From Eledone cirrhosa (taxonomy: Eukaryota), in NCBI GenBank assembly GCA_964016885.1, contig OZ024744.1, positions 35,836,001-35,900,000 of the forward strand: 64,000 nucleotides of DNA, given 5' to 3'. Within the stretch, counting starts at the first letter, position 1. Every line of letters starts with the position of its first letter. The translations under genes were made by a program, and so were the position numbers. Under the pieces are notes generated by a model. The model did not search any database. It saw only the letters and a program-made list of their open reading frames with translations, and was not told the origin of the DNA. This document shows positions 1-64,000 of the stretch, piece after piece.

Positions 1-1654
1 AGTGAATGGTCACCTTTCGGAACCGCTCAACATCATGCGCTCAGTCCGCCAAGGATGTCCCCTCTCGTCCCTATTGTACGTATTGACTCTCGAGCCATTA
101 CTGCACAAACTGGAGACATTGAGGGGGTCCCGCGCGAACTAGGATGCGGAAGATCCGTGTCAGCATATGCGGACGATGTCACCCTAGTGGTGTCGAACGC
201 CAAACACATCGAGGCGATCGGCACTACACCAAGAGAATACGAAGCGGTGACAGGAGCAATGATAAACCAGGAAAAGTCAGTGGGCCTGCAGCTCGGCACC
301 TGGAGAGGCAGGTCCATGCGGTCCAGACCTCCAGACGGACAAAAACTGGGACGAGGTGACGAGCAGAGTGGCTTCTCTCACCCAGAAATGGGCCTAGAGG
401 AAGCTATCCCTGAAAGGTCGAGCGGAGGTGGCTAACGCGTATATCGCGTCCGTCTTCTACTACCGCCTGACCGTCGTACCTTGTCATAAGCCCCGCCTGA
501 CTGCGCTGGAGCGTTTGCTCTTTCGCTTTTTGTGGAAGGGACGCGCTCCGATGGTCAGGCGGTCTATCTGCTGTCAACACCCGCTACTTGGAGGGCTGGG
601 CATGCCGTGGCTGATGATGCGCAGACACGCGCTCAGGCTACGGCATCTCCACGTCTTCCTCGACGGTGATCAGGTGTGGTCGCCGTTTGCTAGACACTTC
701 TTTCCCCAGCTCGTCTCCTTGACGGAGCTGCAGTCCTGGGTCAAGCGAAGACCGAGAGGGAGCGCTTGGAGACTGGAATGTCTTCAGGCGCTCACAGCCC
801 TCGACCAATCGGGCAATGTGATCGGTGGAAACTCCACCTTGGCGTTCTATAGGGGATTAGTGGAGGGGAAGAGCGACGACGTACTTGGAGAAACTCTAGG
901 CGTCGACGAAAATCAACTAGCCAATCTCTTCGGAAGGACTTTCGGGCCGGGGCCTATGGACAACTTCCAGAAATCCCTGGCCTGGCAGTGCTACCGGGGA
1001 GCTTTGCCAGTTCGGGATAAACTTTACAGGCATGGAGGTGCCGTCAGCCGGGCATGTCCGAGATGCGCACAGGGCGACGAAACCGTCCTGCACGCACTCG
1101 TCCAATGTCCGAGTATTGCTGACTTGTGGGTTTATGTCGAACACCTGCTGTCACGTGTAGGACGGATCCAGCTATCAGCTGAGTCCATCGTGAGGATTGC
1201 CCCGCCCTCTTCCTTTAGCCGGGAAGGGCAGGCAGTTTTTATCTGTCTGGTGGCCATGGCGAAAGAGATAGTATGGTGGACACGTTTGAAAGGGCTGAAG
1301 ACGAGCACTTACCTCTTCGGTGATGCCCTGATTAACCTTTTCAAATTTCATTTGAAAAGGAAAATCAGTATGGCCCGAATGAATGGGCCTTCTCTAAGTA
1401 TGAGTCTGTAAATTAAAGGTGGAAAACTGGGAGAGGGCACTTGCCCTGGTGGTCAGGGCCACTGTGGTCTTTTAATGGGCTTTCTCCACAAATGTCCCTC
1501 GGAAGTCTCCCCCCTATTGGGTAATTTTTCTTTGTTATTTTATTTCATCCTCTGTTTTTTTTACACGCAGAAATGCCCATTTGTACCGTCCTGTATTGTC
1601 CTGTACTGTCCTTAATGTCTACTTTATGTAAACCCTTGTGGTTAATAAAGAAAA

Positions 1655-1700
<46 letters not shown>
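1..1700 (+). mobile_element. Tx1/L1-type non-LTR retrotransposon, family 1, 3' part (copy A; begins before the window)
   Basis: Near-identical to 5948-7750. RT motif SAYADD, C-terminal CPRC...H..C zinc-finger region (ORF 428-1411), 3' UTR with AATAAA and a (TTA)n tail at about 1657-1700. Confidence 0.93.
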
Positions 1701-1918
1701 GAATGCTATGGTTGACGGAGGCTCGGCTCTGTAAGGTACTGTAAATTTTGAACGCTATAACAATTGTAAATTGTTTAAAACTTAGACCAACTTGTAGACA
1801 AAAACACCCTCCTCCTCGTGAGAGGGGTCTTTCTGCCCGTTATTTGGCCCTTCGGGGTTAAATAACTGCTTATTGGGGTTTTGTACCCAATATTTATTTT
1901 TAACAAAAAAACAACAAC

Positions 1919-4026
1919 ATGGCTACGAAAAAGAATTTGCATAGGTCACGCCCACTCATTCCGTCTTCTTTTTCCTCAATCGTCACTACAGCAGAGAGAA
2001 GATTGTCTCTCTCCCTCCCTTCTTTAAATCTGTCTCTCTCCCTCCCTTCTCTTTCGCAAGCGACGAAAGAAAAGAAAAGTCTCGTGCAAAGCGTGCAAGG
2101 TTTCTCCACGACGACGACGACAGCGACGAAACAGGTGTGCGGGAAATACGAAAACCCAGTTCATTCGTCTGACGTCAGGAATAATAGCAGTAGCAGCCGT
2201 AATAACAACAGCAACAGTGACAATGAAAACAACAGTAGCAGCCGCAACAGCATCACCAGCAGCATAAACAACAACAGCATTAGCAGCAGCAACACCAACA
2301 ACAACCACAGCAACAGCGGCGGAGGCAGTAGTCGTAGTACCTGCAGCAACAACAAAAGTAACAGCAGCTCTGACGACAACAACAACAACAGCAGCAAAGA
2401 AAAACCAATCTCATTTGCAGGTATTGCGAAAAACCTGGAAACAATCCTCATAACAAATGAGGAATTAGAGGAAGCGAAGAAGATGGTGACAAAGAATAAA
2501 CACCGAGCAATCTGCAAGGCAGCGGAAAAATTTTTCGGAACCCAACAGCACTGTACGGTCACGTACCGTACAGTAAGTACAAAATCCCGTAGGGTGGAAA
2601 GAGCCACAGAGGCTCAAATACAAAAATCCTTGGGGGTCTGTGTGGCAGCGGAAAACGCACATCACCCGAGGAAAAAAATATGCCACCGTAGACGTACTTT
2701 TTGCCACACCCCAGGAGGCAAAGGCTCAATCCGTAGTGACCCTAAGGGGCGAGGAAATGGTGTTGGTGCCCTCCTACTGCGGGCAAAAAAATGTGAGGGT
2801 CAAACTGACCCACGTCCCCCCCCCCCCGGGATGGCCCCTTATTGGCTGGCCGCGTCTGTCCTCGTCGGAATCGAGGACAAAACAACTGTACTGCAAGTAC
2901 AGAAAAAAGTAAGAGAAGATTGGGTCGGCACCTCCATTGAGATGCTAATCCAAACCAACCAGGAGTGCATCGAAGCTATCCCGGATGTGATAGACTTCGA
3001 TAACGGCACTCAACTGCCCATAAGTGTTGAGGGAAAACGCCCGAAATGCTTTCGCTGTGGATCGAAGACTCACCTCAGGTCCTTCTGCAACGAGAAGACC
3101 CTGAGAAAGGAGAAAACCCCCCTCCTTCCGAAACCGGCTCCACGGCTACCTGCAACAGGACAAGCGGCAATCAGGAACGATAGGTCCGTGGCACCCATAC
3201 CCACGCCACGGAAGTCAAAAACAGCAGCAGCAGTGGAAATATTAACAACAACAACAGCAATACCAAATGCAGCTGCAACAGAGACTCCAGTGCAAACATC
3301 ACCAACAACAACAAGTGAAAGAGTGGCGCTGGTACCCCTCACCGACCTCACAGAATCAGACATGAAGTGTGAGGTGGGAGAGGGATGGCAAAGGTCGTAA
3401 GAAGGCACAAACGCAGAAGCAGCGCATCGTCACCTTTGAAAAGGGAGGATAGAAATGAGAAAAGGGTAAAGTCTACTGCAAAGAGACCCACAGCAGCATC
3501 GCCACCAACACAATCACCACCCACACTAGCACCACCATCACCACCGGCGACAAACCCACCGCCAACAACACCTTCAACACCACCACCACAAGCACCAACA
3601 TCGCAAACACAACAACAAAACACACACACCCTGCAACAACGACAAGAAAATAGCAGAACCACACCCCACCCCAAGAAAAACAAATGCACGGCAATAAATA
3701 CACGCAACAAGAAACTAATGACTTACATAATTGAACACACAGACATTTCACAACACGACTACATAATACCAGCACCAATCAAAACGCCAACTAACATAAG
3801 ACTGCTAAAAATAGCACAGAAACAATACACAAACATTAAAACGAAATTCCCCAACGCAGTTGGTGATTTTAGGGACCTAGGAGGAACTATCAATCGAAGA
3901 GTATATTCAGACATTCTCTTAGAAGAGCCGACGACCAGCCGAAGGGACGATTCAACGGTCCCTTCACCAGACGATCAAGTGAAAAGGGATGTAAAAACCA
4001 TCCCTCCTCTACCAAAAGCACGGTAA
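1919..4026 (+). pseudogene. LINE ORF1 (gag-like nucleic-acid-binding protein), frameshifted
   Basis: ORFs 1919-3400, 2640-2912 and 3385-4026. CFRCGSKTHLRSFC is a CX2CX4HX4C knuckle. Low-complexity N/S and P/T tracts. Confidence 0.8.
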
Positions 4027-4061
4027 GTGGTCTTTCCCATCTTTTCCACTCTATTTTAAAC

Positions 4062-7000
4062 ATGACCTCACTCAGAATAGGCAGCATAAATGCGCGTGGC
4101 TTGGGGTCGTCATGGAAGCAGGGTCACCTGCTCAACGACCTCAGGTCACTAAACATAGATGTAGTGGCCATCAGCGAGACCAGAATCTCCGAAGCACTGG
4201 CCTTCGCACCGATCTTTGGCGACTACGATGTGTACGCATCTCCCAGCCGTCCTGGATCGGGGGAAGGAGTTGCTGTGCTTTTTCCGAGAGGTTTGGATCT
4301 CGCCATACGGGCCATCTTCCTGGACCCAGAGGGTAAGCTGGTGGTGCTGGACGTGACCAGCGGAGACGGGCAAGCTTTCAGGCTAGTGGCCGTCTATGCC
4401 CCGACAGGAGCAGGGCGGCCTGATTTCTTCCGGCGTCTGGAGACCTTTCTTGGAACGTCCCGCTCTTTAGTGTTAGTGGGCGACTGGAATGGCATCTTAG
4501 ATGCACGCTGGGACTGTGTGGGATTAGCAGATAGGGGTGGAGGGTGCAAGAGCCTCACCAACCTGCTCAGGCGTTTTGAACTGTCTGACAGGTACCGATT
4601 GGATTTCCCGAATGTGCCAATGTGGACTTGGACAAATAGCATAGGGTCATCCAGATAATATCTAGATAGAGTATTTTGTAGGGAAATAGATAGGTCTAGC
4701 ATAGGCTGTCCACAATTCAAGATAGTCAGCTACACGGACCACAAATTCGTGATCTGTGTGCTTGACTTAGATAGGCTTCATAGACGAGGACCCGGCTACT
4801 GGAAGCTAAACGCGTCGTTACCAGCGCGCAAGGCCTACAGAGACCGGATTAGCGAACTAGTTAAGCGGGCGTTGACGGGGGCCATCGTCAACAACAAGTG
4901 GTGGTTTGCTCTGAAAAGAGCGATTAGAATAGAATCCATTAGGTTTAGTAAGGCTTTAGCAATAGAGAAAAATAGAGCAGAGGGAGAACTAGTCAGAAAA
5001 TTAGACGAGGCGCTTAGCAACGGCATTGCGACCGACGTGCTTGCGGCGAAATTGGCCCTTGACCAATTCTTCAATGCAAAGCACGAAGGCTGCGTTGTCA
5101 GAGCTAGGGTGCGTGCTCTCAGACACGAGGGGACGAAAGCCGTTCAATGGGCCCGAGTGGCGGAGGCGCGTCGTGGCAACAAAGCCACGATCCGGTCTTT
5201 GGTGAACCACGACGGGCGCATGCTACTCGATCCCGGGCAAATGTGTGAAGCTTTTCAGCGACACTTCGCTCAGCTGTTCGGGGGCAGCGGTGGGCCGGGT
5301 CGAGTGATGGACTTTAGTGTCTACCTCGACGGACTGCCGCGGCTCTCGGCCACAGAGGCGAAGTGTTGCGAAAAGCCGATAACAGCCGCTGAAGTAAGGG
5401 AGGCAATGACTGGCTGCACAAGGGGTAAATCGCCTGGTTTGGATGGTCTGCCCTATGAACTTGACGTACAGATGCCAGACTTGTTCGGAGGCCTCTTGGC
5501 GGACGTCTACTGCAACTGGCAACAGAACGGGAGAATTCCCAGTTCTGTGAGCCAAGGAGCGGTGGCACTGCTGAGAAAGGATCCGAACAAGGGGGATAAC
5601 ATAGATAATTTCCGGCCCATAACTCTGCTAAACACAGAGTTCAAGATTTTGGCCAAGGTGCTAGCAAAGAGGTTGGCGCTTGTCGTTGGTGGTCTGATGG
5701 GAGAGGCGCAGACATGCGCCATTCCCGACAGATCCATCCACGACAACCTCCACCTCATGCGATACATCGTAGAGAGGGTAGCTAGGGAACCTGGCACGGG
5801 TGGGTCCTTGATCAATTTAGATCAGTCGAAAGCTTTCGATAGGGTCCACCATCGTTACCTAGCGGCAGTCCTGAGAGCGGCTGGCTTTGGGCCCGTCTTC
5901 AGAGGCTGGATATCTGCCATGCACAGCGACATCTGCTCTGTGGTGAGAGTGAACGGTCACCTTTCGGAACCGTTCAACATCATGCGCTCGGTCCGCCAAG
6001 GATGTCCCCTCTCGTCCCTCTTGTACGTATTGACTCTCAAGCCATTACTGCACAAACTGGAGACATTGAGGGGGGTCCCGCGCGAACTAGGATGCGGAAG
6101 ATCCGTGTCAGCATATGCGGACGATATCACCGTAGTGGTGTCGAACGCCAAACACATCGAGGCCACCGGCACTACACTAAGAGAATACGAAGCGGTGACA
6201 GGAGCAATGATCAACCAGGAAAAGTCAGTGGGCCTGCAGCTCGGCACCTGGAGAGGCAGGTCCATGCCGTCCAACAGCGTCCTCGGACGCTGGACGGACG
6301 GACCGGTTAAATTGCTAGGGGTCTGGTTCGGTCCGGACCTCCAGACGGACAAAAACTGGGACGATGTGACGAGCAGGGTGGCTTCTCTCACCCAGAAATG
6401 GGCGGAGAGGAAGCTATCCCCGAAAGGTCGAGCGGAGGTGGCTAACGCGTACATCGCGTCTGTCATCTGCTACCGCCCGACCGTCGTACCTTGTCCTAAG
6501 CCCCGCCTGACTGCACTGGAACGTTTGCTCTTTCGCTTTTTGTGAAAGGGACGCGCACCGATGGTCAGGAGGTCCATCTGCTGTCAACACCCGCTACGTG
6601 GAGGGCTGGGAATGCCGTGGCTGATGATGCGCAGACACGCGCTCAGGCTACGGCATCTCCACGTCTTCCTCGACGGTGATCAGGTGTGGTCGCCGTTTGC
6701 TAGACACTTCTTTCCCCAGCTCGTCTCCTTGACGGAGCTGCAGTCCTGGGTCAAGCGAAGACCGAGAGGGAGCGCTTGGAGACTGGAATGTCTTCAGGCG
6801 CTCACAGCCCTCGACCAATCGGGCAATGTGATCGGTGGAAACTCCACCTTGGCGTTCTATAGGGGATTAGTGGAGGGGAAGAGCGACGACGTACTTGGGG
6901 AAACTCTAGGCGTCGACGAAAATCAACTAGCCAATCTCTTCGGAAGAACTTTCGGGTCGGGACCTATGGGCAACTTCCAGAAATCTCTGGCCTGGCAGTG

Positions 7001-7481
7001 CTACCGAGGAGCCTTGCCAGTTCGGGATAAACTCTACAGGCATGGAGGTGTCGTCAGTCGGGCATTTCCGAGATGCGCGCAGGGCGACGAAACCGTCCTG
7101 AACGCACTCGTCCAGTGTCCGAAAATTGCTGACTTGTGGGTTTATGTCGAACACCTGCTGTCACGTGTAGGACAGATCCAGCTATCAGCTGAGTCCATCG
7201 TGAGGATTGCCCCGCCCTCCTCCTTTAGCCGGGAAGGGCAGGCAGTTTTTATCTGTCTGGTGGCCATGGCGAAAGAGATAGTATGGTGGACACGTTTGAA
7301 AGGGCTGAAGACGAGCACTTACCTCTTCGGTGATGCCCTGATTAACTTTTTCAAATTTCATTTGAAAAGGAAAATCAGGGTAGAGAGGGAAGTGCTCTCT
7401 TCCCAGCATTTTGTTGAAAGATGGGTGAGAGAAGCAAGTATGGCCCGAGTGAATGGGCCTTCTCTGAGTATGTGTCTGTAA
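4062..7481 (+). pseudogene. LINE ORF2 (AP endonuclease, reverse transcriptase, C-terminal zinc finger) with two in-frame stops
   Basis: Motifs SINARG, SET, VYAP, GDWN, YLDR, TDH, YWKLN, KSPGLDG, FRPITLLN, DQSKAFDRV, RQGCPLS, YADD. ORFs 4062, 4749 and 6561 share one frame, interrupted only by TAA at 4656-4658 and TGA at 6543-6545 (TGG in copy A). Confidence 0.93.
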
Positions 7482-7826
7482 ATTAAAGGTGGAAAACTGG
7501 GAGAGGGCACTTGCCCTGGTGGTCAGGGCCACTGTGGTCTTTTAATGGGCTTTCTCCACAAATGTCCCTCGGAAGTCTCCCCCCTATTGGGGAATTTTTC
7601 TTTGTTATTTTATTTCAACCTCCGTTTTTTTTACACGCAGAAATGCCCATTTGTACCGTCCTGTATTGTCCTGTACTGTCCTTAATGTCTACTTTATGTA
7701 AACCCTTGTGGTTAATAAAGAAAACATTATTATTATTATTATTATTATTATCGTTATCATCATCGTCATCATCGTTATCGTCGTCATTATCGTCATCATC
7801 ATCATCATCCCCATCATAATAACAAT

Positions 7827-7999
7827 AATTGTTTCTACTTTTGCAACAAGGCCAGCAATTACCCAGTATTTTATCGACCCAGTAAGGATGAAAGGCAAAG
7901 TTAACCTCGGCGGGATTTGAACTCAGATTGGAAAGGGCCGTAACTCTATGTGTCAAAGCATGGTGTCCGACCCTCTACCGATACTGCCAATCCACCGCC
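7827..7999 (-). mobile_element. tRNA-derived SINE
   Basis: On the minus strand: A-box-like TGGCAGTATCGG, B-box GAGTTCAAATCC, then a GCCTTTCATCCTT..GGGTCGATAAAAT body. Homologous to 49430, 62417 and 63300. Confidence 0.85.
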
Positions 8000-8694
8000 A
8001 TTATAATAACAATAATGGTAATACAAACATATTTAGCAGCAACAATATTGATTTCTATTGACATGTGATGGTGAATATTTGATAATACAATTCAACGTAA
8101 TTCATACGATATTAAATTGCCACAAAGTGATTCATGAGTCGATAATTATTTCACCGTGCGTAAGAGGTTTGTACCACAAAATTATTGTAGATGTGCTGTT
8201 GCTGGTTTTTTAATAGTAATTATCGTTATCCTCCCAGAAGTCTAATTAAACGTTACAGTGGACAACTAATTAGTTATGGGGATTCATTAAATTTGTGTCG
8301 ATTCTCTTATAGTAGAAATGGCATTTGTGAGTTTGTTTGTAATTAATTTGTTATGGTGGCTTCCGAACAACGTTCATTGTATTTCAGCTTTTATCCGTTA
8401 GCAATATTAATTATTTATTTACTCATATCAGTGTCAAGGGAAATTAAGGTTAATCCAGTCGAATATACATACATAATAATGGCTGCATCTCGGTTTCGAG
8501 AATTACCATCCCTTGACTTTTTCCCCATACATGGGTGGCACGAACATGAGTTTTTAACCCTGCCAAGGACACAGATTATTTTCTACATATGCTGCAGCGA
8601 AGGAAAAAAATGTCATGATCACACAACACACATGAATATCGATTAGATCAAATGATGTCTGCTTGAAACTTTTGAAAATGAAGAAAAGTCTTTG

Positions 8695-9245
8695 AGTTGA
8701 GATGCAATTTGGGCAATATTGGGCTGCGCTTTCTAGCAACCAGCCCACTCGCCGTAAGCAACGAATCACATTCTTTCTGACTTGACCACTGCCACGTCAC
8801 AATTCTTAGCCATTTTCAATTCGTTTCTGGCGGGGATCACTTTAGAAAAATATTTGTCCAATGAGTTTGTTTCCTGATGAGTTCGAAGCTCGAGATTTTA
8901 TTCTTAATAGGATATTTCCAAATACGAACGAAACCCGAGGGTAGAAACATAATCATGGTAGGTGTATATGCATTTCTTCTAACTTTAATGTTGTACCTAA
9001 TTGTGTATGGTTGACGGTATATTTAATCGATTTCCACGTGCTGTTGAAATGTTGGGTAAATATTCTATGGCGGTTGGCCGCGTAGAGATTGCTGTCGTTT
9101 ATTTATCTACTATTTCTTCATAGGTGCCTTTTAATCTTATAGCCTGGTCTAATTGATTTTTTATGTGGTTAATTATGCTAATTGGGAGAGGAAAAATGGT
9201 GTATATATATTATCAAATGATTCTATGGACATACTTTATAGTATA
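8695..9245 (+). repeat. Dispersed ~550-650 bp non-coding repeat, copy 1
   Basis: Highly similar to 14352-15012 and 13890-14330. Ends in (TA)n. Confidence 0.85.
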
Positions 9246-9386
9246 TATATATATATATATATATCACATAAGAAGCGAAGAATCAGTGTTACGACGAATT
9301 AGAATTTATTAGACATATTACAATCGTTTCTTTGGTGACCAGCTCGACGCCTATCGCATACAGACGCTTTAAGCATCCCACACCAA

Positions 9387-9418
<32 letters not shown>

Positions 9419-9426
<8 letters not shown>

Positions 9427-10057
9427 TTTTAATGCTATGAAATACCAATGATGGTTGGAAAATCACTGACGAAGGACTATTTTTATCATATGTAACCTAT
9501 GTGCAACCACGCAGTATTCTTCTTTCTTTTCATGTTTTTTTATATATATTCACCTCGGCTGCGTTTGTCTGTTTCTCTCTTACTGCTTCCCCGTTCTCTC
9601 TGTTTCTCTCACCTTCTTTCACCCCCTCTGTCAGTTACACTTTCTCTCGACTGACCGCTTCCTCGCACTTCCACTCACTCACTCTCTGTTCCTCCCCTTC
9701 TCACTTCCTCCCGTTTGGCTAACAGTGGGTCTTTTCTTGCTTACATTCCACTCACACTGGACGTGTCTGTACCTTTCGCTCATGAAATCCACCCAGCTTA
9801 TGCTGACCAGGACTACCATGTTGCTTGTTTATTTCCTTTCTTTGGTTTGCTTTTATCCTTCTATGTTGTTCACTTGTTCCCCTCGCTTTACGCGATTTAC
9901 TGGTCCCAATAACTTTTTTAGTTATTGCTCGCACTAACCTGAGGTATATGATTTTTAATGCGATGAAATACCAATAATGGTTGGAAAATCACTGACGAAG
10001 GACTATTTTTATCATATGTAACCTATGTGCAACCACGCAGTATTCTTCTTTCTTCTC

Positions 10058-10060
<3 letters not shown>
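9419..10060 (+). repeat. Small element bounded by ~115-bp direct repeats (9419-9533 and 9946-10060), set in (TA)n
   Basis: The direct repeats can be read directly. Each contains a TGATTTT/AAAATCA stem followed by CTGACGA. Confidence 0.75.
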
Positions 10061-10142
<82 letters not shown>

Positions 10143-10332
10143 TGTTAACCTAGTAAGACATATATATATATGTATATGTATGTATATATATATGAATTAG
10201 AACCCTGTAACCATTAAGCCCTAAGTATAAAGTACAAATAAATACTGAGCCGTTTGGCTGGCGAAGCACGAGGTGATGAATTCATCTTTCTGTGTGAACG
10301 TTGGCATATAGTGTTTGTGGCATTTAATCGCA

Positions 10333-10414
10333 ATCTCTCGCTGATGAAGCCCAGGATTATCTGTTACAAACACACTCAGGGCGAAACAGATTAGGGATAA
10401 TCTGTCCGAGAGAT
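10333..10414 (+). ncRNA. Type I hammerhead ribozyme
   Basis: Stem I ATCTCTCG/CGAGAGAT, core CTGATGA at 10341, stem II GCCC/GGGC, GAAA, stem III CAGATT/AATCTG, GTC cleavage triplet at 10404-10406. Confidence 0.88.
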
Positions 10415-10913
10415 ATAATAGTTATTGAGGCGGTTTGTATTATTTGATAATATATTTTTATTTTCATTTCGTCATTCTGTCTGTTTCTTGGTTAAATATT
10501 TCAAGCATATGTGGTTTTTCAACCCTTGTAATTTTGGACACACGGTTTACTGTGTTTCTTACTATGTATGTATATATATATATATGTATGTATCCTCTGA
10601 GGGCTTGATGGCACTGACTGATATATATATCCGATAAAAAGTCAGTTTTCTGTACCAGTAACCGACAATCATGTCTCTTTCTGGTGCTTTTTTTCTCCGG
10701 AAGTTTTGTTATCACAATCTCAAGAGTAGTATCATTGATGCCATATGTTTTGGTGTAATACAGGGGCAGTAGTTCGTTTGAATCTCTTCCAACCACACTG
10801 CATTTTGGTTGAATATCTTCTTTCCACCCCATATTTTTTTCCAGAAGGAATGTATGTTTTTCAGGGATGGGGCCTCAGTGACATTTATTGATTTGCCCCT
10901 AATGCCTGTATAT

Positions 10914-13279
10914 TAGGCATATTCCTAAAGTACACTTTTGTTAAAAAAATAAATGAGCATGCCATTTTCAGATGAACTTTTACTAGAAAATACTTGTGAA
11001 CATGTTAAAAAATATTAGAATTTAAAAAAAACTCTTGCACAATGTAGATTCTTTAACATTGATTAACTAATATAGAATTGCATATACAATACACGTGTAT
11101 GTAATAAAAATATAGTGTGCAATTTAACAGTTTATGAAATATAGTATTCTTCTTCAAATTGTTTAATGGATCAACTTTATTGCTTGTTCATCACTTATTT
11201 GTCAGTTTAATCTGATCATAAAATTCATAAAATACATAAATAGAATAAATTAAAATTTGCGAGGTATATTTATTAATATATTTTAATATTTATAATTATA
11301 TTATATTAATATTATAAATTTCAGATGTATAAAAGTCCAGTTGCTAAAGAGGAAAGTAAAAAGATTTGGGCACAAAATATTTGTCATTTTGAGAAGAGAA
11401 AGAAATCTAGGAAAACAGAAATTCCAAGTTCATTAATCGAATTATGCAAGCTACCTACTGAGCAACAGATCGTTGATAGATATATCACTCTTGCTACTGA
11501 AGAGAAAAATACCAAAAAAAGAATTAAGATAATTACTGGAGAATGTGAAAGTTTATGGGAAAAGTTCAGCTTTCCAACTATCAACAAACTTTCAATACCT
11601 CGAAAAATTGAAAAAATAATAAAAAAAAGGAAAAAGAAGTGAAAAGACCTGGCTCTGCGAATTTCAATAATCTGTTTGACATTATAAAAAGATATGGGAT
11701 ATGGTTAGCAGCCAAAGATTTGTCATTTTATGGAAAGCAAGTTGAGAGTTGTGGAAAGGCTGAGTATACTACAATGAAAATAGACAGTGAAAAGAAAATC
11801 CATCCTTCTAAGAGAATTAAAAACAAAAAACAAGAACTATATCACGATAAACCATCCTGCTCATACATCCTTCTGGACTCAAATGAAAGTTACAGTGACA
11901 CCGATACAAATACCAGCGATTACAAACCTTCACCTTCACCTTCACCAGAAAAAAAGCGAAAAAGAGAAAACACAGCTCATGCTGTTAACCTAGTAAGACA
12001 TACTAAATTACCTAGTAGAAAAACAGCAGCAGTTTGCAACGAATTTAAATGTGGTGGTATTAAGGTGAGCACCCCGTGTCAGTCGGCAATGCACAAAGCA
12101 GTTATCAGAGAAGGTGAGAAACTCATAGAAAAGTGGAAAAATGGAGCCTCCATTTTGATGGAAACGAATGAGAGACGTAGAATATCAGGTTGTAGTGATA
12201 AAAAATTATGAGAAAGAAATACACCTGAGGCCGATGGCATTAACCGATGGAAAGGCTCTTACTATATTTAATGGATTGAAAGAAGTTATTGACAAATATG
12301 AACTGTGAGAATCTATCGTGATGATAGTCTCCGACACAACTAGTGTCAATACCGGCAAAAAGGCAGGAGTTGTTGCCATGCTCAACAGTGAGTTCGTGCG
12401 TCGCAGTTACAGCAAGCCATTATATGTTGGATGCCAGCACCACATTTTAGACCGTGCATTGAAAGTTTATTTTGATCAACTATATAGTAGCAAAAAAACT
12501 TCGCCATATATAAATTATTACTTTGTTAAGGCCATTTTAAAGAACTATGACGAACTGAAGCAGAACTTTTCAAATGGAACGACGGAAATTAATGAAACCC
12601 CGACGCGCTGGAGAAGTGACATGGATTTCCTTCAGTATCTCATGATAGCCGTGCAACATTTCTTTGAAAACGGTGAGTTTCCTATAACAAATTTTAAGAA
12701 ATTACCTAATTTGCACAATGCTCGTTGGAATAGCCGAGCAATTTATTTGTTGCTTGGGTTTATTTTGATGCCTGATGAACGAGCGAAGCTGCGCGCTGGT
12801 GCCGAATACATCTGCGGAATGTGGGGAAAAATGTGTTTCTCAAGTCAACTGTATAGAGCTGACAGTAAGCAGAAACTCATTGACCAACTAATTAAGGCTA
12901 AGTGTGAAAAGGCTGCAAACACCGTCAAATTTTGGTCTAATGAAGAATATCCAATTGTGACGCAATACTCGAACATTTGCGCTGAACGAGCTGTAAAAGT
13001 TGTGCAGGACCTTTTGCCATTTTGTAAAAGTAGTAGAACCTTAGAGATTAAATTTTGTTTAACTAATAATTAAAATAAATTTTTTATTGTCATAATTCAT
13101 TGTTTTAGGTATTTATTTTATGGGACTGGCTAATTACCAAAAAATTAAAAATATAATTTAGTATGTGCAATAATTTTTTTCAAAATTTACAAAAAAACTA
13201 CTGTAATTCTTTCTTTATGACAAAAACCTCATTAGAAAATAACATGCTCATATGGGGTTGTAAAAAGGTCATATGCCTA
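10914..13279 (+). mobile_element. hAT-superfamily (hATm-like) DNA transposon
   Basis: Terminal inverted repeats TAGGCATAT (10914) / ATATGCCTA (13279), subterminal inverted ATGAGCATG..ATTTTC motif, perfect 8-bp TSD CTGTATAT at 10906-10913 and 13280-13287. Confidence 0.88.
11325..13073 (+). pseudogene. hATm-like DDE transposase, frameshifted
   Basis: Motifs DTTSVNTG, GCQHHILD, HNARWNSRAIY, SNICAERAVK match the hATm-type DTTxxNTG / CxHH / ARW / AERxVK pattern. Split over ORFs 11325, 11639 and 12318. Confidence 0.8.
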
Positions 13280-13519
13280 CTGTATATACTGATTTTTGGG
13301 TTCGCCTGAAACACTCTCTTCTGATATTAGAGTTATTTGCTGACAACATTCAATCCATGTTTTGGGGTGATCAACTAGAGTTTGGGGTGATCAAGAGTTC
13401 TGCTTGTACTGTCTACAAACATCATTTCTATTATATTTTTCACTCACTGTCGTTGCTAGGGAATTTAGACAGATGTTAACTTGCTAAAATGTAGGGACTT
13501 TAATTTGACGTAAACATTC

Positions 13520-14330
13520 GCCTCAAATTTTGTCAATATCACGCAGAATTTCATTATTTGGTTTCTTGTTAAATATTGTAGTTTTATATCTATTTTTGAG
13601 AGAAAGTTTCATACACAAAATAATCTGTTTAGAAGATTTCTCTAAAGTTACATTTTAGTTGTTTACACTCTTCACTTTCTTAGTTATATGTAGGCTTATT
13701 ATCATTGTCGGTATTTCGATATTGATGGTCAACGTAAATATCCTATTACGGATAAAATCTCGAGCTTCGAACTCACCAGGAAACAAACTCATTGGACAAA
13801 TAATTTTCTAAAGTGATCCCCGCCAGAAACGAATTGAAAATGGCTAAGAATTGTGACGTGGCAATGGTCAAGTCAGAAAGAATGTGATTTCCAAATGCGA
13901 ACGAAACCCGAGGGTAGAAACATAATCCTGGTAGGTGTATATGCATTTCTTCTAACTTTAATTTTATACCTAATTGTGTATGTTTGACGGTATATTTAAT
14001 CGATTTCTACGTGCTGTTGAAATGTTGGGTAAATATTATATGGCGGTTGGCCACGAAGAGATTGCTGTCGTTTATTTATCTACTATTTCTTCATAGGTGC
14101 CGTTTAATCTTATAGCCTGGTCTAATTGATTTTTTATGTGGTTAATTATGCTAATTGGGAGAGGAAATGGTGTATATATATTATCAAATGATTCTATGGA
14201 CATACTTTATAGTATATTGCTCTGATTATCTAATTTATTAATTCATCATTGAGCCACATCGTGAATGGTTGCCAAAACAAAAATATATATATCTGTGACT
14301 TTGTCTAGTTTGTGTATATGTAAATCTTTA
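13520..14330 (+). repeat. Composite copy of the 8695 repeat with an inverted segment (about 13757-13890); the 5' part matches 63797-63992
   Basis: 13757-13890 is the reverse complement of about 8765-8900. 13890-14330 matches 8915-9245 and 14570-15010. Confidence 0.8.
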
Positions 14331-14351
14331 TATTTAATAATCTCCCATTAG

Positions 14352-15007
14352 GTTGAGATGCAATTTGGGCAATATTGGGCTGCGCTTTCTAGCAACCAGC
14401 TCACTCGCTGTAAGCAACGAATCACATTCTTTCTGACTTGACCACTGCCACGTCACAATTCTTAGCCATTTTCAATTCGTTTCTGGCGGGGATCACTTTA
14501 GAAAATTATTTGTCCAATGAGTTTGTTTCCTGGTGAGTTCGAAGCCCGAGATTTTATCCTTAATAAGATATTTCTAAATGCGAACGAAACCCGAGGGTAG
14601 AAACATAATCCCGGTAGGTGTATATGCATTTCTTCTAACTTTAATTTTATACCTAATTGTGTATGGTTGACGGTATATTTAATCGATTTCCACGTGCTGT
14701 TGAAATGTTGGGTAAATATTCTATGGCGGTTGGCCGCGAAGAGATTGCTGTCGTTTATTTATCTACTATTTCTTCATAGGTGCCTTTTAATCTTATAGCC
14801 TGGTCTAGTTGATTTTTATGTGGTTAATTGTGCTAATTGGGAGAGGAAATGGTGTATATATATTATCAAATGATTCTATGGACATACTTTATAGTATATT
14901 GTTCTGATTATTTAATTTATTAATTCATCATTGAGCCACATCGTGAATGGTTGCCAAAACAAAAACATATATATCTGTGACTTTGTCTAGTTTGTGTATA
15001 TGTAAAT

Positions 15008-15012
<5 letters not shown>
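14352..15012 (+). repeat. Dispersed repeat, copy 3, ending in (TA)n
   Basis: Direct match to 8695-9245. Confidence 0.85.
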
Positions 15013-15076
<64 letters not shown>

Positions 15077-15080
<4 letters not shown>

Positions 15081-16036
15081 AGAGTATTGAAGTTTGCTTG
15101 AAGCATTGTGGAACAATAAGTAAATAACTTTAAGTCGTTTGGAAGCCTCGACAATGCAAATGGGTAAATCTCCGGGTAACAAGGTCCGGTGGCGGAGAGA
15201 GAGATGTAAGTGGGTGTACGTTGAGATGCGTGGTGTGTATAAGATGTGTGAGATGTGTAGAATGAAGAGTATAAAGGATAAAAATAAAAATAACAACACA
15301 AGAGAGAGTTACCTTGGGAGAGATTTAATAGTCCCTATATATTTCGGATTCACATCCATCAACTGGGGTTTTTTTCCGGGGTGGGGGAAAAGGTTGTCTG
15401 TCGGACAGGTCCGGAATGCGTCCTTCGCTGTTTGTTGTTTTGAATATCTGAGGTATTCGGCAGAGCGCGCGTGCGCGTGAAATGGGGTCGGTCGTACAGA
15501 GGTCAGCGGCCGAATGAGGGAGTGGGAAGGCGCTAGCTGTCAGTCCATTCTCTGCCTGTTTGTTAAATGTTACTGTATGTGTGTGTGCGTGTGTTGTTGT
15601 CTCGCTTGAGTGTGTGTGTGTGTGTGCGTGTGTTATTGCCTTGTTCATCTGTATTGGCAGTGTAGTATGTTCGTATGGTGGAATGCTACTGTGTGTGTGT
15701 GCGTGTGTGCGTGTAGTTGTCTCGTTTGCGTGTGTGTGTGCGTGTGTTGTGTGTTGTTGCATCGCTTGTTAACTTAAACGAGCCATCTCATTTCGCTTCT
15801 CTCTGATCGGTTGTTTATTTGCGGTTGCAGTCGTTTGATAAAAAGCGCTTCCTTGATACGTAACGTGCCGACGTTTCTTTCAGTCGCTAGAATTGTGACA
15901 ATGGGCCTTCCGTCTTTGTTTCCGCATTTGTCTATGTGTTTCCGGAAAGACGAGGCCCTGGTTTTAGTGTGTTCCTTGATCCGGATGTGCAAAGGTCGAA
16001 TTATGCTACCTATGTAGTATTGGTTGCACCTGTCAC
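15077..16036 (-). mobile_element. Penelope-like element 3' fragment (GIY-YIG endonuclease plus 3' non-coding end)
   Basis: CDRCNQYYIGSIIRPLHIRIKEH...IKEALFIKRLQPQIN in ORF 15774-16130. Terminates in (TA)n. Confidence 0.8.
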
Positions 16037-16343
16037 ATTCTATCTCTAGGCTATCATGGTGTCTGCTCCGCCTGGGTTGTTCCCTGTGGCTTGAGGGGAG
16101 TTCACAACCTAGGGTGTTGTTATTGCCCATATAGCTTGAGGGAGGTCTGGCCGAGAGGTGTTTTCATGTTCTGTAGAAGTCCCTATAGCTTGAGGGGAGT
16201 TCACATCTTCTTGTGAAAACACCTCTCGGCCAGACCTTCCTCAAGCTATATGGGCAATAACAACACCCTAGGTTGTGAACTCCCCTCAAGCCACAGGGAA
16301 CAACCCAGGCGGAGCAGACACCATGATAGCCTAGAGATAGAAT
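16037..16343. repeat. Inverted repeat with ~130-bp arms and a ~47-bp spacer, next to the Penelope fragment
   Basis: 16037-16165 is the reverse complement of 16214-16343. Confidence 0.88.
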
Positions 16344-17356
16344 CGGACACAGCCATAACAATCTGGCCAACATCTATAACACAAACACTTTTAATTTACC
16401 AGATTTCTGACTTTCAAGTTCCAATCTTAAATCTTGATTTCTCTTTATTAATTTGTTATTTGTTTTCTGCCCTTTTCACTGTATCACCTTATATTTATTT
16501 TAAGTTGAGATAGATTATAACACAAACACATTGAGTTTGAATATCTCATCTTAACATCTTGTCTCATACCAATCTATCCAGCATATTCTGACCTTGAGAT
16601 TGGTTATAGCACACACACACACACTTTATCCTACATTGTTTCTCACTTCTCCCTATACATTTTCATTACTTTTTCACCAATCTCTCATTTATTCTTTATT
16701 ATTTATTCTCTATTTATTTATTTATTTTCAAATTACACAAATTATATCAATTATTTTATTATATTATTTATTTATTTTCGGTTTTCTTCATTTATTGCCT
16801 AATATTTCTTCATATACATGGAATAACCCCCCCCCCACCACTACGATGGTGGCAGGAGGGATGAAGAAAAAACACAAACTGGATACTTCTAAATTATTAG
16901 CAACAGCAAGATATAAGCTGACCACAACACCAACAACACTACCAAAATAATGGTGGAGGTCAAATGTACTGAACAATAGCAGGCAAAAACACTACAGGGA
17001 GCCTCACCCCAGAAAGAATTCTATAGACTTCTGACTGAGGAATGCTCTCAGAACTGACCAATGGGAAGTTTGACACTTTTTTTCTTATTTTGTTCCTTTA
17101 ACACCTTGTCCCTTCTACCATTTTATCAATTTTTAAGCTAACTCCAACAATAACAACACTTAGAATGAGGAATGTTCTAATAACTGACCAATGAGAGGAG
17201 AAGGGGACCTTTGACACTGAAATTCGTTTGTTTGAATTCATATGACTCCAGTACCTCAGTGAATTAACAACCCAACAAGGAACTGGGCATATCAGAGTAT
17301 TGACAATATTATACACCTAAACAACATATGTACTTGTCTATACCATACTAATTCGG

Positions 17357-17411
17357 ACTGCCTGAAGAGGTCACAGCCAAAGATGGCTGTCACTGAAATA
17401 TATATAGCAGT
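17357..17411 (+). ncRNA. Type I hammerhead ribozyme with palindromic (TA) stem III
   Basis: Stem I ACTGC/GCAGT, CTGAAGA at 17362, stem II ACAGCCA/TGGCTGT, GAAA at 17395, TATATATA, followed by AATAAA. Confidence 0.8.
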
Positions 17412-17689
17412 AATAAACGAAGCTAAATTTTAATCATTTGACTTTTATTTAACTTTATTTTATATATATATATATATAAAACGAATGAAGTGTGGTAAGT
17501 AACCAGGTGGACCATAACGTACCAGAGTACTCAATACTTAGGGTAGTAGAGTGGGTAATAGGAAAATGTTCAAAACCCCGACGGCAGATCTCAAGCCGTT
17601 TCGACGGGTATTTCAGAAATAGCCGTCGAAACGGTTTGAGCTCCGCCGTCGTCAAGACCTTAGCGGTATGTCGTATAACCAATCTCTTA

Positions 17690-17760
17690 TATATTTTATC
17701 TGATGAAAACGTACTGAAACACCATTGTACCTTTGAAATATATATATAATAAAACATATA
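17690..17760 (+). ncRNA. Type I hammerhead ribozyme, AT-rich, with palindromic stem III
   Basis: Stem I TTTTAT/ATAAAA, CTGATGA at 17700, stem II AAA-GTAC/GTAC-TTT, GAAA at 17735, then (TA)5. Confidence 0.7.
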
Positions 17761-18025
17761 CTTTGGTTATGATAATAGTTCTGATTTATTAATATTTTGA
17801 ATAATATTATAGATACACATACACACACACACACACATATATATAAACACTGAAGTATACAGACGAATTTTTTATTTCTCTCTACCAAGTCAGTAGCAAG
17901 CTACACAGCTTTAAAGCCTATCTGACCCTACATACATATTTATATATATTTGTAACCACGTGCTTTTCCTACAAACTCGTAACTACGTTTTCTTAACTAC
18001 AGATTATTATATACACTCGTTTTTC

Positions 18026-18414
18026 TTTTAATATCTTCAAACAACCAAATAAGCAAAATCTCACATCCATAAGAGAGAATACATATATATATATATATAT
18101 GTATTCTATATATATATATATGTATTCTCCTGTCTTAACGACATCACAACTTTCTCCGCTTGGCCTGTTCCCCCCCTTTTGGAACTTTCCCCCGTTGATG
18201 GGCGTGAGCCCGAAATATTGGGATTAAATCTCCACTACGGTAACCCTTCTACCTTTGTTTTGTTTTCATCTTTGTCTCTCTCAATTTTCACTTTCACCTG
18301 TTTCTCCTATCTATCATTCACTTCCTACCTCGAGATTTCCCTCTGCATTGTTGTGGCTTTCTTAACTACGTATTTTACACATTTCACAATGCTTCAAGCA
18401 AACTTTAACACCCT

Positions 18415-18471
<57 letters not shown>

Positions 18472-18810
18472 TTCTTTAATATCTTCAGATAACCAAATAA
18501 CCAAAATCTCACATCCATAAGAGAGAATACATATATATATATATACGCTACTTTAATATCTTCAAACAACCAAATAATCAAAAATCTCACATCCATAAGA
18601 GAGAATACACATATATATATATATACGCTACTTTAATATCTTCAAACAACCAAATAACCAAAAATCTCACATCCATAAGAGAGAATACATATATATATAT
18701 ATACGCTACTTTAATATCTTCAAACAACCAAATAACCAAAAATCTCACATCCATAAGAGAGAATACATATATATATATATACGCTACTTTAATATCTTCA
18801 GATAACCAAA
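18026..18810 (+). repeat. ~79-bp tandem repeat (about 5 units) interrupted by a (TA)n-flanked insert
   Basis: Unit CTTTAATATCTTCAAACAACCAAATAACCAAAAATCTCACATCCATAAGAGAGAATAC(AT)nACGCTA repeated at about 18474-18810, with another copy at 18026. Confidence 0.88.
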
Positions 18811-18866
18811 GGCTCACTCACATAAGAAAAAGTATATACATATAATCTAAAAACACACACAAAAAC

Positions 18867-19200
18867 ATGACTACTAACCAGCAGGCCTACAACAGACGAA
18901 ATTGGTCTGATAATGAAATTGACCTCTTAATAAACACATGGTTTTCTCTTTCCCAAATGATAAACATTAACGCTTCGTGTTTGAATGAGATTGCTGAAAA
19001 ACAGCTCAAACATTCACCATGAGGTCTGTTAAGCAGATACACAACAAACTAGAACATGTCGAAGTCTCTTTCAAGCTAATTCAAAACCATTTTGAAAAAC
19101 TTCGATATATTTACTCTAATGGTCAAACACAACAACAGCAACAGCAACAGCAACAACAACAGCCAGGAAATCAGGAGCCACCACCACCACCACCACTACT
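18867..19200 (+). pseudogene. Frameshifted Myb/SANT-like DNA-binding domain fragment
   Basis: My translation from ATG 18867 gives MTTNQQAYNRRNWSDNEIDLLINTW..., then after a frameshift RSVKQIHNKLEHV and poly-Q/poly-P. Confidence 0.5.
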
Positions 19201-19482
19201 TAATTCCAGCATAATAGCTGAGTATTTTTTTTTTTATTCATTGACGAAATTTATTGACGAAATTCGAATGGACATTTTCATAAAATTTCACAGCATAAAC
19301 ATAGAATTTTAAGCGAAGCTACCTTTGTAGAAATAGTTAAGATAAAGGAAGATAGAGGTCGGGATTAATAAGATAAGGGGAAGGTGACACTTAGATTTTT
19401 GTTTCAAAATATGGCTGCAAGCAGGGTTCTACATATTCACATAAGATGTAGACACTTATAGGCTTTATATCACGGTTTACCA

Positions 19483-19866
19483 TTAACTTTCAAAATTTGA
19501 TTCAGTGGAATGATACGTAATACCCCCCACCACCCCACACACAGCCCCGGCAGACAGAATGGAGAAGGCGTTTCTCCGGAGGACGGCAAGGGAGACGCGC
19601 TGGAAAAGCCACTCCAACTCGCAGGGATCACACCTGCGGTTGGCCAGCGCAGCGCCTATGGTGGTGAGTAGGGATGTAGCCCTAGGGCCGAGGACACCAG
19701 AAGTCTCCACTGCCAAGGGTACAACCGCAAACCTGTCGGAGAGCGACCGGTATTTGAGGAGTTTGGTCCCCTCAGTCCGACGTGCAGCAGAACCTGGGTC
19801 AGTCGCAGACTGCACCAGGTTGCTGCTACAGAAAGTATCGGTGCAAGTGGCATCTGAACGACAGTA
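19483..19866 (-). mobile_element. CRE-clade non-LTR retrotransposon 3' fragment (restriction-like endonuclease end)
   Basis: DATCTDTF...KLLKY...VPLAVETSGVLG...WLFQRVSLAVLRRNA is typical of the CRE C-terminus. Truncated against (TC)n. Confidence 0.78.
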
Positions 19867-19873
19867 CTTCTCC

Positions 19874-19956
<83 letters not shown>

Positions 19957-19959
19957 TTC

Positions 19960-22900
19960 TCACAGCAACCACCACAGTTATCACCGTCGTCATCCTCACC
20001 ACCGCTGCCACATCAACTGCTGGTAGTGGACCACTGCTTTCTCTCCGACCACTCTCACAGATATCACCACAGTTATCATCATGATCATCATCGTCGTCAG
20101 CACCGCTGCCGCTATCGTATTCTACCCTGTCAACTACTGCTAATAACAAACGACTGCTTTCTTCCCCCACATCGCCACCACAGTCATGCTTTAGTAAAAA
20201 GACCCTTAAAAAATCTATGAAGCTGTATGCACCCCCCATTACAGAAACAAGAAACCCCAAAATATGCCGCTACTCACTACGTCAGAGGCTCAGCACACGT
20301 AGCGACTGCATATTTACCCCTTTACTATGTATTAGACGTACATACACTTCCAGCCAACACCAAAGCACGCTTCCCACACGCATAAGTCGGAGTCCCAAAA
20401 TCTGCCGACATTCCCAACGCGAGAGACTATGTCTGCTGACTGACTGTCCCTTCACTCATCTTCCTGGGACACAACGCACGAACAGAGAAGGGGATCCATG
20501 CCAACACACAAACCACAATAAAGCCACCCCTTGCTGCAGTAATGCTGGTCGAGTCTTTTCACAAAGACAGAAATGCAACAACAACAACAAATACAACAAC
20601 AACAAAACAAAAACAACAAAAGAGGGAACTACAACCCTATTCCAACAGTGTAACCACAATTCCAGTCAAAAGCTGCTCCTTAAACAAAATTTTATTTCTT
20701 TTGTAGCCATGTTGAACCTGGCAAAAGAGATACAGAAAATCCTTTTAGCCATCACTCAACACCATGCTATGATATTACTCCAGTGCACCAAACCCCACAT
20801 AGCTGTCACTAACACACAATCTCAAAACAAGCCCTCTGCAACAGTCAGAACCAGCCACTACACTAGCTTCCACATTTCTACTCAATACACAAGGTATCAG
20901 CCCATCCACCAATGCACAGAAAATCCATTGACTCCACATCCCTTTCTTCCTTCTTACTGAGACCCACCTTGACAACTCCCACTTGGAGGCCGAAGTAAGA
21001 GTGACGAATTTCACAACCATCCACGCGGATCGTGTTGACAGAAGGAAGGGTGGAACTGCCATTTGTTTGCATGATTCCTTTACAGCAGATGGTAACGCAA
21101 CTTTCTCCAATGGCTACTGTGAATCAGTCACTGCACTGTGCACAACAAAGCCAATATCCTGATATTAGTTGGGCTCTATAGGCCACTCCAAATACCCATA
21201 ATGCGCTTCAAAGAATGCCTCAACTGCATTAAGTGCTTTATTCAACAGTGCCATTCTAGTAATATACTTTTGATGGGAGACTTTAATCTACCCTGTGTCG
21301 ATTGGTCTACAAGCAGTTTGAAACCAGGCACTCCCATCTCAACCACTGACAAGGAAGCAGTCGAGTCACTTCTCGACTTTATGAATGAGTTTTTCTTGTC
21401 CCAACTTGTCCTTGCACAAACAAGGCATCAGAAGAACATTTTGGACCTAGTGTTACTAGACACTAACACTATACATAATATTACAGTGAAAAACCCTTCT
21501 CTCAGACTATGACATGGTTCTTTGTAACCTGAGATTCCACCAGCCGAAAGCTAATTCCAGGGACCTCTTTCCAGCCCACCCATTTGATAACATGGATCTC
21601 TACAATGCCAACTGGGATGCAATCATGAACGAACTATCACATGTTGAATGGTCTTTTACACACGCACTCATTTGCACGAACATCAAAACATCTTGGCAGA
21701 TCTTTGTAGACACTGTCACAAATATATGTGCAAAACACACCCCACCAAAACATGTGAACAAAACTAAGTGCAGTATCCCCCAAAACAGAAAAACTATTAT
21801 CAGATAAATAAAAAGAACAAACAAAAATTAACACACTAAAATACTGCCAACAGCAACAGACACATTCGACGGCTATCACCCTGCTTGAATCAAAATAATA
21901 AAACTTCCAACAATGCACGAAGACCATCATCAATAACCAGAGAACCGCTGAAGGGAGGTGGGCCATTGAGAAATCAAACTCAACCCCAAAGTGTTCCTTT
22001 CTTTTGCTAAAAAATACAAGGTCACCGTCTCCACTGTTGGACCCCTAGTTGATGAAAATGGCACACTCCAGGATAATGCCAAAACCATGGGCGAGATACT
22101 GCAGAAACACTACTGCTCTGTTTTCAGCAATCCTGATATGACTGATCTGGGCCGTATCAGTGATGTTAATCCCCAACACACTATATCGGACATAACGTTT
22201 GGCGCCCCTGATGTCTTAGCGGCAATCAACGAAATTAAACACAATTCAGCAGTAGGCCCCGATAGGTTACCTGCTTGTGTCCTGAAGGTGTGTCGACACC
22301 AGCTTGCATCTCCTCTTGCTAATCTGTGGAGGAACTCACTGGACACTGGCTATATTCCTGAAAACTTTCTGTCTCAGTCCGTTGTCCCAGTTTTCAAAAA
22401 TGGAAACAAGTCCCTTGCAGTGAACTACCATCCGATCTCACTCACCTCTCATATTATCAAGGTATTTGAGAGGGTGGTGAGATCACGAATAACCCACTTT
22501 CTCGAAAGCAACGGACTGCTGAACTCTTACCAACATGGGTTCCATGTTGGAAGGGACTGCCGAACGCAGTTCCTGCATCACTTTGATGATGTTTTGAGAG
22601 CCTTGGGAGAGGGCTCCAACACTGATGTCATCTACCTTGATTTCAGCAAGGCCTTTGACAGGGTTGATCATAAGATTCTACTGAAAAAACTATCCAATGT
22701 TGGTGTCTCTGGAAGGTTACTACAGTGGATCAAATGTTTCCTGACAGGCAGAACCCAGCATGTTGTAGTCGAAGGATTAAATCAAGCACTGCCAAAGTCA
22801 GCAGTGACGTCCCACAAGGCACTGTGTTGGGCCCACTTCTTTTCATCATCTACATTAATGACATTACTGACATCATCAAGCGCAGCAACATCAGAATCTT

Positions 22901-23848
22901 CGCAGATGATTCCAAGCTCCAAAGGGTCATCAATGAGGTGGGTGACCGGACTTGCCTTCAGTCATATCTACTGGCTGTTATCCAATGGGCAGAAAAGAAT
23001 AATATGCTGTTGAATGAGGATAAATTAGAATTAATCTACTTTGGAAAAAAGGATGCCCTGAAACTACCGTACTCTCTTCCTTCGGGTGAAACTCTAGTGG
23101 CATCCAATAAAATCGGAGACTTGGGAGTAATTGTGACAACAACATAGGCTGGGCCACTAATATAAACTACAAAGTTGACATGGCTCGTAGTATGTGTTCC
23201 TGGATTCTCAGAACCTTCCACTCGAGAGATATCCACACTGTTATCCTTCTCTTCTCCCATTTTCCCGAGCCGACCTTGAATACTGTTATCCACTGTGGTC
23301 TCCCCACACGAAACAAAGTATCATGAAAGTTGAAGCACCCCAAAGATCGATTACAAAAAAGATAGATGGCATGACAGGCCTTGACTATTGGAGTCGATTA
23401 GAAAAGCTCAACCTTTCTCTTCAATGTCGCCGTGAGCGCTACATTATCTGTATGATGTGGAAAATATTCCATCAGCTTTGCCCAAATGATGTTGACATCA
23501 CCTTTAATATACACCCAAGGCTTGGGCCCCGTGCTATCCGCTCACGACAAAAATCTCACTCGCATCACATAACAACAATATTGCACAATTATTTCACCTC
23601 AATTGGCCCCGATCACACCAAAACACATTAAAACAGAAACAGACCCCATCAAGTTGAAGAAGTCTTTGGAGAAATTCCTTCAAGAATTCCGGGATATGCC
23701 TCCGTAAACAATAACTCTCTGCTCGAGTGGGCCATGGTGCCCAAACCCTGATTTGTAAGACTTCGCCAGGTGGTGCTATTAAGTTAGACATGGGCTGGGC
23801 CAATACTGGGCGAAACCTATCTAAGTTATCAAAGTTATTAAAGTTACA
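19960..23848 (+). mobile_element. Decayed CR1-type LINE (ORF1 remnant, AP endonuclease, RT)
   Basis: Motifs LTETHL, LYRP, MGDFNLP, ILDLVL, YHPISLTS, YLDFSKAFDRVDH, VPQGTVLGPLLFIIYIND, IFADD, YCYPLWSPH, RRER. Many frameshifts; short AAGTTAT-type tail. Confidence 0.85.
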
Positions 23849-23865
23849 CACACACATATATATAC

Positions 23866-23966
<101 letters not shown>

Positions 23967-24232
23967 TGTATATATATACATATATATATATATGTATATA
24001 TATACATATATATATATGTGTATACATATACATATATATAAATGGAAAAAAAGGAAATTTCAGTTCTCACTCTTAGTACGGCTGATACTTAAATATAAGT
24101 ATGTATAGGTACATACATATATGTATACAGACGTACAGTAGTATATATATATATATATATATACATACATGCACACATATATATATGTACGTATGGGTTT
24201 ACCGAACATTTATTATAATGCTCGGTTTGTTT

Positions 24233-24362
<130 letters not shown>

Positions 24363-24499
24363 TTGCCACCGACCAAGTAGGCAGTGATTTTTTTCAATGT
24401 CTTGGAATTTAGTCCACACTGGCTTTTTTCCATCCACTGAATTATTTTTGTATAAGTTCCCTGTGTCCACGCATCGCCTGGTAGCTTAGCTGAGAACGA

Positions 24500-24581
24500 A
24501 CTTCCTGATGACGAAAGGTTTCTCCGTGCTTTCCATTCGGAAACCATGTTTATTCCCTTTCAGAAACTAATTAGTTGGAGT
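24500..24581 (+). ncRNA. Type I hammerhead ribozyme with extended stem II
   Basis: Stem I ACTTC/GGAGT, CTGATGA at 24505, stem II GAAAGG/CCTTTC, GAAA at 24563, palindromic CTAATTAG stem III, GTT triplet. Confidence 0.7.
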
Positions 24582-24745
24582 GAAATTTTAGTAAGTAAGT
24601 TAATTTATATAATTTTCTTATTTTACGTCTTTCATATAATTGTTCTGCATCCCCTTGCATTGAACCATAAAGTTACTAAGACAAACCTATATATTTGCTA
24701 GCATAGGTATGCATCTGTATATATATGTTGGTAGATATACTAATT

Positions 24746-24861
<116 letters not shown>

Positions 24862-24870
24862 TTATTTATG

Positions 24871-25008
24871 TAATAAACAACATAAGATAATTATTTCACT
24901 TACCAGTGGTTTCTTGAAAGCAAACAAATTTGCTTTCAATCGTCAGCAAATTTGTTTGCTTTCAAGAAACCACTGGTAAATGAAATAATTATCTTATGTT
25001 GTTTATTA
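24871..25008. repeat. Foldback inverted repeat containing a minus-strand hammerhead core (24901-24946)
   Basis: Arms of about 63 bp. Minus strand reads CTGACGA-TTGAAAGCAA/TTGCTTTCAA-GAAA-CCACTGG-TA, without a matching 5' strand for stem I. Confidence 0.8.
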
Positions 25009-25075
25009 AATAACTAATAAGCTCTTTAACCCACATAGAGCACTCTTTTTCCTGTACCTTTCCGACGGAATTACT

Positions 25076-25130
<55 letters not shown>

Positions 25131-25250
25131 CACGCATATACGCATATATATATATATATATATATATGTATATGTATGTATATATATGCATATATGTATG
25201 TATATGTATGTATATATACATACACACACACACATATATATATATATATA

Positions 25251-25625
25251 TGTTAAAATAATAAAATAAAAATTCAAATCATTAGAAATATACTTCACTG
25301 CTTTACGATCGTTTCTAGGTGATGATAATACAGCGTAACCATACTTCGTTATAGATCTATGTAAGGTTATTACAAAATATCAGATAAGGAAAATATTTAC
25401 TTACATGTATATCACCAGCTGTTGTCAAAATTGCTTTTGACAACAGTTGGTGATATACATGTAAGTAAATATTTTCCTTATCTGATATTTTGTAACTAAC
25501 CTTACATAGATCTATAACGAAGTATGGTTACGATGTATTATGATCACCTAGAAACGGTCGTAAAGCAGTGAAGTATATTTCTAATGATTTGAATTTTCAT
25601 TTTATTTCATTGTTTTAACATATAT
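25251..25625. repeat. Long near-perfect palindrome (~185-bp arms, ~4-nt loop at about 25431)
   Basis: Reverse complementarity is directly visible. The right arm holds a decayed hammerhead-like motif. Confidence 0.88.
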
Positions 25626-25892
25626 CATGAGTCTGTTTTCCTGTCAATGTTTTATTGTTTTCCGGGATTTATTGTAACCTGCAACATTTTCAACATATGG
25701 ATTACATTGATTTCTTCATGCAGTCTAGACCCCACAACTTACCGTGGATATCTGTGTGTGTGTATATATATATATAATTAAAAAAAAAGAATTTTCGCTT
25801 TACAATTGTCGCTGAATGCAAGCCTCATTTTTAAAGCCATGTCAGTAGAATGAACCCTTCATTCTTGCTCTTTTGTTCGCATGTAAACAGAA

Positions 25893-25936
25893 CTGTAGAC
25901 ACTAATGTTTCTGGGTATCACCCTTCATCAGTACAG
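25893..25936 (-). ncRNA. Minimal type I hammerhead ribozyme
   Basis: Minus strand: CTGTA CTGATGA A GGGT GAT ACCC A GAAA CATTAGTG TC TACAG, with a GTC triplet. Confidence 0.82.
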
Positions 25937-25998
25937 CTCACTGTTCACCAGCCAAACTGTCAGAGCTAGTGAAAATATATGCTATTTTCTAAAATATA

Positions 25999-26112
25999 CA
26001 GTGATTGATCGGCCTGATTTGCATATTAGCAGGCTGGCTGATCAGTCAGATCTGCATATTAGCAGATCAGTGGATCTGCTGCTAATATGCAGATCTGACT
26101 GATCAGCCACTG
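25999..26112. mobile_element. Small palindromic MITE-like element (TA-CAGTG...CACTG-TA)
   Basis: Tc1/mariner-like CAGTG ends with TA flanks. Internal direct and inverted TGCATATTAGCAG motifs. Confidence 0.5.
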
Positions 26113-26302
26113 TATATTTTTTCTAGTAAGTAATAGATATTAAGAATACACGTAGTTTTCTGAGACATTTCTCGTTGTTTGAAATAGATTTGATAGCTGA
26201 AGTATTCCCGAACACCAAATAGTTTCAGTGCTCCAGTCCCCCCCCCCCCCCAGACACAAGTACTGGCATACACACTGGCATACACACACTCTTTTATATA
26301 TA

Positions 26303-29300
26303 TATATAGTAATAATAATAAATTTGAAGACTAAAATCCAAAGAGGGCTCGATAAGGATAAATATATATCAAATATATAAGAACCGTAGAGCAAATATTT
26401 ATTAAAATAACAGATTAAATTTTAAGCAAAGAATCGCTGCTTTCACCCTTAACGGGATCTTCTGAAACTAAAAAAATCAATCTATAAATATTTCGAAAAA
26501 GGTTGCAACCGAAGGAAAACAGGAAGACGATACTTTGGTTCGTGAAGACGTTCCCTGGCAATGAACGGAAAAAAGCGAAGATAATACGTCGTTATGTGGA
26601 TAGGTGAGTACTATTACACGCAAAGACAAAACCACGTTTATGGTATAAATGAAGTCGTAGACTAATATTCTATTTAATAAACCAAATGATTCTCGATTTC
26701 AGAGTTAAGGATAATGTAAATAAATTAGTAGAACGAAAATGACAGAGGTTATTAAAATAAATAATAATTAAATATATACATACACGCATCCATATACGTA
26801 CATACACGTGCAAACGCGAAAACGCTCGCCATGTATGCATAAACATGCATGAACACACATTCTTTTCTTAACCCTTTAAGAAGGAATATGACGTCACTTT
26901 CAGTTTATATCTGGAGTCTAAAAGACAACCACACCCAATATAGGCGCACACATACGAACGTATACACCAAATACACATTAAAAAAAAAATGTGTGTATGT
27001 GTGTATACATATAATTATATACACGTATATAAATATACACACATAAATACGTATATAGCGCACGCACACACATACCATCAAGTAAATACACATATGTTCA
27101 CTAAATGTACGTCAACCAAAAGACAATGTACACAAATACACACCTTAGATACTTACAAACACGCATACACGCATACACACACAAACACAAAATACACATA
27201 TACGTATAACCAGTATACATATACCAGTATACATAATATAATATATACACCTATAACAAATACAAGCATATATACGTACGAGAAAGCATACGTACCTTCA
27301 CAAAACATACAGGTAAAATATACTTACCTATACAAATAAGTAATGGTATAAACATAAAATATACTTAGCTACCACATCAAGACGTAAATTATCCGCGTAT
27401 TGTTCATACTATCCGTTAGGGTATAATGTGGGGCTGTGATACAGGAAAGTTTTATGCAATTTATGTTTGCAAGCCGAAAATGCCTCAGAGTTTTTGTTTA
27501 AGATGTGGTCCTTGGCGTAGAGTATTTCCAGGGCTTCAGCGGCGCAAAGATCGCATGGTCTTTTATTTCCGTTATACGATATAGCCTTAGCTAGGATCTC
27601 CCAGTGTAACCTATATTGTGTGTGGTTGTCTTTTAGACTCCAGATACAAACTGAAAGTGACGTCATATTCCTTCTTAAAGGGTTAAGAAAAGAACGGGTG
27701 TGCATGTAAAGACGCTGCTTGAGTCTATTGGCGGTTAACCCTACGTGGGCCCTACGGGACGTGGGTGTTTCGACCTTACATTTGTAGACAATGTTACTGG
27801 AGAGGCATTTCCCGGATAGAGGACAGTCAACCCGATTCCTACAATTACAGTTAGTACTAGCTACATAGCTGCACGTGTTACTACGGCTAGGTAATTTAGA
27901 TAAATTTGAAGCTGTGATGTTATGTGCAAGGTTAGGAGTTGTAGAATAAGATATTTTAATGGTATTTCTATTAAAAATGTTATTATATTTATGTGCTGAG
28001 GGGAAATGCTTCTTAATAAGGGAGAGAAAGATCTTAGTTAATGGTGTGGCCACCTCCATATTATATAGTGGGTTATACCATATAATGCGTCGGGATCTAT
28101 TTTTCCTTGGTCTATGCTCATACTTAGTATATGATAGGTTATCGACAAATCCACTCCGAGCAAGAGCTTCACTGTAATATGTCGAATGGTCGGTGAAAAT
28201 ATACTCGCTTTTAGATAGACGGGAAAGCCTCAAAGAGACGTTTCGTACCAGGTTCTTGGTTATTCTGGCAGAATGGTTAGAATGCTTACTTATGTTATTA
28301 AGCGTAGCATTCGGCTTTCTATACGGGTAGTGCAAGGCATTGGACAAATTGAAGGTAACGTCGAGGTAATTAACGATCGAGTGGTTGGCCTAAACCTGTA
28401 TGGAGAGGTTGTAGCCTTTAAAGAAGGCTGTGAGTTCTTTTCTGAACCTGTCGCAAGTGGTACAAACCACCGCCCTCATTGGGGAATTCTTCCCTGATAG
28501 AGAAAAGAAGGAAAAGGCCGATAAGATCAATAACCTCCGCAGAATCGCTGGCGCCTATACTCACGTCGAATGGGATACTATTAGATTTTTTAATCCAAAT
28601 AGAGTCGTCGAAATAAATCACCGACTTACGGGAATTAAGGATGACATCAACTTCGAAATCCTGTGAGTGTTTTAGCGAAATTGATAGCTCTAAGGAGAAG
28701 TGGTAAAGTGATGGAGGAGTAGTAATTATTGATGTCGAATTGGATAAAACGGCAATGTTCCTTGTTGCATATGCCATTGAACCAATCAATCACCGCGAAA
28801 GAATTATTCCACAGTGCAAGAGGGGCCAAACTTCTAATTTCAGGTATAATTCTATCTAAAATCCTTTTACTAAGTCTACCTAAATCGGACTTCGTAGGGT
28901 TAATAAGCCGAATAGAGGGGTTGTTGGCTAAATTGGGTTTGTGATCCACCAGGGAAAAGGGGTGAGAAATAGGCTTTAGAGGTTCTGTCTGGTCCTGGAT
29001 GTTGAGTTCGGAAGTGTTTTTAAACCCAGCATCGTTGATTTCATTAATCACAGTCCGATTAGTTTTACGGTAATCCTTAGTTACAGCATAATGTAGCAGT
29101 TGATGGTAAGTACTGCGCTCCACTTGACATAGATTGCCAGTTTTGTCGGAGTGGACGTGCACGGCATTAGAATCCTTAATAGAACGAATTCTATTCTTCA
29201 GGTCCTGCTGGAAGGAATTGCTCCTATTCCGAAATTTGATACTCCGTATGAGTTCCGAGACATCATTTTCGAAGGTAGCAATGGTGCGTAATTCGAAGGG

Positions 29301-29565
29301 TTATTATAATAAGTTTTAAACCCAAATTTATCCTGTTTATTGTCCGCTTTTTCCTGATTATCGAAATAAAAGGCACGCCAACGCAACCTCTTAATGAACG
29401 AGTCCGTTTTCTGTATCAGGAGATTACGGTATGTCTTCCTGCTTGGTACGGGTATGTTGTTTGTAGAAATATTCAGATGTTGTTTCTGCATGATGAATAT
29501 AAGTCAATAGAGTGCTCAACCGAGGGAGCCAAATATTGATATAGGCATATATATAGATGTATATA

Positions 29566-29617
<52 letters not shown>

Positions 29618-29785
29618 TGGTAATAATAATAAATTTGAAGACTAAAATCCAAAGAGGGCTCGATAAGGTTAAATATATATCAAATATATAAGAACCGTAG
29701 AGCAAATATTTATTAAAATACAGATTAAGGGTGAAAGCAGCGATTCTTTGCTTAAACTTTAATCTGTTATTTTAATAAATATATA
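26303..29785 (-). mobile_element. Near full-length Penelope-like element (possibly Hydra clade) with direct pseudo-LTRs and an inverted terminal piece
   Basis: Direct repeat 26303-26418 / 29615-29727, inverted pLTR piece 29725-29782, internal RT and GIY-YIG ORF remnants. Confidence 0.85.
27409..29491 (-). pseudogene. PLE reverse transcriptase with C-terminal GIY-YIG endonuclease, fragmented
   Basis: Motifs RLINPTKSDLG, FIQFDINNYYSSI, FDVSIGASDSAEV, GGGLY, YRKPN, IIWYNP, CNCR..CPL..C, NIVYKC..HVGLT, CDLC..E. Confidence 0.85.
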
Positions 29786-29845
29786 TATATATACATATAC
29801 AATAATATTAAATAAATGGAAACTATATTTATAAAACCATATTTA

Positions 29846-29903
29846 TTTTATTATATATATTTCAAGGGTACCAAGACACTTGATACACTTTCATTAGATA
29901 AAA
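29846..29903 (-). ncRNA. Decayed hammerhead, paralog of the 17690 motif
   Basis: TTTTAT CTAATGA (core G>A) ... GAAA TATATATA ATAAAA. Flanks are homologous to 54300-54470. Confidence 0.55.
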
Positions 29904-30068
29904 TACAAAGTTTGTTTTATAAATAGAGACATACCCATGAAAATCATACCTTATCGGTTGGAAATTTCCAACCGATAAGGTAAACAAAAGAAGAAACCCT
30001 GCATCAGCTGTTAACTGCGATCATCGATGTTTATATATATATATCCAAGGTATCAAAATATATATCGA

Positions 30069-30180
30069 TCCAAGGTATCACAATCCACTGCCACTGGAAA
30101 TTATCTATTAACCAACCTAATTAAAGGAACCGATATATTTAGATCTTATTAGCTATCCAATTCGAAATATATATATATAA

Positions 30181-30236
<56 letters not shown>

Positions 30237-30350
30237 TTATATATATATATTTCGAATTGGATAGCTAATAAGATCTAAATATATCGGTTGCTTTAATTAG
30301 GTTGGTTAATAGATAATTTCCAGTGGCAGTGGATTGTGATACCTTGGATC
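30069..30350. repeat. Inverted repeat (~105-bp arms) around a (TA)n spacer
   Basis: 30069-30175 is the reverse complement of 30245-30350. Confidence 0.85.
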
Positions 30351-30485
30351 AGCCAGGGGCAAGGGAATTATCTCGTTTGCAAGCATTCTATAACCATGGC
30401 TGAAAAACGAAGCAACAATAATATCACCTTGCTGCGGGAATCTCCGAGTACCTAGGAAGATATATGCCAGGTATTTTATGTAATA

Positions 30486-30606
<121 letters not shown>

Positions 30607-30711
30607 CGTTTAAATTTGGTGGTTTATCACTGGGGAGAATTGATCATTCTGCAATGTTAATCATGACGTGTTATGAGAAATGCACTCGACGTTATGCAAC
30701 TCATCCATTTA

Positions 30712-31744
30712 TATACCAGATAGAAAAATGCGTACAGCAAAAAAAAGTAATATTGTTGCAATATAAACCTTTAAAAATACAGGACAAGAAACTAAAATAA
30801 AACTTTAAAAGAATAGGACAAGAAACTAAGATAAAACTTTAAAGAATTGGACAAGAAATAAAAAAATTTACAATAATATTAGTGGCAAAATATTTATTGG
30901 TAAAAAATCGAGTTCCACATTCATAGGCTCTGGGTTCCATATTCAGAGGTCGTCGTCAGACCGGGGGGATCATTTGATCCTGGTTTGAACACCAATTGGG
31001 CCATAACCATACCCCTATTTCATCATTCGTCGACACGCCTCATGTGTCATGCATAATGTGAATGGACCCATGGGCCCATGAGCACAGATCTTGAGCAGCA
31101 GCGGACGGTCTTGTCGTTCCGCCCATCCTTGATCTTGACCAACCCGTCCATCTTCTCCTTGCATCTTGTCCTTGAGTTCAAGTCCGGCAGTCCAGATGAA
31201 TGCGTGCCACAGCTTTCTGGTACAGGAAGGGGGAGCAGGAGGACTGGAGGGATGACGGGACAGAGGGAGGGAGGACCGGTGGTTGAGGGAGGTGTCGTAG
31301 TCGGTGGTCAGAGTCGACATCTTGTCCCGGTCGTCTTCTCCATCTTCGTCTGGTGTTGCGGGACCAGAAGTGCATTCTTGGAGGATACCTGCAGCTGCAT
31401 CGGCCAATTCTTCTTGCACTGGTCATTCTGACGGAGCAGAACTGCTCAGCCAACCAACCCCAACCAGAACCAACCGCTCAGGGGCAACGCACAATGAGAG
31501 CATGACAATTATTATGCACTAATCAAGAAGATACTGGGGCATAGCACAGGAAACGAATAAAAAAATTTTGCCACTAATATTATTGTAACATTTTTTATTT
31601 CTTGTCCAATTCTTTAAAGTTTTATCTTAGTTTCTTGTCCTATGCTTTTAAAGTTTTATTTTAGTTTCTTGTCCTGTATTTTTAAAGGTTTATATTCCAA
31701 CAATATTACTTTTTTTTGCTGTACGCATTTTTCTATCTGGTCTA
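30712..31744. mobile_element. Non-autonomous element with ~185-bp terminal inverted repeats enclosing a GC-rich insert
   Basis: 30712-30895 is the reverse complement of 31563-31744. The TIRs carry three GGACAAGAAA sub-repeats. Confidence 0.75.
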
Positions 31745-32200
31745 CTATTTTTTAAGGCAATGCAAGCAATAACTATCTAATAATTAAATGATCATAGTGA
31801 ATTACTGACAAGTGATTGACATTTTAAAGTTCTTTTGAGTATAATTGCAATCTAGTTGAGGTAACTGGCTTAATGACAAAGCTAGTAAATCATGAATGCA
31901 TTTGAGATGATTAGTGCATAATAGTGAATTGGTGAAACTTGTGCATTTCAATGGTGTTACGGATAAAAACTGATACTGCTGTCTACGACCTTTATATAGG
32001 ATTGTCATGTTTCTCTGTATCTGCAATGTGGGTATACAAAATAAGAATTATGATATTAACTTTTATTTAAAATCCCCCAAAATGCTGTGCATGAAAACTT
32101 CAAAAAGTTGCTCATACTAATTTTGTAAAAGATTTCAAGCCAATAATCAGAATGATCTGGTATAATTTTTATGCAGATAAATGACTAATTAGTATAAAGG

Positions 32201-32260
32201 GCCATCCAGATATCATGTGGACACCGCGAACCAAAAATGGTCACATGATATCTGGATGGC
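32201..32260. repeat. Hairpin with perfect 19-bp arms (possible tiny MITE)
   Basis: GCCATCCAGATATCATGTG ... CACATGATATCTGGATGGC. Confidence 0.7.
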
Positions 32261-33029
32261 TACTAAGCATCCCCTCCACATGGCGGGGACATGGGTCATC
32301 ATCGTGGAGCACTCACCTATTTTTAAAATATTAGACTATGATAAATGAGTTTAGTTAAAAATACAATTTGAAATATATTAAATAATAGAGAGAGACTCGT
32401 AATTACCTCCCCTTGTAATTACCTCGTAATTACCTCCCCTAGCGTCACGCTTACTACTTACTCACTTGAACACAAGATTTATCAGCAAACTTTGATTATA
32501 AACTTTTTCCCGCTGGACCAAATTTCTAGATTTTTAAGCCAAAAGATGCGTAATGATCTACTGTTCATGCTCATATAAGTTTTATCTCAGTTAAATAAAG
32601 TAGAGCCGCGCTGTACTGTCGTAAACAGACGATTGCCAACGAAAACACGACCACAACAATATTACTAAACGGACTACCGTCCGTTTAGGATATAAATCTG
32701 TGTGTAAGTGATTTACGTTTTACGTGTCTCCCCCCCTCCTCTCTCTCTCTCCCTCGCTTTGTCCTTCTCTTTATATCTATCTATCTACACTCTCCACACA
32801 CACACACACGTGTGTGAGTATGTATTTAAGCTTTACATGTAATTTATTGCATTTCGTTCTATCGTATTTGAAACGTTATTTATTTATTAATTATTCATTT
32901 ACTTATTTATTTATTTATTTATTTATTTATTGAGATCGCAGAAAACTTTCGTGTAAGCAACTATGCAACTGCTTAATTGCAACTGCACATTCTAGCATTG
33001 ATATTTGCACAACAGCTGAACCAAAAATA

Positions 33030-33299
33030 GAAGAAGAAGAAGAAGAAGAAGAAGAAGAAGAAGAAGAAGAAGAAGAAGAAGAAGAAGAAGAAGAAGAAGA
33101 AGAAGAAGAAGAAGAAGAAGAATGGAAGAAAAATAAATGTGAATAATAAGAAAAAGAAACAGAGGAGAAGAGGGGAAAAAATAAGATACAACTCAACCGC
33201 TACTTTAATTCTTCCATTGAATGAAGAGAAAAAAACCAAACCAAAAAAAAACCCAGAAGCGAAACATAAAACAACAACAAGAACAACAACCCACAACGG

Positions 33300-33357
<58 letters not shown>
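33030..33357. repeat. (GAA)n and (CAA)n microsatellites
   Basis: Read directly at 33030-33122 and 33301-33357. Confidence 0.95.
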
Positions 33358-33540
33358 ACACAATAAAAACAATAAAAAACAAACAAACAGGTGAAGTGAA
33401 ATAAATTCAAACACTCAACATCTCTAGTTAATGATGATTCTAGTTAAATTTAGAATCTACGTTATTCGTCTGATTACCAAGAGTTTTTCTGTAAATGTTA
33501 ACCAGTGTATTTATGTTAACGTATATTTTATTTGCTTTAC

Positions 33541-36040
33541 ATGTATGTAAGTATGTATGTATGTATGTTCTTCTGGTTTTATAATTTCACAAATCTTTGC
33601 CAATAGAGAGAGAGGCGGTTTCTAACATAGACACAAGACTCTCTCATTGGAATTTACACAACATCAACTAGGTAGATTATGTATGCATGTCTGCATGCAT
33701 GTGTAGATATGAATGTTATTGTATGTGTGGATGTGTATGCTTTGAGTTGTATATGCTTAGTATCTGTACATGTGTATATGCAGTTATTAGATGCAAAGGT
33801 TTTGGAATGTTTTACATATTTTTACTGTTTCATTAATGGATTGTACTCGTAATTTCCTAACTAGTTGTGTTCTTTCTGTTCCTGTGAAGCCCAGCTTCTC
33901 AAGATTTGTATTTAGGCAGTTACTAATATATATAAGTGTCTCAATAAACACAGGTATAAATCTGAAGGTATTGTCAGGGTGGAGTATCTGTAGATTTCTC
34001 ATCAGTTCTGCATACATATTCTCCTTTTCGCTAATCTTTGATGTTATATTGGCATCTGCTAGGCAGCTAATTTCCACTACTGTGCATGCTTTCTTCTCCC
34101 TGTGCCATATCATAATATCTGGTCTGTTATGCCTGTATTTTATTGGGGGTTTTACTGGAACATTCCACCAGTTCTCTTTCATATTATGTCTTCCACATTG
34201 CTGTAGCTTTTAATGTGTTTATTATCGGGGCTATCTTTTCTACGGATTGCATTGTACAATGTTTTGGCCACTACTATATGCCTCATCAGTAGATAGTACC
34301 GCGATGACATCTTTGGACAGCTACTTATGACATGGGTGACATCTTCGATGTTAATTCCTCAGAGTGTGCACTTGTTATCACATCTAGGTGTTTTGCCTGC
34401 ATCCCTATCTCTTTTGTGAATCAGGTTTTTCGTGTTGATTTCCTATTCTTGGATTGCAAAAGCGTATCCTTCAAAGTGGGAGCCAATATAGGGGTTGTTG
34501 GTCCAAGATAGACTACTTTCCTTATCTATATTACTCTCATTCTGGAGCTTCCTGGCAACATATCCATGCATGATTTTTTGCTGATAAGCATGCAGTTTTT
34601 CATTCATTGATTCATTGCGATAATGGTGAGCGACTTCCCTGGGTGTGAGTTTTTGATTATCACACAGGGAATATCTCTCGAGGATTTCCTTCAGATCTCA
34701 TGATCTTATCAGCAAATAGACTTGCTCCTACGCTTTCAGGTTCGCAGATGTCGGATGTATATGATGCGACATTCAAATGCTGTTTGGACTGATGTTAGGT
34801 CTCTGCCTCCCTGCTTACGTTTCAAGTAAAGGCGGTCTATGTCACTGTTGATGTGGAAGTTTCTGGTGGTGTTTAGTATATTTCGAGTTCCAAAATCAAC
34901 TGCTCGGATTTCGTCTATCGTCCAATTGAGTATTCCAAACGTTCGTGTTAGGACAGGCACAGCAAACACATTGTGAGCCACTGTTTTGTTTTGCGCAGAG
35001 AGTTCCGATGACCAGATCTTTCTTAATCGGGTGTAGTATTCCCTGGTTACGCATTCCTTATTACAGATCGCATTATAGGATATGTTCTCATCTATCCCCA
35101 GGTATCTGTAGCAGTCCTCATCAGATATCGGTGAAACAGTTAGGCCATTGATACAAATGTTGCTAGATTGGGTTGTTGTTTTTCCCCGCTTTACATTCAT
35201 GTATGAGTATTTATCTTGGCCAAACTCCATTCCTATATCCTTTGAGAATGTTGTAACCAGGTCAATATTTTTCATCCACAAACAAATTTCTGTCCTCCTG
35301 TGAGCCAATGATGTATCCTTCACATTTCTTGAGCAGAAAAGACAGGGGATTAATGACAGGATGAATAATATCACAGAGAGATGTCTCCCTGAAATATACC
35401 TCTGCGATATTTTATTTTATCAGTGAAAATAGAGTCCTCCTTTCTCTCTTTAACTTTAGGATAGTAGCCCAAGAAGAAGACAGTCACTCCATGGCTCTGA
35501 TAATAATGTCTGGGACTTTAGCAAGTCGGAGGGCCTCTATCATCCAATAGTGGGGAACAGAATCGAAAGCTTTCTTGTAGTCCAGCCAGACTGTAGCCAT
35601 ATTCCTCCTAAGTTGTCGCACCTCCGACATCGCAGTTTTGTTGATTTTTGTTCAGCACATCCCCAAACCCCTTTCTTTCCAGCTGCTTGTTCATCTGTGA
35701 TTATGTTACTATTTTAACAGTGATCTTGGAGGAATAGGTTCAGAGAGGCTGTATACATCTTAAACATCAGGTTCAGGCATGCAATGGGTCGGTAGTTTTT
35801 TGCCAAATGGGTGTCTTTGCTCTTGGGGACCAGTAATGTTTGTGCTAATGTCAACCATTCTAGTATAAGTGAATCTTCCTCAAGAACTTGTTGGTAGAGG
35901 TCAGTAAGATACCTCCGATAGAATATCAGTCTATTTTCCAGTAGCCGACAATCATGTCTCCTCCTGGTGTTTTCTTATCTTGGAGTTTTCTTATCACAGA
36001 CTCAAGGAAACCCTCACTTATTTCGTATGTTTTTGTTGTA
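33541..36040 (-). mobile_element. R4/Dong-clade RLE retrotransposon, family X, 5'-truncated
   Basis: Homologous to 45120-47700. RT remnants, RPDIMIW..VVEIS RLE motif, (ACAT)n tail on the element strand. Confidence 0.88.
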
Positions 36041-36041
36041 C

Positions 36042-38903
36042 TGTATGTATGTTATCTCTTTCTCTTAATTTCGAGTATTTTTTTTTTGACCGGCTACCTT
36101 CCTGGTGGCAAGGTTGTAAAAGAAAAGACATTGTCATCCCTTGAATTGCAAGAATGTTTTGCAAATTTTGAAGGTGCCAGCTATCGCAGCCATTTGTAGA
36201 CTATGAATTAGGGAACTGCGCTTTTTGTCCGCAAATCCAAGTTCAGTCATACTTTGGTCCAAGCGGGTTGGTATATAACCGGTAGCTCCAATAATGATGG
36301 GTATGAAGCTAAAGGTGTATCTTGGATACTGGATTTGTAAACTCCTCATCAATGGTCCGTAGATGTCCTCTTTCTCCTGTAGTAGCGAGATGACATTCTT
36401 TCGCAGCTGGCAACAATGTGGCTTACATCCTCGATCCTTGTTTTACATAGCCTACATTTATTGTCAGCTTCTGGCCCTCCTCTTTTGTGCAGCAGATATT
36501 TGGTAGGGAGTTCTTGTTCCTGTATTGCATAGAGATAACCTTCAAGGTGTGATGTCATAAACTTGTCGGAACTCCATGCCAGGCTTTTTGAGTGGTTTAT
36601 CCCCTCTATGGTCTGTGTTTTACGTCTCATGTATCCGTGCACAACTTTTTCTGTAAATTGGTCAATTTTTTTATCTTGTTTGAACATTGAATAGGATCTT
36701 CCAATTTCTCTGGGTGAGAGATTTATATCAGGATTTATTCCATATCTCTCCTCCAGATCAGTCGCTATTCTAATGATTTTTTTTTCATGCTCATAAACCT
36801 GGGCAAGATGGTTGCCAACCTTTTTCCTCTGTTGAAGGTGTTGCTTCAGTGTTACTATCCGGGTCTCATATGTTGTTAATATTGATTTTAGACCCCGGCC
36901 ACCTTCATTGCGTGAGAAGTATAGCCTATCCACATCACCATTGATGTTAAAGTTCCCAGTAACACTGAGAAGTTTGCGAGTTCTAACATCCATCTCACTT
37001 AGGTCTTGCAATGACCAGTTCAGCAGGCCAAATGTTGGCGTTAGAATTGGCACAGCATAAGTATTGTGGGCAATGTATTTGTTGTACGCTGACAGTTCTG
37101 ATGATCATATTTTCTTTACTCTTCTGAGGTATTCAGTTCTGGTTCTCTCCTTATTTATGGGTCCATCATATCTGACATTCTCATCCTGTCCAAGATATCT
37201 GTAGTCGTCACCTGACTTGTATTGTCAGGCCGTTCATCTCTAGATTTCTAGAGGAGGGCACATCTCTTCCACGTTTTACTGCCAAATATGCACACTTGGA
37301 CTCACCAAATTTCATTTTGATGTCGGTTGAAAATTGTGTAATGAGGTCCAATTGTTTCTTGATGTCATTGATATTTGGCCCATACAACTTCAGGTCATCA
37401 ACAAAGAAAAGATGGGAGATACTTCTGGACCCACTTCTTTGTCCACCTTGTTTCCTGAGTAGGTAAGATAGTGGACTCAGTGAGAGAACGAAGAGTAGCA
37501 CTGACAAGCTATCACCCTGAAAGATGCCCTTCTGGTAATGTATCTTATCAGTCTTAACTTGCTCCTTCTCACCTCTAAGGATCAAATTGGTGTACCAGTT
37601 CTTGGTCAGGCGTTCAACAGCAGCTACCAATGGTTGTGGGACATTAGCTAACTGTAAAGCCTTAATAATCCACCCATGAGGTACACTATCAAATGCTTTT
37701 TGATAGTCCAGCCACACCACAGTCACGTTTCTGCGATTCTTTGTTGTTTTTTCCTGAATCATTTTGTTAGTTAGTAGGTGATCTATGCAACCCCACACCT
37801 CCCTCTTTCCACCAGCTTGCTCAGGTGTTATGATGTTTTTGGTAGCACAGTGATCCTGTAAGAACAGGTTAAGGCACCCATTATATAATTTATACATGAT
37901 GTTTTGGCAGGCTATTGGGCGGTAATTTTTAGCAACGGTGGTTTGGCTATTTTGGGGAATGAGGAGAGTAGTGGCAGTTGATAACCATCTGGGCAATTCT
38001 TGTGTGCCTTTAATGGTTTCTGTAAACAGCCGTATGAAATCTTGCCGATAGAAAGCGAAATTCTTCAACCAGTATCCTGTAATAAGGTCTGGGGCTGGTG
38101 ATTTCCTATTCGACATTTTCTGTAGAGCTGTTTCCAGTATTGATTCATCTATGTCATATTGTTTTGTCTGGACATGTTGGCAGTAGTCCTGTTCCAGTTC
38201 TTTTAGCCAATTAGTTTGTCTGTTGAATACGTCATCCGTTTCCCATACAGATCTCCAGTAGCTCTCAACCTGTTCTTTTGAAGGGGTGTCATTTACAGGG
38301 ATTGAGCTTTTGCCACCGAAGCTGCGATAAACTGATTTAGGATCTCTGGCAAACAATCTATTTAGCACTTGTCGTTTATGTGCTGTTGACTTATATTTTA
38401 GTCTTTCTGTTGTAGCTGTGAGTTGTTGTTTCAACTGGTGTAATTTGGAGTTCAAAGTTTTAAATTTTGTATCTCCAAATCGTCTCTCTACCTTTTCTTT
38501 TAGGTCTTCCTGGTGTCGTGTGAAGTTGCTCTCTATGTTGTATTTCATAACGACTGCGATGTGTGAGATACTTCGTCTCAGGGACAAAATTTTGCTTTTT
38601 AAATTTCGCATCCATGCTGGTTCAGGCCTTCTGTTTGGATCTTGATTGCGTGGTTTTATATGTGTGTTATATGATAGCAATGTGACAGCTGAAACATAAC
38701 AAAATATTAAGCGTTTCAAATGTTGTTTCTACACCTTTAGATCGTATAGCCTTCAGATAATTGCCAGCTATTTCGTTCACCGCTTCCAATTTCAATTTAG
38801 TGGGTTCTTTACTTATTCTGGTGTTGTATGGTCTGTCACTCACATTAAGGCTGTGTATCTCTTGAAACATATCGTTCCATATCACTTGTAAGGTGTCCAC
38901 AAG
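36042..38903 (-). mobile_element. R4/Dong-clade RLE retrotransposon, family Y, 5'-truncated
   Basis: ORFs 37208-38719 (NYRPIAC, WLDYQKAFDSVPH, GIFQGDSLS, FVDDLKLY) and 36349-37053 (CRLC..H..C). Short ACATACATAC tail abuts family X. Confidence 0.9.
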
Positions 38904-39094
38904 TTTTATGTATGTGTGTATGTATGTATTTATATATATATTTATATGTATGTATATACGTATGTATGTATTATGTATGTATATATGTACGTATGTATGT
39001 GTGCATGTATGTATATATGCATGTATGTATGTATGTATGTATGTATGTATGTATGTATGTATGTATGTATGTATGTATGTATGTATGTATGTAT

Positions 39095-39722
39095 GTCAGG
39101 TTACCACTTTATGTCAGGTTACCACTTGGTGCTACTGGTAACACATGTTACCAGTACAACCTGTCTCATGGTCGGGTCGTTGGCGACTAAACTGGCAACC
39201 CCACCAAGGTTTCTTGGTGAGGAGGGTAACTTTGGACATCCTGCAGGACTAAAAACAAAACCTGTCAAAGGGCAAAGGAGCTCTTAAGAGTCAATGGCCA
39301 TCCAAAATCACTGGGAGAGATGACCCCTTAGCCTTTGTCAAGGCAGAATTCTAGGAGAAGGAAAACTCTGATATAACACCTGCAACCCTGATGGTATCCA
39401 ATGATGTTGACTTGTTCTTCTTTTTGGTAAATATCATCTTGGTTAAGAGAGTGGGACTGGCTTTGTGCAGTGCCTTTGCTCACTATAAAAGCTTCACGGC
39501 ACAGGCATTGCTTTATATCTGGAGATCTCTCTGCACTTGTCGTCACATGGTACCAAGGGCAAAGCACTATGTGTCAATAATTGTCACAAGTGTAGTGTTT
39601 GTACCAGAGTTTTCAAGTCGCTGGCTGGACTAAAAAGTCACACTCGTTCAGCGCATCGGTAGGGGTTCTCCTACATGGATATAAAGTAGTGGCCGTACTC
39701 GAAAACGAGTTGGCAGCCACCA
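39095..39722 (+). mobile_element. Non-autonomous bipartite RTE-derived element
   Basis: RTE-like 5' leader (CTAGGAGAAGGAAAACTCTGA) joined to a 3' end that I translate as HKCSVCTRVFKSLAGLKSHTRSAHR* (C2H2 finger typical of RTE C-termini). ACTCG-AAAA-CGAGT hairpin and (ATGT)n tail. Confidence 0.7.
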
Positions 39723-39885
39723 TGTATGTATGTATGTATGTATTTGTGTATGTATGCATGTATGTGTGTATGTATGTATTTATGTATGTGTGTATGTATG
39801 TATGTATGCAAGTATGCATGTATGTGTGTATGTATGTATTTATGTATGTGTGTATGTATGTATGCATTTATATGTATGAATTTAT

Positions 39886-40510
39886 GTCGGGTCACTCTTG
39901 AGTGCTACTGGTAACATGTAACCCAGTAGAACCTGTTGCATGGTCGGGTCGTCGGCGACTAAACCGGCAACCCCACCAACTTTACTTGGTGACGAGGGTG
40001 ATTTTGGACACCCTGCAGGGCAAAAAACAAACCCTGACAAAGGGCGGAAGAACTCATAAGAGTCAACGGCCATCCAAATGTGTGTAAATATGTATATACA
40101 CATGTACATATGTATGTATATGTATATGTGTATATGCACGGGTGCATGTGTATGTATATGCGCGGGGACATAGAAATAGTCGGGCTGGACACCCGATCGC
40201 GCGGTTAAACCACTGGGAGTGAAGGACCCCTAGCCTTTGTCAGGGCATTCTTCTAGGAGAAGACAACTCAGGAAACTTGTAAAACTCCGATATAAAACCT
40301 GTGACTCAGTAGTTACCGATGATGTTGATCTTTTCTTCTTTTCAGGTTATAGCTACTGTCGCTCAGAGAGTGGGATTGGCTCAGTGCACAGTCTTTCCTC
40401 ACTTTAAAAAATATCTTCACGCACAGACATTGCACGATAGAATTAATTAATAATTATTAATAATGGTATATCGTGCAATGGCCATACTCGATAACCAGGG
40501 CGCAGCCATC
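39886..40510 (+). mobile_element. Related non-autonomous RTE-derived element, second subfamily
   Basis: Collinear homology to 39095-39500 and a GGCCATACTCG..CAGCCA 3' end. Lacks the zinc-finger remnant. Confidence 0.65.
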
Positions 40511-40609
40511 GTGCATTTATATATATATATGTATGAATATACGTATGTATGTATTATGTATATACGTACCTATGTATGTATCCATGTATGTATTATGTAT
40601 ATATATGTA

Positions 40610-41036
40610 TGTATGTATGTATGTTCTTCTGGTTTTATAATTTCACAAAGTTTTACCAATAGAGAGAGAGAGTCGGTTTCTAACATAGACACAAGACTCT
40701 CTTATTGGAATTTACACATCAACTTGGTAGATATGTATGTATGTCTGCATGCATGTATAGATATGGATGTTATTGTATGTGTGGATGTGGATGTTTTGAG
40801 TTGTATGTGTGCATGTGTATATGCTTAGTATCTGTACATGTGTATATGCAGTTATTAGATGCAACATTTTTGGAATGTTTTACAAATTCTTTTACTGTTC
40901 CATTAATGGATTGTATTTGTAATTTCCTAACTAGTTGTGTTCTTTCTGTTCCTGTGAAGCCTAGCTTCTCAAGATTTGTATTGAGGCAGTTACTAACATA
41001 TCCCAGTGACCCAATAACCACAGGCATAAATCTGAA
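40610..41036 (-). mobile_element. R4/Dong family X, short 3' fragment flanked by (TATG)n
   Basis: Matches 33567-33965 and the reverse complement of 47275-47690. Confidence 0.85.
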
Positions 41037-41159
41037 TATGTATGTGCGTATGTATGTATTTATGTATGTATGTATTTATATATATATGTATATATACCTA
41101 TGTATGTATTATGTATGTATGTATATGCGTATAATTTTTTAATTGCAGTGTAGTTAACC

Positions 41160-41500
41160 CAGAGGATAACAGGGGAGATTCGCCGAAAGAACCAGTACAA
41201 AACTCATGGGACTCATTCTAGCTAGTGGCCAAAATCGATTCGATAGCAGTAAGTAGGGAAGTTGTTCGATGACCCGGGACGCAAGAAATTTCTATCTAAA
41301 TACGTTAAATGATAAACAGCAGACTTGTCAACTCTCCCCGTCCGACTGGGAGATCTCCCACCCACTTTGGGGTGAGTGAGAGATGTCGTCTCTAGTGAAA
41401 ATGGGTAAATTTTCATTATGTAAAATCTCCCACGGTTTGGGCCACTTTTTTCCATTGTACTCTCTTTTTAGGTTTGCATATCTGAAGCAGTAATTAATGA
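41160..41500 (-). repeat. Unclassified dispersed repeat, inverted homolog of about 49048-49400
   Basis: Shared core TATAATGAAAA..TACCCATTTTCAC..GAGA.GACATCTCTCAC.CACCCCAAAGTGGG. Confidence 0.6.
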
Positions 41501-41779
41501 TTTCTAATTTAGGCACAAGATGAGCAATTTATGGGGATGGGATGTCAATTATCTGTACCCGTACTTGATCTCGGTGGGATCAATGATTGAAGCCAGTAAA
41601 AAATAATAAAATAAATAGTAGATTAAACACCTTTCATCCTAGTTTCTGTTCCGATAACAGAAATAACAAATTTTGTTTAATCATCCATTTTTTTTCCAAT
41701 GCACTCTACATTTCATCATAAATAGAATAATCGAAATCTGCTCTGGAAAATATTGGATTTCTTAGTTAATGCACTCTGG

Positions 41780-43710
41780 TAACACCTGAAGAAGCTGGTG
41801 GAAAGAAAGAGGTGTGGAGCTGCATAGATCACCTACTAGGCTTTTGATAGTATACCTCATGGGTGAATTATTAAGTCTTTACAGTTAGCCGAAGTCAAAC
41901 AACTACTAGCAGCTGCTGTTGAACGTCTGACCAATTTGTTCCTTAGGGGTGAGAAGGAGCAAATTAAGACTGATACAATACACTACCAGAAAGGCATCTT
42001 TCAGGGTGATAGTTTATCAGTACTGCTCTTCGTCCTCACACTAAATCCACTATCACACCTGCTCACAAAACAAAGTAGTCATAGAAGTAGGCCCAGAAGT
42101 ATCTCCCACCATTTCTTTGTTGATGACCTGAAGTTGTATGGGCCAAATATCAATTATATTAAAAGCAATTGAACCTCATTACACAATTTTCTTCAAACAT
42201 CGGAATGAAATTTCATAAGTCCAAATGTGCATATTTGACAGTAAAACGTGGAAGGGTTGTTCCTTCTTCTGGAGATCTAGAGATGAACGGCTTGACAATA
42301 CAACCTCTACAGTCAGGTGACAGCTACAGATATCTTGGACAGGATGAGAATGTCAGATATGATGAACCCATAAATAAGAAGAGAACCAGAACTGAATACC
42401 TCAGGAGAGTAAAGAAAATATGGTCATCAGAAATATCAGCGTACAACAAATAATTGCCCACAATAATTATGCTGTGCCAATCCTAACGCCAACATTTGGT
42501 CTGCTGAACTGTCCATTGTAAGAACTAAGTGAGATGGATGTAAGAACTCACAAGCTTCTCAGTATTACTGGAAACTTTAACATCAATCGTGATGTGGATA
42601 GGCTATACTTCTCACACCGGGGTCTAAAATCCATATTAACATCATACGAGACCCGAATAATAACATTGAACAACATCTTCAACAGAAAGAGGTCAGCAAC
42701 CATCTTACCCAGGTCTATGAGACTGAAGGAAATAATATCATTAGGATAGCCACTGATCTGGAGGAGAGATATGGAGTAAGGCCTGATACAAATCTCTCTC
42801 CCAGGGAAATTGGAAGATCCTATTCAATTCTCGAAAAAGATGTAAAAATGGATCAATTTACCCAGGAAGTTGTGCATGAGACGAAAAACACATACCACAG
42901 AGGGGATAAATCATTCAAAAAGCCTGGTATGGAGTTCCGACAAGTTTATGACATCCCACCTTGAAGGTTATCTCTATGCAATACAGGAACAGGAAATCCC
43001 TACCAAATATCTGCTACAAAAAAGAGGAGGGCCATCAGTCGACAATAAATGTAGGCTATGTAAAATAAAGATCGAGGATGTAAGCCACATTGTTGCCAAC
43101 TGTGAAAGAATGTCGTCTCGTTACTACCTCCCTATGAGGCACGATGTGATAGCTAGAACCTTCTGGAATACACTGAGGAAAACAACATTAAAAACAAATG
43201 AGGAGGAATATGTTGAGATAGATGGCACTAAGGAATACTGGTGGAACCTTAAAATAGAAACTGCCACCAAATTTTATGCACAACCGCCTGATATTGTTGT
43301 TTGGGACCACACATTGAAAACGTGTTCTATTGTAGAGAACAGCTACTCACTTGAAGTTAATGTTGTAAGAAAAAGGGGGAGGACATCTACGGACAATTGA
43401 TGATGAGTTTGCAGATCCAATATCCAAGATACAACTTCAGCTTCTAACATCATTATTGGAGCTACGGGTTATATACCAACACACTTGCATAAAGTATAAC
43501 TGAACTTGGATTTGTGGACAAAGAACGCAGCTCCCTAATACATAGAATACAAATGCCTACGAAAGCTAGCTCCTTCAAAATTTCCAAAACATTTTTGAGA
43601 TTCAAGGGATGACAATTGCTTTTCTTTTACAACCTTGCCACCAGGAAGGTGGCCGGTCAAAAATGTACTCAAAATAAAGAGAAAGAGATAACATACATAC
43701 ATACATACAT
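41780..43710 (+). mobile_element. R4/Dong family Y, 5'-truncated and decayed
   Basis: ORFs 41936, 42169, 42534 and 42870 are homologous to 36053-37830. (ACAT)n tail at 43691-43710. Confidence 0.88.
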
Positions 43711-46700
43711 ATTTATTCTTCTAACTATCCCTTCTGAAGACACCTTTTATTCGAATTCGTAGAGATATCCGACTAAATAGATAATTCATTTTCCAAGGAT
43801 TTGCTACAAAAAGGATGGCTGAACACAACATCAACAAAAAAGTTAAGGAAGTATCGAAGACAAACAACAAGGAAGGTAATCAAACTTTATTCAGTTGAAG
43901 AAACCGAAATTATAAATCGCATTTCTCTTGGGGTTGCGAACTTAATGATTTATTTAATTGTTATAAAATGGCAAAAAACAATCCCTCCATTTGGCTATAT
44001 GAATAGAATTAAGCTACACTGGGACGAAATGCACCCAGAGCTAAATTATTTCACAGCGAAACAATTACACCAACAAGCGACGTTTGTTGAACGTAAAAAT
44101 AAGATAAATATTATTAATTGTAAGTCCCCCACAACAAACATATTATCAACAACACGTGCTACAGGTCGCCATGCTACTAGACTTCCTAGCGGCCAGGTCG
44201 AACAGCGCCTTGAAACAACTATGCCTGTAAGAAACTTGACACCACCTGTACCATCTAAGTCTACCTCGAATGCTGGGGAAAACACTTTCGATAATAATAA
44301 TAATCGAAGAAATTTGACACCACGTGTACCATCCGAGTCTACCTCGACTATTGTGGAAAATACTATCGATAATGATAATAATCAAAAGTATAAACAATTG
44401 AAAATTTCCCTCAATGAAATCTTCCAGAGAAAAATTAACTCATGTATAAATATCTCTCTTGCTGAACGTGTTAAAACGACAATGGTGAATAAAAAAACCA
44501 AATAATGAAATATTACGTGTTATTGACGAAATAGGGGATGAATATTTACGACGGATAAAAACCCCAACATTTTGGCAAATCAACGCCTGTTTATATGTCT
44601 TAGCAATGACAGTGAAGCATTATCTTGGTGATAGCAGAGATATTAACAAGAACAAAACACCACCACAAATACCATCATATATAACTAAAATAGGAAAAAA
44701 GATTGCTGACCTATGAAAAAACATAGGATATGTGACAATTCTCCTTACATGCAAACAAACACAAAAAAACCCCACTCCTCACCAACAAAGAGTGAAAAAT
44801 AAAATAGAGACGATGTTTGGTAACAGTAGAACCAGAACTCTCCAATATAAGCTGATCACCCTCAAACAAGAATTGAGAGCTGTTAGCGAAAAACGCCGAT
44901 ACCTGAAGAAGGTAGATGAGACAAAAATGCTTAATAAAAGATTCAGACGAAACCAAACATCAGTCAATAGAGATATCAAGGGCAAAATAATAAGTCTCAC
45001 TGAGGCCCCATCCCAGAAAGACATAGATTCCTTTTGGAGCAAAATATAGGGTGAAAAGAAGAATTTCAACCAAGATGCAGTGTGGCTAAGAGAAATCCGA
45101 AAAAACTATTGCTCCTACACTACAACAAAAACATACGAAATAAGTGAGGGTACCCTTGAGACTGTGATAGGAAAACTCCAAGATAAGAAAACACCAGGAA
45201 GAGACATGATTGTCGGCTACTGGTACAAAAAACTGATATTCTATCGGAGGTATCTTACTGACCTCTACCAACAAGTTCTTAAGGGAGATACACTTATACC
45301 AGAACGGTTGATATTAGCACAAACATTATTGGTCCCCAAGAACAAAGACACCCACTTGGTGCCAGAACCTGATGTATAAGATGTATACAGCCTGCCTGAA
45401 CCTATTCCTCCAAGATCACTGTGAAAATAATAACATCATCACAGATGAACAAACAGCTGGAAAGAAAGGGGTTTGGGGATGTGCTGAACAACTCCTAATC
45501 AACAAAACTGCGATGTCGGAGGTGCGACAACTTAGGAGGAATTTGACTACAGTCTGGCTGGACTACAGGAAAGCTTTCGATTCTGTTCCCCACTTTTGGA
45601 TGATAGAGGCCCTCCAACTTGCTAAAGTCCCAGACATTATTGTCAGAGCCATAGAGAGGCTGTCTTCTTCTTGGACTACTATCCTAAGGTTAAAGACAGA
45701 GAGGGAGGTCTCTATTTTCACTAATAAAATAAAATATTGCAGGGGTATATTTCAGGGGGTCAGTTTCTCTGTGATATTATTCATCTTGTTATAAAGCCCC
45801 TTGTCTTTTCTGCTCAACAAATGTGAGGGATACATCATTGGCTCACAGGGGGACAGAAATACGAACCTAACCCATAATTTCTTTGTGGACGATCTGAAAC
45901 TCTATGCCAGGAACATGGATGGGATGAAGAAAAATCTTGACCTGGTTACAACGTTCTCAAAGGAATGGAGTTTGGCCAAGATAAATGCTCATATATGACT
46001 GTGAATCGGGGAAAAACAACAACTCGATCTAGCCACATTGTCATCAATGACCTAACTGTTTCACCGATATCTGATGAGGACTGCTACAGAAACTTGGGGA
46101 TAGATGAGAACATATCCTATAATGGTATCTGTAATAAAGAACGCGTAACCAGGGAATACTACACCCGATTAAGAAAGATCTGGTCATCGGAACTCTCTGC
46201 GCAAAACAAAACAGTGGCTCACAATGTGTTTGCTGTGCCTGTCCTAACACCAACGTTTGGAATACTCAATTGGACGCTAGACGAATTCCGTGCAGTTGAT
46301 GTTGGAACTCGAAAAATACTAAACAACACCGGAAACTTCCACATCAACAGTGACATAGACCGCCTTTAATTGAAACTTAAGCAGGGAGGCAGAGGCCTAA
46401 CATCAGTCCAGACCAACATTTGAATGTCGCATCATATTTCTCCGACAACATCTACGAACCTCGAAGCGTAGGAGCCCGTTTCTCGAGCAAGTCTATCTGC
46501 ATGAAGCAGATAAGATAATGTGAGTTGGGAAGGAACTCCTTGAGAGATATTCCCTGTGTGATAATCAAAAACTCACACCCAGGGATGTCGCTCAGCAGTA
46601 TCGCAGTGAATCAATGGATGAAAAACTGCATCCTTATCAGCAATAAATCATGCATGGATACGTTGCCAGGAAGCTCCAGAATGAGAGTAATATAGATAAG

Positions 46701-47752
46701 GAAAGTAGTCTATCTTGGACCAACAACCGCTATATTGGCTCGCACTTTGAAGGATACACTTTTGCAATCCAGGAACAGGAGATTAGCACGAAATACCTGA
46801 TTCACAAAAGAGATAGGGATGCAGGCAAAACACCTAGATGTGATAATATCTAGGTGTTTTGCCTGCAGACTATGCAAAACTAACATCGAGGATATCACCC
46901 ATGTCATCAGCAGCTGTCCAAAGATGTCATCGCGGTACTATCTACCTATGAGGCATGATGTAGTGGCCAAAACACTGTACAATGCAGTTCGTAAAAAAGT
47001 TAGCCCCGATAATAAACACATTAAAAGCTACAGCAATGTGGAAGATATCCATGTACATAATATGAAAGAGTACTGGTGGAATGTTCCAGTAAAAGCCCCA
47101 ATAAAATGCAAGTATAACAGACCAGATGTTATGATATGGGGCAGGGAGAAGAAAGCATGCACAGTAGTGGAAATTAGCTGCCCAACAGATGCCAATATAA
47201 TATCAAAGATTAGCGAAAAGGAGAATATTTATGCAGAACTGATGAGAAATCTGCAGATACTCCACCCTGATTACACCTTCAGATTTATGGCTGTGATTAT
47301 TGGGACACTGGGGTATGTTAGTAACTGTCTCATTACAAATCTTGAGAAGCTAGGCTTCACAGGAACAGAAAGAACACAACTAGTTAGGAAATTACAAGTA
47401 CAATCCATTAATGGAACAGTAAAATTATGTAAGACATTCCAAAATTTTGCATCTAATAACTGCATATACACATATACAGATGCAAAGCATATACACATGC
47501 ACACATACAACTCAAAACATCCACATCCACACACACAATAACATCCATATCTACACATGCATGCAGACATATATACCTAGTTGGTGTTGTGTAAATTCCA
47601 ATGAGAAAGTATTGTGTCTATGTTAGAAACCGACTCTCTCTCTATTGGTAAAACTTTGTGAAATTATAAAACCAGAAAAACATACATACATACATACATG
47701 CATGCATAAATACATACATGCATACATACATACATACGTACATACATACATA
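43711..47752 (+). mobile_element. R4/Dong family X, probably full-length but disrupted
   Basis: N-terminal GYMNRIKLHWDEMHP..KQL..Q, RT (WLDYRKAFDSVPH, RGIFQG, FVDDLKLYA), CCHC and RPDVMIW..VVEISCP RLE motifs. (CATA)n on both sides. Confidence 0.9.
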
Positions 47753-48140
47753 CATGGTGGCTGCCAACTCGTTTTCGAGTACGGCCACTACTTTATATCC
47801 ATGCAGGAGAACCCCTACCGATGCGCTGAACGAGTGTGACTTTTTAGTCCAGCCAGCAACTTGAAAACTCTGGTACAAACACTACACCTGTGACAATTAT
47901 TGACACACAGTGCTGGGCCCATGGTACCATGTGATGACAAGTGCAGAGAGATCTCCAGATATAAAGCAATGCCTATGCCGTGAAGCTTTTATAGTGAGCA
48001 AAGGCACTGCACAAAGCCAGTCCCACTCTCTTAACCAAGATAATATTTACCAAAAAGAAGAACAAGTCAACATCATTGGATACCATCAGGGTTGCAGGTG
48101 TTATATCAGAGTTTTCCTTCTCCTAGAATTCTGCCTTGAC
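47753..48140 (-). mobile_element. 5'-truncated copy of the bipartite RTE-derived element
   Basis: Reverse complement of 39315-39722. Embedded in (CATA)n. Confidence 0.75.
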
Positions 48141-49429
48141 AAAGGCTAAGGGGTCATCTCACATACATACATACATACACACATACATACATACACACAT
48201 AAATACATACATACATACATACATACACGCATAAATACATACATACATACATACACACATAAATACATACATACATACATATACACAACAGTTTGGTATA
48301 AATAGTGTACATTGTGTTGCATTAGTTAAAATATACGAATGTAAAAAGTTGCACAAGGATCCATAAACAAAAGACAAAAAGCAAACATAAAAGACAATAA
48401 AGTCCGGATGTGAAACGAACTCTTTAACCAAGCAGCCTTGCCTGCACCATGTGCAACTTTTTACACATATACGCTGGCAAACACACACACACCCACACAC
48501 ACACATACATACACACACACACACACTAACACACACACACACACATTGATTAATAATTAGATAAGTATATGATTATTTAATTATAAAACGAAAGGATGGA
48601 TGCCAAGATGAGCCAAATTTTCGCTTGTATTCTTTGTTTCGTTTTATTCTAATGACACCGTTAAATGTAGAGGAAAAACCGAAACTATTAACGCTATATC
48701 GATTTGTTTAAACTCATATCCATGAGATACTAAAACAGCTTATGATCCCACTAAATATACTTTTAAAAGGTTCGCTATTCTTCGACTGGTTTTAGTCATT
48801 GAACTGAGACTAGGCTGGGGCTCGACCTTCAAGCATATAGTCAATTTAATCAAATCGCCTACTTGAAAATTCGTGTACATTTCATTAACCCTGGAAAGAC
48901 AAAATGGCAAAGCTTACCCCGGCAGAATTTGAACTCATAATATCATACATAAATATGACGCTTTAATGATTCTGCTAATTTAATTAATTTTCATTTTAAT
49001 TCAATTCTTTATCTTAGATATATTAAAATATTATTAATTAAATTTTACTAAGTAAGGATCAACGATATAACCACAGATCTGCCTACCTCTAAAATCCCAA
49101 ACGGGGAGTACCATAAAAAAAAAATGCCCCAAAACGGGTAGAAATGAGATAAAATGGCGAATTTTATATAATGAAAACTATACCCATTTTCACAGGAGAA
49201 GACATCTCTCACCCACCCCAAAGTGGGCGCAGAAGATTTCCCTATTGGACAGGGATACTTGACAGGTCTGCAACCAGCGTCAACAATAAGGCGGAGCGAG
49301 ACGGAGATGACATAAAACAAATTTATGAATCAAATAAAATAAACATAATTAAATAGCTAGATACCCCCCCGGAAAATATAACAGAGTTCATCAGATATTT
49401 TAGAGAGACTTATTTTACTCATCTACTGG

Positions 49430-49618
49430 GACGGTGGATTGGCAGTATCGGTAGAGGGTCGGACGACATGCTTTGACGCATAGAGTTACGGCCCTTGCCA
49501 TTCTGAGTTCAAATCTCGCCGAGGTTAACTTTGCCTTTCATCCTTACGGGGTTGATAAAATAAAGTACCAGTAATGTACTGGTTGATTGCTGGCCTTGTG
49601 CCAAAAGTAGAAACAATT
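49430..49618 (+). mobile_element. tRNA-derived SINE
   Basis: A/B boxes TGGCAGTATCGG and GAGTTCAAATC. Same family as 7827. Confidence 0.85.
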
Positions 49619-49688
49619 AATTTGATTGAAACGGGGAGTGGCGGAAACAGCAGAACACAGAGATAAAGACATTGGCAGATAGTGTAGA

Positions 49689-49762
49689 GCTATTGCTGTT
49701 GCTGTTGCTGCTGTTGCTGCTGTTGCTGCTGTTGCTGCTGTTGCTGCTGTTGCTGCTGTTGC

Positions 49763-49818
<56 letters not shown>

Positions 49819-49879
49819 TTGCTGTTGGTGTGGCTGTTGCTGTTGCTATTGCTGCTGTTGCTGTTGCTGTGGCTGTTGC

Positions 49880-49927
<48 letters not shown>

Positions 49928-49942
49928 GGCTGTTGCTGTTGC

Positions 49943-49981
<39 letters not shown>

Positions 49982-50006
49982 GGCTGTTGCTGTTGCTGTT
50001 GCTGCT
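49689..50006. repeat. Compound (GCT/GTT)n trinucleotide repeat
   Basis: Read directly. Confidence 0.95.
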
Positions 50007-52093
50007 AACTTTAAATCTAACCACTCTAATTCTAAAACTGCTATAGTCAAAAGTGTAGAAAAAAGAATTTCTAATTTATCCTCTAATAAAGATGTCTTCG
50101 AAGCTAATGCCAACTATTATAATAATGCCCTATCTAGGGCTGGATATCTAGATAAAATTAGGTATACTAAAGATCTTAACCTTGGCAGAGCTTATAATAA
50201 CTCTAGTAATGTAGCTAGTAATAATCATACTGCTAACAAAAGGAGGAGACCTAGATATAAAAATATCCTTTGGTACAACGCTCCCTTCTCTCTTTCCGTT
50301 ATTAATAATATCCCTAAATTATTTTTGAGGGTCTTACATAACAGCTTCCCTCCTTCACATATATATATAGCAAGATTTTCAATAGGCATACTATTACATT
50401 CTCGTATTCTACTACTTCGTACATTTCTAAAATTATCTCAAGATATAATTCTAAAATATTAAATAATAACTCATATACATCCAACCATGAGAGTCATAAT
50501 AATGACACTATAAAGCCCGACGTCAATGTAAACTCTAGGCAAAATAACACAAGTATAAATACGACGTCAAACGTAACTTTGAGGAATGCATCAAATACTA
50601 ATGTAAATCTGGAAACTTTAGCACCTCCTTTAGTTAATTCCAGCACTCCAGTTCCTAATATAATTAATCCTGGGCAACTTGCAAATAACTCTGTAAATAA
50701 TCTTAATCGTAAATGCAACTGCCATATTAGAACTAATTGTCCTCTTAGTAATTTCTGTCTCGATAAAAACCTAGTATACGAATGTAAAGTAGTAACTAGT
50801 ACCAACACCTATACCTACATTCGCTCTACTTCTACCTCCTTTAAAGCAAGATTCTATAATCATTCTTCTACATTTAAATCTCCACTTAAATGGACCAACA
50901 CCGCACTCTTAGAACTTATTTGGTCCTTACAAGACAAAAACATAAATTACAACATTTCTTAGCGTAAAATCTGCAACGCATCTCCATACTCCAATGCTTC
51001 CATATCTAGGGTTTGTAATTTATGTCTAGCTAAAAAATTTACCATTATCTCAAATTTCAACACAATAATAAATCGAAGAACCGATTTATTTGGACTTTGT
51101 AATCATAAATCCTACAAGACCTTTCGCAAGTATATAGTTGATGTCCTATAACATATTCCATGAGTCTTTCATTACATTCTACAATGTATTAGTTTGGTTT
51201 TCTCATCATATTTTAAGCCTTTGATCTTTTTTCTATAGCCTTAGATTTTCGCTCAAACCTTCGTCGATTTTGTAAACAAATTATGACGTCATATATTTTT
51301 CTACGTTTATAAATCTTTCTAGCAATTTCCTTTATTTACTTGTTGATATAAAATAAAAATTAAATAGTATACCTCACATATATAGATTTTTACTAGAAAT
51401 TATTAATTTTGACATAGGCTATTTTATTTTATTTTATTTTATAAAAATCTTTTTTTAATATTTATTTTATTTTATTTTATTTTATTTTATTAATACATTT
51501 TTACACTTCTTATTCCAATTTTTTGTACTTAAACCCAATATAAAATAATATACCCAGTTTCTATATTTAGGCCTCTAATATTTGAATACCATCTATAATA
51601 TTCGCACATACACCTCATCAATTTACTTTTTAACCGTTATTTACAGCTGTTTTCATTTTAACAGCGTTCCTGATCAAAAGTCTCCATCTCTCTCTCTTCC
51701 TTTTTTCTTCTTTTTTTTCCTTTCTTTTCTTCTCTTTCTTTTTCCTTTTTCTCCTCTTCTTTCCTTTCTTCTATTTTCCTATCTATTTCTTACCATGAGA
51801 GTCATAATAATGACACTATAAAGCCCGACGTCAATGTAAACTCTAGGCAAAATAACACAAGTATAAATACGACGTCAAACGTAACTTTGAGGAATGCATC
51901 AAATACTAATGTAAATCTGGAAACTTTAGCACCTCCTTTAGTTAATTCCAGCACTCCAGTTCCTAATATAATTAATAAGTGTTAACACTTATATTTCTGT
52001 CATATATAGACTTAGCACTTTCCTGTAAACAATTGCTATTATGCCTCATATCATGTTACTTTATTTTATCTGATGAGAACACAATTTTTGTCC
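50007..52093 (+). mobile_element. Penelope-like element 3' half (same type as 27409), with partial tandem duplication 50485-50667 / 51792-51975
   Basis: Motifs KSVEKRISNLSSNKDVF, ILWYNAPFS, CNCHIRTNCPLSNFCLDKNLVYECKV..YI, CNLCL. Truncated TTTTAT-CTGATGA hammerhead start at about 52064. Confidence 0.8.
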
Positions 52094-53220
52094 CAGGATG
52101 ATTTTGTATTCGTGTCTCGCATGTGCAACCCGAAGAACTAGAGAGACACGTACAACACTTCATCCACCGTATGCAGTTCTCTGGTTACAATCAGAGAGAT
52201 AAAATCAGAGTGTATAGAGGAGCCAGAACCAAATGGGAAAAAATGGTAAATAATGACACAAATGGGACCTGCCCCTTGTATAGGAGCAACTTTTGGAATA
52301 GAATAGAAAGAACTAGGAATAAGGCTAATAGAGTAAACTCATGGTATGATAGCAATAAATACCAGAGTGTAATGTTCATCGATACAACCCCTAGAGGTGA
52401 ATTAGCTTACAAATTTAGAAGGGCCCTAGATAAACATAAACTCAATATTAAGATAGTAGAAAGACCAGGTACCTCTGTAAAAACACTTATTAGCAAGACA
52501 TACCCTTTTCAAAGACCCCTCTGTATAGATAAGAAATGTATAACCTGTAAATTAAGCCCCCATATTAACTGTAAAACTAGAAATGTAGTATATAGCATAA
52601 GATGTACTGAAGGACAATGTAGAGACAAAAATATTGTGTACATAGGTGAGACAGATCGTAGTGTAGGGGAACGGATAAATGAACACTGGCGAGACCTTCA
52701 AGATAGTAAAGAATCATCTGTACTCTACCAACATGTTAAAATAGAACATAAGGGCAAATTAGAGGACATAGAAATAAAAATAGAATCTACACACAGAAAA
52801 GACGCAATTTTTAGACAAATCACAGAGGCAATAAACATAAAAGAATTACAACCAAAATTAAATAGAAATCATGAGTGGAACAGCAACATCACAACTTACA
52901 ATTAAGGACAAAATGAAAACACACACGCACATAGAACAAACAACCAACCTGTAACATGTAAATAAACAAATAAATAAACGAATATAAACACACACAGACA
53001 CCCGGATGTGGCGCATGCGCAGACTGAGCACACAACACACACACAGAAACAAAATGGCGTAGGACAGAACAAAGGAGAGGCACAAAAACAAAGAAAATAA
53101 TCCCCAGTCACTGAAGAGGTCACAGAATGTGTGACGAAAGAACTTTTACAATATATAAACAACCATCTGGTTGTGGAACCAACCAACCAACCGGAAATTT
53201 ATAAATTCCTAAATTTATAA
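52094..53220 (+). mobile_element. Penelope-like element 3' fragment of a different clade (Nematis/Neptune-like) with intact GIY-YIG ORF 52123-52905
   Basis: SVMFIDTTPRGEL, CxxxxCxxC linker, NVVYSIRC..YIGETDRSVGERINEH, RQITEAINI..PKLN. Confidence 0.82.
53106..53150 (+). ncRNA. Hammerhead-like motif with imperfect stem I in the PLE 3' region
   Basis: CTGAAGA-G-GTCACA/TGTGAC-GAAA-GAACTT. Stem I pairing is poor. Confidence 0.45.
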
Positions 53221-53785
53221 ATTTATTATAATAAATTGAAGTGAAAGCAACTGGTGCGTGTGTTTCTTATTGGCAACATGACCCTCCCAAAGTATAACAA
53301 TATCGGTTTCAACACACGATTTCAGATAAAGAATCTTGCTAAACAAATTCAGAAACGAAATATATATATATATACATATATGTATGGTAATATGCGCATA
53401 CTTGCAGGTGTGTATATGAACCAGTGTGTGTGTGTACTAGCACCCCTGTAGGGAAAGGGCTTGTTTGTGAATATACATGCGTATTTGCGAGCGAGTGTGT
53501 ATCTGTGCGTGTATATATGTATATGGGTACATGTGTGTACGTGTATGTGTGTGGGTGGAGGGGGGTCTATCTATATCTCTGTACAGGTATATACGAGTAT
53601 GCATGTGTATGCACACATATGAGTGTGTGTATGGTGATGTATATAGGCATGTGGGCATGTGTCTGGGTATGTACGTGCCTCTCTAGATGCATGTGTGCGT
53701 ATGTTTATATGTTTATATGTTCTCCTTAAGTGTGTGTGTATAGCGGGAGTCTATGCATATGACTGTCGTTATCTATGTGATTATG

Positions 53786-53891
<106 letters not shown>

Positions 53892-54340
53892 TGTGTGTGT
53901 TTGTATGTGTGAGAGCGCGCGTGCATGTGTAAACTACCGAACACAGCAGTAATGTATTGAAGTGTAGCAGACATGGGACAGACAACGTCCTGATGGTCAG
54001 CGGACTGGTACCTGCGGTCAGAATTATGATGACGTAGACAACCAGCGGCCAATCACAGGACACGCGAAGAAGATGAAGTTTTTGACGGTACTGGCCCAGA
54101 GGGTCAGATACCCCAGTGAGAGAATATGCTCCCAAATCAATAGACGTGTCCGTCAGACCTGGGAGTCCAGAATCAGACAGATCCACACAATGATCGCGTC
54201 TCGAGCTGTCCGCCGGCGAAACAATTGTAACACACAATAAATTGAGTTCTGATGCATCACTGACTTTTCGTTTTCCATTATATATATATACATATACGAT
54301 ATATTAACAAATGGAAACTATATTTATAAAACCATATTTA

Positions 54341-54401
54341 TTTCATTATACATATTTTAAGGACACCAAGTTAAATTATGGCGTGCTTTCATCAGATAAA
54401 A
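54341..54401 (-). ncRNA. Decayed hammerhead, paralog of the 17690 and 29846 motifs
   Basis: TTTTAT CTGATGA AAGCACGCCA/TGGTGTCCTT AAAA (GAAA>AAAA) TATGTATA ATGAAA. Confidence 0.5.
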
Positions 54402-54749
54402 TATAATATAGAACAGTTTTATAAATAAATATTGACATACCCTTAAAGAATGCGACCATTTCTGTTGGAAGCTCCCGGATAGTGGGGTTATAAATTTATT
54501 TATACTATTATGCAAATTAGTGTCGGATATTTTTAAATCACAGTAGATTTAAAATAAGTCGTTGGGGTATGGAGAGAGGGAAAGAGAAAAAAGAAAAAAA
54601 GCAGCTTTAAGAGGAAAATAAGAAAACAAGAAAAAGAGAAAGAGAGAAAGAGAAGAAAAAAGAAAAGAGAAAAGAGAAAGCGAAATTAATTCTTTCAAAG
54701 TTGTAACTAAATATATATAGAATATCTTTTTGAAGGGAAAACATTTTCA

Positions 54750-54916
54750 GCGGGGGCTTGTGCCCCCGGAGAACACTTTGATTAAAATGAAATATACTTA
54801 TCCAAGTCCCCTGGGCAATGTAGTTTCAGAATATATATTGTTATGGGGTCTATCTCCAAAACCGTAGGAGTAGTTCATGAACAAACAAAAAAACAGACAG
54901 GAACTTTATATATAGA
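54750..54916 (+). mobile_element. Possible Helentron/DINE-type non-autonomous 3' end
   Basis: Ends AAAACCGTAGGAGTAGTT..ACAAACAAA..ACAGACAGGAACTTTATATATAG, resembling such ends by memory only. Confidence 0.35.
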
Positions 54917-55001
54917 TACATACATATATATATATATATTACCCTAAGTATTGAGTACTCTGCTGCGTTATGGTCCACTTAGTTCCCTACCACACTTCCT
55001 T

Positions 55002-55045
<44 letters not shown>

Positions 55046-55138
55046 CTATGTTTCCACTTCTCTATCAGCTTGCATAATAACCCATGAGCATATCTATCTA
55101 TCTATTTATCTATCTATCTGTCAGTCTGTCTATCTATC

Positions 55139-55723
55139 GAACAGCTACTGTCACGTGTGGGACGCATCCAGTTGTCAGCCGAGTCCATCTTGAGGATCAC
55201 CCCGCCGTCTTCATTTAGGAATAAAGGAGAGGAGGTTTTCCTCTGTCTGGTGGCTATGGCGAAAGAGGTAATATGGTGGACGAGATTAAAAGAACTGAGG
55301 GCAAACACCTTTCTCTCCGGACAACAACTCATCCCCTTCTTTAAGTACCACTTCAGAAGGAAGGTGAGAGTGGAGAGCGAGGTGCTACACCCCAGTAAAT
55401 TCGCTGAAAGGTGGGTGAATGTGGCAAAAATGGCCCGAGTGAATGGGCCTTCTCTGTATATAAACCTGTAGGTTGAGGAAGATAAACAGAGGGAAGACGG
55501 GAACACCTACCAAACGTGTTCCTGGTGTTCAGGGTTATTCTATCCACCGGGTGTAACACATCCCTGCAGTAACCGCCCCCCATTGGGGATTTCAATTGTT
55601 ATTTTATTATATATAGTTTATTGTTATTTATTAATGTTAAAGTTATATGATTTTTATGTAAAACCCCCGCCTTCACGTTTTGTAATATCCCATTTCTTGT
55701 ACGCCCCTGTGTCAAATAAAGAA

Positions 55724-55766
<43 letters not shown>
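55139..55766 (+). mobile_element. Tx1-type LINE family 2, 5'-truncated copy between (TCTA)n tracts
   Basis: ORF 55157-55471 is homologous to the ORF2 C-terminus. AATAAAGAAA then (TCTA)n; (TCTA)n also upstream at 55091-55138. Confidence 0.88.
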
Positions 55767-55767
<1 letters not shown>

Positions 55768-55975
55768 CGGATAGTGTTGACGTGTGCCACTTCGCTGGTA
55801 AGTTTTTTGTTAATTTTGTATGCAAAAAACAGGAACCTTCTGTTAAAAAATATATTGTTTCGTAGATTAACCCCCAAGCTGAATTGTCAGCTGGGCGGTA
55901 ATCTCATTTTTCGCCCACCGGGCGGAAATTTTATTTGAAATATTTTCAAACAGTTTAATATTTTTGATATCGATA

Positions 55976-57847
55976 ATGGCTAGCTTAGTAGAAACAACGC
56001 TACCGAACGCTGACGAAGAAAGTAGAGAGATAAATGCAGAGAGTAACGTTACAGCAACTCTGACTACATCGGCGTCACTATGGAGACAAATAGTGACAAC
56101 AAAGTTTTGTTTTACCAAGAAGCCGAAACATGCAACTTACAAGATGGACCACACAGCTTACAACAGACATAAAAAACCACAAAAAATGAAACAATTGTCA
56201 CAACTACAAGTGGAAAAACCGACAACAACAACAACAACACAAAAAATAAAACTTTTACAGAAACAGTCACAAATAATAATAACGTTACTTCAAACTCCGC
56301 ATGTATTGGCGTCACCATGGAAGCCAATATGGACAAAAAAAATAAAAATAAAAATAAAAACAAGATTGAACAACAGTGTACAACAGACACCATAAACACC
56401 AGAAAAAATAACAGAAAATAAAACCATTGACAAACGGAAAAACCGACAACCACAACAACTACAATAACAACAACACCAAAAAAACTTTTGCGCAAACAGT
56501 CATCAAGAAACAAGAATTCAAAGATCTCGATATCTCCAATGCGAAACAGATGCTCTCTGAAGCAAAGGAGTTTATCACTTTCGGTGAAAACGGTGGATTG
56601 CGGATAAACTCACCCCCAGAAATTCGTCTGGAAACATTTCGAAGGACAATTACCTTCAGAACTGTTTCAAATGAAACAAAACGATCAGCATTCCTCAGTC
56701 AAGGGGAAATTGAGGCAACCTTGAAGGAGATATTGCCAAACATTGACTTTATGCAGAGGTCAAACAGTACGAGAGTATTTCGTTACTCCTCAAAAGCGAG
56801 GCCCTATACTGTCACAAAAATACACATTTTTCCCTACATACCTGGGAAAAAGGACACAAAAAATCAGAATTACAAACATACCACCAAATATTAATATTTG
56901 GTGGATATTGGCAGGATTTTTAGAGGAGAGAAAAGACACCATTCTCTCCATCAAAACGTCAACCAGACATATGTGGTCTGATACAAATTTGGAGATTCTG
57001 GTGCAAATGAGCCCGGAAAGAATCTCCAAAATACCAGAAAAAGTGCTGGTGGAGAACAACAGCCACATAAGCATTTCGGTTGAGGGACGAAAATGTACAT
57101 TGCTTTCGTTGCAATAGCGCCACACACCTAAAGGCCACCTGCCCTTTATAAACGCGCTCAACCAAAACAATACAAAAGAAAACACTGTTACCAACACCAA
57201 CACCAAAACAACCACCACCACCACAACAACAACAACACACGAACACACGAAACAAGCAAACACACCAAAACAAACAGCCACTCAACCAACAACAACAGAA
57301 AAAAACACAGACAACACCCCTAAAGAACACAGCCCCACACCATCCCGCTCCATCAAACACTACCATAAGCACACACACCGAAACACCACCACCACACAAC
57401 ATACCACTACCCCACACCCCTGACGATGATTATTCATTAACAGATCAGGCCACTTCTCCTTCTTTAAGTGAAGAAGAAGGAGAGCCTCGGAAATCCAAAA
57501 AAACAAAAAAAGAGACACCACAAAATCCCCAAACCTCCAATCACCAACACCAGCACATAGCCACAGACACAAACAAGAGTTTGATGGAAGTCATCTCCCA
57601 AAACCCCAAGGTGGAGACGGTGGGCAAAAGTTTCGTTAAAGCAGAATCGTCTCCACACCTTACACTTATAAGGGTTTCTATGGAGACCTATAGTGACCTG
57701 AACAACAATTTTTCGCAGGACGTGGGCAACCCCTGCCAGAAACCCATCAACCGCGTCCTGTTAAAATGTTTCCCCACCCCAGCCAACACCCCCTCCAGCA
57801 CCCAAATGGAGATTGAAGAACCCGATCTCCAGGAAACGAAAAGGTAA
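55976..57847 (+). pseudogene. Family 2 ORF1, frameshifted
   Basis: ORFs 55964, 56427, 56743 and 57581 are collinear with family 1 ORF1. Confidence 0.72.
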
Positions 57848-57889
57848 GTGCACCTTTTCGTCCTTTTTCGCCAACTCTTCTCCACCAAC

Positions 57890-60800
57890 ATGACTAGTTT
57901 ACGAGTTGGAAACAGGGCAAACTCTTAAACGACCTTAGGTCACACGATATATATGTGAAAGCCATCACCGAAGTCCAGGATCCACAACAGGCAGCAACTA
58001 ACGCCCATCTTCGACGACTTTGAGGTCTAGGCATCTCTCTTTCAGCCAGGAGGTGGAGGGGGAGTAGCTGTCATGTTTCGGATAAACCTGAACATCGAAG
58101 TACAGCAAGTACACTTGGACCAGGAGGGTAGATTGGTAGTCCTAGACGTGAACAGTGTAGGAGGTGGAGCCTTCAGACTGGTAGCCGTTTATGCCCCGAC
58201 AGGGCAATCGCGGCCATACTTCTTCAAGCATCTATATTCTTTTCTGGGAACGTCTCGCTCCTTGCTTTTAGTGGGGGACTCGAATGGTATCCTAGATGCA
58301 CGATGGGACTATGTGGGAACATGTCCCAGTAGAGGGGGGTGCAACAGCCTCAAAACTTTAATCGGCCAATTCCAACTGACCGATAGGTATCGACTAGATT
58401 TCCCGACAGAACCACAGTGGACGTGGGCAAACCGCAGCGGGACATCTAGATCGTATTTAGATAGGTTCTTCATTAGAGAAAGGGACAAGGAGATGTTAAG
58501 CTGTCCAGGAATGCACATGGTTAGCTATTCAGACCACAAACTAGTCGTCTGCATAGTCAACTGTGATAGAACACAAAGCCAGGGACCCGGATACTGGAAG
58601 CTGAACCTCTCGTTGCCGGCACGTAAAGCTTACAGTGAACGGATAAGTAGACTAGTCTAGCAACAGTTAACGGGAGCCATCGTCAACAATAGATGGTGGT
58701 ACTCTCTCAAGAAAGCAATTAGAATAGAATCGATAGACTTTAGCAGAGAGTTAGCCTTAGATAGAAACAAAATAGAAAGAGAACTAGTAGCCAAGGTAGA
58801 GGAGGCACTTAGAAGTGGCAATGCGGCTAGAGTGTTATCGTCGAGAACGGCACTGGACCAGTTCTTAGACGCGAAACACGAAAGCTACGTGGCCAGAAGC
58901 AAAACACATGCTCTAGGAAACGAAGGAGCGAAAGCTGTCAGCTGGGCCCGAGTGGCGGAGGCAAAAAGTGGCAACAAGTTCACGGTTGGGTCTTTGAAAG
59001 ACCAAAACGGACGCGTGCTACTTGACCCCAAGCGGTCTTTCAGCAGCACTTTGCGTGACTGTTTGAGCAGAACGACAGTGAGCCGAGCGGGGCAATGGAC
59101 TTTAGTTCATACCTCGACGGCCTGTCGCGTCTCTCGAACACGGACGCCGAGTTCTGCGAAAGACCGATCACGGACACTGAGATACGGGACGCTCTGGGCC
59201 GCTGCGGGAAACGCAAGTCACCCCGTCTAGATGGTCTACACTATGAGCTTTACATAGGCATGCCAGACTTGTTCTCTGGCGTCCTCGAAGCCGTCTACTG
59301 CAATTGGCAGCAGAACGGGATAATTCCCAGTTCTGCAGGCAAGGGCATAGAGACGCTGATCAGGAAAGACGAGAACAAGGGGGACGAAATTAACAACTTC
59401 AGGCCCACAACTCTGCTCTACACAGAGTTAAAGATTTTGGCCAAGGTGCTATCGACCAGGCAGGTGCTTGTCGTCGAGAACCTGGTAGGGAAAGCGCAAA
59501 CGAGTACAATCCCGACCAGGTCCATACACCACAACCTCCACCTCATGCGATACATCATAGAGAAGGTGGGTATTAAACCCGTCTTCGGTGGGGCTCTGAT
59601 CAATTTGGATCAGTCTAAGGCATTCGATATGGTCGACCATCGATACTTCGAAGCGGTTCTCAAGGCGCCCGGTTTCGGTCTCGTTTTCAGAGGCTGGATC
59701 AAGGCGTTGCACACCAGTATCTACTCGAGGTTCAAGGTGAACGGCTACCTATCGGAGCCGTTCACAATCACGCGTTCCATTCAACAGGGATGCCTTCTCT
59801 CCTCCATTCTGTACGTATTGACTCTAGAGCCACTACTGCGGGAAATGGAGCTGTTGCAGGGCATCCCTCTAGAACCGGGACTGAGCAAAGAGGCGTCGGC
59901 TTATACCAACGACGTGACGGTACTGGTGGCGAGCACCTCGGAAATCGGGGTGATCGGCAACTTACTGAAAGAATACGAAACGCTGAAGGGAACAAAACTA
60001 AACCCGAACAATTCTGTTGGTTTGCAACTCGCTACGTGGAGAGGCAATCTAATGACGTCCGACAGCTTTGTTGGACGCTGGACGGACGGACCGGTGAAAT
60101 TTCTCGGGGTCTGGTTCGGTCCAGACCTCCAGGTGGAGAAAAACTGGAACGAGGTCACGGCCAAGGTGTTTGCGCTCACCCAGAAGTGGGCAGAGTGCAA
60201 ACTGTCCTTGAAAGATCGAGCGGAGATGGCGAACACTTTCATAGCCTCCGCCATCTACAACCGCTTGACTGTAGTGCCTTGTCCCCGTGAACACTTCGCC
60301 AAGATGGAACGCATGCTCTCCAGTTTCTGTGGAAGAAGCAGGCTCCGCTGATGAGGAGATCCGTCTGCTGTCAGCACCCTTCCAATGGAGGCCTGGTAAT
60401 GCCGTGGTTGATGATGCGGCATCTCCAGGTATTCCTCACCGGCCCCAACTGGTGGGGGCACTCTTTGCGAGACAGGCTTTCCCGCAGCTCGTCTCGCTGA
60501 CGGAGCTGCAGTCCTGGGTCAAGAAAAGATCGAAAGCGGCCTGGCACATTTAATGTGCTCAGGCGCTCACAGTCCTCTGGCAAGCGGGCACAGCAATCAG
60601 TGGAGACTCCGGTTTGACATTCTATAGAGGGATTCTACGTTAGAAGGGCGGCGACGTGGTCGGAGAGACTCTGGGCGTCGAAGACGATGAGCTCACCAGT
60701 CTGTTTGGTAGGACTTTCCGCTCGGGATCTATGGACAATTTCCAGAGGTCTCTGGCTTGGCAGTGCTACCGAGGAGCTCTACAGTTCGTGACAAGATCTA

Positions 60801-61248
60801 CAGGCACGGACGCCCCGGCAGGGATCCTTCCAAGAGGACGTGTCCAAGATGTATTGAAACCGTCCTGCACGCAATTGTACACTGCCCAGGCGTAACCGAC
60901 CTGTGGAACTATGCAGAACAACTGCTCTCGCGCATGGGACAAATCCAGTTGACTGCCGAGTCCATAGTAAGGATCAAACCGCCAACTTCTTTCAAAAACG
61001 AAAGAGAGGCGGTTTTCCTCTGTACAGTGGCTATGGTGAAAGAGATTATATGGCGGACGAGATTGAAAGGACTGAGGACAGATGCCTTTCTCTCCGGACA
61101 ACAGCTCATTCCTTTCTTTAGATACCACTTTAAAAGGAGAATCAGAGTGGAGAGAAAGGCACTGCACCCCAGTAAATTTACTGAAAGTTGGGTGAATGAA
61201 GCAAAAATGGCCCGAGTGATTGGGCCTTCTCTGTTTATAAACCTGTAG
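57890..61248 (+). pseudogene. Family 2 ORF2 (endonuclease, RT, zinc finger) with multiple lesions
   Basis: Starts MTSLRVG (family 1 has MTSLRIG). ORFs 58073, 58832, 59095, 60656 and 60757. Confidence 0.88.
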
Positions 61249-61525
61249 GCTAAAGAAGAGAGCAAAAGGAAGAAGGGAACACTTGCACAACACGCTCCTG
61301 AAGTTGAGGGTTGTTCTATCGACGGGGTATTAAACAACCCATTTGTGGCGCCTCCCCCCTATTCGGGATTTTGATTGTTATAATCGTTTGTTTCAATACT
61401 TTTACACGACTGTATGCAAAATCCCCCGGCATGTCTTTGTATTGCCCCCATTTCTTGTACGCCATTGTGGCTAATAAAGAAATCTATCTATCTATCTATT
61501 TGTCTGCCGTTCCCCACTGTCTCTC

Positions 61526-61605
<80 letters not shown>

Positions 61606-61904
61606 TATACATATATATGTGTGTCTGTGTGTGTATGAGTCTGTGTGTGTATGTGTGTGTGTGTATGTATATGTGTGTGTGTAGCTGACTGTCAATACAA
61701 TCATGGAAATTAGATTGTCTGGCAATATACATACTTGTTTCTATGTTTTTGATTCATGAAATATGTTTATATTGCTCGGGAATGAATAGAACATGGCGAC
61801 GAAACATTTGATGGCATTTCTTTAAAGAAACCTTTAAAATGTCGACCGACAGAATATAACCCTATTAGGGGAAACACGCACACACACACATATATCTGTG
61901 TATC

Positions 61905-61938
<34 letters not shown>

Positions 61939-62416
61939 CATCTACACACCCGCACATACACTCACACACAACTCTCTCTCTCTCTCACACACACACACAA
62001 CACACATACAACACACACACAACACACAACATACATATATATATATATATATTCACACACACACGCACATACACTAACCCACACTCTCTCACACACATAC
62101 ACACACACGCACATACACTCACATACGCTCTCTCTCATACACACACGCTGTCTCTCTCTCTCACACACACACAACACATGCACAACACACACAACACATA
62201 TATATATATACATCTACACACATATATATATATACATCCACATACACACACTCATCCATACACACTCACACACACACACGCACAGACAGACAGACACACA
62301 CAGACACAAACGGAAAGAAAGACCTCCCATCTTTTGAAATATAAATATGTTTAGCTTCCAGTGATGATTAAGCATGTCTTTTGAAAATATACGGAAGAAT
62401 GTCGACATTAATTACT

Positions 62417-62602
62417 GGTGGATTGGCAGTATCGGTAGAGAGTTAGACACCATGCTTTGAAGCATAGAGTTACGTCCCTTTATGATCTGAGTTCAAATCC
62501 CGCCGATGTTAACTTTGCCTTTCACCCTTACGGGGTCGATAAAATAAAGTACCAGTAATACACTGAGAAATTGCTGGCCTTGTGCCAAAAGTAGAAACAA
62601 TT
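62417..62602 (+). mobile_element. tRNA-derived SINE
   Basis: Same family as 49430. Confidence 0.85.
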
Positions 62603-63299
62603 AATTACTGGCATAATGCAGGAGTTGGTTATGTGAGCTTAGCTAACTATTCATGGTTTGGATAAAAGACAGCATTGACTGTAGTAAATTGTTGTTTAGT
62701 TGTTTTCTGTAGCAATCTGGGATAAGGTGTGTCGGAGCATCGCATTCATAGATAATAGGTGATAATATTGCTAGTGTTGTTGGTGGTGGTGGTCGGGGTG
62801 GTGGTCGTGGTGGTGTTGTTAATCTTGATGTTTTGCCCATGTTTAACCCTGTCGTAGCAAGTTGACCTATCAACAAAGACGTTCCAGGTGTGATACCACG
62901 ATTTGTCTCTCTCTTTCTCTCTATATCTATCGAAAAGTACATCATAAAAAGCGTGCACTTTTGAAAAGCTAGTGACAGATACTATATTCTTTGAACATTT
63001 CCAAAATCTAACTGTCACTGCCAGACAATTTCTTTACTGATGAGGCTTAAAAAGGAAAAGAAATGAATGTGGTAATTTCCGTTGGTCTTCCCATTACCGA
63101 TACTACAAGTCCGTCGCAACACCTGACAGAAGGAGGTCGGATTTGAACTCAGAACGCATAAATACCTCAAAACATCTTGTTCGGCTCTTTAACTATTCTG
63201 ACCATGGATTTGTACTTTACTTATCGATCCCAAAAATATAAATGTCAAAGTTGACCCAGTTGGGTTTTTGAACTCAAAGCAAAGCAGGTCGGAACAAAT

Positions 63300-63485
63300 A
63301 ATTGTTTCTACTTTTGGCACAAGGACAGCAATCACCCAGTGCATTACTGGTACTTTATTTTATCGACCCCATAAGGAAGAAAGGCAAAGTTAACCTAGGC
63401 GGGATTTGAACTCAGACCGTAAAGGGATACTCTATGCTTCAAAGCATGGTGTCCGAGCCTCTACCGATACTGCCAATCCACCGCC
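63300..63485 (-). mobile_element. tRNA-derived SINE (partial relatives at about 63120-63290)
   Basis: Reverse complement of the 62417 copy. Confidence 0.85.
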
Positions 63486-63589
63486 TTAGGAACAAATAAT
63501 GAAATCTAATGATATCAAAACCTATCTACATGTATTAATCGCTTTCCACTAATTTGTAAATATTTACCTCCTTCTTGAGCAAAACACTT

Positions 63590-63770
63590 TATTTCACGTT
63601 GCTCCAGTATACTCAGCTGAAAAAAAAATGAGTACCAACAATAGCTGGGAGTTCAGCCTGCGATGGACTGGCGTCTTGTCCAGGGTGGAGTATTGTACTC
63701 TCAGTCGCTTAATTCCATGGAAACCGGGATAAGCACCAGCCTGATCAGCCTCCGGACACGAGACAGACTT
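63590..63770 (+). mobile_element. SINE body with V-domain-like sequence
   Basis: AATGAGTACC...GCCTGCGATGGACTGGCGTCTTGTCCAGGGTGG...GAAACCGGGATAAGC resembles the V-SINE central domain. Confidence 0.55.
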
Positions 63771-64000
63771 TAGACTTTAGATTTAAAATGTCGATAACGC
63801 ACAGAATTTCATTATTTGGTTTCTTGTTAAATATTGTAGTTTTATATCTACTTTCGAGAGAAAGTTTCATACACAAAATAATCTGTTTAAAAGATTTCTC
63901 TAAGGTTACATTTTAGTTGTTTACACTCTTCACTTTCTTAGTTATTTGTAGGCCTATTATCATTGTCGGTATTTCGATATTGATGGTCAACGCCACAGCG

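Follow-up and report, generated by a model that had tools for sequence, protein, structure and literature searches.

A conserved donor-like word at the ORF1/ORF2 boundary of L1/Tx1-type LINEs in Eledone cirrhosa and its possible role without productive splicing

A LINE has to preserve an intronless RNA of 6 kb and to limit the ORF2 protein made from its second cistron, and most of what is known about its dealings with host splicing and polyadenylation comes from mammalian L1. Among the described LINEs of the Tx1 clade, Kibi and Koshi target microsatellites (available part of PMC4494074). Human L1 carries in its 5′ UTR a mostly unused donor (G98U99) overlapped by a RUNX3 site; its spliced insertions (SpIREs) amount to about 1.8%, according to the accessible text of PMC5860796. 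In HIV-1 a poly(A) site is suppressed by the major donor, which lies 195 nt further downstream, as stated in the part of PMC3694450 available. In the literature searched, which did not extend to subscription papers and Repbase notes, no inter-ORF intron or donor is described for Tx1 or L1 elements, and no conserved inter-ORF donor was found for Kibi/Koshi-type Tx1 LINEs.

The window (i.e., the whole stretch of 64,000 nt that was analysed) holds copies of an L1/Tx1-type LINE present in about 1,900 or more copies (Table 1). Its main F1 copy is dead, with ORF1 frameshifts near 2630, 2825 and 3390 and ORF2 stops at 4656-4658 and 6543-6545. The decayed F1 piece before it ends in AATAAA followed by (ATT)n, and the two stand head-to-tail; such an (ATT)n spacer also separates tandem copies at other loci. 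ORF2 has an N-terminal APE endonuclease followed by a reverse transcriptase (Pfam PF03372 and PF00078 match), and its nearest solved relative is human L1 ORF2p (E 1e-52, versus 1e-21 for R2). This order of domains, together with a separate upstream ORF1, makes the element a member of the L1 superfamily of non-LTR elements. Like those of the Tx1 clade it has a repeated sequence as target: in the copies examined, F1, F1b and F3 are flanked on either side by (ATT)n, and the F2 target repeat is (ATCT)n. The ORF1 pieces of the window have no match in Pfam; the atlas look-alikes of the 698-aa ORF1, a lead only, carry zf-CCHC and RRM families at 0.90-0.93, and a search for ORF1 homologues, either fused to ORF2 or separate, found none, which is weak evidence. 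Related elements exist in other organisms as database proteins with 39-44% identity (P0004-P0014), a metagenome scan gave relatives at 21-36% identity only, and an Rfam search gave no match at E 0.1. Donor-like words resembling the TCT/GTAAGG of the 5′ UTR are present in F1-old, F2 and F3, and there is none in F1b.

Table 1. Features of the window discussed in the text.
Feature	Position	Strand	Basis or remark
F1 LINE copy, decayed, 3′ part only, upstream of main copy	1..1655	+	tblastn, ORF2 residues 630-1139
(ATT)n microsatellite	1656..1700	.	likely target site or tail separating tandem copies (sequence)
F1 copy of L1/Tx1-type LINE, full-length but dead	1701..7725	+	intact natural sister copy L094
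Donor-like TCT/GTAAGG (exon/intron boundary after TCT), about 30 nt into 5′ UTR	1728..1736	+	sequence
ORF1 with CX2CX4HX4C knuckle and a predicted RNA-binding region; 698 aa when intact, frameshifted here	1919..4026	+	
AATAAA within A-rich ORF1, 330 nt 5′ of donor	3693..3698	+	ATTAAA also at 3835-3840
U1-type donor word ACG/GTAAGT overlapping ORF1 stop, phase 2 in window copy	4020..4028	+	
Inter-ORF spacer, pyrimidine-rich, without AG, AAC directly before ORF2 AUG	4029..4061	+	
ORF2 with its own AUG, encoding APE endonuclease, reverse transcriptase and a zf-RVT-like end; interrupted here by two premature stops	4062..7481	+	
CTCAG, first AG downstream of donor, phase 2	4071..4075	+	second AG: TAG 4078-4080, phase 1
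F2 copy, full-length, decayed, flanked by (ATCT)n repeats	55768..61484	+	
F2 donor AAG/GTAAGT (GT at 57844) in perfect 10-bp inverted repeat, predicted mask	57836..57861	+	
F2 ORF2 AUG plus first AG (codon 3, phase 2)	57890..57897	+	

At the ORF1/ORF2 junction of the main copy, the layout described by an earlier, sequence-only reading is exact: G/GTAAGT occupies 4022-4028, with its GT at 4023-4024, and the ORF1 stop TAA lies inside it at 4024-4026. The stretch that follows is indeed pyrimidine-rich (fraction 0.73) and free of AG from the donor hexamer to 4074-4075, and removal of 4023-4075 (53 nt) would join the two frames, as claimed, into ...PKAR-IGSINARG. GTAAGT and a CTCAG or CACAG acceptor are kept in 30/30 of the closest copies, and the spacer of young copies is 52 or 53 nt, leaving the splice phase unaffected. 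Readthrough of the ORF1 stop was ruled out, the spacer offset being variable and not a multiple of 3.

Conservation of the donor word extends well beyond these copies. G/GTAAGT is invariant in four divergent families (F1, F1b, F3 and F2), whose ORF2s are 65-89% identical and where 34 of the 104 fourfold ORF2 sites are invariant; the chance of an invariant donor word is 4e-4 if 7 positions are counted as free and rises to 4e-3 if 5 are. GTAAGT was found at 139 of the 145 junctions compared, the donor word was recovered also in searches anchored on ORF2 alone, and variant lineages retain donor-type words (GTAGGT, GTCAGT). It outlasted two ORF1 frame shifts, with one change of phase per arm of the tree (F1/F1b; F2/F3), and the stop codon does not account for it. 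The word is always found where ORF1 stops, and the distance from there to the ORF2 AUG is 36-47 nt; positions +10, +12 and +13 of the region are invariant as well, and the 40 nt upstream hold 3 invariant positions only, two of them being -3 and -1 of the donor. Because the four families share one ancestor, this conservation amounts to one origin, and at distant LINE loci (some of them near-duplicates) the word precedes the endonuclease in 0/22. On these alignments, the donor word is conserved at the ORF1/ORF2 boundary in F1, F1b, F2 and F3.

Stems of 9-10 bp predicted to mask the donor are found in F1b and F2 (p about 0.01; spacer-shuffle p 0.01-0.02 for the F2 donor), in a pairing register that differs between them. 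For F1, to which the window finding belongs, and for F3, such a stem does not reach significance. The predicted folds of F2 and F3 are alike, with AAGU in the loop. As to poly(A) signals, AATAAA is present in the ORF1 of 56/59 F1-young copies, and F1-young, F1-old and F3 have AATAAA or ATTAAA at a distance of 110-580 nt 5′ of where ORF2 starts; in the 1.3 kb upstream, no hexamer is common to the copies of F1b or to those of F2.

The sequence-only reading went further, and proposed that ORF1 and ORF2 may be fused into one protein by regulated removal of the 53-nt intron, the intron-retained RNA being the transposition template. The GTAAGT to which it pointed is conserved, but the fusion now looks improbable in view of phase, acceptors and spliced copies. 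In its favor, F1 and most of F2 have donor and first acceptor in the same phase: the first YAG, at 52-54 nt, keeps the frame in F1 as well as in 20/32 F2 copies (AGT at codon 3); F3-young and F1b have an in-frame TAG at 53 and 59 nt, respectively; and F1 has no strong masking stem. The phase, however, which the reading needed to be conserved in related families, is not: the donor is in phase 2 in F1 and F2, and in phase 1 in F1b and F3. Since F1 and F1b have identical downstream AG positions and opposite donor phases, any single acceptor leaves one of the two families out of frame. In F1b and F3, one to three other AGs come before the in-frame TAG, and use of that TAG would remove the L-R-I/V of the endonuclease, alignable to L1 from residue 9 and presumably part of the first endonuclease strand. 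The 3′ splice site is not conserved, the first AG lying at -1, +8, +14 or +16 relative to the ORF2 AUG, depending on the family, and the in-frame AG of F2 (+8) is missing in 10/32 copies, lost in recurrent subfamilies. An in-frame first YAG is not beyond chance either, as 37% of synonymous re-codings of the first ORF2 codons yield one, and the ORF2 AUG context and Leu4 are conserved within the supposed intron. Cis-preference would favor the spliced RNA as template; the search for retrotransposed copies without the 53 nt gave 0 against 1,903 unspliced (upper 95% bound about 0.16%), with none among the genomic copies searched of F1, F3 or F1b, as opposed to the 1.8% SpIREs of human L1. On the size of host introns, the literature searched gave a median for octopus only (PMC10700109). 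Two candidates were rejected: the joint of ORF1 site and acceptor exon in L283 misses a GT-AG splice by 1 nt, in a copy with a further deletion, and L284 is a microhomology deletion. Among contigs of four sequencing runs of unrecorded kind, matched to L094:4700-8995, X2, X4 and X6 carry the segment unspliced (X4 stops 13 nt beyond the acceptor); the splice joint is absent from the best 15 of 300 contig joints, on which no weight is put, because contigs lose rare forms and are no proof of absence. ORF1-ORF2 fusion by splicing is not supported by these comparisons as a conserved feature. Equally improbable is that somatic use of the donor would remove the 53 nt in F1 (and part of F2), giving a fusion of about 1,830 aa, whilst the same splice would switch ORF2 off in the sister families.

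The least probable interpretation is that the donor is spliced to an acceptor far away, in the 3′ UTR, the next tandem copy or a host exon, and that the resulting RNA carries ORF1 alone. The F1 3′ UTR would suit it, having a strong U-rich tract (~7595-7642) with ACACGCAG at its end, but this AG is absent in F1b, F2 and F3, and is therefore ruled out as a conserved splice partner; furthermore, an acceptor start was seen in 0 of 41 F1, 10 F3 and 12 F1b non-canonical junction copies, a count that misses exons with T as second base. It is also very improbable that the word has no function, having arisen by chance in an ancestor and travelled along with a short region that the families share through recombination. 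The one origin for four families would allow this, as would the two occurrences of GTAAGT on each strand of the 6-kb element, and the swapping of ORF1 modules near the boundary; the scarcity of invariant positions in the 40 nt upstream, the varying spacer length (36-47 nt) and the ~51% identity of neutral ORF2 sites between families speak against it. Rather unlikely, in turn, is that the word is kept for a non-spliceosomal reason and resembles a donor in appearance only; it would then belong to a signal for termination and reinitiation, made up of the stop, a short hairpin, the pyrimidine spacer and AACAUG, or be the site of a factor acting at the DNA level. This would agree with its fixed place relative to the ORF1 stop and the ORF2 AUG, the invariance of +10, +12 and +13, and the common F2/F3 fold with AAGU in the loop, as well as with structure-dependent coupling in SART1 and reinitiation in L1 (accessible portion of PMC5972666), and with the RUNX3 site that accounts for the human L1 donor (PMC5860796, in the text available). 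The letters stay, however, while the stop shifts relative to the word, and they are unchanged even though the hairpin register differs in F1b and the hairpin is weak in F1. In addition, the conserved letters are what we take to be exactly those complementary to the U1 5′ end, which counts against a non-spliceosomal reason.

The interpretation we prefer, with a probability of roughly 0.45, is that the conserved G/GTAAGT binds U1 snRNP without productive splicing, and that ORF2 is translated from its own AUG on the unspliced bicistronic RNA, as in L1. With no in-frame acceptor shared by the families and no spliced copy, the donor word likely acts without making a fused protein. U1 snRNP would bind it at the ORF1/ORF2 boundary co-transcriptionally, and might then protect or process the long, intronless, A-rich RNA, e.g., by suppressing premature polyadenylation in the manner of the HIV-1 and foamy virus major donors. 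The predicted fold-back of the spacer would mask the donor in F1b and F2; such masking, or the want of a good acceptor, may keep splicing rare, and ORF2 would start at its own conserved AUG on the unspliced RNA. Some observations go against U1 binding. Masking fits awkwardly with the need for U1 to bind, F1b and F2 are without a shared poly(A) hexamer, F1 and F3 are without a significant mask, and the human L1 donor is attributed, in the available part of PMC5860796, to the overlapping RUNX3 DNA site and not to U1.

A perfect donor word at this boundary, kept through two frame shifts and predicted to be hairpin-masked in two families, would be the mark of a selected cis-element, in a clade of invertebrate LINEs that is active and very high in copy number. 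The fusion, if true, would be a new mode of LINE ORF2 expression, although comparative and genomic evidence points against it, and somatic splicing, if true, would switch the protein output of the LINE without ever passing into the germline template.

Going by the part of PMC4494074 available, the element resembles Kibi and Koshi in its two ORFs, APE plus reverse transcriptase, CCHC ORF1, simple-repeat insertion and tandem arrays, and differs from them in its repeat targets, the known Tx1 elements being compared by description and not as named sequences. Its donor is conserved, as is that of human L1, which is kept across subfamilies and mostly unused in transcripts (PMC5860796, accessible text), but it lies at the ORF1 stop, matches U1 in full and has 0/1,903 spliced copies. 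With L1 and SART1 it shares the bicistronic layout, the short spacer and the separate, conserved ORF2 AUG (PMC5972666, portion available); unlike in these, the spacer of ~31-43 nt is strongly pyrimidine-rich and opens with the donor word, and there is no SART1-type stop-start overlap. In contrast to the retroviral case, this is a non-LTR element, its cryptic hexamers lie inside ORF1 and are absent in two families, and the function of its donor is putative. What it has in common with the retroviral major donors (HIV-1, foamy virus) is a U1-type donor near AAUAAA hexamers; those donors act without splicing, and their attenuation by RNA structure in MoMLV could be likened to the putative masks described here (PMC3694450, as far as its available text goes).

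The element at the start of the window is a known kind of LINE. Its copy there (see the table) lies head-to-tail with the 3′ end of a second copy and is dead, since ORF1 is frameshifted and ORF2 interrupted by two stops; an intact natural copy of the same family, F1 (locus L094), has an ORF1 of 698 aa with a CCHC knuckle and an ORF2 of 1,139 aa with APE endonuclease and reverse transcriptase domains, for which human L1 ORF2p is the nearest protein of solved structure (E 1e-52; R2 1e-21). The family is young and abundant: every one of 150 endonuclease matches scored has 97-100% identity, and many lie in tandem arrays and keep an open frame. Its targeting of simple repeats fits the Tx1 clade (PMC4494074), of which it is a candidate member; in the portion of PMC13282606 available, on 13 recently active L1-Tx1 families in Octopus vulgaris, splicing is absent from the text, and that of PMC13644364 does not cover molluscs. 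A database protein of Octopus sinensis named tectonic-3-like (P0054) contains about 55 residues of the clade's endonuclease (64% identical), either an exonized LINE fragment or a gene-model error.

Coordinates of the features discussed
Feature	Location	Remark
F1 copy	window ~1701-7725	flanked by (ATT)n arrays
Donor-like word, F1 5′ end	window 1728-1736	
Donor GT	window 4023	
ORF1 stop TAA	window 4024-4026	
Supposed intron	window 4023-4075	53 nt, 73% pyrimidine
Next AG after donor hexamer	window 4074-4075	
U-rich tract, F1 3′ UTR	window 7595-7642	ends ACACGCAG, strong acceptor-like site; tract common to other families, AG of the site F1-only
Reverse transcriptase fragment	window 22006-22731	other LINE clade, distant (24% to ORF2)
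F2 copy	window 55768-61484	
Donor-like word, F2 5′ end	window 55795-55803	perfect GTAAGT
F1-old copy	L194:1777-7195	
LINE arrays	G000 C2:72806000-72835999; C1:423365287-423418069	long, head-to-tail, full-length, (ATT)n between, families often mixed; period ~6.07 kb (F1), 5.84 kb (F3)

Searches with ORF2 only and with the window's second element recovered four lineages, F1 (young and old ORF1 types), its sister F1b, F2 and F3, which share 65-89% identity over the N-terminal 397 codons of ORF2; F2 and F3 group together (97/100), separate from F1 and F1b. Sixty loci were chosen by junction DNA similarity, the ORF2-anchored sets being the unbiased part. Compared with L094, F1-old copies (L194, L195) are 96-97% identical to F1-young in ORF2 and only 43-57% in ORF1, and differ in the 5′ UTR too, a case of ORF1 swapping; the F1-young ORF1 terminates in two tandem versions of the C-terminal module, which places the crossover ~45-60 nt upstream of the donor. 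Tandem F3 copies (L186, L187) have a common ORF1 ending ~450 nt early (485-496 aa) and an intact ORF2, which suggests amplification of a subfamily with a short ORF1. Many F2 copies (L061-L090) have lost 18-35 nt, each in its own way, from the beginning of ORF2; short internal deletions are frequent in elements of this kind.

The sequence-only reading of positions 4015-4085 agrees with the sequence: the ORF1 stop lies in a donor, GGTAAGT, and donor and first downstream AG are both in phase 2, their join reading PKAR-IGSINARG. GTAAGT is found 36-47 nt upstream of the ORF2 AUG in 139 of 145 junctions, and no donor position from -1 to +6 varies in any of the four families, against only 34 of 104 fourfold ORF2 sites without variation; at the fourfold-site rate, such invariance would arise with a probability of 4e-4 (seven positions) or 4e-3 (five). 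The word is thus selected, and that it has no function is improbable. Nor is it a shadow of the stop codon, since ORF1 ends in R in F1 and F2, with the donor in phase 2, and one codon later in F1b (HDQGK) and F3 (TPEGK), with the donor in phase 1; on the tree, this implies at least two frame changes while the word was kept. Minor lineages have GTAGGT or GTCAGT instead, and in 22 distant LINE loci, several of them near-duplicates, the word is missing from the 70 nt upstream of the endonuclease. A conserved donor word at a LINE ORF boundary is real and apparently undescribed. Of the five element types, four (F1-young, F1-old, F2 and F3, including L186 and L194) also have donor-like words close to the 5′ end, ~30 nt in, and none was seen in F1b.

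Regulated splicing of the 53 nt had been proposed to yield an ORF1-ORF2 fusion, with unspliced RNA as the transposition template. In its favour, an in-frame YAG is present at 52-59 nt in all four families; re-coding the F1 ORF2 start synonymously gives an in-frame first YAG 37% of the time. The expected conservation of phase and acceptor, however, breaks down between families. F1 and F1b have identical AGs (+14, +19 and +23 relative to the AUG) and opposite donor phases, so that no single AG keeps both families in frame; the first AG of young F3, at -1 (36 nt), is out of frame, and its in-frame TAG comes fourth. Of 32 F2 copies examined, 10 lack the in-frame TAG at +8 and 28 have an intact donor. 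Among the F2 rows listed, a count by eye gave 15 of 33 without this TAG, GAC occurring five times, so acceptor-less lineages amplified. Although they lie inside the supposed intron, the ORF2 AUG, its -3 A and Leu4 (which young F3 alone lacks) are conserved, and database relatives start ORF2 at the same place. In-frame YAGs for phase 1 would delete L-R-I/V, residues that align with the L1 endonuclease where it begins, presumably in its first beta strand. The median intron of Octopus vulgaris is 2,467 bp (PMC10700109).

Genomic copies speak similarly. L1-type proteins prefer their own mRNA, so one would expect spliced RNA that encodes a fusion to be copied, and none was: a pattern with identical flanks, counting gaps of 0-20 nt as spliced, gave 0 against 1,903 unspliced F1 copies (upper 95% bound ~0.16%). 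Human L1 has 116 spliced insertions among 6,609 full-length copies (PMC5860796). Splicing to a distant acceptor is the least likely reading: in F1, F3 and F1b, the families covered, the copies whose second base past the exon is not T (41, 10 and 12, respectively) are all point mutants or deletions, and none begins at an acceptor. Where foreign sequence precedes the acceptor exon (10 copies), no precise splice is seen, one copy being 1 nt off. This absence of spliced copies constrains the germline only. The fusion is thus possible in F1, unsupported by comparison or genomic copies, and on the whole rather improbable.

A word that only resembles a donor, serving reinitiation or as a DNA-level signal, is a more serious rival, though unlikely.

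Predicted stems pair spacer with donor in F2 (perfect, 10 bp, AAGU in the loop) and F1b (9 bp, whole donor covered), better than spacer shuffles (p 0.008-0.018), and would mask the donor; the 7-bp F3 stem is not significant against shuffles and F1 has none. The pairing register differs between families and the donor letters do not, an indication that the sequence itself is recognized. The F1b spacer (L161, L173) contains a complement of the donor, CACTTACC or CACTTGCC, which presumably resembles the 5′ end of U1 snRNA.

We favour, at a probability of about 0.45, a U1-type site acting without productive splicing, U1 binding and its purpose being our inference. ORF2 would probably start at its own AUG on unspliced RNA, through the kind of reinitiation that has been proposed for L1 (PMC5972666). 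ORF1 is 41-45% A, and poly(A) hexamers lie 110-580 nt upstream of the ORF2 start in F1-young, F1-old and F3, with none there in F1b or F2. The model is the retroviral major donor, which in HIV-1 keeps a poly(A) site suppressed that lies 195 nt upstream, and in foamy virus acts in this way independently of splicing (PMC3694450).
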